This document shows, piece after piece, positions 1 to 64,000 of a stretch of DNA of 64,000 nt (the first letter of the stretch is position 1; every line of letters begins with the position of its first letter). The notes under the pieces were generated by a model. That model searched no databases. It had not been told where the DNA came from and saw only the letters and a list, made by a program, of their open reading frames with translations. Origin of the DNA: an uncultured Verrucomicrobiae bacterium. GTDB taxonomy: Bacteria > Chlamydiota > Chlamydiia > Chlamydiales > Rhabdochlamydiaceae. The DNA is taken from positions 1,600,001 through 1,664,000 of the forward strand of contig OY970364.1 of the NCBI GenBank assembly GCA_963718565.1, read 5' to 3'. Made by a program: the position numbers and the translations under genes.

Positions 1-740
1 TCCGCAAGATCACCAATCTGTCCAAAGACTCCAATCAACATCCCCAACCAAATAGATTCCGTCAAAGATAAACTAAAATGGCCATCGAAAAATTGCCTTC
101 CTGCACAATGAATCAAGACACTAGCAATGACAGCAGAACCAAAACCTGCAATAGCTCCTTCAACGGTTTTCTTGGGGCTTAGTGTAGGGGACAATTTCGT
201 TTTTCCCCACAGCCTTCCCACAAAATATGCACTGACATCTGTAATCTTGGTGACTAAGATTAAATAGACGAGCCACCAACGCCCTTCTTGAGGCATCCCA
301 TGGTGAGGAATAGGATACAGAACCCCTAACATTAGCCCCAAAGGAGCTGCAACATAGACAACACCAAAAAATTCTACAGCAATCGTTAATAAAGCATCGG
401 TAGTATCTTTAAAATGCAATAGAAAAAATATCACCATTGCAATCACAAGAACTAAAATCGGAAGCTGCGGAAAGTCTACAAAGACAAGAGATGCGTAGAG
501 AGCAACGACCTCCCCAATCGCTGCTGCGACCATCCAACGCTTTGCCGGTTCGACACCTTTATTGGTTGCGAGTCGAGCATATTCCCAAATGCCAATTGCA
601 GCAAGAGCGGCAACGGAAAGCATCAATAAGACGCTGACAGAAGTATTCGTAGAAAAAGCGATTAAACATGTGACAATCACACCTAAAATACTCGAGACTA
701 CCAAGCGGCGATTTAAATCCGCCATCTGCTTTAATTTCAT
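1..740 (-). CDS. cdsA: Phosphatidate cytidylyltransferase (3' end runs off the window)
   Basis: Manual minus-strand translation gives a hydrophobic protein with TKITDVSAYFVG...PTLSPKKTVEG; directly downstream of uppS. Confidence 0.9.
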   Translation of the reverse strand, partial: MKLKQMADLNRRLVVSSILGVIVTCLIAFSTNTSVSVLLMLSVAALAAIGIWEYARLATNKGVEPAKRWMVAAAIGEVVALYASLVFVDFPQLPILVLVIAMVIFFLLHFKDTTDALLTIAVEFFGVVYVAAPLGLMLGVLYPIPHHGMPQEGRWWLVYLILVTKITDVSAYFVGRLWGKTKLSPTLSPKKTVEGAIAGFGSAVIASVLIHCAGRQFFDGHFSLSLTESIWLGMLIGVFGQIGDLA

Positions 741-787
741 TCGTCAATCTCGGGATTCAAAATGTTGACTTTTGAAAATTGGCATCA

Positions 788-1567
788 TTATCCACCTAAA
801 CGTCGTTGTCGTTGTTGAATGCTGCATATTGCTTGAAGCAAAGAATGTTCATTAAAATCTGGCCACAAGATGTCCGTCAGATAAAATTCACTATAACAAA
901 GTTGCCAGAGCAAAAAATTACTCTGTCGATTTTCACCACTGGTTCGAATGAGGAGCTCTGGATCGGGCCATTGGGCCGTATCGAGATATTGGCCAATCAG
1001 TTGCTCTGAAACCTGCTCCTTTGACAATTTCCCTTCTTCAAAATCTGCGATCATAGCTACAAATGCGCGACGAATATCATCCCGACCACCATAGTTGATC
1101 GCCAAAACCAAATCAATCTTTTTACAATGGGCCGTACAAGCTTTTGAAAATTCTAATTCATTTAAAACCGAAGAAGGGAGACGTTTTAAATCTCCGATGG
1201 CTTGCAAACGCACGCCTTCTTTGACCATCGCCGCTCGTTCTTTAAGAAAATAAATTCTAAAGAGATGCATTAAGCCATCAACTTCTTCCCTGGCTCGATT
1301 CCAATTTTCTGTAGAAAATGAAAACACAGTAAGAGTTTTCACGCCTAATTCAGAAGCAGCTCTTACGATCTTCGTTAGAGTTTCAGCCCCTTTCCAGTGT
1401 CCCATGATCGCAGGGAGCCCTTGCTTTTTGGCCCACCTTCGGTTGCCATCCATAATGATGGCAACATGCTTAGGAATCTTATCTGAGTCTAAAAAAGCGA
1501 GGTCTTCCTGAGAATAAATGGATTGCTTTTCTTCCTGAAGAGAGTCTTCAATAATCAAAGAATTCAT
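788..1567 (-). CDS. uppS: Undecaprenyl diphosphate synthase
   Basis: HVAIIMDGNRRWA, FSTENW and IRTSGE..SNFLLWQ motifs. Confidence 0.97.
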   Translation of the reverse strand: MNSLIIEDSLQEEKQSIYSQEDLAFLDSDKIPKHVAIIMDGNRRWAKKQGLPAIMGHWKGAETLTKIVRAASELGVKTLTVFSFSTENWNRAREEVDGLMHLFRIYFLKERAAMVKEGVRLQAIGDLKRLPSSVLNELEFSKACTAHCKKIDLVLAINYGGRDDIRRAFVAMIADFEEGKLSKEQVSEQLIGQYLDTAQWPDPELLIRTSGENRQSNFLLWQLCYSEFYLTDILWPDFNEHSLLQAICSIQQRQRRLGG

Positions 1568-1571
1568 AGCT

Positions 1572-2876
<1,305 letters not shown>

Positions 2877-2983
2877 CTATATCTAAAGTTTTAAAGCCCG
2901 TATAATAATTAAGAATCAGCGACTAGCATAACGGATAGTCGATTTGAATGGGTATTTTTTTCTTAGATGAGGAGCAAGCTACT

Positions 2984-3042
2984 GAGGGAATTGCAAAACT
3001 AACAAAACGGGGTGATTTTCCGAGGGAAATTATTTAGCTAAG
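2984..3042. repeat. Family D element, left-end remnant (GAGGGAATTGCAAAAC terminus)
   Basis: Near-identical to 24273-24330. Confidence 0.85.
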
Positions 3043-3309
3043 TTGATGCTTTTCACCAGTATCATCTGTGATGCACGCACTATACTACCATCGGGAGATT
3101 GCCAGACCTCGAGCTTGTAGGTTATGTCCTTAGGCACAGTCTCTAGTTCTTGAACGACATAGGTCTGGTAGCCCTTAAAGCGAGATCCTTGGTTTTTGAG
3201 GACGTACTAATTTCCTATACCCTGCCTCGAATCACTTTCGGTATAGACAGAATCAAAAGAGATACGTATCCTTAGTCTATTAAAATTCTTTTAGAATGTG
3301 GACACAAAC

Positions 3310-6300
3310 ATGGAAAAGCAAAAGAAATGGCAGCTTTATTTGATCATCGCTGTCATTGTGTTGACTATCTACAATATCTTACCCACAGTTTTTTATTACT
3401 CCAAACCTCTCAAATCACCTATTGATGCCAAGCGCTCCAATACAATTTCTGAGCAGATTGTCACGCGTGTCAATACATTAGAACCGCAAGCAAAGGATTG
3501 GCTCGATTCTTTCTGTAACCTACTCAAGGTAAAACCACTTTCTATCACTACTAATTCCGAGCAGCCAGAATTTGTAAATATCGCATTTAAAAATATCGAG
3601 GATGCGAATAAATTCCGCCAATTTCTTCCAAGGGCCGGAGCTTTAATCCCTTTTGTCCCAGCGCAGCTCACGCTCTACGATCCCGATGATACGACGACAA
3701 AAAATGTCCTTGTCCAGCGCCGTGTCCCTATTCATTTCGATACGAAACAACTCAGCAACTACACGGAATTCTCTGAAAAATTTGATACGAAGAATGACCC
3801 GACTCCTCTTTTTCGCGCTTTGATTGAAGACCGAGCTATGCAGGTCGGCATCGCTTTTGCCGGAACTCCAGAAAATGCTTTGCTCGTCCAGGCGCTCTCT
3901 AACAAACTCGACGAGCAGCAATCCCAAGAAATCATCATTCCGCTTGCCCAAAACATTGTTTCCTTTACAAAAGTCTTTGGTGAAAATTCGACCATCGCCT
4001 CACGCTATTTCTCCTCATTTACCCAAATAGATGTATCCGACCGCTCGAAATTAGTGCAAAATTTCATCAGCGCCCTAGACAATCTCAAAGAAAAAATCAA
4101 GATTGAGAAAGGCACCCTCCGAGAAGAAAACGAAAAACTCAAAGCGCAAGGACAATATCTAGAAACCGTCAAGCAACAACAGCTTGAGCTCCTCACATCG
4201 CGTGAGAAAGTCCTCGGCCTAGCTTCCGCTATTGTCAAACGAAATACTCGAGCTTTTGCTGCCGGACGAACGCCGTTTACTTTTGCTGCTTTAGCTGCAG
4301 CATTGCAAAGCAAGTCGAGTGATAAAGTTCAAACGATTCCTTTCGAAGGAAGCAATCCCTTCATTGAAAAACTTTCGATCGATTGGAGCAATGAAACCAT
4401 CTATTTGGCTTTATATTCCGATATTGCAGAGTTTAGACAAAAGCTCGACCTCAGCACAAAGCAATTGCATCTTCGGGATCAAGCAGACCAACTCCTTTAC
4501 GATGAAATCGCAATGGCCTCCCGCCAAACTGGTGAAGAGATTACGCCTTTTCAAAATCAATTTGAAATTAGATTGAGTCATTTAAATAATAGTAAGAGCT
4601 TTTTGGCGATGAGCTTAAGCAGCATTGCTGTTGCAGAATGTCAGCAACTTCGCGAAACTCTCACGACAACCTGGCATCCCCAGCATCCCGACTTGAGTCC
4701 GGCCTCATTCCCGATCTACGATTATGAGACATATCTAAAACTCCCTGCTTCGGAGCAGAACTTTGGACTTGTGATCTACGCTCCTGTCTTGCAAAAAAAA
4801 GTTCCTCAAGGTTTTCGCATGAACTCGATTTATGTGATTGCCAAAGGCATGGACAAATTTCTTCAACGTTTGTCGAGCGAAACACAGTCGGAACAGACGA
4901 CACAATTCATCCAAGACTTTAATCATCTCCGTGAGATCTTGCAGCGCAATGGCTTTGTCGGGTATTCCGGCGCTACCTATGCAATCAACTCTGAATTTTC
5001 ACAAGATTTCATCTTCGAAGGAGAGGATTACTACCAAACTGTCCTGAAAGCAACCCGTGAAGATTTCGCCGTTCATGGAACGAAACGCTATGCCGTTTTG
5101 GAATATACAGATATCGAACAACGGATTTTGACAGAGAACAAAATTGATAATCACATCCACGAGGACCTGCTCAAATGGCGCGACGACTATTATGCTGCTA
5201 AATTGAACATTCGCGGCGTTTCAAAATTTGATGTGCCAAAGCCAACTAAAAATGTCTTCTGGGACAATTTTAAATTGAGCACTGTGAAATACTTCCGCGG
5301 CGATGATCGCAAAGTCCTCCACTGGGGATTAGATCTCTCTGGGGGCAAGACAGTTCAGATCGAATTGCGCGATAGCAATCATCGACTCGTTACCGATGTT
5401 GACGATATTAAGCAAGGAATCAACGAGCTTTATAGCCGCGTCAACAAGATGGGAGTATCGGAGGTCAACATCCGGCAAGAAGGGAATTTCATCACTCTCG
5501 ATTTTCCAGGCTCGCAAGGCCTTTCCGCTGCAGAACTTGTCAAAGCATCTTCGATGTATTTTCATATCGTGAATGAGAAGTTTGGGCCGAATAACCCACA
5601 GCTCGCGGATGCCTCCAACCGCTTTTTGCAAGAAATTTGGAACGAGGCTGTCGTGACAAACCGCAAGAGCATCGATGACATCAACGCAATCGCTTGGAAA
5701 CACCTCTATGGAGATTCTCTAGACCCCGACGTGATCCAGCCTCGCAGCGAATCCGCTCGCATCCTCTACGAAAATGGCATGAAGCTTGCTAACCCGCAGG
5801 AATCGACCGTCACTAGCGTCTTTGACGAAACTTATTCTAAGATTGCAACGTTCCGCAGCGGTGACTTTACGGATTGGCAAGGACAAACCCATCCCCTGCT
5901 CATCGTTTTCCGCAACTTTGCTTGCGAAGGTTCAAACCTCGAAAACATTCAAGCATCTTATGATCCCTCCAAGGGAAATTATCTCGCCTTTGCGGTCAAA
6001 GGAGGTTACACAAATAAGGAAGGGTTGAAAATCAATCCGCGCGATGACCTTTATGCCTGGACATCGCAGTTCGCAAAGGAAAAAATTTCAGGAACACCCG
6101 TCGAAGCTTATTCCAACGGTCGTGGTTGGAGGATGGCCGTGATTCTAAATGATTCGGTCATTAGTGCGCCTACACTGGATTCCGCTTTGAGGGACAGTGC
6201 GATGATCAGCGGCAGCTTTACGCAAAGAGAGATCAATCAACTCGAGGCTGATTTGAAAGCTGGATCATTGAGCTTTACACCCCATATTCTTTCTGAGAAA

Positions 6301-7866
6301 AACGTCAGCCCTGAATTGGGGTCCAAAGAGCGTTTCATTGGAGTTTTGGCAACTATCCTTTCTTTGTCATTTGTCATAGCAACCATGGTCAGCTACTACC
6401 GTTTTGGCGGACTTGTTGCCTCTATTGCTGTGATGTTCAATCTCTTCTTAATGTGGGCAACTCTGCAAAATTTGCAAGCGACGATGACACTCGCAGGAAT
6501 TGCAGGAATTATCCTGACGCTCGGCATGGCAGTCGATGCCAATGTGCTTGTCTTTGAAAGAATCCGCGAAGAATTTGCCGTTAGCGGACGCATCGCCTCT
6601 GCAGTGCATACAGGATACCGCAAAGCATTTTCTGCCATCCTCGATTCCAACGTGACGACAATTATAGCGGCACTTGTTCTGTTGCATTTCGACTCAGGAC
6701 CCATCAAGCAATTTGCTATCATGCTGATCATCGGAATTATCTCATCGATGTTTACAGCTCTGTTCATGACGCGCTTTTTCTTTGCCGGGTGGGTGCAAAA
6801 TCCAAACCACAAGAGCCTCTCGATGCTCAATTGGTTTAAAGCAAGGAGCTACAACTTCCTGAAACACACGAAAAAAACAGTCGTTTTCTCTGTAGTCATT
6901 ATCCTCATTGGAATCTTTACCTTAATCGCCCAGCGCCATTCCATTTTTGGAATGGATTTTAGTGGCGGTTATGCACTCAATGTGGAATTGCAAGTGCAGG
7001 CAGAAAAAATCAATTACCGTAGTGCTGTTGAAGGAGCATTGATGAAAGCGGGCGCCTCGCAACAAGAATTTCAAGTTCGCGAATTGACGCCTTCTAACCA
7101 TGTGCGGATCTTCCTCAGCCGAAGTTTACAACAGAGCGGCCATCCATTTTTTGGAATGCCCATTGAAAATGACTTAAAAGAACCTGTTTATCCCTTCGAA
7201 ACAAACCCAAAAATTGTTTGGGTTGTCCAAGCTTTAAACAAGTCTGAACTTAAGATCCCCTCATCTTCTTTGCAAAATTTAAGTAAAAATTGGACGGATG
7301 TCAGTGGGCAAATATCGGACACGATGCGTAATAACGCAATCATTGGCTTGAGCCTTGCATTGCTGTGCATTTTGCTCTATATCACGATTAGATTTGAATT
7401 CAAATATGCGATCAGCGCGACGCTATGTCTTGCGCATGATGTCGTGTTCACAATCGGAACTCTTGCAATTTTGCACGCCTTGGGAGTAAGCATTCAGATC
7501 GATCTCAACACCGTTGCTGCGCTTATGACAATCGTAGGATACTCTCTTAACGACACGATTATTGTCTTCGATCGTATCCGTGAAGATGTACGCCTGATGC
7601 GAAAATCGAGTTTCTCCGAAATCATCAATCATGCATTAAACGTCACATTAAGCCGCACCATGATGACTTCGGGAACCACCCTCCTAGTGCTTATTCCACT
7701 AATCCTTCTTGGCGGCACTACTCTCTTTGGCTTTTCGCTTGTCATGGCCATCGGGGTCATTTTTGGCACACTCTCATCGTTATTCATCGCCGCACCTTTG
7801 ATGAAATACTTCCATGATCGAGAATTGCAAAAAGAAAATAAAATGGTGCTCAAGGACATGACATGA
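3310..7866 (+). CDS. secDF: Large chlamydial SecD-SecF fusion
   Basis: GLDLSGG, GMAVDANVLVFERIREE, GMDFSGG and GYSLNDTIIVFDRIRE; the ORF track starts at GTG 3298, ATG 3310 preferred. Confidence 0.95.
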   Translation: MEKQKKWQLYLIIAVIVLTIYNILPTVFYYSKPLKSPIDAKRSNTISEQIVTRVNTLEPQAKDWLDSFCNLLKVKPLSITTNSEQPEFVNIAFKNIEDANKFRQFLPRAGALIPFVPAQLTLYDPDDTTTKNVLVQRRVPIHFDTKQLSNYTEFSEKFDTKNDPTPLFRALIEDRAMQVGIAFAGTPENALLVQALSNKLDEQQSQEIIIPLAQNIVSFTKVFGENSTIASRYFSSFTQIDVSDRSKLVQNFISALDNLKEKIKIEKGTLREENEKLKAQGQYLETVKQQQLELLTSREKVLGLASAIVKRNTRAFAAGRTPFTFAALAAALQSKSSDKVQTIPFEGSNPFIEKLSIDWSNETIYLALYSDIAEFRQKLDLSTKQLHLRDQADQLLYDEIAMASRQTGEEITPFQNQFEIRLSHLNNSKSFLAMSLSSIAVAECQQLRETLTTTWHPQHPDLSPASFPIYDYETYLKLPASEQNFGLVIYAPVLQKKVPQGFRMNSIYVIAKGMDKFLQRLSSETQSEQTTQFIQDFNHLREILQRNGFVGYSGATYAINSEFSQDFIFEGEDYYQTVLKATREDFAVHGTKRYAVLEYTDIEQRILTENKIDNHIHEDLLKWRDDYYAAKLNIRGVSKFDVPKPTKNVFWDNFKLSTVKYFRGDDRKVLHWGLDLSGGKTVQIELRDSNHRLVTDVDDIKQGINELYSRVNKMGVSEVNIRQEGNFITLDFPGSQGLSAAELVKASSMYFHIVNEKFGPNNPQLADASNRFLQEIWNEAVVTNRKSIDDINAIAWKHLYGDSLDPDVIQPRSESARILYENGMKLANPQESTVTSVFDETYSKIATFRSGDFTDWQGQTHPLLIVFRNFACEGSNLENIQASYDPSKGNYLAFAVKGGYTNKEGLKINPRDDLYAWTSQFAKEKISGTPVEAYSNGRGWRMAVILNDSVISAPTLDSALRDSAMISGSFTQREINQLEADLKAGSLSFTPHILSEKNVSPELGSKERFIGVLATILSLSFVIATMVSYYRFGGLVASIAVMFNLFLMWATLQNLQATMTLAGIAGIILTLGMAVDANVLVFERIREEFAVSGRIASAVHTGYRKAFSAILDSNVTTIIAALVLLHFDSGPIKQFAIMLIIGIISSMFTALFMTRFFFAGWVQNPNHKSLSMLNWFKARSYNFLKHTKKTVVFSVVIILIGIFTLIAQRHSIFGMDFSGGYALNVELQVQAEKINYRSAVEGALMKAGASQQEFQVRELTPSNHVRIFLSRSLQQSGHPFFGMPIENDLKEPVYPFETNPKIVWVVQALNKSELKIPSSSLQNLSKNWTDVSGQISDTMRNNAIIGLSLALLCILLYITIRFEFKYAISATLCLAHDVVFTIGTLAILHALGVSIQIDLNTVAALMTIVGYSLNDTIIVFDRIREDVRLMRKSSFSEIINHALNVTLSRTMMTSGTTLLVLIPLILLGGTTLFGFSLVMAIGVIFGTLSSLFIAAPLMKYFHDRELQKENKMVLKDMT

Positions 7867-9596
7867 TATTAAGTCAAAATGATCCCATCTGGATTTATCC
7901 TCAAGTCGATCCAGAATGGCACAAAATGATCATCAAAGAATTTAATATCCATCCTGTAACAGCTCACATTCTTGCTTCACGAGGTTTTAAATCTTTGGAA
8001 GACATTCATGATTATCTCTATGCGAAACTTCCCAATTTGCTCGATCCCCAGTTATTTCCCGACATGGACAAAGCTGTGAATCGAATTTTAGAGGCACTCA
8101 AACTTAGAGAGCACATTCTCATCTATGGAGACAATGATGTCGATGGGATTACAGCTGCTGCCCTGCTCACTGAATTCTTGCGATTTATTGGAGCAAATGT
8201 CTTCTTCTATGTTCCAAATCGCAATACATTAAAACAGAGTGTCATCCTCGATGCTTTGGAATACGCAGTCGCAAATGAATGCAAGCTGATCATCACCGTT
8301 GATTGCGGGATCACTTCAGCTGCCGAAATCGAAGAAGCCGTGCAGCGCCATATCGATGTGATCGTTACCGATCATCATGAACCGACAGCAAAAATTCCGC
8401 ATTGCATCGCGACATTAAATCCAAAACTGTTTAATAGCACCTATCCCAATCGCAATTTAACTGGCGTCGGCGTCGCTTTCAAGCTCGCCCATGCGGTCAC
8501 GAACGCACTCATTTCAAATGGGTCTATCAGCGCTTCTAAAGTTGATCTTAAACGCTACCTCGATCTTGTTGCGCTTGGAACAATTGCAGATATGGGTTCC
8601 CTCCTCGGCGAAAATCGCATCCTCGTACGCTATGGATTGCGTCAATTGCGTAAAACAAAGCGGATCGGGCTTGCAAAACTCTTTACAGTCTGTGACCTTA
8701 AATTGGGAGAAATTACTCCCATTGACGTCGCCTCCAAGGTGGCCCCCCGTTTGAACAGCTTAGGGCGTATTGCGGATCCTCGAAAAGGGGTTGAACTTCT
8801 TTTAATCCGCGATCCTGTCGCTGCTGAGGCTTTGGCTAAGGAATTGGATTTAAACAATATTGAACGCCAAAAAATTGAAAGGCGTGATTCAGAGGACGTG
8901 GAAGATTTGATCTTAAAAAACCCTCAAATCCTCAGCCACAAAGCCATCGTGCTCTACTCCGACAAATGGCATCCGGGGATTATTCCCATCATCACTGCGA
9001 GAATCGCTAAGCAGTATAACCGGCCTACTATCGTCATCTCTATTGATCAGGGCGTCGGCAAAGGCTCGATCCGCACCATTCATGAATTTCCTCTGCTCCA
9101 ACACTTGCGCGACAATGCAGACATTCTTGAAAATTTTGGCGGTCATGACTTTGCTGCAGGTTTGACTATTCGCGAAGAAAACATCAAAAAATTTCAAAAC
9201 AACTTCATCACTGCCGCTGATCAACAACTCAAAGATCACGATGTCATCGCTAAACTGCACCTTGATGCAAAGATCAATTTTGGCGATCTGACTTTTGACT
9301 TTATGGAATCTTTCAGTCTTCTTGAGCCTTTTGGCAATGAAAATCCAGCGCCGATTCTTTACTGCGATGCTAAACAGATTTGGCCGCCTAAAGTGGTTGG
9401 GAAAACGCATCTGAAGCTCTACCTTGAGCAGAATGACAGAATGCTTGAAGGAATCGCATTTGGCATGGCAGAAAAAAGGGAGCGCCTTTTAAAGAAAAGC
9501 TTAACGCTGCACATCGCTTTCACCCCGCATATTAACGTCTTTCTGAATAAATCGAGCATTCAATTACAAATCCGCGACTTTCAAATTGTCAGCTAA
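7863..9596 (+). CDS. recJ: ssDNA exonuclease RecJ
   Basis: DHH family motifs (GDNDVDG, VDCG, TDHH, GGH). Confidence 0.95.
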   Translation: MILSQNDPIWIYPQVDPEWHKMIIKEFNIHPVTAHILASRGFKSLEDIHDYLYAKLPNLLDPQLFPDMDKAVNRILEALKLREHILIYGDNDVDGITAAALLTEFLRFIGANVFFYVPNRNTLKQSVILDALEYAVANECKLIITVDCGITSAAEIEEAVQRHIDVIVTDHHEPTAKIPHCIATLNPKLFNSTYPNRNLTGVGVAFKLAHAVTNALISNGSISASKVDLKRYLDLVALGTIADMGSLLGENRILVRYGLRQLRKTKRIGLAKLFTVCDLKLGEITPIDVASKVAPRLNSLGRIADPRKGVELLLIRDPVAAEALAKELDLNNIERQKIERRDSEDVEDLILKNPQILSHKAIVLYSDKWHPGIIPIITARIAKQYNRPTIVISIDQGVGKGSIRTIHEFPLLQHLRDNADILENFGGHDFAAGLTIREENIKKFQNNFITAADQQLKDHDVIAKLHLDAKINFGDLTFDFMESFSLLEPFGNENPAPILYCDAKQIWPPKVVGKTHLKLYLEQNDRMLEGIAFGMAEKRERLLKKSLTLHIAFTPHINVFLNKSSIQLQIRDFQIVS

Positions 9597-11330
9597 ACTA
9601 ATAAATTCTTCCACATCATTGGCCACAGCTTTAGTGGCCTCTTGCCAAAATGAGCTTTGGGTCAAATCTATCCCGAGATGTTTGTTTGCGAGATCCTCCA
9701 CAGACAGCATCCCTGTTTCCCTGAGTAATGCATCGTAGCTCCTTGCAAATTCAGCTCCTTTTTTCTTTGCTTGCATATAGAGTCCTAAACTGAATAAATA
9801 GCCAAACGTGTAAGGGAAATTATAAAAGGGAACAGTCGTGAAATAAAAATGCAGTTTCGAAGCCCAAAAATAGGGGTTCCACACGGATAATGCATTGCCA
9901 TATGCCATTTCTTGCGATGCTTGCATCAATACACAGAGTTCACGCGAAGATAAGAACTGCATTTTACGCCGTTCATAAAATTGGGTTTCAAAGAGAAATC
10001 GAGCACGGATATTCATCATAAAAAGGATGGCACGTTGGATGCGATCTGCAAGGATTTTCAGCTTGTCTTTGCGGGTTTTGCATTGCTGCAATAGTGCATC
10101 GCTGATGATTTGCTCAGCAAAAGTAGAAGCAGTTTCGGCAACATTCATACGATAATGCTGACAAAAACTCGGCAAATCTTCGACCATGGCATTATGATAA
10201 GCGTGCCCTAACTCGTGTGCTAAAGTCGACAAATTCACCATCGTCCCACTATAGGTCATAAAAATGCGACTTTGCTTTGATCTAGGAAATGCAACACAGT
10301 ACCCGCCAGGTCTTTTTCCGAATCTATCCGCAGCCTCAATCCATTTTTCTGTGCAGGCCTTCTTAGCAAAATCTCCCATTCTCGGGTGAAATCTTGCCAA
10401 TTGTTCAATGATCATCGAAGCGCCTTCAGAATAGGGAATCATTTCAGTTTTGGAGTCAAAAAGAGGAGCTTCGATATCGTACCAAGCAAGTTTTTCAAGA
10501 CCTAAAAGCTTAGCTTTGAGCTGTAAAAATGCAAGAAGCGGTTTTTTCTGTTCTTCCACAGCATCCCACACCACTTTTAAAGTCTGTTTTTTCATGCGGT
10601 TTTCAAACAAAGGCTCTTGCAAAGGATCTTCCCATCCCCTTTGCCTATAAACATGCAAACGGAATCCAGCAATATGATTTAAGACTTTGGCAAAAATGGC
10701 CTCTTTTTCCTTCCAACATTTTTCCAGAGAAAAAAATAGCGACTCTCTCACATTGCGGTCTGGATGCGTTAATTGATTTTCTGCTTGGCCAAAAGAAAGG
10801 AGTTCTTTTTTTCCTTCCGTTTCAAAAGGAACTTTAATTTCGCTGACAAGTGTTGGATATAGATCACTCCATCCGTGATAACCATCGACAAAAAGCTCCG
10901 TCATTAAGTTCTCTTTGTCGGAGGACAGCTTTTGGCTGGCCCGCAATCTTCTTTCTTCCAATACAAAGCGAATTGTGTCAAATGTTGGGCCCGCGACCAG
11001 TTTGGGGTCAAGCTGCTTCAACTGATGATCAAACTCATTGTTAAAAATCTGAAATGTTGATTCCAATATGGAGAATTCAGCGCGCCATTGATCAGCGCGT
11101 TCATCTTTAATATTTTGGGACTGCAGACATAGGATAAATGCATCGAGCTGGCGAAGATCTAAATCGATCTCCTGCATCTTATAGACCAATCCTTCGAATT
11201 CTACTGCTTCCTTGAGTTTTACTAACCCTTGAATCTCGGCTTTTAGCCGCTCCATTTCTCTAGCAAAATCTTTGGAATCACTCCCTCCCGAAAAAAAACA
11301 GTCCAAATCCCACTCTACAGCATATTCCAT
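9564..11330 (-). CDS. pepF: M3 family oligoendopeptidase F
   Basis: TLAHELGHAYH and VAETAS; start moved to MEYAVEW (SD GTGGTGGA) because the upstream extension crosses a repeat. Confidence 0.88.
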   Translation of the reverse strand: MEYAVEWDLDCFFSGGSDSKDFAREMERLKAEIQGLVKLKEAVEFEGLVYKMQEIDLDLRQLDAFILCLQSQNIKDERADQWRAEFSILESTFQIFNNEFDHQLKQLDPKLVAGPTFDTIRFVLEERRLRASQKLSSDKENLMTELFVDGYHGWSDLYPTLVSEIKVPFETEGKKELLSFGQAENQLTHPDRNVRESLFFSLEKCWKEKEAIFAKVLNHIAGFRLHVYRQRGWEDPLQEPLFENRMKKQTLKVVWDAVEEQKKPLLAFLQLKAKLLGLEKLAWYDIEAPLFDSKTEMIPYSEGASMIIEQLARFHPRMGDFAKKACTEKWIEAADRFGKRPGGYCVAFPRSKQSRIFMTYSGTMVNLSTLAHELGHAYHNAMVEDLPSFCQHYRMNVAETASTFAEQIISDALLQQCKTRKDKLKILADRIQRAILFMMNIRARFLFETQFYERRKMQFLSSRELCVLMQASQEMAYGNALSVWNPYFWASKLHFYFTTVPFYNFPYTFGYLFSLGLYMQAKKKGAEFARSYDALLRETGMLSVEDLANKHLGIDLTQSSFWQEATKAVANDVEEFISLADNLKVADL

Positions 11331-11350
11331 ATCCACCACTGACTCTAAGA

Positions 11351-11392
11351 ACGTGGGTTTTGGATTCACTGAAAGGAACCCAAAACTTAAGT
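11351..11392. mobile_element. Family H mini-MITE, 42 bp, 5-bp TSD TAAGA
   Basis: Degenerate ACCTGAGTTTTGG TIRs; TAAGA at 11346-11350 and 11393-11397. Confidence 0.75.
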
Positions 11393-11829
11393 TAAGAAAC
11401 TCCTTCGTCAAAATTAGAAATAAGCCGATTCAAATAGCTTTCCTGATATTTTTTTAAATCATCAATATGCACAACCCAAGCCGATCCTTTTCTTGAGGCT
11501 TTTAAAAGTCCAATTCGCGTTGCGTAATAAATCTTTTGGTAAGGAACATTCAGCAATTTAGCTGCTTGCTGAATCGAATAATATCCCTTTTTGTTATCAA
11601 AAATCAATTCACCATTATGCATCGATTTGGTTCTGGAGTACTTCAGTTTCCGATAGTGCTCTAGATCTTCAACATCGATAATCCAACGCGTGGGATTTTT
11701 ATACGCACGCAATTTTTTTTGCTTAATCGCAACGTAAATGGCCTGACGGGTCACGTTGTTAATTTTAGCAGCTTCAGAAAGCGTTACGAATTTCTTATCC
11801 GTAAGCTCTCCGTCTCTATTTTCACTCAT
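11392..11829 (-). CDS. euo: EUO-family helix-turn-helix regulator (paralogue 2)
   Basis: Two HTH repeats; VTRQAIYVAIKQKKL and YSRTKS signatures. Confidence 0.85.
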   Translation of the reverse strand: MSENRDGELTDKKFVTLSEAAKINNVTRQAIYVAIKQKKLRAYKNPTRWIIDVEDLEHYRKLKYSRTKSMHNGELIFDNKKGYYSIQQAAKLLNVPYQKIYYATRIGLLKASRKGSAWVVHIDDLKKYQESYLNRLISNFDEGVS

Positions 11830-11985
11830 AAGTAGGGTCTCCCATTTTTAATACAAATGATTATATAAGGTAATTATTAATTTTCGTTAAAAGGTAGCAC
11901 AAAAAGGATAAAAAAAAATCAAAAAGTTTTTACTCTGTGTGTAAGATTTTTTTTTATTATTTAAGCAATTAAAAATTAACTGCTT

Positions 11986-12148
11986 AAATGACCTCCTCGT
12001 GGCTGCGAAGACACGAGAAGGTCCGGGGAACCTTCGTAAGTGGCAAAGCAGGTGAACGAAGAGCGAACCGGGGCCGAAGGCAGCCGCCGCCAAGGCGACA
12101 GGTGTCAAAAGCGCGATTTTATACCGCGAGGAGTCTTGCAATTCCCTC
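11986..12148. repeat. Family D right end carrying the shared hairpin module F
   Basis: Ends TTGCAATTCCCTC; 12084-12148 matches the reverse complement of 21394-21460; 12002-12072 matches 33135-33200. Confidence 0.8.
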
Positions 12149-12160
12149 TTAGGAATGACC

Positions 12161-12206
12161 AAAAAGAAAAAAACCGCTGAAGGGATTCTTCCCCTCCGAG
12201 CGGTTT
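12161..12206 (-). terminator. Probable intrinsic terminator of the upstream euo
   Basis: AAACCGCT...AGCGGTTT stem followed by a T-tract on the minus strand. Confidence 0.6.
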
Positions 12207-12286
12207 CTGTAACGCATCGGTTCTCAGGGCTTTTTTTTTGCGCTCATCTTCAAGATGAAACCCTGAGCAGTTTTCCATCTTGAAAA

Positions 12287-12739
12287 TTACATAGCTTCTG
12301 AGCGCTGGACTTTTTTACTCAGGTATGTTTCCTGGTATTGTTTCACGTCGCTGATGTGAATGACCCAAGCGGCACCTTTGCGATGCGCTTTCATCAAACC
12401 TACACGCGTAGCGTAGTAGATCTTTTGCGCAGGGACATTTAACATTTTTGCGACTTGATTGACTGAATAGAAGCCTTTATGATTATCAAAAAGAAGCTCG
12501 CCGTTAAACATCGATTTGGTCCGAGAATACTTTTGTCTTCGGTAATTCTCGAGATCCTCTAAATCAATTGTCCAACGAGTCGCATCTTTAGAAGCTTTAA
12601 GCTTCTTTTGTTTAATGGCAACATAGATCGCTTGACGGGTGACGTTATTTATTTTCGCCGCCTCCGTAATTGAAACGACCTTTTTGCCCGGCGAAGTCAA
12701 AATAGAGCCTTCACCAAGATGGCTGGTTTCTTTTTCCAT
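12287..12739 (-). CDS. euo: EUO-family helix-turn-helix regulator (paralogue 1)
   Basis: Same two-HTH architecture; GGAGG SD upstream. Confidence 0.9.
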   Translation of the reverse strand: MEKETSHLGEGSILTSPGKKVVSITEAAKINNVTRQAIYVAIKQKKLKASKDATRWTIDLEDLENYRRQKYSRTKSMFNGELLFDNHKGFYSVNQVAKMLNVPAQKIYYATRVGLMKAHRKGAAWVIHISDVKQYQETYLSKKVQRSEAM

Positions 12740-13105
12740 GATTTAAATCCTCCAAAAAAAATCAAAATAACTCTTCAATTAACGTCTTAAATTGATGTTG
12801 AAATCGCTTTAAATCAGCAGCTTACCAATTAGAGACGCATTTTTCGTCGTTTTTATAAATTAAACGATTCTAATACTCACTTTGATCATTAATTATGGCA
12901 TATAAATGAATTGATTTCAAGCATATACTGATTTTTTTTTTGTTAAGACACACAAAATCAAGCTTCTAGATTTTAAGTAATTAATTATTTTAAAGTGGCC
13001 ATAAACATCTGATTTGCTATAAGCTACGCTTATAATGGGGATGGGGGTCGTTTGGGCCCCAGCAGAAGAAAGATTCAAGTCCTTGTGCGTTAATTAATTA
13101 AAAGG

Positions 13106-15079
13106 TTGATTATGCTGTTGCGCTGGATTGCTTCATTGTTAATGATGATCCTCTTTTTATTTCCATATTTAGAAGCGAAGCCCCCAGAACTTTCCGCAAA
13201 AGACACAAGGATTAAAATTGAAGAAATCCTTAAAGCCCATGTTTGTCATCAAAAATTAACAGAAGAAATTGTGGATCGAGCGATTCAAAACTACCTTGAA
13301 GAACTTGACCCCGGCAAAACTTATTTTTTAGAGTCCGATATCCACCAATGGATCAGCCCTTCTAAAGGACTTTTAAGCCAAACATTGGAGGGGTATAAAA
13401 AAGAAGACTTTTCCCTATTTGAAAAAATCCATGATCAAATGCTTTTGGCCATTGACCGCCGGACGGGATTGGAAAAGCAGATCGAAAATGCTCCTCTGCT
13501 TAAAAACGTACAAACCTCTGAATTTAAAGATATTAAATGGGCGAAAACCTCTGAAGAATTATCCGATCGTCTCTTAAAGATCAAATCTGTTCAATTACAA
13601 ACTGCGGAAAAATTCATTCCCGAAACTAAGGATCAATTCCTTCAACGGCTTTCTAAGCGAAGGCTTAACCGTGAGGCTGAACTCACAGGGGGATCAAAAA
13701 CAGAAAAACAGCAACTCATCTTATCTTATGTGCTTAAAGCCACTAGCTCTGCCCTCGATTCCCAGACTATTTATTTCACTCCTTCTGAAGCCAGCCAATT
13801 TATGATTCAAGTTCAACAAAAACTTTTCGGAATTGGCGCTCAACTCCGCGATGATCTTAGCGGATTTACAATTGTTCGCATCGTGGAAGGCAGCCCAGCA
13901 AGTCAAGGAAATAGGCTTAAAATCGGCGATAAGATCGTTGCCGTTGATCAAGAACCTGTGGTCGGAATGGACATCACAGAAGCGGTAGAATTGATCCGTG
14001 GCCCCCAGGGATCCAGCATCACATTAACACTACTGCGGGAATCCAAAGAAAATGATCTGATCAAAGAAGAGAAATTTAATATCGAGATCGTCCGCGGCGA
14101 AATTGTTTTGCAAGAGAGCCGTCTGGAAACAACTTATGAACCCTATGGGGATGGAATCATCGCAATTTTGCATCTTTTTTCATTCTATCAAGATGAAAAT
14201 AGTTCTTCAGCCTCTGACATAGCCGCTGCTATTGAAAAATTAAAAAATGAACATCGCATTAAAGGAGTGATTCTCGACCTTAGAAATAATGCGGGAGGCC
14301 TCCTGCCTCAAGCTGTTTCAGTCACTGGGCTCTTTATTTCCAATGGAGTGGTGGTCTCTGTTAAGGATAATACGGGAAAAGTTCAGCACTTACGCAATGT
14401 TGAAAACCGCAAAGTTTGGGATGGACCTCTTGTTGTTTTGACCGCGCACACAAGCGCTTCAGCTGCAGAAATTGTCGCACAAACTCTTCAAGAGTACGGC
14501 CGCGCTATCGTGATTGGCGACCCAAAAACATTCGGAAAAGGAACTTTCCAAACATTTACTCTTGAAAGCGCTAATTTTGGCAAGGTCAATCCAAAGGGAG
14601 AATATAAAGTAACACGTGGAAGATACTACACAGTTTCTGGAAAAAGCCCTCAACTTGTGGGTGTTAAGGCAGATATCGTGGTGCCCGGCATTTTCTCTGC
14701 AATGGAAATTGGAGAAAAATATTCAAAATTCCCTGTCGGAACTGATCAGATTCCTGCGAATTTCGACGATGATCTTTCTGACATTCCCGTCATGCATCGC
14801 GGCCAACTCAGAAAAATCTATAAGACAAATCTACAAACAGTCATGACAACCTACCAACCTTATTTGGAATCTCTTAAGAAAAACTCCACCGAGAGAATTG
14901 CTCAAAACAAGAATTATCAAAATCTTTTAAAAGAACTAGAAAAAAAAGACGAGTTTATCGACTCGACTGACTTTTTCGGACAAAACGATCTGCAATTGAT
15001 CGAAACAAGCAATATCATGAAAGATCTCATTTATTTCATGGAACAAAACATCAAAGAGCAAAAAAAAGAAGCAGCCTAA
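13106..15079 (+). CDS. tsp: Tail-specific (S41) protease with PDZ domain
   Basis: GIGAQL, LDLRNNAGG, SASAAEI and FGKG motifs; signal peptide. Confidence 0.92.
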   Translation: MIMLLRWIASLLMMILFLFPYLEAKPPELSAKDTRIKIEEILKAHVCHQKLTEEIVDRAIQNYLEELDPGKTYFLESDIHQWISPSKGLLSQTLEGYKKEDFSLFEKIHDQMLLAIDRRTGLEKQIENAPLLKNVQTSEFKDIKWAKTSEELSDRLLKIKSVQLQTAEKFIPETKDQFLQRLSKRRLNREAELTGGSKTEKQQLILSYVLKATSSALDSQTIYFTPSEASQFMIQVQQKLFGIGAQLRDDLSGFTIVRIVEGSPASQGNRLKIGDKIVAVDQEPVVGMDITEAVELIRGPQGSSITLTLLRESKENDLIKEEKFNIEIVRGEIVLQESRLETTYEPYGDGIIAILHLFSFYQDENSSSASDIAAAIEKLKNEHRIKGVILDLRNNAGGLLPQAVSVTGLFISNGVVVSVKDNTGKVQHLRNVENRKVWDGPLVVLTAHTSASAAEIVAQTLQEYGRAIVIGDPKTFGKGTFQTFTLESANFGKVNPKGEYKVTRGRYYTVSGKSPQLVGVKADIVVPGIFSAMEIGEKYSKFPVGTDQIPANFDDDLSDIPVMHRGQLRKIYKTNLQTVMTTYQPYLESLKKNSTERIAQNKNYQNLLKELEKKDEFIDSTDFFGQNDLQLIETSNIMKDLIYFMEQNIKEQKKEAA

Positions 15080-15081
15080 AA

Positions 15082-15120
15082 ACCTGAGTTTTGGGCTCCT
15101 TTCATATACTGTGCCCAGGT
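15082..15120. mobile_element. Family H mini-MITE, 39 bp, TSD TAAAA
   Basis: ACCTG...CAGGT ends with TAAAA on both sides; the body matches the end of 20110-20275. Confidence 0.75.
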
Positions 15121-15125
15121 TAAAA

Positions 15126-15803
15126 ATGAAAAAAATGTTTCTTATTCTTTTTGCGTGCGTTTTTTTCACAACAATAAAAGCAGAAAACATTAACTCAGAT
15201 AAAAAAGCGATTGTGTTTGATTTTGGAGGCGTTATCGTTCATCCCAATAAAACGCTGTTCTTCGAGTTTATTAAAAGCATTTTTCAGATCGATGATGCTG
15301 TTCTGCAAAATATCCGAGAAAAGTTCAAAAATGCTAAAAACGCACACACGCCAGAAAGCGTATTCTGGAAACGCACTGCGGAGGAATTACATATTACCCT
15401 TCCTGAAGATTGGGAAATGCAATACGATGCTGCTGTACTGCGCTACTTGAATGAAAGCCAAGAGATGCGCGCTCTTGTTAAGTCCTACAAAGAACTAGGC
15501 TATCGCGTGGCTCTTCTTTCCAATGTCACTGCTGAGCGTGCTATTTTTCTGCGCAATCAAGGATTTTATGAAGACTTCTTTCCTGTTTTGCTCTCCTGTG
15601 AAATCGGTATTGAAAAGCCCGATCCTAGAGCTTACCAGATGATGTTAACCTCGATTCAGGTCTTGCCAGAAAATTGCATCTTCATCGATGACAAACCCGT
15701 CAATATCGAAGCGGCAAAGGCTCAAGGCATCGATGCCATTCTTTTTCTGTCTCCCCAACAGGTCGAAGAAGAGTTGCGCATTCGCCTTAATCAAAACCGT
15801 TGA
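15126..15803 (+). CDS. HAD-superfamily phosphatase with N-terminal signal peptide
   Basis: FDFGGV, LSN, EKPD and FIDD motifs. Confidence 0.85.
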   Translation: MKKMFLILFACVFFTTIKAENINSDKKAIVFDFGGVIVHPNKTLFFEFIKSIFQIDDAVLQNIREKFKNAKNAHTPESVFWKRTAEELHITLPEDWEMQYDAAVLRYLNESQEMRALVKSYKELGYRVALLSNVTAERAIFLRNQGFYEDFFPVLLSCEIGIEKPDPRAYQMMLTSIQVLPENCIFIDDKPVNIEAAKAQGIDAILFLSPQQVEEELRIRLNQNR

Positions 15804-15920
15804 TTATCAACTACTTAAGCATTTCTGGCGGTTTTCTTAAAGGAGTAGCCTTGCTTTCTATGCAGTAAACAGGAAAAATTAACGGATTCTTCTAAGAAAA
15901 GAGGTCAGGTGAATTGACTT

Positions 15921-17420
15921 ATGGACAACGTACGCGTCAGAATTGCTCCTTCTCCTACGGGCGACCCGCATGTCGGCACAGCATATATCGCTCTCTTTAA
16001 TCTCATTTTTGCCAGACACTTTAGCGGAACATTCATTCTCCGCATTGAAGACACAGATCGCACACGTTCGCGTCCTGAGTATGAAACCAACATTTTCGAG
16101 GCGCTTAAATGGGCGGGAATTCAATGGGACGAGGGACCAGATATCGGTGGACCTTACGGACCTTACCGCCAATCGGAACGTACGGAAATCTATCGTGAGC
16201 ACTGTCAAATGCTACTCGATAATGGGAAAGCCTACAAATGTTTTGCCACACCAGAAGAGTTAGCAGAAATGCGTGAAATGGCCGCAAAACTTGGCCAAAA
16301 AGTTGGCTACGATCGAAGATATCGCAACTTAAGCTCTGAAGAGGTGGCGGAGCGCGAAAAAGCTGGACAACCTTATGTCATTCGATTGAAAGTTCCTTTG
16401 ACAGGAGAATGCTCCTTCGAAGATGGAATTAAAGGGCGTATTACCTGTCCATGGGCAGATATCGATGATCAGGTATTGCTTAAATCCGATGGATTTCCAA
16501 CTTACCACCTTGCCAATGTCGTCGATGATTGCTTGATGAAAATCACCCATGTGATTCGTGGGGATGAATGGATAAGCTCGACGCCCAAACATCTGATGCT
16601 CTACGAAAGTTTTGGATGGAAGCCTCCTGCATTTATGCACATGCCTTTACTTTTGGGCAAAGACGGAAGGAAACTTTCTAAGCGCCGCAATCCAACCTCG
16701 ATCTTTTACTATCGGGATAGCGGATACTTACGCGAAGCATTTATCAACTTTCTCACTTTGATGGGCTATAGTATGCCAGAAGATAGAGAGATCTATCCTC
16801 TGGATGCAATTGTCCGAGAATTTGATCCTAAGCGCATCGGTGTCTCCGGCGCCTATTTCGATGTCCTCAAACTCGATTGGATCAATCAACAGTATCTGAT
16901 TAATACGATTTCTGAAGATCAGCTCTGGCATAGGATGAAAGAATGGATTTACAATGATGCTTTCATGAAAAAACTCATGCCTCTATGTCACACGCGGATA
17001 AAAACATTCGGCGAATTCATGGAGTTGTGTAGTTTTTTCTTTGTCAACCACCTCATCTATACAGAAGAACTCCTTTGCCCTGCTCAACAACCAAAAGAAA
17101 AGATTGCTATGATGTTACAAGCGATCCTTTGGAGCATGGATGAACAAGAAAATTGGAAACGTTCTGGAATTGAAAAAGCTGCGCATGAAGCGGCAGAGGT
17201 CTTTGGCGTCCCACTGAAAAAAGTCATCATCCCACTCCTCTACGGATCTTTGACTGGGAAAAAACATGGACCTCCTTTGTATGATTCGGTTGAAATTTTG
17301 GGAAAAGACCGTGCACGAGCAAGGCTGTTAAATGGAATTGAATTTTTGGGAGGAATTTCTAACAAAAAAATGGACGCGCTAACAAAAGGATGGCAAAAGA
17401 AAGATTGTAAAGAGATTTAG
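15921..17420 (+). CDS. gltX: Glutamate--tRNA ligase
   Basis: [11 protein letters not shown] and KLSKR. Confidence 0.97.
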
Positions 17421-17423
17421 CAA

Positions 17424-17444
17424 AAAGGAACCCAAAACTCAGGT
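17424..17444. repeat. Family H right-end remnant
   Basis: AAAGGAACCCAAAACTCAGGT, identical to 20255-20275. Confidence 0.75.
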
Positions 17445-17446
17445 TC

Positions 17447-17584
17447 TTAGCGTTTTTCGACAGGCTCGCTGCTGATCACTTCTTCTGTTGTGTCTGAAAT
17501 AATATAAGGTCGTCTATATCCTCCCCCGCCAGCACAGGCAGATAAGAAAAGCAGCACGAGAAGAAAGAAAGGGAGAAATTTCAT
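17447..17584 (-). CDS. Small 45-aa putative lipoprotein
   Basis: Manual translation MKFLPFFLLVLLFLSAC-AGGGGYRRPYIISDTTEEVISSEPVEKR; lipobox LSAC; AAGGA SD. Confidence 0.6.
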   Translation of the reverse strand: MKFLPFFLLVLLFLSACAGGGGYRRPYIISDTTEEVISSEPVEKR

Positions 17585-17680
17585 AACTATCCTTAGAGTC
17601 AGCCCACAAACCTGTTACTAGACTTGTGGACTCACCCTTACGACCTGGCCTCTTTTTACAATTTTTTTTTACAACTGTCT

Positions 17681-18853
17681 ATGAAAAAGTCGGAATCTAA
17701 AGAAGACATCTCTGCAATTGATCGCCTTCATCCAGTGAAATCGGTCATTAAAGAACGTTATCCCCTCACTAAACCTGGATCGACAAAGAACACCTATCAT
17801 GTTTCTCTGGATTTCCATGATGCGCCCATTCGATTTAAAGTAGGCGACTCCATTGGGATCTATCCTCAAAATGACCCGCACCTTGTTCAACATTTGATTG
17901 GAGCGATGAAAGCACGTGGCAGCGAACGTATTCATGACCCGCGTAGCGGAACAGACATGACGTTATGGGATTTCCTAAGTTTCAAAGCCAATCTTTCTCG
18001 GCTCAACAGTTCTTTTCTTAAACTCTTCTATGAGCGCGAGACGCTGCACGACAAAAAAAACCATCTCCATCGCCTTTTGCAGCAAGAGAATAAATCCCTC
18101 CTTTTACAATACTTAAACACGCACGACCCTCTCGATCTTTTTAAAGAGTACAGTAATATCCAAGCTCCGCTTCAAGAAGTCTGTACACAATTTGGGCCCT
18201 TGCTTCCCCGTTTTTATTCTGTCGCCTCATCACAGCTTGTTTTTAAAAATGAAGTGCATCTCACAGTAGCCCTTTTCAGTTTTTCTCATCAGGGAGAACA
18301 GCGCTATGGCGTTGGAAGTCATTTTCTCTGCCATCTTGCTGCCATCAAAGACACTGAAGTTCCCATCTACGTCCAACCTGCCCACTATTTCACTTTGCCC
18401 CCCGATGACGATGCGCCGATCATCATGATAGGCCCGGGAACAGGCGTTGCCCCTTATCGCGCATTCATGCAGGAAAGATCAGCCAAAAGAGCGCAAGGAA
18501 AAAACTGGCTCTTTTTTGGCGAGCGCAATTGTAAGACGGACTATTTTTATGAAGAAGACTGGACGCGATGGATAGCAGAAGGGAAATTAAGAGTAGACCT
18601 CGCTTTTTCTCGAGATCAACCCGATAAAATTTATGTTCAACACAGAATGCATGAAAATGCTAAAGAAATTTGGGCATGGCTGGAAGAAGGAGCATATTTT
18701 TATGTCTGCGGAGATGCCCATCGCATGGCAAAAGATGTCGAGACGATGTTGCAGCAAATCGCCCAAGAGCAGGGGGGCATGAGCGAAGAAGCCGCAAAAG
18801 CCTATGTCAAAAATCTTCGATTACAGAAACGTTACCTTGCTGATGTTTATTAA
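17681..18853 (+). CDS. cysJ: Sulfite reductase flavoprotein-like FAD/NADPH oxidoreductase lacking the flavodoxin domain
   Basis: RFYSVAS, GPGTGVAPYR, YVCGDA and C-terminal DVY. Confidence 0.85.
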   Translation: MKKSESKEDISAIDRLHPVKSVIKERYPLTKPGSTKNTYHVSLDFHDAPIRFKVGDSIGIYPQNDPHLVQHLIGAMKARGSERIHDPRSGTDMTLWDFLSFKANLSRLNSSFLKLFYERETLHDKKNHLHRLLQQENKSLLLQYLNTHDPLDLFKEYSNIQAPLQEVCTQFGPLLPRFYSVASSQLVFKNEVHLTVALFSFSHQGEQRYGVGSHFLCHLAAIKDTEVPIYVQPAHYFTLPPDDDAPIIMIGPGTGVAPYRAFMQERSAKRAQGKNWLFFGERNCKTDYFYEEDWTRWIAEGKLRVDLAFSRDQPDKIYVQHRMHENAKEIWAWLEEGAYFYVCGDAHRMAKDVETMLQQIAQEQGGMSEEAAKAYVKNLRLQKRYLADVY

Positions 18854-18864
18854 TCCAAGTTGCT

Positions 18865-18968
18865 AATCGATCACCCTTGAAATTCGCTTGGAGGCGAATT
18901 TCAAGGGTGATCGATTGGGCAAGGCCGCAGCCAGTCTAAATTCACAAAACCTGACGGAGCGCGGTATA
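18865..18968. repeat. 23-bp perfect hairpin fused to the right end of family G
   Basis: Arms 18865-18887 and 18894-18916; 18909-18968 matches 33204-33263. Confidence 0.85.
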
Positions 18969-18977
18969 GGTTATCTC

Positions 18978-19540
18978 GTACGTCCTTAAAAACTCATGGC
19001 AAAAGTTGAAGACCATTTTGATCCATGCCAAACTTACCACTTATCGATCTTGATTGGGCACGGATCGAAATGGTCTTCAACTTTTGCCAGAGTCTTCAAG
19101 GAAGTTAATGTACGTGCTACCAGTCAAGGTGTGGCCGGAGAGGCTGTTTGAGTTCATGCCAGAGCAGTCTAAATATAGGGCGCTCTGTTATCAAGCGAAA
19201 GTTTTATTAAGGGTGTAAATAAAAGTGTTGAGGCTAGGCATTGAAATAATGCCTCCATTTCATATGTCGGAAACGCGGACACGCCAGTGCCGTGTTTCCG
19301 ACATATGAAATGGAGGCATTACTTCAATGCCTAGCCTCAACACTTTTATTTACACCCTTTTATTAATGGGTCTGGGCGTTTTGTTCTGACTTTACAAGCC
19401 GCTCAATTCATACTTCCTCGGAGACCTGTGGCAAACACTGAATGTCATTTGGATCCATGCCTGATTGAGATCGATAAATGCAAAGCCTGGCATGGATCCA
19501 AATGACATTCAGTGCTTGCCATAGGTTTTTGAGGACGTAC
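18978..19540. mobile_element. Family A MITE (563 bp including a nested element), 8-bp TSD GTTATCTC
   Basis: GTACGTCCT(T/C)AAAAAC TIRs; TSD at 18970-18977 and 19541-19548. Confidence 0.9.
19211..19357. mobile_element. Family B palindromic MITE (147 bp), 9-bp TSD TTTTATTAA
   Basis: Near-perfect palindrome GGGTGTAAATAAAAG...; TSD at 19202-19210 and 19358-19366. Confidence 0.92.
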
Positions 19541-19546
19541 GTTATC

Positions 19547-20044
19547 TCACTCTATTGTTGTCAAAATGCAGAAACATTGAAGACCATCGCCACAGCCAAA
19601 GTCGGTTAATCCATCTCCTGTTGTTGCAGTTAGTCCCACTTGATCCTTACGAATTTTCATCACTGCAGCAATTCTACTCCGTATCTCATCTATTCGCTTT
19701 TGGAAAAGAGGGCGTTTTCCTTCAATTGTCAAAGCGACGTGTTCAATTCTCTGGCGCCCGAGGGTCTCCATCGCCTTTTCTAAGTAGACTTGACTGTCGG
19801 TAATTCCATCTTTATGACAAAGATCCATAACGATTCCCGTAAGGATTGGCACACCTGAAACAGAGGTAATCGCATTGCAAATAGCATGAAAAACAACGTC
19901 TCCATCTGAATCGTCTGCGAGTCCTGGGACATCTTCGAAAATTAGGCCTGCAATAATACAAGGCTTTGTGGAATCGAGAGGAAGAAAACGATGGCTATCT
20001 TGTCCGATACCCACACGAACCCGAGGGAAAGATGCATGCTGCAT
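19547..20044 (-). CDS. ispF: 2-C-methyl-D-erythritol 2,4-cyclodiphosphate synthase
   Basis: RVGIGQDSH, SDGDVVFHA and ATTGDGL. Confidence 0.93.
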   Translation of the reverse strand: MQHASFPRVRVGIGQDSHRFLPLDSTKPCIIAGLIFEDVPGLADDSDGDVVFHAICNAITSVSGVPILTGIVMDLCHKDGITDSQVYLEKAMETLGRQRIEHVALTIEGKRPLFQKRIDEIRSRIAAVMKIRKDQVGLTATTGDGLTDFGCGDGLQCFCILTTIE

Positions 20045-20109
20045 GAAAACCGACCTCTTAAAAAAGAGAAAACGCTATACTGGCGCAGTATAGCAGAAAG
20101 GCTTTAAAA

Positions 20110-20275
20110 ACCTGAGTTTTGGATTCATTTTATAGTAGATTGTCATAGGTTTCGAGGCAATTTTTGCAAATTTTGGCGCATTCAATAGCTGGAGGCACCT
20201 ATGGACGCGCCAAAATTTGCAAAAAGTGCCCAAAAGATACGGCAAAGTACTATGAAAGGAACCCAAAACTCAGGT
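20110..20275. mobile_element. Family H MITE (166 bp), 5-bp TSD TAAAA
   Basis: ACCTGAGTTTTGG TIRs; imperfect palindrome; TSD at 20105-20109 and 20276-20280. Confidence 0.9.
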
Positions 20276-21381
20276 TAAAAAGTCGTCTTCAACCGAGATT
20301 CCTTTTCGTGACGCTCGAGAGCAAGCTCGATGAGCTTATCTAAAAGATTTGTGTAAGGAAGTCCGCTAGCCATCCAAAGTTTGGGATACATGCTGATCTT
20401 TGTAAAACCTGGAATCGTCTTGATCTCATTGATGATGATCTCCCCATTTTCTTTTAAAAAGAAATCGACGCGAGCCATCCCCTCGCAACACAAAGCACGG
20501 TATGCGTCAATCGCTAACTGTTGAAGCTTTTCAATCACTTCGCACGGCAGTTCAACTGGAGTTTTGTAATTTGCACCTTCTTGATCAAGGTATTTCGCTT
20601 CATAAGAATAAAACTCGTGATTTGGAATAATCTCTCCAGGTAAAGAAACAATAGGATCTTCATTTCCCAAAACAGAACAGACAATCTCTCTCCCAGAAAT
20701 AAATTCCTCAACTAAGACTTTTCGATCGTATTGAAAGGCCTCTGCGATTGCTGCTTCGAAATTTTCTTGATTCTTAACCTTTGAGATCCCCACTGATGAT
20801 CCCAGATTAGCCGGTTTTACAAAAAAGGGAAGCCCGAGCTCTTTAACAACATCCTCAAAACGGAATCGATTTTTCTGATGATCATGCAAAGTGATAAAAT
20901 TGGCGATAGGAATTTTGGCATCGCGTAAAAGACGTTTCATCACATCTTTGTCCATACCGACGGCAGAGCCGAGGACCCCTGCCCCAACAAAGGGAATATT
21001 GGCAAGTTTTAACAGTCCTTGCACCGTTCCATCCTCTCCATAAGTGCCATGTAAAACTGGGAAAATCACATCCAATTGAAGAGATCCTTGCAGCTGATTG
21101 CCAGAATAGCTCACGATTTCTTTCCGATCTTGTTTTGGAACCAGAGCCAAGCTTTCCTTGGCCTCATTTAACCGAACAAGTTTTGGATTGTCAGCATTCA
21201 TTAGATAAGCATACCCATCGCGCAAACGCCATTCTCCAGTTTTATCAATTCCAATTAAGAAAATATCGTATTTTTGGGGATCAAGGGCTTCGACCACATT
21301 TTTTGCAGAGATCAAAGAAACTTCATGTTCAGCAGATTTTCCACCAAAAAGAATGCCGAGTCGGATTTTTTTATTTTTCAT
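20275..21381 (-). CDS. ddl: D-alanine--D-alanine ligase
   Basis: GGKSAEHEVS, HGTYGEDG, GSSVG and YSYEAKY. Confidence 0.95.
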   Translation of the reverse strand: MKNKKIRLGILFGGKSAEHEVSLISAKNVVEALDPQKYDIFLIGIDKTGEWRLRDGYAYLMNADNPKLVRLNEAKESLALVPKQDRKEIVSYSGNQLQGSLQLDVIFPVLHGTYGEDGTVQGLLKLANIPFVGAGVLGSAVGMDKDVMKRLLRDAKIPIANFITLHDHQKNRFRFEDVVKELGLPFFVKPANLGSSVGISKVKNQENFEAAIAEAFQYDRKVLVEEFISGREIVCSVLGNEDPIVSLPGEIIPNHEFYSYEAKYLDQEGANYKTPVELPCEVIEKLQQLAIDAYRALCCEGMARVDFFLKENGEIIINEIKTIPGFTKISMYPKLWMASGLPYTNLLDKLIELALERHEKESRLKTTF

Positions 21382-21393
21382 TTTAGACCTTTA

Positions 21394-21460
21394 GAGGGAA
21401 TTGCGAAACTCTTCGCCACATAAAATCGTGCTTTTGGCACCTGTCGCCTTGGCGTCGGCT
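21394..21460. repeat. Family D end remnant
   Basis: GAGGGAATTGCGAAAC...; reverse-complement match to 12084-12148. Confidence 0.8.
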
Positions 21461-21538
21461 CTCCTACTTATCCAAGATTGACTCTTTAGTTATAAACTGT
21501 CAAACTCGCTTTGTCCATTCCAAAAAATGGTTGTTTGA

Positions 21539-22615
21539 TTGCCCAAACTACATATCGCCAACACCTTCTTTGAATGGGAATTAGAAACTCAGCCAAAAAT
21601 AAGTGTGCGTGAGGCGTTTTTGCAACATGCGATTTTTCTGCAATTGCAATTCCTCCCTATTTTGTATGCGGATCCGAAGGATGCGCTTCTTTTTTCTGAC
21701 CTCCCAGATCGGGAATATTGGACCTTTTTAAATGCGCACCACATCTCCACGCCCTCCTATTTTACTCTCGAAGAAAAAAGCTTTGATTCAATCAATGAAG
21801 TCGAAAGTTGGGGACCTTCTCAATTAATTGCAGAATGGGCGGAATCACGCGGCATCCTCTATTCAATCCCTGACTGGAAGGTCGTCCGGGAGGTTAATTC
21901 AAAACGTTTCTCCTTTGAAAATAGTCAACAGCTACCGAGAGCGGCTTTGCTGACGGAAGAGTTGGAAACGGAATATTGGCTCCGCTCTTTTCCAGGAATG
22001 AAAGTCTTGAAGACATGTTTCGGTGTTTCAGGAAAAGGCCACTTGCTCGTCGAAGCATCCACACCATGGGAGCGCATCCGTCCATTTCTTTATGATGAAT
22101 GGAAAAAAAATCTTCCTGTCATTGCGGAACCTTGGGTAAATCGCGTCCTGGATTTCAGCACGCAATGGTTTATCGAAAAGAATCGCCAGGCCACTTATCT
22201 CGGATCCACGATTTGCCATAATGACCGTCTAGGGCAATATCAGTATAATGAAGTCGGTAAAGAAGAAGAATTATTCGGACAATATTTTTCCTATCTTTCT
22301 AAACATCGAGAGAAAATAGCATCTTTGCTGATGGCAATAGCGGCCAAAGGCTTTTTTGGCAACTTAGGAGTAGATACCATGTTGTATACGCTCCCTGAAG
22401 ACCCTGAAACGGTTCTTTTGCAACCCGTTGTCGAAATTAACGCGCGAAAAACAATGGGCTGGGCTGCGCTTGCTTTTCAACAGCAGTATTTCCCACAAAA
22501 CAACATTCGATTCAGTTACCTCAGCAGGCATGAAGGGTACCTCCCAAATTCTCTTGTCTTAAAGAACGGGAAAAGGGTAAGCTTCGCACGCAATTTAGGC
22601 ATCGCAAGCCAATAA
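21539..22615 (+). CDS. ATP-grasp-fold protein
   Basis: VLKT..GVSGKG, AEPW, GVD and VEINAR motifs. Confidence 0.7.
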   Translation: MPKLHIANTFFEWELETQPKISVREAFLQHAIFLQLQFLPILYADPKDALLFSDLPDREYWTFLNAHHISTPSYFTLEEKSFDSINEVESWGPSQLIAEWAESRGILYSIPDWKVVREVNSKRFSFENSQQLPRAALLTEELETEYWLRSFPGMKVLKTCFGVSGKGHLLVEASTPWERIRPFLYDEWKKNLPVIAEPWVNRVLDFSTQWFIEKNRQATYLGSTICHNDRLGQYQYNEVGKEEELFGQYFSYLSKHREKIASLLMAIAAKGFFGNLGVDTMLYTLPEDPETVLLQPVVEINARKTMGWAALAFQQQYFPQNNIRFSYLSRHEGYLPNSLVLKNGKRVSFARNLGIASQ

Positions 22616-22768
22616 GCGTCGCGTCTCCGCTGCGCTAGCATCTTCACCTTTGCACCCAGCTGCATCGGCCATGTGCCTGCACATGGCCTGCTTCGCCGCC
22701 GGCGAAGCCTGATGCAAATCTGAAGCGCCAGCTTTGCGGAAACACGACGCTTATTGGCCTGCGATGCC
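22598..22768. mobile_element. Family I palindromic MITE (171 bp), TSD TTA (or TA)
   Basis: GGCATCGCA(A/G)GCCAATAAGCGTCG TIRs; TTA at 22595-22597 and 22769-22771. Confidence 0.85.
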
Positions 22769-22884
22769 TTAATGATTCAAGTTTACAATTAAATCTTATT
22801 CGCGATAAGAGTGAGATTGTTCTTCAAACACTTTTTCTAGACGCTTCAGAAGCTTAATGCGACAACAGCCTCTCAGGGACAATT

Positions 22885-24291
22885 ATGGACATTCTCAAAA
22901 TCAAAGGCGGCAAGCCGCTAGAAGGAAAAGTTAAGGCCGCCGGAGCAAAAAATGCCGTCACTAAACTCCTCGTCGCATCTCTTTTGTCAGATAGACGCTC
23001 TGTTTTCCATAATGTTCCCGATATCGCTGAAGTCGAGGTCACTGTTGCTCTTTGCCGCGAAATCGGATCCGAAATCCAGTGGGACCGGTCTGCAGGAATC
23101 CTGGAAATCATCACTAAAGAACTGAAGACCTCGTATGTTCCCCAGCGTTTTTCAGGTTCTAATCGTATTCCCATTTTAATGATTGGCGCTCTTTTGGGAC
23201 GCACAGATGAAGATATTATTGTTCCTACTGCTGGAGGATGCAAAATTGGAAAACGTCCTGTGGATTTTCATATCACAGCATTAGAAAAACTCGGGGCAAC
23301 CATTGAGTATCGCGAAATGAAAAAAGAGGGGGCTTATTTTGCTCGGGCCCATCAAGGAATGAAAGGTTCGGTCATCACATTGCCCTTCCCTTCGGTTGGT
23401 GCAACAGAAAATACGATCATGGCTGCTGTCCGTGCAAAGGGAACAACGGTCATAAAAAACGCGGCTACAGAACCCGAGATCGTCGATTTGATCCTTTTTC
23501 TGCAAAAACTCGGAGTCACAATTGGACTAGACGCCGATCGCACCATTCGTATCCAGCAGACAAATCAATTTCATGAAGTGGAACATCTGGTCATTACAGA
23601 TCGCATTGAAGCAGCCTCTTTGGGCCTTGCAGGCATTAGCACGAAAGGCAAAGTCTTTGTCGAAGGCGCCCAACATCCCCATATGATCACTTTTCTCAAT
23701 CGGCTCCGCGAGGTCAATGCAGGATTTGAAGTGAAAAAAGAGGGAATAGAATTTTTCTACAAAGGCCCATTGAGAGGTGGAGTCCATATCGAAACGGATG
23801 TCCATCCTGGTTTCATGACAGATTGGCAACAGCCCTTTGTCGTCTTATTGACGCAATCACAGGGGGCATCCGTCGTCCATGAAACTGTTTATGAGAACCG
23901 GTTTGGATATACAGACACTTTGCGTTTAATGGGGGCCGATATTGAAGCCTTTACACAATGCCTTGGCGGCAAAGAATGCCGCTTTGCTTCGCAAAATTTT
24001 TTACATAGCATTGTCATCAAAGGACCGACGCCTTTGCAGTCCAAAGACATTACCATCCCCGATTTGCGCGCCGGGTTCGCTTATGTCCTCGCTGCTTTGC
24101 TCGCCCCTGATGAGAGCAATATTAGCGGTGTTCACTATCTTGACAGAGGATATGAGAAGATCGATCAAAAGCTTTCCTCATTAGGTGCTGAGATCAAGAG
24201 AGAAAAAGCCCCTGAGTCCACCCTTAAACCTCTAGTGAAAGCTCTGGCTGCGGCTTCTGAAAGCAAAATGAAGAGGGAATTGCAAAACTAA
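22885..24291 (+). CDS. murA: UDP-N-acetylglucosamine 1-carboxyvinyltransferase
   Basis: GAKNA, GGCKIGKRP, SVGATEN, PGFMTD and DLRAG. Confidence 0.96.
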   Translation: MDILKIKGGKPLEGKVKAAGAKNAVTKLLVASLLSDRRSVFHNVPDIAEVEVTVALCREIGSEIQWDRSAGILEIITKELKTSYVPQRFSGSNRIPILMIGALLGRTDEDIIVPTAGGCKIGKRPVDFHITALEKLGATIEYREMKKEGAYFARAHQGMKGSVITLPFPSVGATENTIMAAVRAKGTTVIKNAATEPEIVDLILFLQKLGVTIGLDADRTIRIQQTNQFHEVEHLVITDRIEAASLGLAGISTKGKVFVEGAQHPHMITFLNRLREVNAGFEVKKEGIEFFYKGPLRGGVHIETDVHPGFMTDWQQPFVVLLTQSQGASVVHETVYENRFGYTDTLRLMGADIEAFTQCLGGKECRFASQNFLHSIVIKGPTPLQSKDITIPDLRAGFAYVLAALLAPDESNISGVHYLDRGYEKIDQKLSSLGAEIKREKAPESTLKPLVKALAAASESKMKRELQN

Positions 24292-24344
24292 CAAAACGGG
24301 GTGATTTTCTGGGGGAAATTATTTAGCTAATCAGCTTAATCTCC

Positions 24345-25645
24345 CAGGGCCATTTAACTAAAATGTTTTGACATTTTCGAACAGAAAAATGTTGCCAAAA
24401 TTCCCTTTAAGTACCCACCACCGAAAGTTGCTGCGCGCCTTACGGAGGCGAGCCCCCTTTCTGGATCTACAACTGCAGCCATGTTCATAGCCAAACGTCG
24501 AAACAACCCCATGTTCTCCGCACTATTCCCTCTATCCGTCAATGCATAATCCTCTTCAAAAATCACATCAGCTACCCAATGGCATTTGTTTTCTATGCTC
24601 CAGTGCTGTCGGGTCCATTTAGCAAAATCTTTGGCAGATGCTCGACGACTCGAAATATATAGCCGTCTAAATACCTCATTGGCAGTAGATCCAAGTTTTT
24701 GCCTCGTGGACCTTACTTCGATGAGACAGACTAAGTTTTTCCATTTGCCCGCATTTGGCAACCAGTCCAGGTCCTCGACGACTCGTACTTCTCGAATGTC
24801 GATTCGACCATGGCCTTTATCTACTTCCTGGTGAAACGAATGGGGGACTTCCTCCCATTCGACTGCGTGAGCTTGATCAAAAAAATTCTCCATTTCAGCG
24901 CACAGCGTTGGCTGGTTGTCCTTAACAGCCAGCAGATAATCTGCCTTCGCATCAACGATTTGTTCTGCCGATTCGGCTACGGTGAAATGTGCATCTCCTG
25001 AAATAATCGCCCCCTCTACATTCACTTGCTCCAAAATGATTGGTAACGTGCTCTTTTCGACTGTTTTATTTGGGACCTTTTCCACGGCAAGACATAATCG
25101 ATCCTCCGCTGCGAATAGCTCCACTACGTGTGTGACACCGCCTAGGAAATTTGCGCCTTTCATCCGTTTACCATCGATCGCCAATAGCTGATCGCGCAAT
25201 GAAGCAGGAATTTTGCTGAACCATTTTTGCAAGTAGTGCTTGAGCGCACCAGGGGGTGTTTTCACTAAAAACCACCAGAGCGCTCCATGGGAAGGTGCTG
25301 AGAGCTCCTCACCTAGCAGAGAAGAAAACCACTCCTCCTGCAGAGAAACATATTCAGCGATTTCCTCAATCGTATTGCATCCACAAAAGAATCCGCAGAG
25401 AATAACAAGAGTCAAATACCAAACTGGATATAAGACACGTTTTTGATTACGTCGATAATCAGGGAAATCTGCAAACTCTCCCTTGACGGTTTCCGCGAAT
25501 ACACGGGCATCAAAATTCTTACTAGCTTCTAGGATTGTGGCGTCGATTGGCTTACGGCGTGACATAATAGGTCCTCCAAATTTGAGGAATTTATTATGCC
25601 ATCTTAGCTGATCTGGTATCAAAAATTTTTAGTTAAATGGCCCTG
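24345..25645 (-). mobile_element. Complete ISAs1-family insertion sequence (1301 bp)
   Basis: 19-bp TIR CAGGGCCATTTAACTAAAA; 10-bp TSD CTTAATCTCC at 24335-24344 and 25646-25655. Confidence 0.95.
24354..25565 (-). CDS. ISAs1-family transposase
   Basis: AIDGK, GDA, VKDNQP, HGRI and HWSIEN..HW..DV.F.ED motifs; GGAGG SD before MSRRK. Confidence 0.93.
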   Translation of the reverse strand: MSRRKPIDATILEASKNFDARVFAETVKGEFADFPDYRRNQKRVLYPVWYLTLVILCGFFCGCNTIEEIAEYVSLQEEWFSSLLGEELSAPSHGALWWFLVKTPPGALKHYLQKWFSKIPASLRDQLLAIDGKRMKGANFLGGVTHVVELFAAEDRLCLAVEKVPNKTVEKSTLPIILEQVNVEGAIISGDAHFTVAESAEQIVDAKADYLLAVKDNQPTLCAEMENFFDQAHAVEWEEVPHSFHQEVDKGHGRIDIREVRVVEDLDWLPNAGKWKNLVCLIEVRSTRQKLGSTANEVFRRLYISSRRASAKDFAKWTRQHWSIENKCHWVADVIFEEDYALTDRGNSAENMGLFRRLAMNMAAVVDPERGLASVRRAATFGGGYLKGILATFFCSKMSKHFS

Positions 25646-25784
25646 CTTAATCTCCCCCAGGAAATCACCCCGTTTTGTCAATCTCGCAATTCGCTCGAAA
25701 ATCTGAACTTATCCCTGACACGGCTCCTGAAAGATTGGCCTAATATTGAATCTGGCGCAAGGGTAGGCAGGACAGCGAAAAAAC

Positions 25785-25996
25785 CTAACTCAGTAAAACC
25801 TTGGCAATTTTCTGCGGTGTCCATCCCTCATCGTAGAGTATAATGGCCTTTATCCGATCGCGTATTCGCCCATCGTGCTCTTGCTTGTGTTGGATCTTGA
25901 GTTGTGTTCTTTCTTGATCGGTCAAAAAATGCATGCGCACATTATGCAGTCAAGCAAAATTTTTTGCATTCAAATTTTTCATCCACGAAGGGTATA
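25785..25996 (-). pseudogene. IS630-family transposase 5' remnant with a TATACC terminus
   Basis: 25934-25785 translates MHFLTDQERTQLKIQHKQEHDGRIRDRIKAIILYDEGWTPQKIAKVLLS*, a typical IS630 HTH start. Confidence 0.75.
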
Positions 25997-26017
25997 GTTT
26001 TGCAATTCCCTCTGAAA

Positions 26018-26209
26018 TTATAAGATTTCCTCCTCTGTGACCTTTGTGCTCTCAAGCGAGCTTGCAAAGCGCGTGGTAAAATATTCTTTCTTTTTTCGAG
26101 TATTTGAGAAAAGCATACGGTAATTTTCCAGAAATTCGATAATTTGATCCGGTGTCGCTCCCTCGCAACGCTTGAGGTATTCTTTAGAAAAGTATTGAAT
26201 GCCTTTCAT
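26018..26209 (-). CDS. Small partner of the nucleotidyltransferase, C-terminus repeat-derived
   Basis: ATGA overlap with the upstream gene; the last ~20 codons resemble the 42701 repeat. Confidence 0.55.
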   Translation of the reverse strand: MKGIQYFSKEYLKRCEGATPDQIIEFLENYRMLFSNTRKKKEYFTTRFASSLESTKVTEEEIL

Positions 26210-26667
26210 AGGGTTTTCAACGCCTTCACGTCTTCTAAATCTTGAGGTCGCCCTGATGCTTCTTTCATTTTTATCAGCTCATTTAATGATAAAATCCGGA
26301 TAGTTCCCAGAGCAGTTTCAATGTTCTTCGTATCATGAGCGCCTTTAAGGTCATAATTGATTAAGACGTCCACTTGATTAATGGGATTGGAAGGATCATA
26401 AAAATTCCAAGCGATTAAGTTGCGGTTTTGAATGTATTCATCTCTAAACTGGAACACAGTCTCTGCAGTGATGGGTATCAAAGAAACAAGCCCCATTCCT
26501 TTAAGGGCATTTTCCGCATTTTGAAGATTTTGTAGGGACCATTGAATGGCGATGTCAACATCGACAGTTCCTCTGACCACCCCATGCAAGGCCACCGCAT
26601 ATCCTCCTACAATGGCGTAAGAGACTTTAGCCTTCTCTAAAGCTGAACAGACACTCTGGATAAACAT
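26206..26667 (-). CDS. Minimal nucleotidyltransferase-family protein
   Basis: VGGYAV..HG..R.T.DVD and K..SGRPQDLED motifs. Confidence 0.85.
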   Translation of the reverse strand: MFIQSVCSALEKAKVSYAIVGGYAVALHGVVRGTVDVDIAIQWSLQNLQNAENALKGMGLVSLIPITAETVFQFRDEYIQNRNLIAWNFYDPSNPINQVDVLINYDLKGAHDTKNIETALGTIRILSLNELIKMKEASGRPQDLEDVKALKTL

Positions 26668-26740
26668 ACTTTTTTATGAATTTCACGGCATACACCAATA
26701 TACACTACTATTCCGGTTTGTCAAGGTTGGAGCGTTTCTC

Positions 26741-26809
26741 GGGTGTAAATAAAAGTGTTGAGGCTAGGCATTGAAGTAATGCCTAGCCTCAACACTTTTA
26801 TTTACACCC
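26741..26809. mobile_element. Family B MITE, short 69-bp internally deleted copy
   Basis: Same arms as 19211-19357; TSD degenerate. Confidence 0.88.
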
Positions 26810-26884
26810 TCCATTCTCGAAGGTAGAACTAGATTTTAAAGTTCTTGTTTCTTATAATCTTCCTTTTTTAAAAAAGAGGACATC

Positions 26885-27751
26885 ATGTCAGCGATTAGTT
26901 TTAATAACACCAATGCGTATCATTTCCCATCACTATCTCTTGAAACGGTCTTCACAGTTTTTGGGTTTTTGGATTCACAAGCACTCCATACTGCTTCCCA
27001 TGTTTGTCGGTTTTGGAACCAGTTGGTCAATAATGAAAATTTTCCTATGATGGAATGGAATAAAAACAAATGTGAGGCGGGAAATGAAATCTTAAGGAGA
27101 GATTTAAAAAAAGCTGCAACAGACAATCGAAAGCCACTTTCAGAGGACGTGATTGCGGTTTTGGAGAAAACTTCCAATCCTTTCTCTGATAGAACAAGAA
27201 TAGTGGATTGTATTCTCAAAAATCATCAAAACAAGATTTTGGCTAATGCTGCATGGAAATCAGCAACCAGACAGCGGTGTCTTCCCCTTATCAGCGCATT
27301 GTTTCCCTTGACCAAAGGTACTTGCCATCCTGAGGAAGCGATTCGTTCAGCCATCCAGCGTGGCAATATAGATCTTGTAAAGAGCCTATTACCCCACCTG
27401 AATGAACAGCGTGCAAGAGAAAAGATCTGCATTAGAGTTCAATATCCGACTGAAGAAGGTGAATCTCTTTCTCTCCTTGGATGTATTGGAGTCGGCTCTG
27501 GCGATCTGAATTCATGGAAAAAGGGGTTTCCCATGAAAAAAGTTAGGGGCAGCAATAACCTTTGGGAAATTATATTAGTTCCTGTTGTTTATGGGAAAAC
27601 AACCTGTGAATACGATCCTCTTAAAGATAATATCCTTTTCCCATTCAAACCTGCCTTACACCTCACAAATGGTCAAGTTCGAACGTCAGAAGCTCTATAT
27701 CATATTAAACCCAGGACAGATATCTCAATTAAGCCAGAATTCCAAGTTTAA
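26885..27751 (+). CDS. F-box protein with ankyrin-like and CBM20-like segments (putative effector)
   Basis: N-terminal F-box (LSLETVFTVFGFL...VCRFWNQL), AIQRGNIDLVKSLL and a C-terminal starch-binding-like pattern. Confidence 0.65.
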   Translation: MSAISFNNTNAYHFPSLSLETVFTVFGFLDSQALHTASHVCRFWNQLVNNENFPMMEWNKNKCEAGNEILRRDLKKAATDNRKPLSEDVIAVLEKTSNPFSDRTRIVDCILKNHQNKILANAAWKSATRQRCLPLISALFPLTKGTCHPEEAIRSAIQRGNIDLVKSLLPHLNEQRAREKICIRVQYPTEEGESLSLLGCIGVGSGDLNSWKKGFPMKKVRGSNNLWEIILVPVVYGKTTCEYDPLKDNILFPFKPALHLTNGQVRTSEALYHIKPRTDISIKPEFQV

Positions 27752-28722
27752 TGTTAAATGTTTCTTTGTGGAGGCAGATCCAACGGGATAATTTCACCGA
27801 TTGGAAAAAACTTCTCTCTTATTTAGATTTCGATATTAATAACGCTGAGCGGATTCTTCCTCATTCCTCGTTCCCTCTGAATTTGCCTAAAAGGCTTGCT
27901 GAGAAAATCGAAAAGGGAAATTGGAACGATCCGCTATTGCGCCAATTCCTTCCGACTGTTGAAGAGCTCGAACCCTCGCCTTTGTTCGTCTTGGATCCCG
28001 TTGAGGATCGAGCATTTCGCCCCAAGCCTAAGCTCCTTTACAAGTACCAGGGGCGAGCGTTGCTGATTTGCACGAGCGCTTGCGCCATGCACTGCCGGTA
28101 TTGCTTCCGCCGGCATTTTGATTATGAGACGAAAGATAAACTCTTTACTGAAGAACTTGCTGTGATCGCAAACGAGCCTTCCATCCGTGAGGTGCTCTTG
28201 AGTGGTGGGGATCCTCTTTCATTAAGTGATGCGCAACTTCAGTATCTTCTTAACGCACTTGAAAAAATTCCTCATCTTAAAAGAGTGCGTTTCCACACGC
28301 GTTTCCCAATGGGAATCCCAGAACGGATCGATGATGCTTTTATTCATCTGCTTGCATCTTGCAAAAAGCAAGTGATCTTTGTCATCCATTGCAATCATCC
28401 GCAAGAATTTGATGAAGACATTTTCCATCATTTGAAAAAGGTCCAACAACTCGGCATTCCCATTTTGACTCAATCTGTATTGCTAAGAGGAGTCAATGAT
28501 GATGTGCAGACATTAAAAAATCTTTTCGAAATAGTAGTCGATCACGGTATGATGCCTTATTATCTGCATCAGCTCGACCGTGTTCAGGGCGCTGCACATT
28601 TTGAGGTTTCTGAAGAGGAAGGGAAATCATTCATGCATCAATTGAATGCTCTTTTGCCTGGTTATGCGATTCCAAAATATGTCCGAGAAATTCCTAATCA
28701 ACCCAGTAAAACTCTGATTTAA
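27751..28722 (+). CDS. epmB: KamA-family radical SAM protein (EF-P beta-lysylation EpmB-like)
   Basis: CAMHCRYCFRR, LSGGDPL, QSVLLRGVND and PYYLHQLD. Confidence 0.88.
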   Translation: MLNVSLWRQIQRDNFTDWKKLLSYLDFDINNAERILPHSSFPLNLPKRLAEKIEKGNWNDPLLRQFLPTVEELEPSPLFVLDPVEDRAFRPKPKLLYKYQGRALLICTSACAMHCRYCFRRHFDYETKDKLFTEELAVIANEPSIREVLLSGGDPLSLSDAQLQYLLNALEKIPHLKRVRFHTRFPMGIPERIDDAFIHLLASCKKQVIFVIHCNHPQEFDEDIFHHLKKVQQLGIPILTQSVLLRGVNDDVQTLKNLFEIVVDHGMMPYYLHQLDRVQGAAHFEVSEEEGKSFMHQLNALLPGYAIPKYVREIPNQPSKTLI

Positions 28723-29135
28723 GAGTCCGTCTGATGCTTCATCTTTTGATCTTATTTGGGTGCTTGTTCTCATCCCTTTTAGCCGATTGCAGTATAACAG
28801 TTCCCGATAAAGTGTTAATCTGCGGCGTTTGCAAAAATGTAGAAAAGGCGGTTCCAAATACGATTCGGACTTGGATTTTCTAGATCCTTGGGACATCAAA
28901 AATATTATCGATACCGCGGAATACCTTCCCAATCGAAAGCTTCTTCCGCCCGAATTTGGAATCCGTTTGCACAATAAAAATGGCTTAGGAAAAATCATCT
29001 GGTTTTCTTGTACGCCAAAACGCACTCTTCCTTGGGTCTGTGAACATGTTCCCTTTCATGTCTCTATGATTTTAAAAGGCCATGACAACATTTTCATCAA
29101 TCCGCGTTTAATCTCTAACCACCCTTAAAACCTGA

Positions 29136-30899
29136 TCACATGCGATCGAGGGTTTTGAGTCCGAGGAGGTTTAAACCTTTCTCCAAGATACGCGCCGTGG
29201 CTTCACACATGAGCAAGCGGCTTTCTTCGCGTGGATCGCCTTCGACGCGGCAATCGCGGAAAAATGCATGAAATTTCTCAGCAAGCTCATAAAGATAATC
29301 GCAGAGGCGATTAGGGAGAAGGTCTCGCGCCATCACATCGAGGACCTCCCCAAATCTCCGCAGGTGCAGCGCAAGCGCAATCTCTGAAGGATGTTCTAAA
29401 ACAACGTGAGAGTTCTTCATGATGTCGGAAACATTTTTGCCGACTTTGCGCTTGATGCCTTGAATGCGCACATAGGCATAGAGCAGAAAAGCAGCTGTAT
29501 TTCCCTCAAATTTCAACATCCGATCATAACTGAACACGTAGTCTTTGATGCGATGACAAGAAAGGTCTGAGTATTTAACAGCGTCGATGCCAAGAATTTG
29601 TGAGACGCGTTCTAATTCTTTTTCCGGAAGATCGGGCAGCCGCTCTTGCATCATCTTCTTGGCATGACGAACAGCTTCTAGGAGAAGATCGATGAGCTTC
29701 TCAGTCTCACCGGACCGAGTTTTAAATTTTTTCCCATCGGGACCGAGCACAACTCCAAAGGGAACATGGTCGACGCGAACTTGGGTTGGATCTAAATAAC
29801 CCGCTTTTTCGGCAGCTTTAAAAACCATGGCAAAATGAAGGCTTTGGCCTGCATCCGTTAAGTAAATGATCCGATCCGCCTTTTCCACTTGAATGCGATG
29901 ACGAATTGCTGCCGTATCGGTGGTGTCGTAGTTATAGCCCCCGTCCGACTTTTGGATGATCATCGGTAACGGCGCTCCATCACGACTCACAAATCCTTCT
30001 AAGAAAATGCATTTGGCTCCATCAGAAATCGTAATCAATCCTTTTTTTTCCAAGTCATGGATAATTTCAGGGAGATAAGGATTGTAAAAGGATTCTCCGC
30101 GTTCGACTAATGTGACATCGAGAAGATCATAGATCTCTTGGTAGGAGCGTCGAGAAATTTCACAGATGACTTGCCAACCAGCATGCGTTTCGGGATCGCC
30201 GCTTTGAAGCTTGACAACTTGTAGCTGCGCGCGTTTTTTAAACTCCGCATCTTCATCGAAGCGCTTCTTAGACTCTCGATACCATCCCATGAGTTCAATC
30301 AGATCTGTCTGCTTCTTCCCTTTAAAAACAGCAGGCACTTTTTCCTGCATATAGGCAATCAACATTCCAAATTGCGTGCCCCAATCGCCGATATGGTTCA
30401 GACGCAGAACATCGTGACCTAAAAATTCAAATAGGCGCGCGATCGCATCGCCGATGATCGTTCCCCGCAGATGCCCCACATGCAATTCTTTGGCGACATT
30501 GGGCGAGGAAAACTCTACAATCACTTTCTGTTTCTTTTCAGGCTCTGGCACACCAAGACGATTATCTTGCAAAAGAGTGTCGACTTGAGAGGCTAGAAAA
30601 AGGGGGGAAATTGTGATATTGATAAATCCAGGACCCGCAAGTTCCAATTTTGAGATCATTTCTTTTCCCTCATCATTGCGATCGAAATGGGCCACGATCT
30701 TTTCTGCAACATCCCTCGGGGAGATGTGCAAAATTTTTCCAATTTTGAGGGCGCTATTGCACTGGTAGTCGCCAAATTGAGCCTGCGTGGTTGGCGTTAC
30801 TTCGGGTTCCAGAATTTTTGGATCATCAATGATAGTGCCAAAAGCTGCTCGAATTGCTGCTTCGGCCTTTTGCAACAGTGAAGAGAGGATAGTGCGCAT
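29136..30899 (-). CDS. argS: Arginine--tRNA ligase
   Basis: SSPNVAKELHVGH, GDWGTQFG and KFKTRSG. Confidence 0.97.
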   Translation of the reverse strand: MRTILSSLLQKAEAAIRAAFGTIIDDPKILEPEVTPTTQAQFGDYQCNSALKIGKILHISPRDVAEKIVAHFDRNDEGKEMISKLELAGPGFINITISPLFLASQVDTLLQDNRLGVPEPEKKQKVIVEFSSPNVAKELHVGHLRGTIIGDAIARLFEFLGHDVLRLNHIGDWGTQFGMLIAYMQEKVPAVFKGKKQTDLIELMGWYRESKKRFDEDAEFKKRAQLQVVKLQSGDPETHAGWQVICEISRRSYQEIYDLLDVTLVERGESFYNPYLPEIIHDLEKKGLITISDGAKCIFLEGFVSRDGAPLPMIIQKSDGGYNYDTTDTAAIRHRIQVEKADRIIYLTDAGQSLHFAMVFKAAEKAGYLDPTQVRVDHVPFGVVLGPDGKKFKTRSGETEKLIDLLLEAVRHAKKMMQERLPDLPEKELERVSQILGIDAVKYSDLSCHRIKDYVFSYDRMLKFEGNTAAFLLYAYVRIQGIKRKVGKNVSDIMKNSHVVLEHPSEIALALHLRRFGEVLDVMARDLLPNRLCDYLYELAEKFHAFFRDCRVEGDPREESRLLMCEATARILEKGLNLLGLKTLDRM

Positions 30900-30928
30900 A
30901 AGAGTGTATTAACGGATTTTGACTTAAG

Positions 30929-32035
30929 TTATTTAGCGTGATGAAAACAGGGAGGCTCGATCCGTTTACCAATGCGATATTTTAATCGATAATCTGCAAG
31001 CGAAAGCGCTGCGCGATGTGTGGAAAAATGGTTGTGATCGGCAATTTCATAAACCACCATCAGTTGATCATAGAGATGGTGAACTTTATCGCGCGACGCG
31101 GCAGGATTGTATCCATTGACCGCGAGCTCTTGCGTCACATTAATCAATCCACCTGCATTGATGACAAAATCGGGAGCATAGAGAATTCCTTTGGCAATAA
31201 GCTCATCCGCATCGGAGTCTTTGAGCAATTGATTGTTGGCGCATCCGGCAATCGCTTTACAATTTAGATGAGGAATCGTCTGTTCATTGATGATGCCACC
31301 AAGAGCGCAAGGAGCGAGTACATCGCACTCTTCGCTTAAGATATCCACAGTAGGAACAACTCTTGCCCCCGTAAATTCAGCAACGGCTCGACATTTTTCT
31401 GCATCAATATCAGAAACAATGAGTCGAGCGCCATTCCAAAAAAGCATTTTCGCAAGTTCGCAGCCAACACTTCCCAACCCCTGAATCGCAATCGTGCGAT
31501 TTTCTGGAGAGTCCGAACCTGTAACTTTTTTAAGAACAGACTGAATACCTCGATAAGTTCCCCAGGCTGTAAAAGGAGCGGGATTTCCGCTGCTTTTTAC
31601 ATGGGGCAAACCCACGACGTAAGGCGTCGTCTTGCTGATTTCGAGAACATCGTTAGGGGTACATCCAACATCTTCGGCACAGATATATTCTCCTTGCAAT
31701 CGATCCACAGCCTGGCCAAAAGCATAAAGCATTTCTTTTGTTTTGTTTTTCTTTGGATCGGCGATGATGACACTTTTTCCTCCGCCCCAACCCGATTCTG
31801 TTATCGCAGACTTATAGGTCATTCCCTTTGAAAGTCGCAAAACGTCATTAAGGGCGACCTCAAAAGCCCCATAGGGGTAAATTCTAGTCCCTCCGAGAGC
31901 GGGTCCCATCGTCGTATTGTGAATGCAAATAATTGCTTTCAATCCGGCTTCTTCATTCGTCACTTTAACAACTTTTTCGTACCCAGGGACAAAAATTTCC
32001 TCTAATTCTAGGGCCTGCTCTAAAACTAGTGTCAT
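30929..32035 (-). CDS. ldh: Leucine dehydrogenase (Glu/Leu/Phe/Val family)
   Basis: GPALGGTR, GGGKSVI, GLGSVG and INAGG; start at MTLVLE after the GGTGAGG SD. Confidence 0.9.
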   Translation of the reverse strand: MTLVLEQALELEEIFVPGYEKVVKVTNEEAGLKAIICIHNTTMGPALGGTRIYPYGAFEVALNDVLRLSKGMTYKSAITESGWGGGKSVIIADPKKNKTKEMLYAFGQAVDRLQGEYICAEDVGCTPNDVLEISKTTPYVVGLPHVKSSGNPAPFTAWGTYRGIQSVLKKVTGSDSPENRTIAIQGLGSVGCELAKMLFWNGARLIVSDIDAEKCRAVAEFTGARVVPTVDILSEECDVLAPCALGGIINEQTIPHLNCKAIAGCANNQLLKDSDADELIAKGILYAPDFVINAGGLINVTQELAVNGYNPAASRDKVHHLYDQLMVVYEIADHNHFSTHRAALSLADYRLKYRIGKRIEPPCFHHAK

Positions 32036-32261
32036 AACTTTCCTCACCGTAAAGGGCCTCACCGTAAAGGGTTGGCATTTCAAAAAACTCTTGGAAACGA
32101 AAACTAAGAATCGTATCAATTTCAGATATCTAAATCAACTCCAATTCCGGAGCCTTGAGTTTCGATTAACGCTTGAATATTAAACTAATCTGAGATACTC
32201 TTGCCTCTTCACTTAAAAAGTCATCTCTATTGAATAACCAAACCCATCATTAAGGGGAAAA

Positions 32262-33008
32262 ATGGCAGCGATTGAAATCTCGGAAACGCTTAAAGATGAA
32301 TTGCTTAAATTTTTAAAAAAAAGCAAAAAAGCAGATCTCATCACAACCTATCTCTTTTTTTTGGAAAAAAAATTTAATATCGACCCCGTCCTCTTCATTC
32401 GTGATAAAATGATTTTTCAAAGCGAGGACGAGTTAGTAGACAAGTTAGAGTCTCAGGGAAAGCTTTGGCGCGAGACAGAGATTAAGATCCAATACGGACA
32501 ACAAAGTGTCAATGAGCAAACAAAAAAAGTGTATATCTGTCCATTTACCGGCAAAGTTTTTGGCGACAATACTCACCCCAATCCGCAAGATGCCATTTAC
32601 GATTGGGTGTCAAAATGTCCAGAAAACAAGGAGCGTGTCGGAGGACTGAAGGCCAAGCGTTTTTTTGTCTCTGAAGATCTTGAAGTGATCAAAAACTACA
32701 TCGTCAAACGCAAAGAGCCAATCACAAAGATTGTTTATTCCTCTGCAGTTACAGGAAAACTATTCAACAGCAAGGAAGCCGTCCTCGACGATTTTGTCAA
32801 AAATCAACTGAAGCCAATTCCTTTAGAAGAAGTTCCTAATCAAAATCGTTTCCAAATCGAAGAAACCTTTCTCGCCTTCATTCAAAAACAGCTTGAAGAA
32901 GGTAAAATCAATTCATTTGTAGAATCTTTATCACAATACGATGAATTCTCATCCTACATCGATCAGTGGCTGGAGGAGGTCAAAGAAGAGTCTGAAGATG
33001 AAGGGTAA
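32262..33008 (+). CDS. Conserved chlamydial hypothetical protein (DUF2709-like)
   Basis: YICPFTGKVF..N..PNPQDAIYDWVS.CPEN; position upstream of tsaE. Confidence 0.7.
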   Translation: MAAIEISETLKDELLKFLKKSKKADLITTYLFFLEKKFNIDPVLFIRDKMIFQSEDELVDKLESQGKLWRETEIKIQYGQQSVNEQTKKVYICPFTGKVFGDNTHPNPQDAIYDWVSKCPENKERVGGLKAKRFFVSEDLEVIKNYIVKRKEPITKIVYSSAVTGKLFNSKEAVLDDFVKNQLKPIPLEEVPNQNRFQIEETFLAFIQKQLEEGKINSFVESLSQYDEFSSYIDQWLEEVKEESEDEG

Positions 33009-33032
33009 ACCTTTGGCCGTCTTTTTCAAGAT

Positions 33033-33683
33033 ATGTTATACCGCGCGCAGGAAGGTTTTGTGAATTTGGACTCAGCGAGGCAAAGCACAATCGAAGCTTG
33101 CGGTCCGAATGACGAAGCCATAGTGAAAACTATGGCTGCGGAGACACGAGAAGGTCTAGTAGACCTTCGCAGTGCAGAGCAGGTGAACGAAGCGAACGGG
33201 GAGGATCGATTGGGCAAAGCCGCAGCCAGTCCAAATTCACAAAACCTGACGGAGCGCGGTATATTTGCTAAACATACCACACACTCCCCCGAAGAAACTC
33301 ATCGTTTAGGAAAAGCCTTTGGCCAATCCCTAACTTCCGGTTCCATCATTGCTTTCTTTGGAGACCTCGGTGCAGGTAAAACGACTTTTATTCGCGGTCT
33401 TGTCGATGGGATCGGCTCAGTCGATATGAGAAACGTGTGCAGCCCAACGTTCACTCTCTTGAATATCTACAATGGGGACAAAATGGTATTTCATTTCGAT
33501 CTTTATCGACTCCCTAGAGAAGAAGAATTTTTTGCCGCTGGATTTGATGAATATTTTAAAGCTGGGGGCATTTGTTGCTTGGAATGGGCTGAAAAAATTA
33601 CCTCCTCGCTCCCTACTCATACTTTCAAGGTCATTTTTTCTCACCTCGGAGAAAAAACAAGACAAATTGAGATTTTAAAATGA
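33033..33683 (+). CDS. tsaE: tRNA threonylcarbamoyladenosine biosynthesis ATPase with a 75-aa repeat-encoded N-terminal insert
   Basis: GDLGAGKT, SPTF, HFDLYRL and EW motifs. Confidence 0.92.
   Translation: MLYRAQEGFVNLDSARQSTIEACGPNDEAIVKTMAAETREGLVDLRSAEQVNEANGEDRLGKAAASPNSQNLTERGIFAKHTTHSPEETHRLGKAFGQSLTSGSIIAFFGDLGAGKTTFIRGLVDGIGSVDMRNVCSPTFTLLNIYNGDKMVFHFDLYRLPREEEFFAAGFDEYFKAGGICCLEWAEKITSSLPTHTFKVIFSHLGEKTRQIEILK
33039..33261. mobile_element. Family G palindromic MITE inserted in frame in tsaE, TA TSD
   Basis: TACCGCGC..AGGTTTTGTGAATTTGGACT / AGTCCAAATTCACAAAACCT..GCGCGGTA ends; TA at 33037-33038 and 33262-33263; partial copy at 18909-18968. Confidence 0.92.
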
Positions 33684-34327
33684 AAAAAAAAGCTGCATTT
33701 ACCCAAGCGCAATTTATCGCCTCGGCATATTCACAGGATTGTTTTCCCAAAATAGTCACCCCCTCTGGCCATCTGATGCCGGAAATTGCCGTTGTAGGTC
33801 GCTCGAATGTCGGAAAATCTTCCTTAATTAATCATCTTCTTAAGAGCAAGCTAGCAAAAACTTCATCCGCTCCTGGCAAGACGCGATCGATTAATTTTTT
33901 CTCTGTCGATGAGCAGTTTGTCCTTGTCGACCTCCCTGGTTATGGTTACGCTAAGGCGCCCAAACAAGTCAAAGCCCAATGGGTGGATATCATTGATCAC
34001 TATTTGCAAAACCGCTCCACATTGCAATTGATCTTGTTCTTGCTCGATTCCCGACGCCAACCCTCAGAAGAGGACCTCGCTTTTGTCCAATGGGCATCGT
34101 TTCATCAAAAGTCTCAGCTCATCATTTTTACTAAAACAGACAAGACGAGCGAAATGGAAAAAAAGAAAAATACCTTGGCCGCATTGGATTCCCTAAAAAA
34201 AATTCAAAATTCAGCTTGCCCATGCTTTCTTCATTACTCAATTAAAGATCCGCACGCTAGAATAGAACTTATCCACAAAATTAATAATCTGTTATCTAAA
34301 GAGCGAGTTCAAAATGGGCCTAATTAA
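33680..34327 (+). CDS. engB: Ribosome biogenesis GTPase YihA/EngB
   Basis: GRSNVGKS, DLPGYG and TKTD. Confidence 0.95.
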   Translation: MKKKAAFTQAQFIASAYSQDCFPKIVTPSGHLMPEIAVVGRSNVGKSSLINHLLKSKLAKTSSAPGKTRSINFFSVDEQFVLVDLPGYGYAKAPKQVKAQWVDIIDHYLQNRSTLQLILFLLDSRRQPSEEDLAFVQWASFHQKSQLIIFTKTDKTSEMEKKKNTLAALDSLKKIQNSACPCFLHYSIKDPHARIELIHKINNLLSKERVQNGPN

Positions 34328-35063
34328 CAAAGATGTGTTCGTCTGTTTAGACTGCGAAACTACCGGGCTCGAAACCGATAAAGATCGCATTATCGAAATC
34401 GCGATGGTGCGATTTGACTTCGATCAAACAGTGGAATCGTTTGAAACGCTGATCGATCCTCAGATGCCTATTCCAGAAGTTTCCATTGCCATTCACCATA
34501 TCAATGATATCATGGTGAAAGGGAAACCGAAAATTCAGGAAATTCTTCCAAAGGTTTTTGAGTTTGTTGGGAAATCCATCCTTGTAGGGCATGGCATCCC
34601 TAACGATATCGCTTTTCTCTGCGCCGCTGCAAAACAACATCAGATCCCTTGCAAGCTCGCTTCGCATCCCTATTTGGACACTTTGCGGTTGGCCCGACTT
34701 TATGGCGAAAGCCCCATCAATTCTTTAGAAAAACTTCGCCAGCACTTCAACATTGCCGAAGAGGGAGCTCATCGCGCAATGAATGATGTGGTCGTGAACA
34801 TCGAAGTCTTCAAATATCTTGCCCGACGCTATAAAACGACAGAGCAAATCGTCAATCGACTTAAAAGCCCGATTCAGCTTAAAGCGATGCCTCTTGGAAA
34901 ACATAAGGGGCGTTTCTTTTCTGAAATTCCAGTGGAGTATTTACGCTGGGCTGTCAACCAGAACTTCGATCAAGATCTACTTTTCTCTTTGAAAACGGAA
35001 TTAAAAAAACGCAATAAAGGAATCCAATTCGGACAAGCAGCAAGTCCCTTTGCAAATCTTTAA
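34314..35063 (+). CDS. dnaQ: DEDDh exonuclease (DNA Pol III epsilon-like) with C-terminal MPLGKHKG domain
   Basis: DCETTG, HRAMND and MPLGKHKG. Confidence 0.85.
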   Translation: MGLINKDVFVCLDCETTGLETDKDRIIEIAMVRFDFDQTVESFETLIDPQMPIPEVSIAIHHINDIMVKGKPKIQEILPKVFEFVGKSILVGHGIPNDIAFLCAAAKQHQIPCKLASHPYLDTLRLARLYGESPINSLEKLRQHFNIAEEGAHRAMNDVVVNIEVFKYLARRYKTTEQIVNRLKSPIQLKAMPLGKHKGRFFSEIPVEYLRWAVNQNFDQDLLFSLKTELKKRNKGIQFGQAASPFANL

Positions 35064-35073
35064 GAGTGTGTTT

Positions 35074-36273
35074 GTGAAAAAATTGCAATTACAAGATTTA
35101 GATCCCCAAGGAAAAAAAGTCCTGGTTCGCGTTGATTTCAATGTTCCTTTAAGCAAGGATGGTTCGGTTGTTGACGATACTCGAATTAGAGAATCCCTAC
35201 CCACTATTCAATATATTTTAAAATCAGGCGGAAGCGCAATTTTGATGAGCCATTTGGGAAGGCCAAAGGGAACTCCTGATCCTCAATTTTCGCTAATTCC
35301 TTGCGCTAAAGCTCTTTCAAAATTGCTCGGAATACCCGTGCAAATGGCAGAAGATTGCATCGGCGAAAAAGTAGAAAAAATAGCGAGCGATTTGAAACCT
35401 GGGCAAGTTCTTCTCTTGGAAAATTTGCGTTTTCATCCCGCCGAAGAAAAACCTTCTATAGACCCCACTTTTGCAAAAAAGCTCGCACGTCTTGGCGATA
35501 TCTATGTCAACGACGCTTTTGGAACTGCGCATCGCATGCATGCTTCGACAGCGGCGATTGCACAGTATTTTCCAGGAAAATCCGCTGCAGGCTTTCTCAT
35601 GCTAAAAGAGATCCATTTTCTCAGCTCACTGCTAAATCCCAAGCGTCCTTTTTACGCCATTATTGGAGGAGCAAAAATTTCTACGAAAATGGGAGTGCTT
35701 AAGTCTCTCCTTTCAAAAACAGATGGTATTTTCATCGGCGGAGGTATGGCCTTTACATGCTACCTTGCCCAAGGGATCAAGATTGGAAACTCTATTCATG
35801 AAGACGACCAGATTCCAGTTGCCACTGAATTTCTAAAAGCATGCGATGAAAAAAAAATTCCTTGCTGGCTGCCTGAAGACTTGATCATTGCAGATGCCTT
35901 CCGCGATGATGCGCAAAGTCAGTGCATTACCGCCTCTCAGGGAATTCCTGATGGCTGGCAAGGGATGGACATTGGACCTGAAACAGTGGAAAAATGGAGC
36001 ACAATCTTAAAAAATGCGGAAACTATTTTTTGGAATGGCCCTCTTGGCGTGTTCGAATTCCCCCATTTTGCTAAAGGGACAGAGCAGATTGCTAAAGTAC
36101 TCTCATCTCTTAAGGCAATCACTGTGATTGGAGGCGGAGATTCTGTCGCTGCGGTTCATCAACTGGGGTTGATCTCATCATTTACCCATGTATCGACCGG
36201 TGGGGGAGCTTCATTAGAGTTTATTGAATACGGCCATCTTCCCGGCATCGAAGCTTTGACCGGAGTTAACTAG
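35074..36273 (+). CDS. pgk: Phosphoglycerate kinase
   Basis: RVDFNVP, SHLGRP and HVSTGGGASLE. Confidence 0.97.
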   Translation: MKKLQLQDLDPQGKKVLVRVDFNVPLSKDGSVVDDTRIRESLPTIQYILKSGGSAILMSHLGRPKGTPDPQFSLIPCAKALSKLLGIPVQMAEDCIGEKVEKIASDLKPGQVLLLENLRFHPAEEKPSIDPTFAKKLARLGDIYVNDAFGTAHRMHASTAAIAQYFPGKSAAGFLMLKEIHFLSSLLNPKRPFYAIIGGAKISTKMGVLKSLLSKTDGIFIGGGMAFTCYLAQGIKIGNSIHEDDQIPVATEFLKACDEKKIPCWLPEDLIIADAFRDDAQSQCITASQGIPDGWQGMDIGPETVEKWSTILKNAETIFWNGPLGVFEFPHFAKGTEQIAKVLSSLKAITVIGGGDSVAAVHQLGLISSFTHVSTGGGASLEFIEYGHLPGIEALTGVN

Positions 36274-36357
36274 TTTTAGATTGACAGAGCAGGCAATAGA
36301 TGCTGCAATCGAGGCCCATCGAATTAGGATTGTTACTCAATTTTGGGCGGAAACTGC

Positions 36358-36635
36358 TTCGCGATGGTATAGAAAGGGTTGTTAATGGTACGTCCTTAAA
36401 AACTCATGGCAAAAGTTGAAGACCATTTGGATCCATGCCTGATTGAGATCGATAAATGCAAAGCCTGGCATGGATCCAAATGACATTCAGTGCTTGCCAT
36501 AGGTTTTTGAGGACGTACTGTTAATGATTTATAACCTCCGCGGCTCTGCGTCTTTGCGTTGATCCCCTGCCGACTGTGTTCGTACAGGCGTTACAGGGGG
36601 CTAAAAGAACCAATTTTTGAAGTTTCTTCAGTGTA
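36358..36635. repeat. Family C repeat interrupted by a family A MITE
   Basis: Reverse-complement match to 41123-41261 once 36388-36526 is removed. Confidence 0.88.
36388..36518. mobile_element. Family A MITE, 131-bp form, 8-bp TSD TGTTAATG
   Basis: Same TIRs as 18978-19540; TSD at 36380-36387 and 36519-36526. Confidence 0.93.
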
Positions 36636-36662
36636 TGCGGCGAGGAGTTTTGCAATTCCCTC
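36634..36662. repeat. Family D right-end remnant
   Basis: TATGCGGCGAGGAGTTTTGCAATTCCCTC; matches 41515-41543. Confidence 0.8.
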
Positions 36663-36771
36663 TTTAAATTAATTTAGAAAGTGTCTTCAAATTAAAATGA
36701 TTTGAACACACTCTCTTATCAATTTGAGAAAAATTTAATTTTTAGTTTCAAATACATCGGCTGGTTAATCG

Positions 36772-36799
36772 TTGTCAAATAAGGTAAAACCGCTATAAT
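36772..36799 (+). promoter_or_regulatory. Probable sigma66/sigma70-type promoter of the nucleotide transporter
   Basis: TTGTCA-N16-TATAAT, 43 bp upstream of the ATG. Confidence 0.55.
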
Positions 36800-36842
36800 G
36801 GCCCCATCTTTTAAGAACTGCTCCATATAACCTAGGCGAGAT

Positions 36843-38420
36843 ATGTCTTCTGCGACAGGTTTTGGTAGAATCCGGGCTTTCCTTTGGCCGATCTACCGTC
36901 ATGAGCTGAAAAGGTTCGTTCCTTTACTCTTGATCTTCTTTCTCGTCGGATTTAACTACAGCCTTTTGCGCGGAACAAAGGATGCTCTTGTCGTTACCGC
37001 TCCTTCGTCTGGAGCAGAAGCATTGCCCTACTTGAAGGTCTGGGCGATTGTTCCGATGGCATTTCTTTTTACATTTATTTTTACACGCGTTTCAAACCGC
37101 CTATCCAGGGAAAAAATATTTTACGCGATGATGAGCATTTTCATCGCCTTTTTCTTGTTCTTCATGTTTGCCCTTTATCCCTTTCGAGATGCGCTTCACC
37201 CGCACTCTGTTTGCGATGAGATTCAAAAACTACTTCCTCAAGGTCTGCAGGGATTTGTCGCCATCTTTAGAAACTGGACCTTTACCCTGTTTTACATTAT
37301 GGCTGAGATGTGGAGCACGATCATCATGACTGTGCTAGCCTGGGGGTTTGCAAATGATGTGACAAGCGTTAACGATGCCAAACGCTATTATGGGCTTTTA
37401 GGAATTGGAATCAACCTTTCCGGGGTTGTCGCTGGATCTGTCGCCACTTCGATGTCGCAAAACACATTCTACCCAGGCCTGCCCTTTGGAGCGACTGCTT
37501 GGGACCAGACAGTGTTCCTCTTATGTAGTATTTTTGTTCTCGCAGGTGGCTTATGCATGGCCCTCTTTCGCTATATCCATACCCAAGGTCATGGTTACAA
37601 CGCTCCCTCCTATCACGCTCAAAATAAGGGTATGGAAGAAGTAAAAATGGGATTGCGTAAAAATTTTGCTTATTTAGCCAAGTCCAAATATTTGATCTGC
37701 ATCGCGGTCATCGTCGTCATGTACAATATCGCGATTAATCTTGTTGAAGTTGTCTGGAAAGACCAGGTCAAACAACTTTACCCCAACCCTTCGGATTTCA
37801 ATGCCTATATGGGACAAGTTTTAACTTGGATCGGTATTGTAGCAACCATCATCAGCGTATTCATTTCCAGTACGATTATTCGTAAATTCAGCTGGACAAC
37901 AAACGCTCTCATCTCGCCGATGATCCTGCTGACAACCGGCATTGCCTTCTTTTTCTTCTTCTTTTTCAAAGACTCTAGTTTTGCCTCCTTTGCTTCCTGG
38001 TTTGGCACAACCCCACTTGCCCTATGCGTCTTTTTTGGGTCCTTGCAAAATTGTCTTGCCCGCGCCTCTAAATATACTCTTTTTGATGCCACCAAAGAAC
38101 TTGCCTTCATTCCTCTGAGTAAAGAATGCAAATTAAAAGGAAAAGCAGCGATCGATGGTGTCGGATCCCGCATTGGAAAATCAGGCGGATCGCTCATCCA
38201 TACCAGCTTGCTCATGGTTTTTGGCACAGTTTCGCTCAGCACTCCCTATGTCGGCTTTCTGCTTTTATTCGTGATCGCGGCATGGACGACGGCTGCTTTT
38301 TCGCTTGGAAAACGCTTTAACGATCTCGTCTCTCATCAAGAAACTCTTAAAGATCCCGACGAAGAGCAAGAACCTGTTCTTCAGCCAGTGATGGCCGACT
38401 CTTCCGCTATACCGAAATGA
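36843..38420 (+). CDS. npt2: TLC/Npt family nucleotide transporter (Npt2-like)
   Basis: 12-TM pattern; KDALVV, NLVEVVWK and KGKAAIDGVGSRIGKSGGS; subtype assigned from recalled motif only. Confidence 0.8.
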   Translation: MSSATGFGRIRAFLWPIYRHELKRFVPLLLIFFLVGFNYSLLRGTKDALVVTAPSSGAEALPYLKVWAIVPMAFLFTFIFTRVSNRLSREKIFYAMMSIFIAFFLFFMFALYPFRDALHPHSVCDEIQKLLPQGLQGFVAIFRNWTFTLFYIMAEMWSTIIMTVLAWGFANDVTSVNDAKRYYGLLGIGINLSGVVAGSVATSMSQNTFYPGLPFGATAWDQTVFLLCSIFVLAGGLCMALFRYIHTQGHGYNAPSYHAQNKGMEEVKMGLRKNFAYLAKSKYLICIAVIVVMYNIAINLVEVVWKDQVKQLYPNPSDFNAYMGQVLTWIGIVATIISVFISSTIIRKFSWTTNALISPMILLTTGIAFFFFFFFKDSSFASFASWFGTTPLALCVFFGSLQNCLARASKYTLFDATKELAFIPLSKECKLKGKAAIDGVGSRIGKSGGSLIHTSLLMVFGTVSLSTPYVGFLLLFVIAAWTTAAFSLGKRFNDLVSHQETLKDPDEEQEPVLQPVMADSSAIPK

Positions 38421-38698
38421 ATTCAAGATTTGGAAATTTGGCAAGGCTGCGGATACTTTGAAAATGTCCAGTGGATATTTTCAAAGAGGAGCAGGTGAGC
38501 AAAGCGAACCGGCCCGGAGGGCGCCCTGAATTTGAGCCAGCATATGCGGCGCTGCTGCGGACACTTATCAAAAGAGCACGATTGCTCTTTTGTAAGAGAA
38601 GCAGGCACAACTTGAATAAGTTGTGCGATGCAGGCGGGCTCAAATACAGCGGCTGCCCGACGTAGCCAGAAACCAAATCCTGAGTTCATTTCGGTATA
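38408..38698. mobile_element. Family E MITE, long form with two extra hairpin modules, TA-flanked
   Basis: TATACCGAAATGAA...TTCATTTCGGTATA; second copy at 50118-50291. Confidence 0.92.
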
Positions 38699-38739
38699 AG
38701 TAATCAGATTAAATACGATGATATGTTATAAATAATATT

Positions 38740-39366
38740 ATGGAATACCTGACAGAAATCATTACTCGTCACGCCCATCATGCTCATTGGTATCTATTTA
38801 TTGCGATCATTCTAGCCGGATTTAATATTCCTTTTAGCGCGGATCTTCTCATATTGCTTGCAGCGATTTTAGCTGCGACAGTTGTCCCAGAGCACACATG
38901 GCTCCTTTTTTATAGTATTTTATTTGGCTGTTATTTTTCTGCGATGTGCGCATATTGGCTCGGCAGGTTAATTGGAACCGCGCTGAGCAAGAGAAAGTTT
39001 TTTTCAAAACTCCTCAGCGCTCACCGCCTCTCCAGGATTAAACAATTTTATGAGAAATATGGCCTTTGGACACTTGTCATTGGCCGGTTTATTCCATTTG
39101 GTGTGCGTAATTGCATCTTTATGTCTTCGGGAATGAGTAAACTGCACTTTGGAAAATTTGTTCTCATGGATGCCTTTGCCTGCATTCTTTGGTGCAGTAC
39201 ATGCTTCTATTTGTTCTTCGCCCTCGGTCAAAACTATGAGGCCATTTGGCATTATCTTAAGACCTTTAATCTGTTAATTTTCGCTGCTTTCAGTGTGACG
39301 GTAATTGGCATTATTTGGTATAAAAGTAGGAAGAAGATACGGAAGAAAAACCTATCAACAAATTAG
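38740..39366 (+). CDS. dedA: DedA-family membrane protein
   Basis: YWLGR, GRFIPFGVR and SGMSK. Confidence 0.9.
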   Translation: MEYLTEIITRHAHHAHWYLFIAIILAGFNIPFSADLLILLAAILAATVVPEHTWLLFYSILFGCYFSAMCAYWLGRLIGTALSKRKFFSKLLSAHRLSRIKQFYEKYGLWTLVIGRFIPFGVRNCIFMSSGMSKLHFGKFVLMDAFACILWCSTCFYLFFALGQNYEAIWHYLKTFNLLIFAAFSVTVIGIIWYKSRKKIRKKNLSTN

Positions 39367-39396
39367 TTTGATCATCTCATACAAATCGTTAGCAGA

Positions 39397-39936
39397 ATGT
39401 TAAGCTTACATAACAGTTTATCTTTTCTTAGAGCTCCGTTAGCTTTTTTGTTTTTGGTAGAAAACACGACATTTCGCATCATTGCCATTCTTTTAGCAAT
39501 GCTTACTGATAGCATTGATGGATACTTAGCGCGTCGTTGTAAGGCTGTGACACGTTTTGGGGCGATCCTTGATCCCGCAATGGACAAATTCTTTGTCTTT
39601 TTTGCACTTGTCGTTTTGTTCCTAGAAGGGAAAATGGAGTTGTGGCAAGCACTCGCAATGATCTCTCGTGATTTTTTTCTTCTTCTGTTTGGACTCTATC
39701 TTAGCCTTACCGGACATTGGGAAAGCTACCGTTTTACCTCTATACGTTGGGGCAAAGTCACAACAGCGCTCCAATTTCTCGTCCTAATAGGGCTGACATT
39801 TGGTGTCTTTTTCCCAAGTTATCTCTATGGCATTTTCATTCTTTTTGGCATGCTTGCCTTTATTGAACTTTGGCAGATCAAGAGAAATTCTGCTCTCCCT
39901 CCGACCGCCAAAGCAGAAGATACCACTTCGAATTAA
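39397..39936 (+). CDS. pgsA: CDP-alcohol phosphatidyltransferase
   Basis: TDSIDGYLAR...GAILDPAMDK. Confidence 0.85.
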   Translation: MLSLHNSLSFLRAPLAFLFLVENTTFRIIAILLAMLTDSIDGYLARRCKAVTRFGAILDPAMDKFFVFFALVVLFLEGKMELWQALAMISRDFFLLLFGLYLSLTGHWESYRFTSIRWGKVTTALQFLVLIGLTFGVFFPSYLYGIFILFGMLAFIELWQIKRNSALPPTAKAEDTTSN

Positions 39937-41021
39937 AGCGGAGCCTTTGTGGCTAGTCTGCCTTGAATGGAAAGCATCGGTATCGGCATTTCTGCACCAG
40001 CCTCTATCAATTCTCTATAAATCAACATCAAAATCTCCTGTTTGACCGTCAGATATTTGTCGTATCGCGTCTGAAGCGTATAAATGTCGATGTATAAGTC
40101 TAGTGTGAATTGGTTGAGTCCGTTTAAAACAACAAGAACCGGCAAATGGGCATCGATGTCCGGGTGATTAGCAATGGCAATTTTGAGTTTGTCTACAAGT
40201 TCAGGAATGCGCAGAAAGTCCTCGTAACGTACACCGAACTTCTCTTCAATGCGGCGATGAGTCATCCGGGAGGCGTTTATCACTTGAGCATGTGAAAAAA
40301 TCGAATTAGGAAGATAAACAGACCTTTTTTCTTTGTCGCGCACCGTTGTCAAAGACCAACCAATCTCTTCAACACTCCCTTCAAGGTTCTGTTCAGGAAG
40401 AGAAATAGAATCCCCGATCATAAATGGTCGATTGATGTGCAGCATTAGACCGCTGCAAAAATTAGCAATGACATCTTTGCTTGCAAAACCAATTGCAGCT
40501 GCCCCGATGCCGCCAAATGCGATGAGCGGCCCAATGTTCAATCCCCAGATTTGAAGGACGATCATCAAAGAAATGACGACGATCATCATCGACAAAATTC
40601 TACCGGCAGCATACACAAAACCCGTATGGATTTTTTTGTGATGGTGCTCTTTGTTCAAAAAGTTTTTTTGAACGACACTTTTCCATCTTAGCAATACCCA
40701 AGCAAGGCAGAGGACAAATCCAGTACTGCGAAAGGCATTAATGTAATTCTCAAAAAAAGAAAAGTCAAATCGCCTTCCCAAAATTTCAATCACTAAGGTT
40801 CCCCCTAAAATCCATAATAAAATTTGAAAAGGCAGAAAGAGAACCTCATCGATCTTCTCTTTCCAATCATGCGACACCGAAAGAGAGCGATGCCGCACAT
40901 GCTTAACAATTTTTTTAAAGACAAAATTAACGGCAACTAAAACGAGAATACCAACGATAATTTCAAAAAACCAAAGCCTGTCACCCATGACAAGTTCAGA
41001 AGGAGAGCTGGAAGCATCCAT
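39933..41021 (-). CDS. mscS: MscS-family mechanosensitive channel
   Basis: GIGAAAIGFASKD..AN, RPFMIGD and LPNS; start at MDASS after a GGAGG SD. Confidence 0.9.
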   Translation of the reverse strand: MDASSSPSELVMGDRLWFFEIIVGILVLVAVNFVFKKIVKHVRHRSLSVSHDWKEKIDEVLFLPFQILLWILGGTLVIEILGRRFDFSFFENYINAFRSTGFVLCLAWVLLRWKSVVQKNFLNKEHHHKKIHTGFVYAAGRILSMMIVVISLMIVLQIWGLNIGPLIAFGGIGAAAIGFASKDVIANFCSGLMLHINRPFMIGDSISLPEQNLEGSVEEIGWSLTTVRDKEKRSVYLPNSIFSHAQVINASRMTHRRIEEKFGVRYEDFLRIPELVDKLKIAIANHPDIDAHLPVLVVLNGLNQFTLDLYIDIYTLQTRYDKYLTVKQEILMLIYRELIEAGAEMPIPMLSIQGRLATKAPL

Positions 41022-41086
41022 TTTTTTCCTCCGTTTTACCCCAAGGATAAGCCAAAACTTAAAAAAGAAAAAGGGTGAATCAAAGT

Positions 41087-41124
41087 GGGTGTAAATCAAA
41101 ATATTGAAGCTAGGCATTGAAATA
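41087..41124. repeat. Family B left-arm remnant
   Basis: GGGTGTAAATCAAAATATTGAAGCTAGGCATTGAAATA, truncated at a TA by family C. Confidence 0.75.
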
Positions 41125-41261
41125 TACTGAAGAAACTTCAAAAATTGGTTTTTTTAGCCCCCTGTAGCGCCTGTACGAACACAGTCGGCAGGGGATCAAC
41201 GCAAAGACGCAGAGCCGCGGAGGTTATAAATCGTTAACAACCCTTTCTATACCATCGCGAA
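41123..41261. repeat. Family C repeat (uninterrupted copy)
   Basis: Starts TATACTGAAGAAACTTC; inverted copy at 36358-36635. Confidence 0.88.
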
Positions 41262-41425
41262 ACAATGGATAGGCTTCCTCGATCTTTTGAAAAAAACGGA
41301 TCGTAGATTCTGCATTTAAAGTTTGGTCTTCCTGGATTACCACATTGTGGGAGACAACATCGATGGCCCCTGAAAGGTTGAGTCTTGAACGGCCTGTGTT
41401 AGTTGGGATCTCTTTACGAACCCTT
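41262..41425 (-). pseudogene. IS630-family transposase internal fragment
   Basis: KEIPTNTGRSRLNLSGAID...NAESTIRFFQKIEEAYP. Confidence 0.75.
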
Positions 41426-41490
41426 TTTGATCCATCCAAAAGCATTAGTAGATCAAAATCCTCTTCTCTTTTAAGATTCTGTTTAAGACA

Positions 41491-41543
41491 GAGAGAATTG
41501 CAAAAGCGCGATTTTATGCGGCGAGGAGTTTTGCAGTTCCCTT
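41491..41543. mobile_element. Family D mini-MITE (53 bp), 4-bp TSD GACA
   Basis: Degenerate TIRs; GACA at 41487-41490 and 41544-41547. Confidence 0.75.
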
Positions 41544-41583
41544 GACATTCTAAAGTTTTTTCCGTCATTTTTGGAGCTAAATC

Positions 41584-42642
41584 ATGGAATACGCCAGAGA
41601 ATCGATTCTCATCTCAGCAATACGCATCTTGTGCAAAGCTTTTGCCGGAGTCATTGGTGTTTTGCTAGGCATACTATTAATTTTCCTTGCACTGATGATG
41701 TTTTCCTCGCCGGATATTTATCCTCCGAAAAGCTCTCTTGAAATTTCTCCTGATGCAAATGGCCAGCGCGAGCTTCTTCCTCATACCTCTCCAGTGCTTT
41801 TAAAAATGGATATCACAGGTGTGATTGGCCAAGGCGATTTGATAGCTAATAAATTTCAAAATTCTTTATTCGATTCCCACGAAGGCATGTTCTCGCCAGA
41901 TCGCGTTAAAGGCATTCTTCTGCATATCAATACACCTGGAGGAACCGTTGATGACGCGGACGGAATTTATCGCGCCCTTTTGAATTACAAGAAAAAATAT
42001 CAAGTGCCGATTTACGCTTATGTTGATGGCATGTGCGCATCAGGCGGCATGTACATCGCTTCCTCTTGTGATAAAATTTTTGCTTCGCCCTCGAGCGTCA
42101 TCGGCTCTATCGGTGTGATTTTGGGCCCCGCGTTCAATTTCTCGGGGCTGATGGACAGGTATGGAGTCCAAGCCTTGACAATCACTCAAGGTAAGGACAA
42201 AGACATGCTTAACCCGTTTAGGCCATGGCAACCTGGGGAAGATGCTTCTTTACGCAATATCACCGCTGATCTCTATCAGCGCTTTGTTTCCATTGTGATA
42301 GCAGCACGGCCTAACTTAGATCAGGATAAACTGGTCAACGAATACGGCGCGCAAGTTTTTGTCGCAGGCGATGCGCAAAAGCTCGGCTATGTCGATGACG
42401 GCAATGCGGATTATACAGTTGCAGTTTCAGAGCTTGCAAAAGCGGCAAAAATCTCCGATAACCAAAGATATCAAGTGATGACCATTTCCCCCATGCGCCC
42501 ATTCCTTGCGGACATTACTCAGGGAAAACTTTCGCTGCTCTCTGGAAAAGTGACCCATCATTTTCAAATCAATGCATTTATGAACTCTGAATTAAGCGGA
42601 CGATTTCTCTATATGTATCAACCCGGCCTCGAATTTCAGTAA
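41584..42642 (+). CDS. sppA: S49 family signal peptide peptidase (SppA/SohB-like)
   Basis: INTPGG, CASGGMY and GSIGV. Confidence 0.88.
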   Translation: MEYARESILISAIRILCKAFAGVIGVLLGILLIFLALMMFSSPDIYPPKSSLEISPDANGQRELLPHTSPVLLKMDITGVIGQGDLIANKFQNSLFDSHEGMFSPDRVKGILLHINTPGGTVDDADGIYRALLNYKKKYQVPIYAYVDGMCASGGMYIASSCDKIFASPSSVIGSIGVILGPAFNFSGLMDRYGVQALTITQGKDKDMLNPFRPWQPGEDASLRNITADLYQRFVSIVIAARPNLDQDKLVNEYGAQVFVAGDAQKLGYVDDGNADYTVAVSELAKAAKISDNQRYQVMTISPMRPFLADITQGKLSLLSGKVTHHFQINAFMNSELSGRFLYMYQPGLEFQ

Positions 42643-42700
42643 ACACCTTGTTTGTCCAAAAACATCCAGTTTGTCCAGAAATTTTTCAATTGAAAAAATT

Positions 42701-42808
42701 TAACCACCCGTTCGCTTCGCTCACTAGAGGGCACAGAGAGCACAGAGAAAAAAAATCCTCCCTCTGTGCTCTCTGTGCCCTCTAGTGAACGAAGCGAACG
42801 GGTGGTTA
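42701..42808. repeat. Family J long palindrome (CACAGAGAGCACAGAG type)
   Basis: About 45-bp near-perfect arms; degenerate half copy at 26028-26079. Confidence 0.85.
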
Positions 42809-42838
42809 TAAAATTCAAAGAACGTCTCTTAACTTCTC

Positions 42839-45514
42839 ATGGAAAAAATTTACATCGTCGACGCTGTTAATTTCTTATTCCGATCCTACTATGCAATCGG
42901 GCCGATGACCAATGCAAAAGGGGAATCGACCAATGCCCTTTACGGATTCATCCGTTCCCTTTTCAAATTGATGAATGAATTCTCCCCGGATTATTTTGTG
43001 GCGGTCTTCGATGGTCCTGAAAACAAAAAGTCGCGGTCGGAGATTTATAGCGAATATAAGAGCCACCGCACAGGAATGCCCGAGGATCTTTTCCCCCAAT
43101 TAAACCAGGCTCTGCATTTTTGCGAGATTGCGGGAATACCCTACCTTTCCGTGACTGGAGTCGAAGCAGATGATACCATGGGAAGCATTGCCCGATGGAT
43201 GGAAAAAAAAGGCATTCAAGTTTTTCTCTGCACCAGCGATAAAGACCTTTGCCAACTCGTCTCGGATCATATTTTCATCATCAATCCTCATAAAGATAAT
43301 CTCCTCATCGATCGGGAAAAAGTGAAAGAGCTATTCGGGGTGACTCCCGAACAGATTGTCGATCTTTTAGCAATGGTCGGTGATGCCTCTGACAACATTC
43401 CTGGACTTGAAGGATTTGGTCCAAAAACTGCTGCATCTCTTCTGAGCGAATTCGGTACACTAGAATACATTCTCGCACATCCCGAAAAATTGAGCGGTAA
43501 AAAGAAAGAGGTGATCATCAATGACAAAGAGATTGCCTTGATGAGTAAAAAATTGGCGATCATCCATACGGATATTCCTTTTCCTCACGAAGAAAGATTC
43601 TTTCACTTAAAGACTCCCGATTTGGAAAGAGTCAAAGAATTTTATCATGAAATGCGTTTCATGTCCCTTTTACGCGAACTGGGTATTGAAGAAGAAACCC
43701 CTTCAAAAGGGCGACCTATCAAAGAGCCTATTGCTTTCCATTATCATCTTATCGACGATGAAGAAACTCTTGAAGAATTAGTCCATCGCCTTGAAAAAGA
43801 AAAAGAGATTTGCCTCGATACCGAGACAACAGATATTCGTCCTATGCAGGCAAAACTTGTCGGAATCGGCCTCGGTATCCGTCCTGGTGAAGCTTGGTAC
43901 ATCCCCCTTAATGGCAAACTCGGAAAAGAAAGGGGACTTAGCCTATTAAAGCCTTTACTGGAAAATGACCAGATTGGCTTTATCGGCCATAACATTAAGT
44001 ACGACCTTCATGTCCTGCGCAACGAAAACATCACCCTGCCGAACATTGCCTTCGACACCATCCTTGCTTCTTATTTAATCAGTCCACAAACTCAGCGGCA
44101 CAATCTCGATGGGCTTTCCTTGGAAAAATTTGGCGAGGTCAAAATTCCTATCGAAGATCTGATCGGCAAAGGGAAAAAACAGATCTCGATGAACGAGGTT
44201 CCCTTAGATAAAATCACCCATTATTGTTGCGAGGACGTCGATTTTACTCTAAGACTAAAGCAGCTCTTTGAAAAAGATTTAGAACTCATGGAATTGACCC
44301 CTCTTTTTGAGCAGATTGAGCTTCCTCTGATTCCCATCTTAGCACAAATGGAGAGAAATGGGATCTATGTCGATGTGAAAAAACTTGAGAAAATGTCCGA
44401 AGAACTCAAAAGAAAGATCAAAGAATTGGAGCATCAGATCTATGATCTTGCTGGAGAGCAATTCAATATCAATTCTCCAAGACAGCTAAGCGTGATTCTT
44501 TTTGAAAAAATGGGGATAAAAGCTCCAAAAAAAACAGCAACTGGCTATTCCACTGCGTTTGACGTCCTCGATTCTCTTAAAGAAGAGGCGCCGATCGTTA
44601 AAAAAATCATCGAATATAGAACTTTAGAGAAACTGCGCTCGACTTATGTCGATTCACTTCCTGAACAAATCAACCCTACTACTCATCGGATTCACTGCAC
44701 ATTTAATCAATCCGTTGCCGCTACAGGACGGCTTTCCTGCCAAGATCCCAATCTGCAGAATATTCCCGTACGCACTGAAGAAGGAATGAAAATTCGCGAA
44801 GCCTTCAGACCTCAAAAGCCGCACTACAGTTTTGTCGCTGCCGATTATTCCCAGATTGAACTGCGCCTGCTTGCGCACCTTTCTGGAGATCCCTCCCTCC
44901 TCAAAGCTTTCCAGGAAGGAGAAGATGTCCATACTTATACGGCTGCGCTCGTCTTTGGCATTCCCCTGCAAGAAGTGACTCCCCAGATGCGCTATCGAGC
45001 CAAAGCCGTCAACTTTGGCATTATCTACGGTCAGCAAGCTTTCGGGCTCTCGCAGCAATTGGGGATCAGTTACAACGAAGCAGAAGAGTTTATTCATACT
45101 TATTTTGAAAGATACGCAAAAGTAAAAGAATTTCTTAACTTCTGTAAAGAAAGCGTTCGCAAAACAGGACGAGCTGTCACTTTGACGGGCAGACAACGGC
45201 CGATTCCTGAGATCCATAGCAAAAACCCCACAATTCGCGCCGCTGCTGAAAGGCTGGCTATCAATACGCCATTACAAGGAACAGCTGCCGATTTGATTAA
45301 AATGGCTATGGTCCAAGTGGATGCACATCTTAAAAAACATCCCGATGAAGGTAACATGATCCTGCAAATCCATGATGAGCTTTTGTTTGAAACAGCCGAT
45401 GAACAAGCAAAAAAGCTCTCTAGTCAAGTAAAAAACATAATGGAAGGGATATTTGCCTTGAATATCCCCCTCATTGTTAATATTTCTATTGGAAAAAACT
45501 GGAGAGAATGTTAA
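42839..45514 (+). CDS. polA: DNA polymerase I
   Basis: 5'-3' exonuclease, 3'-5' exonuclease (DTET), DYSQIELR and QIHDEL. Confidence 0.98.
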   Translation: MEKIYIVDAVNFLFRSYYAIGPMTNAKGESTNALYGFIRSLFKLMNEFSPDYFVAVFDGPENKKSRSEIYSEYKSHRTGMPEDLFPQLNQALHFCEIAGIPYLSVTGVEADDTMGSIARWMEKKGIQVFLCTSDKDLCQLVSDHIFIINPHKDNLLIDREKVKELFGVTPEQIVDLLAMVGDASDNIPGLEGFGPKTAASLLSEFGTLEYILAHPEKLSGKKKEVIINDKEIALMSKKLAIIHTDIPFPHEERFFHLKTPDLERVKEFYHEMRFMSLLRELGIEEETPSKGRPIKEPIAFHYHLIDDEETLEELVHRLEKEKEICLDTETTDIRPMQAKLVGIGLGIRPGEAWYIPLNGKLGKERGLSLLKPLLENDQIGFIGHNIKYDLHVLRNENITLPNIAFDTILASYLISPQTQRHNLDGLSLEKFGEVKIPIEDLIGKGKKQISMNEVPLDKITHYCCEDVDFTLRLKQLFEKDLELMELTPLFEQIELPLIPILAQMERNGIYVDVKKLEKMSEELKRKIKELEHQIYDLAGEQFNINSPRQLSVILFEKMGIKAPKKTATGYSTAFDVLDSLKEEAPIVKKIIEYRTLEKLRSTYVDSLPEQINPTTHRIHCTFNQSVAATGRLSCQDPNLQNIPVRTEEGMKIREAFRPQKPHYSFVAADYSQIELRLLAHLSGDPSLLKAFQEGEDVHTYTAALVFGIPLQEVTPQMRYRAKAVNFGIIYGQQAFGLSQQLGISYNEAEEFIHTYFERYAKVKEFLNFCKESVRKTGRAVTLTGRQRPIPEIHSKNPTIRAAAERLAINTPLQGTAADLIKMAMVQVDAHLKKHPDEGNMILQIHDELLFETADEQAKKLSSQVKNIMEGIFALNIPLIVNISIGKNWREC

Positions 45515-46113
45515 AACTAAGGAAAGTTGCTGTAACAGGTGGGTTAGCAGCCGGGAAAACTACCGTCTGCCAAATCTTTGAAGAACTCGGCGCCTATGTC
45601 GTAAGTGCCGATGAGATAGTCCACCAGTTGTTATCTCCAGGAACTACCGTTGGCCAGCAGGTCGTAAGATTACTAGGTTCAGATATTATCAGCGGTCAAG
45701 CGTTCGATCGAAAGAAGATCGGTGCTAAAGTGTTTTCTCAACCAGACCTCCTTCGTGCCCTGGAAGAAATTATTCATCCGGCTGTATTCGATGAAATTGA
45801 GCGAAAATATCAGCAGATCAATCGTGAAAAGAAATACTCTTTATTTGTTGCGGAAATTCCCCTTCTTTATGAGTCAGAAGGAGAAGGACGCTTTGATGCT
45901 GTCATCAGTATCTTTGCTGATCCCGAACTTTGCCGAAAAAGATTCGCGCAGCAAACCCATCAACCCGTTCAAGAATTCGACAAGCGAATGACACGACAGA
46001 TAGAACCGAAAGTAAAAGCCAATAAAGCGCATTATTCGATTGAAAACAATGGCGATGTTAAGCAGCTCAAACTCAAAGTCAAACCACTCTATTTCCAATT
46101 AACAGAAAAGTAA
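45508..46113 (+). CDS. coaE: Dephospho-CoA kinase
   Basis: TGGLAAGKTT, IHP and EIPLLYE. Confidence 0.95.
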   Translation: MLKLRKVAVTGGLAAGKTTVCQIFEELGAYVVSADEIVHQLLSPGTTVGQQVVRLLGSDIISGQAFDRKKIGAKVFSQPDLLRALEEIIHPAVFDEIERKYQQINREKKYSLFVAEIPLLYESEGEGRFDAVISIFADPELCRKRFAQQTHQPVQEFDKRMTRQIEPKVKANKAHYSIENNGDVKQLKLKVKPLYFQLTEK

Positions 46114-46148
46114 AAAATATCCTCGTTAACTAAGGAGTCTGATTTTCA

Positions 46149-47495
46149 ATGAATCAAGAAGACACCATTCAAGATGTCCAAGAACCTGGCAATGATAGAA
46201 CACCTAAAGGGCCGACCGACAGGCCCCCACCCCAGGAAAATGTCACAAAAATTGCTGATCTCCAACGCATGAACGTCGATCAGCTCAATCACTTTGCGCG
46301 CAACCTCGGCTTGAAAAATCTCGGTGCTTTGGCCAAATCGCAAATTGTCTTCGAAATTGTCAAATACCTTTCTGAAAGGCCTGACGAGGTTCTCGTAGGT
46401 GAAGGGGTGCTCGAAGTTCTTCCTGACGGTTTCGGGTTTTTACGCTCCCCTAACTACAATTATCTCCCATCCGCAGAAGACATTTATGTTTCTCCGGCTC
46501 AAATCCGACGTTTCGATCTGAAAAAAGGCGATACCGTATACGGAACCATCCGCTCGCCTAAAGAAAAAGAAAAATACTTTGCTCTTTTAAAAGTCGAAAA
46601 AATCAATAACAAACATCCTGATAAAGCACGAGACCGCGTCCTTTTCGAAAACCTTACCCCGCTTTATCCCAGCTCACGTCTTGTCATGGAAACGACGAAA
46701 GACCGGATGACCACCCGTGTGCTGGATTTGACAGCACCTATCGGCAAAGGTCAACGATCGCTCATCGTAGCCCCTCCCCGCTCAGGAAAAACAATTATTT
46801 TGCAAAACATCGCCAATGCGATCTCGACCAACCATCCTGAGGTTGTGTTGATTGTCCTGCTGATCGATGAGAGGCCCGAAGAAGTGACGGACATGATCCG
46901 CAGCGTCAAAGGGGAAGTCGTGTCATCGACATTCGACGAACCCCCAGAAAGACACTGTCAAGTGGCCGAGATGGCCATCGAAAAAGCGCGCCGTCTCGTC
47001 GAATACGGTCACGATGTCGTTATCCTCCTTGACAATTTAACGCGACTCGCACGTGCCTACAATACAGTTCAGCCGCACTCAGGCAAGATCTTGTCTGGAG
47101 GTGTCGATGCTGGCGCACTTCACAAACCCAAACGCTTCTTTGGCGCAGCCCGTAATGTTGAAGAAGGCGGTTCGCTCACGATTATCGCTACAGCCTTAAT
47201 TGACACAGGGTCGCGCATGGACGAGGTCATCTTCGAAGAGTTCAAGGGAACAGGAAATATGGAACTTGTTCTTGATCGACGTCTTGCTGATCGTAGAATC
47301 TTCCCAGCCATCGACATTATCAAGAGCGGTACGCGCAAAGAAGAGCTTCTTTATCATCCCGATGAACTTGAGAAAATCTATCTGATGCGGCAAGCTCTGG
47401 CCGATCTTTCTCCATTGGATGCGATGAATCTTTTGATCGGACGCCTTAAAAAGACAAATAGCAACGTCGAATTCCTTCTCACGATGAAAGAATAA
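46149..47495 (+). CDS. rho: Transcription termination factor Rho
   Basis: [25 protein letters not shown] and [10 protein letters not shown]. Confidence 0.98.
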
Positions 47496-47548
47496 GCGAG
47501 AAGAAAAACAAAGACCGGACAGCAGAGTAGCGGAGGAATCCCTCCGCT

Positions 47549-47590
47549 CTCATAACCCGCTGGTCCTTGGTTCAAGTCCAAGTTGCCCCA
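47549..47590 (+). pseudogene. 3' half of a CAT-anticodon tRNA (Ile2/Met type); 5' half absent
   Basis: CTCATAA loop, CCCGC, TGGTC, T-arm CTTGG-TTCAAGT-CCAAG and acceptor TTGCCCCA; no complementary 5' acceptor strand upstream. Confidence 0.75.
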
Positions 47591-47786
47591 CATTCTCAAC
47601 CAGCGCATTCCATAGCACTTACGACACAACAAACTTGATCAAATATCAACTTCAAGTTTAAAAAGACACCCTTCTCAAGGTTTTTTAGACGGGCTCTGTG
47701 AGTCGACGCGAAAAGGAACCCGCCAATCGAGACGAAGTCCGGGCGGGAGTGAGCGCACGAACAGCCATACTAATTCAGTCTAACTA

Positions 47787-48293
47787 CTACCCGAGATGGT
47801 CGACGATAGCCTTGGCAAACACTGACAAATCTTCAGGATGGCGCGAGCTGATTAAATTTCCATCGATAACAACGTCCTTATCCTGCCAAATCGCCCCCGC
47901 ATTTTCTAAATCATCTTTGATCGCAATAAAGCTTGTGACTTTCTTTCCCTTGAGAATCTTTGCTGAAATCGGAACCCATCCTCCATGGCAAATAAAGGCA
48001 ATGACTTTTCCCTCATCGAACGACTTCTTCACGATCTGGAGAGCCTCTGGAGACCTGCGGATCCGATCCGGAGCATAACCACCGGGGATGACAACAGCAG
48101 CACTCGAAACTGCAAGAGCTTCTTTAAAACTCATTTCGGCTTTGCAGGGGTAGCCATGTTTGCCATTGTACGTATGGCCTGCAAGGGGACCTGCAACGAT
48201 CACTTGACCACCGGCTTCTTCTAATCGAATTTTTGGATACCATAGCTCTAAATCTTCATAGAGCTCTTCTACAAGAATGATTACTTTTTTCAT
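47787..48293 (-). CDS. pfpI: PfpI/DJ-1 family protease/deglycase
   Basis: EDLE, IPGG, ICHG and DGNLISSR. Confidence 0.9.
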   Translation of the reverse strand: MKKVIILVEELYEDLELWYPKIRLEEAGGQVIVAGPLAGHTYNGKHGYPCKAEMSFKEALAVSSAAVVIPGGYAPDRIRRSPEALQIVKKSFDEGKVIAFICHGGWVPISAKILKGKKVTSFIAIKDDLENAGAIWQDKDVVIDGNLISSRHPEDLSVFAKAIVDHLG

Positions 48294-48432
48294 TGCCTTT
48301 CTCTCCATGACAAACAACTGTGCAGTTTATACCAGAGATTTTGATTAAACCTAAATTCGATCTTTATGATTTACAAATATTCTCACCTTTGCCTATGTTG
48401 GCAAGCTAGCTTAATCATTTCGGAGGTGCATA

Positions 48433-50055
48433 ATGAGGTTCTGTTCTAGATTTGTCTTAGCGACCATGCTACTTTATTGTGCCTTCGGCCTTTTTGGAGC
48501 TTCCTGTCAAAAAAAAGAAGAAGCGATTCGAAAACAGATTCAATCTGTCCATCTCAATTTAAGAAACGAACCGCCCAGTCTCGATCCTCGCAAGGGCGGC
48601 GATGTAATCTCTTCTCATTTGCATTTTCTTTTGTTCGAAGGACTGGTCAAATTGAACAAAGATGATTCGATTACCCCGGCTTTGGCAAAATCTTTCGAAA
48701 TATCCCCGGACGGCACCGTTTACACCTTTTTTTTAAGAGATGCGGTCTGGTCTAATGGAACTCCGGTCACAGCTTTTGATTTCGAAAAATCCTGGAAAGA
48801 TATTCTCGATCCTTCCTTTCCCAGCGTTAATGCCCACCTGCTTTATCCCATTAAAAATGCGGAGGCGGCTAAACAGGGGAAAGTCCCTTTGTGCGAGGTT
48901 GGCATCGCCGCTAAAGACGCCAACACCTTCGTCATCACACTGGGAACACCCACTCCGTATTTTCTCGATTTGGTCTCCTTTTGCGTCTTTTTCCCTGTCA
49001 ATCAGCGCATCGACGAGGAATATCCCGACTGGGCCCTTAACGCCGGAAAATTTTTTATTTCCAATGGCCCTTTTATATTGAAAGAATGGAAACACAACAA
49101 TGAAATTGTCGTCGTGAAAAATCCGCTGTATTGGGATCAAAACCGCGTCCGGCCCAACATCATTCACTTCAGTATGGTCGATAACGAGATGACCACATTA
49201 CAGATGTTTGAAAATGGCGAGTTGGATATGTTAGGCGACCCGCTTTCTCCTCTGCCGATCGATGCTCTGGCTTCGCTAAAGAAAAAAACTAAGGTGCACA
49301 CAAATCCTGTCGGAGGAACGACGATGATCACATTCAATGTCGATGCACCTCCCTTTAACAATGTCAACATTCGCAAAGCTTTTGCCTATGCTATCAATCG
49401 AGAATTGATTGTGAAGAATATCACCCAGATGGATGAGATTGTTGCGACTGGTGCTATTCCTCCTGTACTGAAAAACAATCGCAATCGAGCCTTTTTCAAA
49501 GATGGGGATATTGCCCAAGCTAAGATCCTTTTAGAAGAAGGCATGAAAGAACTGGGAATCACAAGGGAAGCTTTCACTGATATCACCTACTATTATGCGA
49601 CATCCGAACTCAACTATAAAATTGCCCAGGCGATTCAACAGCAGTGGCGAAACGCCTTAGGAGTGCACATCAACATCGAGAATCTGGAACAGAAGATTCT
49701 GATGGACAAACTGATCAAGCGCAACTATCACTTCGCGCAGAGCCTTTGGCTAGCACAATACAACGATCAAATGAATATCCTCGAACGCTTTAAATCTAAA
49801 CGGAATGTTAAGAACTATCCTAACTGGGAGAACGCTGAATTCGCTTGCCTTCTGGAAGAATCTTTTCACGAAAATGGTTTTAAGCGTGCCGAGATTTTAG
49901 AAAAAGCAGAAGAAATCTTCCTCAGGGAGATGCCAATCTGCCCTATCTATCATTGGAACATGAAATACATTGTACAGCCCTATTTAAACAATGTGGGACT
50001 CACCTCAATCGGAGATATTGTTTTTGAAAATCTCACCCTTGAGAGGGTGTTGTAA
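48433..50055 (+). CDS. oppA: Oligopeptide ABC transporter substrate-binding lipoprotein
   Basis: Lipobox GASC, SLDP, FEGL, WSNG.PVTA.DF and NGPF. Confidence 0.9.
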   Translation: MRFCSRFVLATMLLYCAFGLFGASCQKKEEAIRKQIQSVHLNLRNEPPSLDPRKGGDVISSHLHFLLFEGLVKLNKDDSITPALAKSFEISPDGTVYTFFLRDAVWSNGTPVTAFDFEKSWKDILDPSFPSVNAHLLYPIKNAEAAKQGKVPLCEVGIAAKDANTFVITLGTPTPYFLDLVSFCVFFPVNQRIDEEYPDWALNAGKFFISNGPFILKEWKHNNEIVVVKNPLYWDQNRVRPNIIHFSMVDNEMTTLQMFENGELDMLGDPLSPLPIDALASLKKKTKVHTNPVGGTTMITFNVDAPPFNNVNIRKAFAYAINRELIVKNITQMDEIVATGAIPPVLKNNRNRAFFKDGDIAQAKILLEEGMKELGITREAFTDITYYYATSELNYKIAQAIQQQWRNALGVHINIENLEQKILMDKLIKRNYHFAQSLWLAQYNDQMNILERFKSKRNVKNYPNWENAEFACLLEESFHENGFKRAEILEKAEEIFLREMPICPIYHWNMKYIVQPYLNNVGLTSIGDIVFENLTLERVL

Positions 50056-50117
50056 AATTGGGTTTTAGGGATTTTTGATGCATTTTTTTGTAGGTTTAAA
50101 AGTAAATCCGAGTGACA

Positions 50118-50291
50118 TATACCGAAATGAATTCAAGATTTGGGAATTTGGCAAGGAGGCGCCCTGAATTTGAGCCAGTGTATGCGGCGCCGAAGCAGCA
50201 CAACTTGAATAAGTTGTGCGATGCAGGCGGGCTCAAATACAGCGGCTGCCCGACGTAGCCAAAAACCAAATCTTGAGTTCATTTCGGTATA
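50118..50291. mobile_element. Family E MITE, short form, TA-flanked
   Basis: Matches 38408-38698 minus two hairpin modules. Confidence 0.92.
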
Positions 50292-50396
50292 CTTGAATAA
50301 AGTAGGCCGAGGATTTACTTTTAAACATACGAAAAAAGGCGCAAAAAGCCCAAAACGGAATTTTATAACACCCTCTGAAAACAGGAAAACATCGCG

Positions 50397-52553
50397 ATGA
50401 ATACCGCGCTTCGCAAAGACAGTTTTACGAGCAATATCATTTTTCCACGACATTCCTTGGAGATGGAAAAGACGACCCATTTGATTAAGCCCGTCTATTC
50501 TTCCCGCGGGATCAGTCATCTCGAATTCGAGTCCTATATTACTTTCATCGAGCAAATTCTACGCACTGTACTTCCACAAGATCTGGTGATCACGCTATCG
50601 ACTTGCAAAGATCCTGTGCTCATTGAAAAAAGAGTTCTTGCTTTATGCGAAAGCTTGCCCCTTCTCGCTTGGAATAATCCGGATAGAGCACCTTGCACAC
50701 TTTGTGTCAGTCTGCTTTGCCATTCCGAATTCACTCACGGCGTTGGGCGATACTTTTGCGACATTTTATCACGATGGCTTGTCCCGGGGAAATTTCTCAA
50801 CATTAGCTCTGTCCGTTCTCTGAAATTTAATTTCATTTCCTGCCCAGGGCAGAATCTCTTTTTTAATCAAGTGCTTGTGGACATTGATAATGACCAACAA
50901 CTTGACTTGGTAAAAAATAATCAAGAAAACATTGAAAAAGAAATGCGATTAAGTATTCTCGCCATTCGCCATGCACGTCATGTCGTTTCTCTCAAACAAT
51001 TATCTCCAGAACAAAAAAAGGCGCTGATCGAAGAAAATATTGCTTCCGTACTTTCTCGTCCAGCCAGAACTCTCGAAAATAATGTCTTTGATCATATCCA
51101 AAATTTTTGGTTGCATATTAGCGCTGAAGATAAAATCAAGCAGCTTCAAGAACAATTTTCACCCTATGTCGAACAACGTCCAAAAATTTTTGACCGCGAT
51201 ATTTTCCAAGAAATTAAACATTCCCTACTTCTTTTTAGCGACAGATTTACAGGGATGCGCGATTTACGCCACGTTAGTCGTCTCATTTCTTACCAATATC
51301 TCTTTCGCAAAACACTGATGCGTGTGTGCATGGAATCCCCGGAAGAGCGCCACCTCAGCCTTAAGTTTATCAAGCTGACGCTTCCCTCTCAGACAAGCCA
51401 AAAAAACAATGTCCTTGGGATTGTGGGAGCGATGAATGTTTTGAGAGAAAATGAACTGTTTGAAGAGCGTCATATCCTGGAAGCCATCTCCTGCTGTCTT
51501 CCCCATATTCGCAAGATCGAGAACTCTGTTGTCCTTGACCGCCGCAACCTTGACCCCATTCGCGTTTTTTACTTAGAAATTGAGAAAAAAGATGGGACAG
51601 GATTCAGCTTAGATGAAATGAGAGAACTGAGGAAAAACCTTCCCCGCGAGCTTAAAGAAAGTGTTGAAAATATCTTGCACCCTGTTTTAATGCCTCGAAA
51701 TGAAGAAGAGATCATGCGCAACATCTTCTTGCTCAGCCAACAGTTAAAATATTTGAACGATCTTCCTCAAGTCATTATCTCATTCAATGCGCAAACAGAA
51801 CAGCAATTACAGTTTACCATCATCTTATTGCGGATTTTGCGTGATGATGATCCATCTTTAATAGACATTTTTTCCAAAACATCTACAGATTTGAAAATCG
51901 AAGATCTAGAAGTCAAAAAGGTCGGCCTTTTGCGAAAACGCTATCCCAAGGAGGCTAACGTCTTCAAAGTCTCCTTAGACAAAAAGCAATTCTTGCGCAA
52001 AGATTACACCATCGATTTATTTAAGGCGCGGCATTCTGTCTCTTTGGAGTTGAATAACATTTTTAAGGGAATCCGCGATTTCAATGGGGGCATTTTGTCT
52101 AAACAGCAAGAAGTTTTCCAGGAACTGCGCAGCCTGGTTAAGGAAACATCTTCTGATAACGATTTTCTACTCGAAAACTTTTTTTACTCCATCACTCCGC
52201 CACTCAGGCAAACATTGATCATCCCCAGCTCTTTAAAAACCTTATTTTCGCTGATGCAAGAAGCCTTGGAAGCAGATTATAAAAAGGAATCCTTCTTCTT
52301 GAAGGCACAATTTGAGCCTGAACAATTATTTGTGATGGTCGCTTCGCCTCTCCACTCAATAAAAGATGAGCTTTTTTCTCTGATGATCAAGCTCAAAATT
52401 CCTACTCAGGACCTCTCTTACACCCACACCAATGCCTATGGAATCACATGCATTGGTTACATTTACCAAAACCGCGACTCCAATATTCGCAATTTGTTCC
52501 ATTTTACTCTTTTAAGTTATCTTCAGGAATGGCAAGTAAGATGTGATACATAA
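50397..52553 (+). CDS. Hypothetical protein (718 aa)
   Basis: Long ORF; no motif recognised with confidence. Confidence 0.7.
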   Translation: MNTALRKDSFTSNIIFPRHSLEMEKTTHLIKPVYSSRGISHLEFESYITFIEQILRTVLPQDLVITLSTCKDPVLIEKRVLALCESLPLLAWNNPDRAPCTLCVSLLCHSEFTHGVGRYFCDILSRWLVPGKFLNISSVRSLKFNFISCPGQNLFFNQVLVDIDNDQQLDLVKNNQENIEKEMRLSILAIRHARHVVSLKQLSPEQKKALIEENIASVLSRPARTLENNVFDHIQNFWLHISAEDKIKQLQEQFSPYVEQRPKIFDRDIFQEIKHSLLLFSDRFTGMRDLRHVSRLISYQYLFRKTLMRVCMESPEERHLSLKFIKLTLPSQTSQKNNVLGIVGAMNVLRENELFEERHILEAISCCLPHIRKIENSVVLDRRNLDPIRVFYLEIEKKDGTGFSLDEMRELRKNLPRELKESVENILHPVLMPRNEEEIMRNIFLLSQQLKYLNDLPQVIISFNAQTEQQLQFTIILLRILRDDDPSLIDIFSKTSTDLKIEDLEVKKVGLLRKRYPKEANVFKVSLDKKQFLRKDYTIDLFKARHSVSLELNNIFKGIRDFNGGILSKQQEVFQELRSLVKETSSDNDFLLENFFYSITPPLRQTLIIPSSLKTLFSLMQEALEADYKKESFFLKAQFEPEQLFVMVASPLHSIKDELFSLMIKLKIPTQDLSYTHTNAYGITCIGYIYQNRDSNIRNLFHFTLLSYLQEWQVRCDT

Positions 52554-52556
52554 TGT

Positions 52557-54305
52557 ATGAAATCGCTCTTTTCCAAAGCATGGATGGAATTCCTTGAGGC
52601 TCGCACTTCCACTTCGGGGAAAAGCTCTCCCGCCGTCTTAGAAGATATCTTCTGTCATGCACTTGATCCTACAGATCTTGAATCTCTCGGCTTGCCACAA
52701 TATCTAGCCCCACCTTTAGGACGAGGCCTTCCCAAACGCTACTTGCAAACAGATCCATCGATCTGTGAGGTAAAAAACAGCTTTTCCGATGCTGCTTTAC
52801 TGCGCAAATTGCGGATAGCAAAAGCGATTTTTTTTCTTTACCAGCAACACAAGTTCCCCAAGAGATCACAAGTTGCCATCTTCACTTGGATCATTGCCGA
52901 TGGAGCAGGGGATTACTATGCAGAGCAGGAAGCTGCCCATGTTTTATTAGGTCCATTTCCAGACCTTTATCTCATTTCGATGCTGCACAAAGATGCAAAA
53001 GTTCCCCCGCTTCATCGAAAATGTCCCCATCATCTTCTTCGCTACAATGGAAAGCTCAATCACCCCATCATCTACGAGGCATTTTCCTCTGAACTTCTCG
53101 CTAAACTCTCTCACACAGATCTCATCCTTGAATTTCCTACCGCCTTTCCATGGATGGCGCAATTGTTGGAAACATTGCGTAAAAATCATCCCACTTTAAT
53201 TCACCAAAGAATCGGCGAGCACAGCTTGATCGACTCCCTTGACTTTGCTCCTTCCACAGGCGCTTATTGCATGGGACTCCATGCGCTTGAACTAGGAATT
53301 TTCAGTAAGAAAAATTCTTTTTGCAAAGATGCGATCCTTGGGCTGCAATATCAACCTCTTTTCCAACTTCTCTTCGCTGCGCGCACTCAAGAAGCGGTGG
53401 AAAACTATTTGCTTACGCATTCCTTTAACGTCAGCTATACAAAAACTTTTCGAGGAACCTATCTTTATCTCTACATGTTATGCAAAGGGTTGATCGACAA
53501 TCCCCAAGATATTGACATTTGCTTCTTTAATCTCGACCTTATGCTGAGAGTGCTCCGAGAACGCATCCAAAAAGAAGAACGTTATCCTTTATGGGAACAA
53601 TGCAAGATCGGAAAAGTGCTGATTTACACTCAAACTCATGTTGTACCTATCACCATTTCCAGCGCGCCAAAGACGCTTCGAATGATCCATTGTCCAGAAC
53701 TTGCTCAAGAGGATGTGCACAGGCTCTTTTGCTTTACTGAGCATCTCATCGGATGCACCGGCGACCAAACCCTGTGCGAAGCGATTTGTTCGGGAGTTCC
53801 TTTTTTTTACGATCCTCCCCCTTTCAAAAGAGCCATTCTCAAAGACCTTTTGTTTATAGCACAATCGCGCATGCCCCAATACCCTTTCCTGGAGAAACTG
53901 TTCACACTTCTTCTGAAAAATCCCCATGTCATGCTTGAAGAATCTGACGGAGAATGGGTTTCTGAAGATTATATCCAGTCGGAAAACGACCGCCTCTCCC
54001 TAGATGAAGGCAGCGATGAAAACATTGGAGACGCCCTTTCCTCTTTACTTACGGATCCCCGTTTCAAAGAAGGGTTCTTACAATTGCGCGAAATCATCCA
54101 GCACGAGCATTCTTTTGACCCCATGCTCGAAGGAATCATCAACCGCCTGCTTTTCCACAAGCACTTCCCTGCCTTGATGCACTGGGAGCAAGCTGCTTTA
54201 TCCGAGTGCGCACAGGGGAATCTTTCACCCCTCAATTTCTTAGCTCTTCTCAAGGAAAAATTACTCTATACTGGGCGCAGTATATTTTATGGGAGATTGT
54301 CGTAG
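52557..54305 (+). CDS. Hypothetical protein with GT-B glycosyltransferase-like motifs
   Basis: ADGAGD and GCTGDQTLCEAICSGVPF. Confidence 0.6.
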   Translation: MKSLFSKAWMEFLEARTSTSGKSSPAVLEDIFCHALDPTDLESLGLPQYLAPPLGRGLPKRYLQTDPSICEVKNSFSDAALLRKLRIAKAIFFLYQQHKFPKRSQVAIFTWIIADGAGDYYAEQEAAHVLLGPFPDLYLISMLHKDAKVPPLHRKCPHHLLRYNGKLNHPIIYEAFSSELLAKLSHTDLILEFPTAFPWMAQLLETLRKNHPTLIHQRIGEHSLIDSLDFAPSTGAYCMGLHALELGIFSKKNSFCKDAILGLQYQPLFQLLFAARTQEAVENYLLTHSFNVSYTKTFRGTYLYLYMLCKGLIDNPQDIDICFFNLDLMLRVLRERIQKEERYPLWEQCKIGKVLIYTQTHVVPITISSAPKTLRMIHCPELAQEDVHRLFCFTEHLIGCTGDQTLCEAICSGVPFFYDPPPFKRAILKDLLFIAQSRMPQYPFLEKLFTLLLKNPHVMLEESDGEWVSEDYIQSENDRLSLDEGSDENIGDALSSLLTDPRFKEGFLQLREIIQHEHSFDPMLEGIINRLLFHKHFPALMHWEQAALSECAQGNLSPLNFLALLKEKLLYTGRSIFYGRLS

Positions 54306-55442
54306 AGACGACACTTCAAATAGTTCCTAATTGCCTGAGCTTTTTCAGCAAACGTAGAACTTTGCCCATATTGGTCGTAAAAAGCATGTTCTCCGCATCC
54401 CCAATAATCATTGGCGAAAGTTTTGATCTTATATAGTTCTCCGTAGATTGCATTTCTTTTCGCTTCTGGCATCTTTGAAAATAGCTCAAGAGCTTCCCGA
54501 GTGGTATCCAAAATCCCTCTTTCAAACAAACTCGCTCTTTCTAACAACCCAGCAATCCTTTCAAACATCGTGCTGTAAGGTACTGCAAAGTTAAAGACCC
54601 TGATGATACTATCATTAGTAGTACCAAAAAAAACTTCTCCACCAGCAACAGCAACGTAGGGAGTCGAGTTTGCACGCCCATAAAAATCGGCGATGCATTC
54701 ATACTCATAAAGAGCGATGCAGTCATTTGTTTGTGTATCCCGGACATTGATGAAGGCGTAAGAAGCCACCAAATAGCTTGAAAAGAGCTTCTCGCGAAAA
54801 AGAGCAAAGGAATGAAAGCCGTCTCCTCCCTCACAAATAGTGATGAGGCATTGATGTGTTTGCGTATTCCAGACCTTGACTGTGTTATCAAAAGAGCTAG
54901 AAAAGAGTTTCTTCTCCTTGTCAATAACAGCAAGGCAGGAAACCGAGTTTTGATGCCCATTAAGAGTGGCGAGGCATTGATGTTTTCGTATATCCCAGGG
55001 CCTGATTGTGTTATCCTCAGAATTTGAAAATTGATGTTTTTGTGTATCCCAGACATTGATTGTGTGATCCTCAGAGCCTGAATAGAGTGTCCATCCATCA
55101 GCAGTAGTAGCGAGGCAGAGAACTGAGCGTTGATGTCCAACAAGAATGGCGAAGCATTGATGTGTTCGTGTATTCCAGACCCTGATTGTTTTATGCTCAG
55201 AACCTGAATAGAGTGTCCCTCCATCAGCAGTAGTAGTGATGCAGCGAACTGCGAGTTGATGTCCATCGAGAGTGGTGATGTATTTATTTGTTCGCATATC
55301 CCAGACCTTGATTTCGCCATTCTGAGAACCTGAAAAGAGTTTCTTGCCCTTACCATCAGCAGCAAGGCAGCAAACTCCATGCGCATCAAGAGCGGCCATA
55401 CATTGATTTGTTTGTATGTCACAGTGGGGTGTAATCTTTCTT

Positions 55443-56861
55443 TCAGAAATTCACAACATTACCAGTAAAAAATCCAGTATGATCCAGTCCCCCATTATCT
55501 AGAGGCAGCTGCCCTCGTTTTTTCTTCCGTTTCCTAAAAGGATTAAAGAGCTGACGCCTTTGCGAATAAATTGTCTCGCCAATATTCATTGCGGCCCACG
55601 CTTTCACTTGTTTTTTGTTACAGGTTCCTAGTGCTGCTTGAACAGTTTCTAAGTCTAACTTTCCCAGACAGGCGGCCAATGACAGCACAAAAGGGGTAAA
55701 TCCGTCCTTTGAGTCTTCATCCATCAATTGCTTTAACTTACCAAAACTAGACTCAATAATTTCTGTGCTACCTAAAGCCACTTGATCGAGGTCTTTTGTC
55801 TGATCAATCACGAAATCAAGGATACTGCCTGCAAACTGATCAGCACGGACCCCTACTTGCAGGTTCTGTAGCTCTTTTTCCAACTCCTCTGCAGTTTTGT
55901 TGTGGAGGTGTTCTGTTCGAATTTTTTGTCTTACGATTCTCCCAATGAGCAACATCTCGGATATTTCCTTGATCATAGGCTCACTGGATCTGACCCATCC
56001 AAATTGCTCAAGCAATTCCCTCAAGTCCGCCTCGCTCTTTTCGACCTCACAATTCTTCTGTTCTATTTTTTTCTGATGTTCATTTTCCATTTTTTTGAGG
56101 TGATCTAGAATTTTATTTGCCCAGCCGGTTAGTTCGTCAAGATTCATATATCTAGCTTTACTCCTCTGACTCGGAGGGCATAGTGCTGCCCATTTCGTCC
56201 ATTGGAGTTTCTGCTTCATCTGAGAGGCTTTCGACGCAAATTCTGTCCATTCAAGTTCCGCAGCTTCCACCCCCAACAAGTTGGCTATTTTGTGAGCAAT
56301 ATCATTCATTACGGGAATTTTTCTGCCTTCGGCTTCTTGGACGCTCTGCGTATACAATCTGGTTGCAGATACAATATCCGATCCTTGATCATGACAAAAT
56401 TGTCTGTATTGACCTACTGTCTCTTCACTTTTCTTGAGAATCTCATAGATGATTGGGCCACTTGTTTTTTCCAAAACCTCCAGGTGCAGAACGTGTACGT
56501 CTTCAAATGTCAATGCCTTAGCTTTCAAAAAAGTCGTAGCCCGTACGCCCAGAATCAAAAGACATTTTTTTGAGCCAATCTGAATAGATAAATCGATCAT
56601 CCCAATCCAATCATTTGATTTCTGAATTGAGGTCAGCTTGTAATAACCCACCTGCAAGATCCAATCGCGAATCGCAGTATGAGAGGGCATTTTGCATTGT
56701 AGCCAAAAATAACAGCGAATGAACGCCTCTCTGGCTCCGCGAAGGCTTAGTCCTCCTGAAAGAATCAATAGGAGCGATATCAGGATAACAGTTGCCGAAT
56801 AGCGCCGACGAGGGATTTTTTTGTCTTGTTCCCCCGGGAGGCTTGTTGCTGCATCTGCCAT
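55443..56861 (-). CDS. IS OrfB, putative DDE transposase catalytic part
   Basis: GMID, CHDQGSD, DIAH and STEIIESSFG; lies between the TIRs. Confidence 0.8.
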   Translation of the reverse strand: MADAATSLPGEQDKKIPRRRYSATVILISLLLILSGGLSLRGAREAFIRCYFWLQCKMPSHTAIRDWILQVGYYKLTSIQKSNDWIGMIDLSIQIGSKKCLLILGVRATTFLKAKALTFEDVHVLHLEVLEKTSGPIIYEILKKSEETVGQYRQFCHDQGSDIVSATRLYTQSVQEAEGRKIPVMNDIAHKIANLLGVEAAELEWTEFASKASQMKQKLQWTKWAALCPPSQRSKARYMNLDELTGWANKILDHLKKMENEHQKKIEQKNCEVEKSEADLRELLEQFGWVRSSEPMIKEISEMLLIGRIVRQKIRTEHLHNKTAEELEKELQNLQVGVRADQFAGSILDFVIDQTKDLDQVALGSTEIIESSFGKLKQLMDEDSKDGFTPFVLSLAACLGKLDLETVQAALGTCNKKQVKAWAAMNIGETIYSQRRQLFNPFRKRKKKRGQLPLDNGGLDHTGFFTGNVVNF

Positions 56862-57157
56862 TTTTTTTTAAGTTCTTCGAACTCTTTAGCATGGGTAACA
56901 GCCTCTTGTTCGCGTAATTTTCTTTCTGCCTCGATCAAAGCCTCTTTTTCTGCGATTTCATTTTTTAAGGCTTTATTTTCTTGAGTTTTTTCTTCACACT
57001 TCTTTTTCCACTGGGCTCTACTGTGCTCAAGATCTAATGCTTTACCCTCTAGTGCCTTAATTTTTTCTGCTTTCTCGCGATTTCTCGCTTTGAATTCATC
57101 GCGACTCTCGCAAAGACGATGGCTTCGCTTACGCCAATCTCGTGATGGAACATTCAT
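56780..57157 (-). CDS. IS OrfA, coiled-coil protein overlapping OrfB at an A9 run
   Basis: GGAGAG SD; charged heptad pattern; OrfB lies in the -1 frame. Confidence 0.75.
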   Translation of the reverse strand: MNVPSRDWRKRSHRLCESRDEFKARNREKAEKIKALEGKALDLEHSRAQWKKKCEEKTQENKALKNEIAEKEALIEAERKLREQEAVTHAKEFEELKKKWQMQQQASRGNKTKKSLVGAIRQLLS

Positions 57158-58223
57158 AGAGCTGCTCTCCTAAAATTAAGACGAGCCATTTTGCATGATT
57201 GTTTTAACAGAGTCAAAAAAATTTCCTTAGAAGAGAATTTTCAATATCCCCCTACAAAGTATTGCATCAATAAAGCCCGATACATCGAGAGCGGCTCTTC
57301 CTGAGCCGATCTCGATGTATCGGAACAGCGCCGTAGGACGCTGGGAATATAACTGGGATGAGTCAGAGGGTTTAATATCAGAGGGGGGATGTTACCGTTT
57401 CTTGCCGGAATTGTTGCTCAGAGAAAATTTCAAATATGGATCAAAGTTTACACCCCAATGTCACAGACCTTGATTGTGTGATCTGAAAGGCCTAAAAAGA
57501 ATCTCTCGTCAGTAGCGGCAAAGCAGGTAATTGAGTTTTTATTAGTTGAGTTTTCACGCTCTTGAAGCATATAAAAATCATACACTCCATGTCTAAGATT
57601 TGAATCAAAACTTTGAAGGGCCTGATGAGCTTGGTAAGCCTCCTGAAAGTCTTTGTCTTTAATAGCATTTGGGTCCACATTTGAAAAATCCCTTTTAAAC
57701 AGTACGCACCAAAGATACTTATCGTTTAGCATCAGGTTCCACTGCCTGCAGACCAATTTACACGTTCCAATTTTCAGTGCAGAAAAGTCTTTAAAAAATT
57801 GAAAGAATATCTCGAAGGGCACCCTTAAGGCTGGATCTGAGGATGCCACTAGAGCTGGAGCAGCCTGCGATATCGCAACGATAAAGTTTGAATCATTTTT
57901 TGAACAATTTATAGATGGGGTCATAATTTAAATCTCTAATTAAAGTTTTTTATTTTAAATTTATAAATTACTGTTTTTTGAAAAAATCAAATTTTTCAAA
58001 CATAATTGTATTGTAAATAAAAATTAGATTCAATATCTATTTTAATATGTTAGTAGGAAATAATCAGGCAAAGTCTGCATGTTAAATAAAATATTTACTT
58101 AACAAAAAAAAGAGGAACCCCGCATTCTTCTTATTCATTCCTCTTTACACAACAAAATTAAACTGTTGTTGTCATTCGTTTTTATCTGTCAATACACTAT
58201 AATGGCTTGCTCAAACTACACGG

Positions 58224-59639
58224 ATGATTATGGATCTTAAAGTTCTCAATAACCCAACTCCAATCTCCTCTTCTCCGCAGAACAATCTCATTGAAGATCA
58301 TCCAAATGAGCCTCTCCACAAACAGCCTTTTGTATCAGCAATTCTTTATCTCAGAGAAATGCTTAAAGGATTATTCGTCACCCTTTATGAAACTCAAGAA
58401 AGTTCTGAGACAAGCAGTAATAGCAGTCTATTTAATTCGAGCGATCCCTCTTTGATTTCTACAAACACCTTTCGTTTCGGCGTTTTTTTAAAGGAGCTTG
58501 AGCGACTCAAAGAAGAAGGTCTCTTCTTGTCCACAATCAAAGAACGACGCGATGAAATTGAAAAGCAAAAAGAACATTGGCGCCCCTACATTGAAGAGCA
58601 AAAAAAAGGGGAAACCCAAGATTTTTATTCTGCAATCGACACCATGATCATCCAAGGGAAATTGATTCCTAATCCTTCCGGCTGCGGGAGCGCTTATTTC
58701 CTCGCCGATGGCGCTGGAATTCCTCGTTATGTGGTTAAACCTGTCGATGAAGATATTTTTTGTTTAAATAACCGCAAAGAGTTTGGTTCTATCTTTAATG
58801 ATTTCGAACATCGTGCGCGCGATGGGATTCCTTTATACCGATCGGCCCAGACGGATGCTTTCTGCTCAGAAATCGCCTCATTATCAGGCTTGGGGGGAAC
58901 AACCCCAAAAGCTGTGATGGGCATTGTCAAAGACGATGGGCTTTATGATTTCACCACTTGGATCGACGGGAAAAATAGAGAAAAATTTACCGAACAAACA
59001 GGCTTTCCCGATCGAGAAAAACTCGCATCGATCCAAGAATATATTCCTAATTCTCAAGATTTAATCGAACTGCTCCACGCGTTTTATAAAGAAGGTCTGT
59101 CCGACGAAGAAATCTCTTCGCGTTTTGATCAGAAAGACTTTGAAGAAGTCTGTATGTTCTTGTGGCTCTCTTACGATAACGATGGCCATGGAGGCAATTT
59201 CCTCACCTTTGTCAAAAGAACCGATGAGAATGGGAAAAAAATTTACGGGATCAAAAAAATCGATAATGGGCTTTCCTTTCCCGAAAAAAATACTCAATAT
59301 ACCAATATTTTAGCATGGATTCCCAACGCAATTCAGCCAATTTCACCAAAGCTCAAACAAAAAATCGCTCAGCTCCCCATGGAACCGATTTTAAACCGCA
59401 TGGACGATTATGAACTTTTCAGCTGTAAGGATGCTTTCAAAGAACGCGTGGAAATTATCAAAGAACTCGCTCAAAGGGAGGGGATAACGATTGGTGAAAT
59501 CGATCTTCGCTTGACTTTTCTATCCTACAATGGAGGAAAAACGCTCGCCTTAAGTCCCATGACGACCCAAGAAATCCTCGATTTGCTACTGACGAAAACT
59601 GCGACTGAATCGACGGCAGGACTAGATGAAGCAGTTTAA
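58224..59639 (+). CDS. PI3/PI4-kinase-like protein (type II PI4K-like), putative effector
   Basis: SGCGSAYF, VVKPVDE, DGHGGNFL and IDNGLSFP; Ser-rich N-terminus. Confidence 0.75.
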   Translation: MIMDLKVLNNPTPISSSPQNNLIEDHPNEPLHKQPFVSAILYLREMLKGLFVTLYETQESSETSSNSSLFNSSDPSLISTNTFRFGVFLKELERLKEEGLFLSTIKERRDEIEKQKEHWRPYIEEQKKGETQDFYSAIDTMIIQGKLIPNPSGCGSAYFLADGAGIPRYVVKPVDEDIFCLNNRKEFGSIFNDFEHRARDGIPLYRSAQTDAFCSEIASLSGLGGTTPKAVMGIVKDDGLYDFTTWIDGKNREKFTEQTGFPDREKLASIQEYIPNSQDLIELLHAFYKEGLSDEEISSRFDQKDFEEVCMFLWLSYDNDGHGGNFLTFVKRTDENGKKIYGIKKIDNGLSFPEKNTQYTNILAWIPNAIQPISPKLKQKIAQLPMEPILNRMDDYELFSCKDAFKERVEIIKELAQREGITIGEIDLRLTFLSYNGGKTLALSPMTTQEILDLLLTKTATESTAGLDEAV

Positions 59640-59961
59640 AACAATGTTTTCTTTTTTGATCATCCTGAGCATTCTTGGGATGGTTTTTATTAATCTACCT
59701 TCTCATGAGGAACAAGGAATGAAATTAATCAACATAAAATCCGGATTTGTCGTTGCTGAATATAAAGGGGAAAAAACAATTATCCATGATCGCTCCCTCG
59801 AAAAAGAAATGACGATCAGAGGAGTGATCATTCCCCCTGCATTGCGATCTGAGTACGGAGGGAAAGCCTCTGTGCGATTGAGCGATAAAGAATTCCAAAA
59901 AGCCTTTAAGGAGCTCTATTCAGAACAAGCTCTGAATCCCAAAAGTTATCATTGGGAATAG
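59626..59961 (+). CDS. Small membrane-anchored hypothetical protein
   Basis: N-terminal hydrophobic helix; overlaps the kinase stop. Confidence 0.65.
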   Translation: MKQFKTMFSFLIILSILGMVFINLPSHEEQGMKLINIKSGFVVAEYKGEKTIIHDRSLEKEMTIRGVIIPPALRSEYGGKASVRLSDKEFQKAFKELYSEQALNPKSYHWE

Positions 59962-60603
59962 TTATATCCGCTTGCTACTGGCAAGAAGATGCATGACTTC
60001 TTCATCAGATGTTTGCTCGAATACTCTGTAAAATGCTCCAACAGCTTCAAAGAAGACAGGTGAGGAGAGGCAGACAACCTCATCAACCTCTTTTTGAATC
60101 TTGCGTAGAGAATCCGGTGCGGCTACGGGAACAGCTAAAACGATCTTTTTAGCCCCCGCATCGCGAACAGATTGAATAGCGACAAGCATACTCGCACCGG
60201 TAGCGATGCCATCATCGACCAAAATGATCGTTTTACCCTTTAAGCTAGGAGTTGGCGTATTTCCGCGATACCGATCCAGACGGATTTTAAGAATCTTCTT
60301 TTGGCGTTCGACTTCTTGTTTCAAATAGTCTGACGAGACATCGAAAATGCCGATGAGATGTTCGTTGAAAACTCCTTGGCCATGTTCAGCGATGGCTCCT
60401 ATGGCTAGCTCTTCATTGCCGGGCGCGCCAATCTTGCGAACAACAACGACGTTCAGTAGCACATTGAGGCCAGAGGCAACTTCATAAGCAGTGACTACCC
60501 CTCCTCTTGCAAGACCTAAAACAATGATATCTTTTTGATCTTTATATTTGTCCAAGTGCGGGACAAGTTGCTTTCCTGCATCACGTCGATCTTTAAAAAG
60601 CAT
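59962..60603 (-). CDS. Phosphoribosyltransferase-family protein
   Basis: FKDRRDAG, LARGG and LVDDGIATGAS. Confidence 0.9.
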   Translation of the reverse strand: MLFKDRRDAGKQLVPHLDKYKDQKDIIVLGLARGGVVTAYEVASGLNVLLNVVVVRKIGAPGNEELAIGAIAEHGQGVFNEHLIGIFDVSSDYLKQEVERQKKILKIRLDRYRGNTPTPSLKGKTIILVDDGIATGASMLVAIQSVRDAGAKKIVLAVPVAAPDSLRKIQKEVDEVVCLSSPVFFEAVGAFYRVFEQTSDEEVMHLLASSKRI

Positions 60604-60606
60604 GAA

Positions 60607-61059
60607 TCAGTTCCGCTCTTTATTTTGAATTCCTTCATTGCGAATTAAGGTGCGCTGATTGACGACTTTTGGTTTCAAGTAGGCACGCATCTCTGCGTCA
60701 AATTTTTCTGCAGAACATTCTTCTCCGCAAGTGAATAAATCGACAAAACAGGCACCGTGTTCTGGATAAGTGTGTATGCTGGCATGGCTTTCAGCAAGCA
60801 AAAAAACCATTGTCAACCCACTAGGAGGAAACACCTTGCTAGAAATTTCTACAATTATCGCGCCGCTTTTCTCAACTGCCTGATGCATTGCAATGGCAAG
60901 GTTTTCTAAATCACTCAAAGCCTGAGTATCGCATTCGCAATAACTGGCAAGAAAATGCACTCCTCTAAATTGATGAAGGGATTCCTCATGGCTTTCTAAC
61001 GCGAGTGTAAAAGAAAATAATAGACCAAAAAAAACAGATGTTTTATGAACCCAGCTCAT
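60607..61059 (-). CDS. speD: S-adenosylmethionine decarboxylase-family proenzyme with signal-peptide-like N-terminus
   Basis: LLAESHASIHTYPE and DLFTCG. Confidence 0.85.
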   Translation of the reverse strand: MSWVHKTSVFFGLLFSFTLALESHEESLHQFRGVHFLASYCECDTQALSDLENLAIAMHQAVEKSGAIIVEISSKVFPPSGLTMVFLLAESHASIHTYPEHGACFVDLFTCGEECSAEKFDAEMRAYLKPKVVNQRTLIRNEGIQNKERN

Positions 61060-61924
61060 GTGATTTCTTCCAATAAATAAAATAATCTCGATTGCTCAAT
61101 GTCCCTTGCAGTTCCCATTCGCTCAAACTCTTAAGTTTCTCAAAACGCTCTCTAATCTCGTTCAGATTCATAGCAATCACACCAAAATGCTTGGGGAATT
61201 CATGTCCTAAAATATAGCCAGAAAGAGATCGCGAAAGAATATTTTCAAAAAACAGATCCTGATAAGCACGATTAAATTCAGAAAAACTCATATCCGAAAT
61301 CACTAAATCATAAACGGCTTGCCTAGGAAGCTGTTCCGGTGTACAAAAGTTCACATTGTTTACACCCAATTTCTCTAAGCATTTTTTAGCTAAGGCGAGC
61401 TGCTCAGGAAGATCTACCAGCGTATAACTTTTGAAACCAAGTACATCATTCAGAATTTTACATAGATTTCCACATCCCGCTCCGATCTGAACAATGTGCG
61501 ATGGCTCAAAATTGCCAAGCTTAGAGCGCACTTCTCCTACCATAGCAATTAAACGCAATGTCGAAGGAGAAAAAAGACCGGCATCACCAAAATGATATGT
61601 TCTTGGAGAACCGATCTGATCAATGTTGCGGAATTGCTCAAATTGTGTTTTAAGAAAGACATATTCATGATCAATTTTTCTTAGGTAGAGTTCCCCTTCC
61701 TCAAAGGTAAGATTTTCCCAGATCAGATTGAAAAAAGGATTCTGTTTAAATTGGGAAAAATAGTGTTCATCAGTGGCCGCCTTTGCTGAAATTTCAGAGA
61801 AAACAGCATGGTCGTAGATACAGCGCTGAGAATGCTTGGCCTCATTTCTCTTGCAGCCAGACACTACAAAGCAACAAATAACCAAATAAATGATAAGCTG
61901 TAAGATTTTCATGGAAAAATGCAA
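61043..61924 (-). CDS. Putative SAM-dependent (sugar O-)methyltransferase with lipoprotein signal
   Basis: QIGAGCG, YTLVDLP and SFSE; lipobox VSGC. Confidence 0.7.
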   Translation of the reverse strand: MHFSMKILQLIIYLVICCFVVSGCKRNEAKHSQRCIYDHAVFSEISAKAATDEHYFSQFKQNPFFNLIWENLTFEEGELYLRKIDHEYVFLKTQFEQFRNIDQIGSPRTYHFGDAGLFSPSTLRLIAMVGEVRSKLGNFEPSHIVQIGAGCGNLCKILNDVLGFKSYTLVDLPEQLALAKKCLEKLGVNNVNFCTPEQLPRQAVYDLVISDMSFSEFNRAYQDLFFENILSRSLSGYILGHEFPKHFGVIAMNLNEIRERFEKLKSLSEWELQGTLSNRDYFIYWKKSHELGS

Positions 61925-61942
61925 TCAAAACGACTTTCATGT

Positions 61943-62186
61943 TATACTGCGCCCAGCCTAAAAATATGAATTTAGGGAGTCTTAGAACAGCCCAGGCTTG
62001 AGCGAAGCAAAGCGCTCGTGACGAGGAGGTACTAAATTAATACCTCCGAGGCTGCGGACACTTTGCAAATGTCCGGTGGACATTTGCGAAGGGAAGCAAG
62101 TGAGCGAAGCGAACCGGGAAGATCGTTCAAAAATGGGCTGTTATAATGGCCCCGTAAATTCACATTTTTAGGCTGGACGCAGTATA
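61943..62186. mobile_element. Family M TA-flanked palindromic MITE with family L element (61975-62154) nested at its centre
   Basis: TATACTGCG.CCAGCCTAAAAAT.TGAATTTA arms; inner element with AACAGCCCA/TGGGCTGTT ends and module F. Confidence 0.8.
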
Positions 62187-62281
62187 TCTCTAATGCTTTT
62201 TTCTTAAAAGTTAGAAAGTTGGCTTTCTTCCAAAAAAAGCTTGGAAATAGCACAATGAAAGTAAATTGAGGTCGTGTCCGT

Positions 62282-63115
62282 ATGCGCATTCTTTTTACTT
62301 TGCTCAGTTTAGGCGCTGCTTGTTACGGGATATGGTGGCTTACTTCCACAAACCCCGAAGTGAAGACCAAAGTCGAAGACATTCTCAATACAGGCTCTTT
62401 TAATACCCTCGAGATCCGCTATACAGCCAATCAAATCATGGACGCTCATCGCAAGCATCTTCTCAAAGACAACCGTCACCGATATCTTGAACCTTCGATG
62501 AAATTTTATCCCTATCTTCTACTCGAGGTAAAATATACTGTTTCGGACAAGAAAACGAGAGAAGGTGTCATCTTATGGGATTTAATCGATGGCGAGATGG
62601 TCATCGACACCAAGCAATGGGAAAAAACGCACGGGTTTAGCGATTGCATCAATGCAAATACAGATCCGCATGAATTCAAGGTCATCAATACTTTGGCCTA
62701 TAAAGGCGGATCGGCCGACCGAGAAGCTCTGATCAAAGCGCTGCACGTCGAAAACGATGTGTTAGATGCTTGGCTCGAAAGCTGTCGACGTAAAAAATTA
62801 ATTGTACAATCCGGCAATCGATACCGCCTTCATCTAGAAAATCCCCATCTTAAAATGCTTCCTGCCACCAAACTCGACGAACGTTTGGTGACTAAGCCCC
62901 ACCGCAATGCCGACCGCATTCCTAACCGCTATTCTCTTTCGCAAATTGAGAAAATCACTCGGGCCGCCTTCGGCAATGAATTTGCGATCCGCAAAACAAC
63001 GGATATCTATCTGCCTGTCCATTGCATCGTCGTGCAAAACCCTGATGGATCGATACATACTAGTCTCTGGAATGCCCTCAATGGCAAACGCTTGCAATCC
63101 CATTCCATTGAATGA
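62282..63115 (+). CDS. Hypothetical protein with N-terminal membrane anchor
   Basis: 277-aa ORF with GAGG SD. Confidence 0.75.
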   Translation: MRILFTLLSLGAACYGIWWLTSTNPEVKTKVEDILNTGSFNTLEIRYTANQIMDAHRKHLLKDNRHRYLEPSMKFYPYLLLEVKYTVSDKKTREGVILWDLIDGEMVIDTKQWEKTHGFSDCINANTDPHEFKVINTLAYKGGSADREALIKALHVENDVLDAWLESCRRKKLIVQSGNRYRLHLENPHLKMLPATKLDERLVTKPHRNADRIPNRYSLSQIEKITRAAFGNEFAIRKTTDIYLPVHCIVVQNPDGSIHTSLWNALNGKRLQSHSIE

Positions 63116-63158
63116 TCCTTGCCCGGAAAATCCTAAAGCGAGTAAACTTTTGCTCCTT

Positions 63159-63248
63159 GGAAAGATGGCTGAGTGGCCGAAGGCACGTCCCTGCTAAGGA
63201 CGCGTACCCGCTAAACGGGTACCGAGGGTTCAAATCCCTCTCTTTCCG
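63159..63248 (+). tRNA. tRNA-Ser(GCT)
   Basis: Full cloverleaf with long variable arm; CT-GCT-AA loop; CCA not encoded. Confidence 0.96.
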
Positions 63249-63260
63249 AAACTTCCTGAG

Positions 63261-63285
63261 CCCTGAAATCTTTCAGGGTTTTTTT
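63261..63285 (+). terminator. Intrinsic terminator after tRNA-Ser
   Basis: CCCTGAAA/TTTCAGGG stem plus T7. Confidence 0.8.
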
Positions 63286-63495
63286 ATCTTATAGAGCCTA
63301 TAAAAGGAGATTGCTATGTTCTGCAAAGTCTTATTTATCATGCTTTTCTCGGTTTTCACCACTTTTTCCTATGCAAATTTTAGCGCATGCGATTTATCTC
63401 ACAAAGATGTTCCCTCAATTATACATTCTTCTTAGAAGATTGCATAAATATCCCTAAGTCACAATACTTCAAAGATACTTCCCACCAGGTGCCCT

Positions 63496-64000
63496 ATGTC
63501 TGAAGAGCTCGCTTCAAAAGATAAAGTCAGAATCGCCCCCAATTCTAAAGAGTCAGAAATGATCGTGCTCGGCTCAATGCTTACAAGCATTAATAGTTTA
63601 AACATAGGAGCCGATGGACTTGATGAGGGAGATTTTTACTTCACCGAACATAGAATCATTTTTCAGGCTTTAAAGAATGCTTATCGCAATGACAAGCCTG
63701 CGGATGTGCACCTGATCGGTGAAGAGCTCAAAAGGCAGGACAAACTTAAAGCCATCGGTGGCTTAGGCTATCTGACGACGTTGGCACAATACGCCGGAAC
63801 TTCAGCCTATATTGAAGAATATATCGAACTTGTTCGAGATAAATCCATTCTTCGCAGAATGATCAATGTCGCACAAGAAGTAGAGCGAGAGGCCCTCAAT
63901 AATCCCGAAGATGTGCATGTTCTTCTCGACGACACTCAAGCCAAATTTTTCCTCATTAGCCAGGCTGCTAATTTCAATGCCGGTATTTTAATCAAAGATC
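63496..64000 (+). CDS. dnaB: Replicative DNA helicase, 5' part
   Basis: APNSKESEMIVLGSML...DFYFTEHRIIF...IGGLGYLTTL...IVRDKSILRRMI. Confidence 0.92.
   Translation, partial: MSEELASKDKVRIAPNSKESEMIVLGSMLTSINSLNIGADGLDEGDFYFTEHRIIFQALKNAYRNDKPADVHLIGEELKRQDKLKAIGGLGYLTTLAQYAGTSAYIEEYIELVRDKSILRRMINVAQEVEREALNNPEDVHVLLDDTQAKFFLISQAANFNAGILIKD

Follow-up and report, generated by a model that had tools for sequence, protein, structure and literature searches.

A MITE inserted in frame at codon 2 of tsaE in a Rhabdochlamydiaceae bacterium, and its relatives in open reading frames of other chlamydial genes

The tsaE locus

The window analysed here is a stretch of 64,000 nucleotides from the genome of an uncultured bacterium of the Rhabdochlamydiaceae (contig OY970364.1, positions 1,600,001 to 1,664,000). 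A DUF2709-family gene encoding 248 amino acids (32262-33008, + strand; PF10915, E 3.3e-121) ends with a TAA located 24 nt 5' of the ATG of tsaE, whose open reading frame as present (33033-33683, + strand) comprises 216 codons plus the stop, namely 2 ancestral, 75 inserted and 139 ancestral codons. The tsaE stop shares its bases with the ATG of a gene encoding an EngB/YsxC-like GTPase (33680-34327, + strand; MMR_HSR1, E 4e-23), and this ATGA overlap suggests translational coupling of the two genes. The end of the GTPase gene is in turn overlapped by a gene for an RNase T/DnaQ-like exonuclease (34314-35063, + strand; PF00929, E 5.9e-35), apparently the final gene of the operon.

The 216-amino-acid product contains a single Pfam domain, TsaE (PF02367, E 7e-37), which spans residues 84-212, covers profile positions 2-128 of 128 and is located outside the inserted part. 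The ancestral codons 3-141 with their stop (33264-33683, + strand) start with FAKHTTHSPEET and encode an intact TsaE domain, including the P-loop GDLGAGKT of the GDLGAGKTT motif; in an alignment of 24 sequences, it departs from none of the 25 invariant TsaE columns. In the AF2 model of the 216-amino-acid protein the core is confidently predicted (pLDDT 87-97) and the N-terminal tail is not (pLDDT 38-66); the tail is accordingly modelled as largely unstructured, with an acidic and hydrophilic composition. A second intact tsaE, which the earlier note on this sequence had named as an observation that would speak against its reading, was searched for throughout the genome and the only match was the gene described here. 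TsaD, TsaB and TsaC/Sua5 are all encoded in the same genome, and tsaE was found in 39 of the order's 41 genomes; the remaining two are 74% and 56% complete.

Anatomy of the inserted element

The open reading frame begins with ATG TTA TAC CGC and passes, at the right junction, through CGC GGT ATA TTT GCT AAA CAT. The intervening sequence is a 223-bp element, TACCGCG...CGCGGTA (33039-33261, + strand), flanked on both sides by the duplicated target TA, of which the left copy (33037-33038) forms positions 2-3 of the Leu codon 2 (TTA) and the right copy occupies 33262-33263. Element and duplicated TA together make 225 nt, or 75 codons with 0 stops, inserted after codon 2, as the earlier note had read from the letters alone; coordinates, Pfam and homologues all agree with it. 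The single stop-free frame of the + strand encodes YRAQEGFVNLDSARQSTIEACGPNDEAIVKTMAAETREGLVDLRSAEQVNEANGEDRLGKAAASPNSQNLTERG; per element frame, there are 0 stops in +1, 1 in +0, 7 in +2 and 0 in -0. In the protein, ML precedes the element and FAKHTTHSPEETH follows directly 3' of it, the element end running into FAKHTTHSPEETHR at the right junction.

The ends are of the TACCGCGCGCAGG type and belong to long inverted arms of 71 nt (33037-33107 and 33193-33263) that are 73% complementary. The outer 35 nt form the left and right terminal inverted repeats (33038-33072 and 33228-33262), and the first 35 element positions (1-35) are 89% identical to positions 191-225 read as reverse complement. The predicted hairpin has a minimum free energy of -110.7 kcal/mol, compared with -66.9 +/- 4.8 for 200 shuffled sequences (z -9.12), none of which (0/200) was as stable. 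A central module (33133-33201) is partly missing from a shorter, 168-nt form of the element: this form is without 33143-33200 (58 nt) and has a single A instead, at a joint 33142>33201. About 25 further copies of the module are found elsewhere, within a second MITE family of ~260 nt. A promoter-like sequence, TTCACA-18-TATATT (33236-33265), spans the right end of the element and the TA; a promoter/terminator scan found 2 sites of this type against 2.8 expected from shuffles, hence no excess.

The genome was assembled as a single contig and contains many near-identical repeats, so a long-read metagenome assembly might have misplaced a repeat copy into tsaE. Both junctions between the unique gene and the element are nevertheless seen separately in short-read contigs, one of 151 nt matching 32985-33135 on the left and one of 194 nt matching 33231-33424 on the right, each with 0 differences. 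The runs possibly come from the assembly's own sample. An artefact of this kind appears very improbable.

Orthologues without the insert

In silico excision of the element, keeping one TA, restores a 141-amino-acid TsaE with the N-terminus of its homologues, as had been anticipated from the sequence. At 84-87% identity, its nearest homologues are 144-157 aa long and begin with or contain MLF(T/A)KHTT.SPEETH, and homologue P0009 reads MLFAKYTT. The insert was found in none of 29 tsaE loci of relatives, and the 75 residues are missing from every one of 23 aligned orthologues, in line with the comparison that the earlier note had proposed. The alignment (A2) covers 23 of the 29 relatives; it omits L033 and L036, in which a canonical start was not found, and L041, L054, L057 and L059, which have GTG or TTG starts only. 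Among the best 120 of 1742 homologues, the extension is covered by the window's own protein only, the other 119 being without it.

The precise geometry of the insert might raise the question of whether the element is taken out after transcription (splicing), removed from the protein (intein) or skipped by the ribosome, each of which would yield the 141-amino-acid TsaE, and removal at the RNA level had indeed been put forward in the earlier note. The in-frame geometry and the strong hairpin are the sole support for this idea. A search of Rfam over 32800-33500, intron families included, gave 0 matches at E ≤ 1, Pfam detected no intein/Hint domain, and the sequence offers no pair of take-off and landing codons that match; known ribosomal bypasses span ~50 nt, as opposed to the 225 nt here. 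Among the DNA contigs from four sequencing runs, at 2-4x depth, none skips the whole element. Moreover, the element also occurs in spacers and is accompanied by a target duplication, which identifies it as a DNA transposon. The bypass and intein readings were rejected from the sequence and the Rfam and Pfam results, and removal or skipping in any form is hardly credible.

Start codon and translation

No canonical in-frame start (ATG, GTG or TTG) exists between 33264 and the P-loop. The earlier note had made this point for ATG and GTG, and it holds for TTG as well; its picture has to be amended, however, by three in-frame starts within the element itself, all on the + strand. These are a GTG (33060-33062) with AGGAAGG 4 nt upstream, for a product of 207 aa with a 67-residue tail; an ATG (33132-33134), for a product of 183 aa with a 43-residue tail; and a TTG (33210-33212) with GGGGAGGA 4-5 nt upstream, for a product of 157 aa whose 17-residue element-derived tail is the shortest obtainable with a canonical start. 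The energy needed to open the region from -12 to +13 is 5.3 kcal/mol for the ancestral ATG 33033, close to that of the in silico empty site (5.5) and of the engB start (4.6), and 12.3, 11.7 and 12.4 kcal/mol for GTG 33060, ATG 33132 and TTG 33210, respectively, which lie in the hairpin.

The public protein collection starts the gene at GTG 33060 (P0001, 207 aa), and translation could begin there or at one of the other two internal codons if the hairpin were opened, or cut by RNase III, beforehand. Shine-Dalgarno-like sequences do precede the GTG and the TTG, and there is no obvious one before the ancestral ATG. On the other hand, all three internal sites are buried in the hairpin, and the orthologous tsaE genes also begin without a Shine-Dalgarno sequence, 3-30 nt past the upstream gene, so that SD-less or coupled initiation is ancestral and unaffected by the insertion. 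An internal start is, in our view, rather unlikely. Since no canonical start is available 3' of the element and none of the internal starts is as accessible as the ancestral one, translation from ATG 33033 through the element codons is, judging from the sequence, the best reading.

The long hairpin starts 6 nt past ATG 33033. Its possible effects include weaker initiation, recruitment of RNase III and a degree of termination.

Copies of the family in the genome

Comparison of the element with its own genome by BLAST gave 161 HSPs in 88 genomic clusters, with three size forms of 225, 168 and ~91 nt; TA/TA flanks were present in 18 of 20 family copies. The copy at genome position 762023 is 99% identical to the one in tsaE (3 differences in 225 nt), which indicates that the insertion in tsaE is recent. 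The copy that the earlier note had placed at 18909-18968 (+ strand) does belong to the family and is intergenic, ~55 nt past the end of the open reading frame 17624-18853, but it is merely a solo right-arm fragment of 59-60 nt that matches positions 167-225 of the element at 97% identity. Of two sister species compared at an orthologous spacer, one carries the element and the other has the empty site. Old in-frame insertions common to sister species were sought in two species and none was found among the loci fetched; a distant blastn search of a plasmid collection with the element gave no match.

Six of the 10 stop-free copies of 225 or 168 nt lie within long open reading frames, and all six share one reading frame; of nine copies of a frame-breaking variant, none lies in a long open reading frame (Fisher p 0.008). 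This restriction of gene-borne copies to the stop-free frame points to purifying selection for read-through. Besides tsaE, the hosts are an FtsX-like permease (insert at residues 386-461 of 761), a DUF455 protein, a TolC-like OEP, a TPS protein, a member of a 328-amino-acid paralogue family and a PTP/NADAR protein, the last with a diverged copy. Orthologues of the permease run through the site with no insert in all 18 genus genomes examined (18 of 18), those of the DUF455 protein do so in 13, and the OEP and PTP orthologues are likewise uninterrupted. The proposal of an in-frame selfish insertion comparable with those of Rickettsia is supported both by orthologues without the 75 residues and by same-frame copies in other conserved genes.

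Among 17 in-gene copies, variable sites do not favour any codon position (31 first, 26 second and 32 third positions across 56 codons), hence there is no sign of protein-level selection on the inserted peptide, and the idea that it is a selected domain was dropped. With a tail predicted to be disordered, a confidently predicted core and host frames that are still open, the peptide may, on indirect evidence, be expressed and compatible with host fold and function.

These observations also bear on whether the insertion has simply inactivated or crippled tsaE, its open frame being a coincidence in a pseudogene in waiting. The cell would then make t6A at low turnover with TsaB, TsaD and TsaC alone, or the lineage would be on its way out. 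Single-turnover synthesis of t6A in vitro does not require TsaE, some bacteria can do without it, and intracellular bacteria with small populations can fix mildly harmful insertions. With only three differences in 225 nt from another copy, the insertion is so recent that the decay of an inactivated gene is not yet expected, and a stable hairpin adjoins the start codon. Against this, the accessibility of the start region is unaltered by the insert, tsaE is retained almost throughout the order with no second copy in this genome, and gene-borne copies are confined to the stop-free frame. The internal copies in the FtsX-like permease and the DUF455 gene, furthermore, cannot be bypassed by another start, and these genes are still open. 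We regard inactivation as unlikely.

In the second MITE family, an upstream insertion has merged with an open reading frame by chance, the real ATG and a signal peptide being located downstream. Some N-terminal in-frame cases in relatives may similarly be upstream insertions fused to the open reading frame by chance.

Spread across chlamydial genomes

Scanning 185,579 species genomes for the peptide pattern gave 72 loci, all in MAGs labelled Chlamydiae, Rhabdochlamydiaceae, Candidatus Rhabdochlamydia, Candidatus Acheromyda, Verrucomicrobia(e) or simply bacterium, and 0 loci in Rickettsia. At 31 of the 72 loci the peptide is in an open frame that continues for at least 60 aa, and the hosts in chlamydial MAGs include PriA, RNase R, LpxK, a SpoU methylase, a P-type ATPase, DnaX and an E1 dehydrogenase. 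Near-identical copies (98-99%) are shared by species that differ far more in their proteins (~75-85% identity), a contrast that implies horizontal spread in recent times. Both abundant forms correspond to whole numbers of codons (75 and 56). These whole-codon forms, the stop-free frame and the frame-preserving swaps of modules lead us to suggest, tentatively and at somewhat less than even odds, that this chlamydial lineage hosts a MITE family shaped for intragenic life.

The openly accessible literature that we searched contained nothing on in-frame MITEs or on palindromic elements in Chlamydiae. The accessible portions of two publications on Rhabdochlamydia mention transposases but not MITEs (PMC9723776, PMC9997750).

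Class of the element and relation to known systems

The element is a MITE: it is 223 bp long without a transposase gene, has long terminal inverted repeats and a TA duplication, is dispersed in 88 clusters and is absent from the orthologues of tsaE and of the FtsX, DUF455, OEP and PTP genes. A resident IS630-family IS (DDE_3; 15 copies, 1126 bp) also duplicates TA and has the ends TACTATTC.../TACTCTAG...; it was rejected as a parent because its ends match those of the MITE only in TA-TAC. No autonomous partner sharing the MITE's ends emerged, either from the comparison with the IS630-family IS or from a search for terminal inverted repeat pairs flanking a transposase within 4 kb, which returned only MITE-sized pairs and two larger spans of neighbouring copies.

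The closest parallel is with the RPEs of Rickettsia, reportedly described by Ogata et al. in Science in 2000 and in Genome Res in 2002. The likeness is in the way of working: here too, a palindromic repeat lies in frame in unrelated genes and adds one conserved peptide. The available part of a 2024 review describes RPEs as palindromic repeats of ~100-250 bp in an obligate intracellular host, with many in-frame copies in unrelated housekeeping genes that are still open and a conserved hydrophilic peptide per family (PMC10969869). The chlamydial elements are a new, RPE-like family in another phylum, the Chlamydiae, and their sequence family is apparently unrelated, as the peptide-pattern scan gave chlamydial or PVC-labelled MAGs only. 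They differ from RPEs in their clear terminal inverted repeats, their TA duplication, their three nested size forms and their exchangeable central modules.

Correia elements of Neisseria (CREE/NEMIS) and TA-flanked MITEs of the IS630/Tc1-mariner type likewise have a TA duplication, long arms and a hairpin RNA. Correia elements also exist as size variants produced by internal deletion, and promoter-like boxes can arise from their ends and the adjoining TA, as with the TTCACA-18-TATATT described above. They lie mostly between genes and influence transcription and RNA processing, and coding-compatible insertion is not known as one of their hallmarks. More similar in this respect are QMITE1/2 of Coxiella burnetii, which are sometimes in frame and add residues, for example as a C-terminal extension of enhC (PMC5896051), and intragenic ERIC/BOX elements, which at times lie in frame within open reading frames (PMC10969869). 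In the parts of these two sources at hand, such cases are few and mostly concern hypothetical proteins or gene ends (PMC5896051, PMC10969869). In contrast to QMITE1/2, the element described here occupies codon 2 of a conserved tRNA-modification gene, and many conserved enzymes are affected genus-wide.

Proposed course of events

Taken together, these results favour, with a probability of roughly two in three, a recent insertion of the MITE at codon 2 of tsaE, followed by translation from the ancestral ATG through the element to give a 216-amino-acid TsaE with a tolerated tail. A non-autonomous, TA-duplicating 223-bp MITE would have used as its target the TA within codon 2 (TTA) of single-copy tsaE, adding, with the TA duplication, 225 nt or 75 codons; as the reading frame concerned contains no stop, tsaE stays open. 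Initiation would most likely still take place at ATG 33033 and proceed through the 75 element codons, leaving the TsaE core unchanged, with the tail as tolerated baggage instead of a selected new domain. The open frame would also keep ribosomes reaching the overlapping ATGA start of the engB-like gene. Genus-wide, copies that land in genes would persist only if read in the single stop-free frame, and such a restriction would explain how the same peptide of 56-100 residues has gathered in many unrelated proteins, as in Rickettsia. The mobilising transposase may be of the IS630/Tc1-mariner type, a guess based on the TA duplication. The insertion, its anatomy, its absence from orthologues and the same-frame copies in other genes were observed directly; this transposase, the start codon used and the production and activity of TsaE are inferences.

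In the available part of the 2024 review, a similar mechanism in other prokaryotes is called only 'conceivable' (PMC10969869). The family described here suggests that 'coding palindromes', treated so far as a peculiarity of Rickettsia, appear in a second phylum of obligate intracellular bacteria, where their transposon anatomy is clearer owing to the terminal inverted repeats, the TA duplication and the empty sites in sister species. If the peptides are translated, the elements would continually supply essential enzymes with new protein sequence, and would represent a second, independent origin of a lifestyle hitherto tied to Rickettsia. The tsaE case offers a test of how far an essential protein tolerates selfish insertions, of how transposon insertions are filtered by frame in gene-dense genomes and of whether they seed new protein segments.

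There are practical consequences as well. Gene callers put the start inside the element, which leads to inconsistent annotation of such genomes, and homology-based alignments can be misled by it: in a first alignment (A1) that included element-only rows, MAFFT placed the N-termini of TsaE orthologues on the element, and this alignment was discarded.

An element inserted in frame into tsaE

The tsaE gene occupies positions 33033–33683 of the forward strand of the window and encodes a protein of 216 aa with a full-length TsaE domain (Pfam PF02367, E 7e-37, residues 84–212, profile positions 2–128 of 128). Its 5′ end reads ATG TTA / TAC CGC GCG ... GAG CGC GGT A / TA TTT GCT AAA CAT, the slashes enclosing a 223-bp element (33039–33261). 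Since a TA flanks this element on both the left (33037–33038) and the right (33262–33263), the gene has gained 225 nt, i.e. 75 codons, without a stop. The insertion target was the TA of Leu codon 2. The inverted arms (71 nt) are 73% complementary, and the RNA folds into a single long hairpin (−110.7 kcal/mol) whose stability was reached by none of 200 dinucleotide shuffles (mean −66.9 ± 4.8, z −9.1). The G+C content is 53.8%, vs 43.6% for the genome. Two of the six frames are free of stops, namely the tsaE reading frame and a frame of the opposite strand, and the 76-residue peptide of the element has a pI of 4.55 and a GRAVY of −0.64.

An earlier note had proposed that excision of the element yields an ordinary tsaE, and comparison with homologues bears this out. 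A search of a 5.8-billion-protein collection (E<=1e-20) returned 1742 homologues; among the best 120, the N-terminal 75 residues are covered by the window's own protein (P0001) only, the others measure about 120–205 aa and cover 51–75% of the query, and the closest are 84–87% identical to the window TsaE. In the latter, M-L stands ahead of the element and FAKHTTHSPEETH behind it; homologues P0004 and P0006 begin with MLFTKHTT.S..ETH, a motif also found within P0003, and P0009 begins with MLFAKYTT. When the window protein was aligned with 23 orthologues, the 75 residues fell opposite gaps and 25 of 25 invariant columns were retained; six of the relatives' tsaE loci were left out, two without a canonical start (L033, L036) and four with GTG/TTG starts only (L041, L054, L057, L059). 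No extension of the 75-residue type occurs at the tsaE loci of the 29 relatives examined. The homologue starts, of the form MLF(T/A)K, and the alignment gaps thus show that the reconstruction was right.

Long open frames upstream of some relatives' tsaE were rejected as extensions, being out-of-gene read-through from the neighbouring gene. A chance similarity links the stretch EDRLGKAAAS of the element-encoded peptide to the TsaE helix ETHRLGKAFG; once element-only rows were added, it sufficed for MAFFT to put orthologue N-termini onto the element, in an alignment that was discarded. At L033 (genome G013, ~1470–1510), the tsaE N-terminus GTG TTT ACT CAA CAT... is followed by a stop, with the conserved SAEETH in another frame, either a frameshift or an assembly indel error. 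At L036 (genome G006, ~1455–1500), there is no ATG, GTG or TTG from the stop of the upstream gene to the conserved TTHSADETH, and the start may be CTG or ATA.

Retention of tsaE and integrity of the locus

A second intact tsaE was looked for and not found, the gene being single-copy in this genome. Of 41 genomes of the order, 39 have a tsaE match; those without one are 74% and 56% complete. TsaD, TsaB and TsaC/Sua5 are each encoded here. No Rfam family matches the element region, and no intein domain was detected by Pfam in the tsaE product. The locus was recovered at 2–4x from four soil-metagenome runs of one study, which may derive from the assembly's own source sample; contigs of 151 and 194 nt span 32985–33135 and 33231–33424 with 0 differences. 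No DNA contig in these runs was seen to skip the whole element, and the only joints observed come from other copies in their 168-nt form.

Probable translation of the interrupted gene

As previously noted, the stretch from the element to the P-loop contains no in-frame ATG or GTG, and it lacks an in-frame TTG as well; any canonical start would therefore add at least 17 element-derived residues. The candidates are the ancestral ATG (33033), a GTG preceded by AGGAAGG and used in the public gene call (33060), an ATG (33132) and a TTG preceded by GGGGAGGA (33210). Opening energies, computed from −12 to +13 around each start, are 5.3 kcal/mol for the ancestral ATG and 11.7–12.4 kcal/mol for the three starts within the hairpin; values of 5.5, 4.6 and 9.1 kcal/mol were obtained for the in-silico empty site, the engB start and the right-junction ATA, respectively. 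In the orthologues, too, tsaE lacks an SD and begins a few nucleotides past the upstream DUF2709 gene. Because of this and of the low opening energy, we favour initiation at the ancestral ATG with read-through of the element as the probable route. In an AF2 model, pLDDT is 87–97 for the TsaE core and 38–66 for the tail, with two short helices.

The stop of tsaE and the start of an engB-like GTPase gene share ATGA (33680–33683), and this GTPase gene in turn overlaps an RNase T/DnaQ-like exonuclease gene by 14 nt (34314–34327); together with the DUF2709 gene, these look like one operon. Given the ATGA overlap, an insertion that leaves tsaE translated would spare the tsaE/engB-like coupling too. 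A promoter-like TTCACA-18 nt-TATATT (33236–33265, 10 of 12 matches) points into tsaE and is composed of the right end of the element together with the duplicated TA and flanking sequence; every copy has the TTCACA, and the flank determines the −10 box. Such sites do not exceed chance in this region (2 found vs 2.8 expected).

A family of miniature elements

The element belongs to a MITE family. In the single 2.284-Mb contig of this genome it yields 161 BLAST HSPs, which group into 88 clusters. Copies come in three nested size forms with >90% identity to one another: about 8 are 225 nt long, 9 are 168 nt long, without 58 central nucleotides, and 4 measure ~91 nt. A cousin family of ~170 nt is roughly 82% identical. 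TA stands on both sides in 18 of 20 copies. The tsaE copy and the one at genome position 762023 differ at 3 of 225 positions, so the insertion in tsaE is recent. In an orthologous spacer of two sister species (L065:1030–1060 and L200:3008–3236; flanks 94% identical), a 222-bp family copy is found in one and none in the other, the empty spacer being approximate since the sequence directly at the site differs slightly. The genome also carries an IS630-family insertion sequence (1126 bp, TA duplications, DDE_3, ~360-aa ORF) in 15 copies that are 99.9% identical, at 864074–865199 and 14 other places, none within the window; two adjoin MITE copies (~2.254–2.261 Mb). Its ends and those of the MITE have TAC alone in common, so that any mobilising enzyme is a presumed one.

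A second MITE family, of ~260 nt, is more abundant (window 12000–12072, genome 2058330–2058600 and ~100 other places; ~80–130 BLAST matches on its arms), with ends GGAATTGCAAAACTCCTCGCC.../...GGCGAGGAGTTTTCCAATTTCC. About one third of its copies contain the module that forms the 57–70-nt centre of the 225-nt form. Several lie directly upstream of long ORFs and lengthen them spuriously; in one case the genuine ATG and the signal peptide come only after the element, which identifies the long ORF as spurious, and in-frame cases at an extreme N-terminus hence call for care.

At 18856–18905 of the window, just past the stop of ORF 17624–18853, a perfect 16-bp hairpin (CACCCTTGAAATTCGC / GCGAATTTCAAGGGTG) directly precedes a solo right-arm fragment and may be a terminator or a piece of another repeat variant.

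In-frame copies in other genes

The 225/168-nt copies fall into two variants, one leaving the frame open (...GGACTCAGCGAGG..., 225 or 168 nt) and one in which an extra base makes TAG in the same frame (...GGACTAGAGCGAGG..., 169, 227 or 228 nt). Long ORFs enclose six of 10 open-variant copies and 0 of 9 broken-variant copies (Fisher one-sided p 0.008), three of the latter being short forms and one short-form copy, near the end of an otherwise unsupported 142-aa ORF, being counted as outside genes. The search for further in-frame copies suggested by the earlier note thus yielded five host ORFs besides tsaE, and all six share the reading (L/I)YRAQEGFVNLDSARQSTIEA...EDRLGKAAASPNSQNLTERGI. These five encode an FtsX-like permease (element at aa 386–461 of 761), a DUF455 protein (208–264 of 314), a TolC-like OEP protein (23–79 of 480, behind a signal-peptide-like start), a TPS-domain protein (475–531 of 537) and a protein of 328 aa for which the genome encodes three paralogues. 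In a PTP/NADAR protein of 602 aa, a more diverged copy (73% identity) separates the two halves of a tyrosine-phosphatase domain.

For the FtsX-like permease, DUF455, OEP and PTP/NADAR proteins, sister-species orthologues read as contiguous, without the insert. All 18 of 18 genus genomes match the permease and none covers residues 386–461 at the orthologous locus; the two flanking DUF455 matches adjoin in 13 genomes, the PTP/NADAR halves adjoin in 9, and orthologous OEP frames of 422–474 aa match from residues 72–79 on. Over 56 codons of 17 in-gene copies, variable sites number 31, 26 and 32 by codon position, an evenness that places the conservation at the DNA level; the peptide looks tolerated, not selected.

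Distribution and comparison with known elements

The pattern extends across the lineage. Within the genus, 15 of the 18 other genomes contain element DNA; the figures are 3 of 6 for the family's other genera and 0 of 16 for other families of the order. Among 61 sampled genomes of the family, three have peptide-level matches (E<=1e-6), and each of these belongs to this genus. A peptide-pattern scan of one genome per species (185,579 species) returned 72 loci, all labelled Chlamydiae, Rhabdochlamydiaceae, Candidatus Rhabdochlamydia, Candidatus Acheromyda, Verrucomicrobia(e) MAGs or unnamed bacteria. In this set, skewed to intact peptides by its way of discovery, 31 loci have an open frame that runs on for 60 aa or more to one side, 8 have 40 aa or more to either side, and a stop falls within the match at 14. 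Pfam families were assigned to 9 of 11 hosts in one set and 17 of 24 in another, including PriA, RNase R, LpxK, SpoU methylase, P-type ATPase, GreA, TilS-like, DnaX, E1 dehydrogenase, transaldolase, glycogen synthase, formyltransferase and a MiaB-like enzyme. In a Mur ligase the element (aa 2–101) stands directly behind Met, like in tsaE.

The 168-nt copies of G013, a relative's genome that is just 64% complete (e.g. L064:1437–1607, L118:2049–2219), are 96–99% identical to those of the genome studied here, whereas TsaE and the FtsX-like permease share 74–85% protein identity between the two species. This closer likeness of the element DNA suggests recent horizontal spread or very strong constraint on the element.

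Our literature search for such elements in Chlamydiae found nothing, and the text consulted from two Rhabdochlamydia genome papers contains none. The behaviour of the family matches that of Rickettsia palindromic elements, the likeness drawn at the outset, which a 2024 review, in the part consulted, treats as an extreme case (PMC10969869); 'chlamyd' has 0 occurrences in that review. A few in-frame cases are also described for Coxiella QMITEs in the part of that report consulted (PMC5896051). The tsaE element is a real and clean further instance of this already known behaviour.
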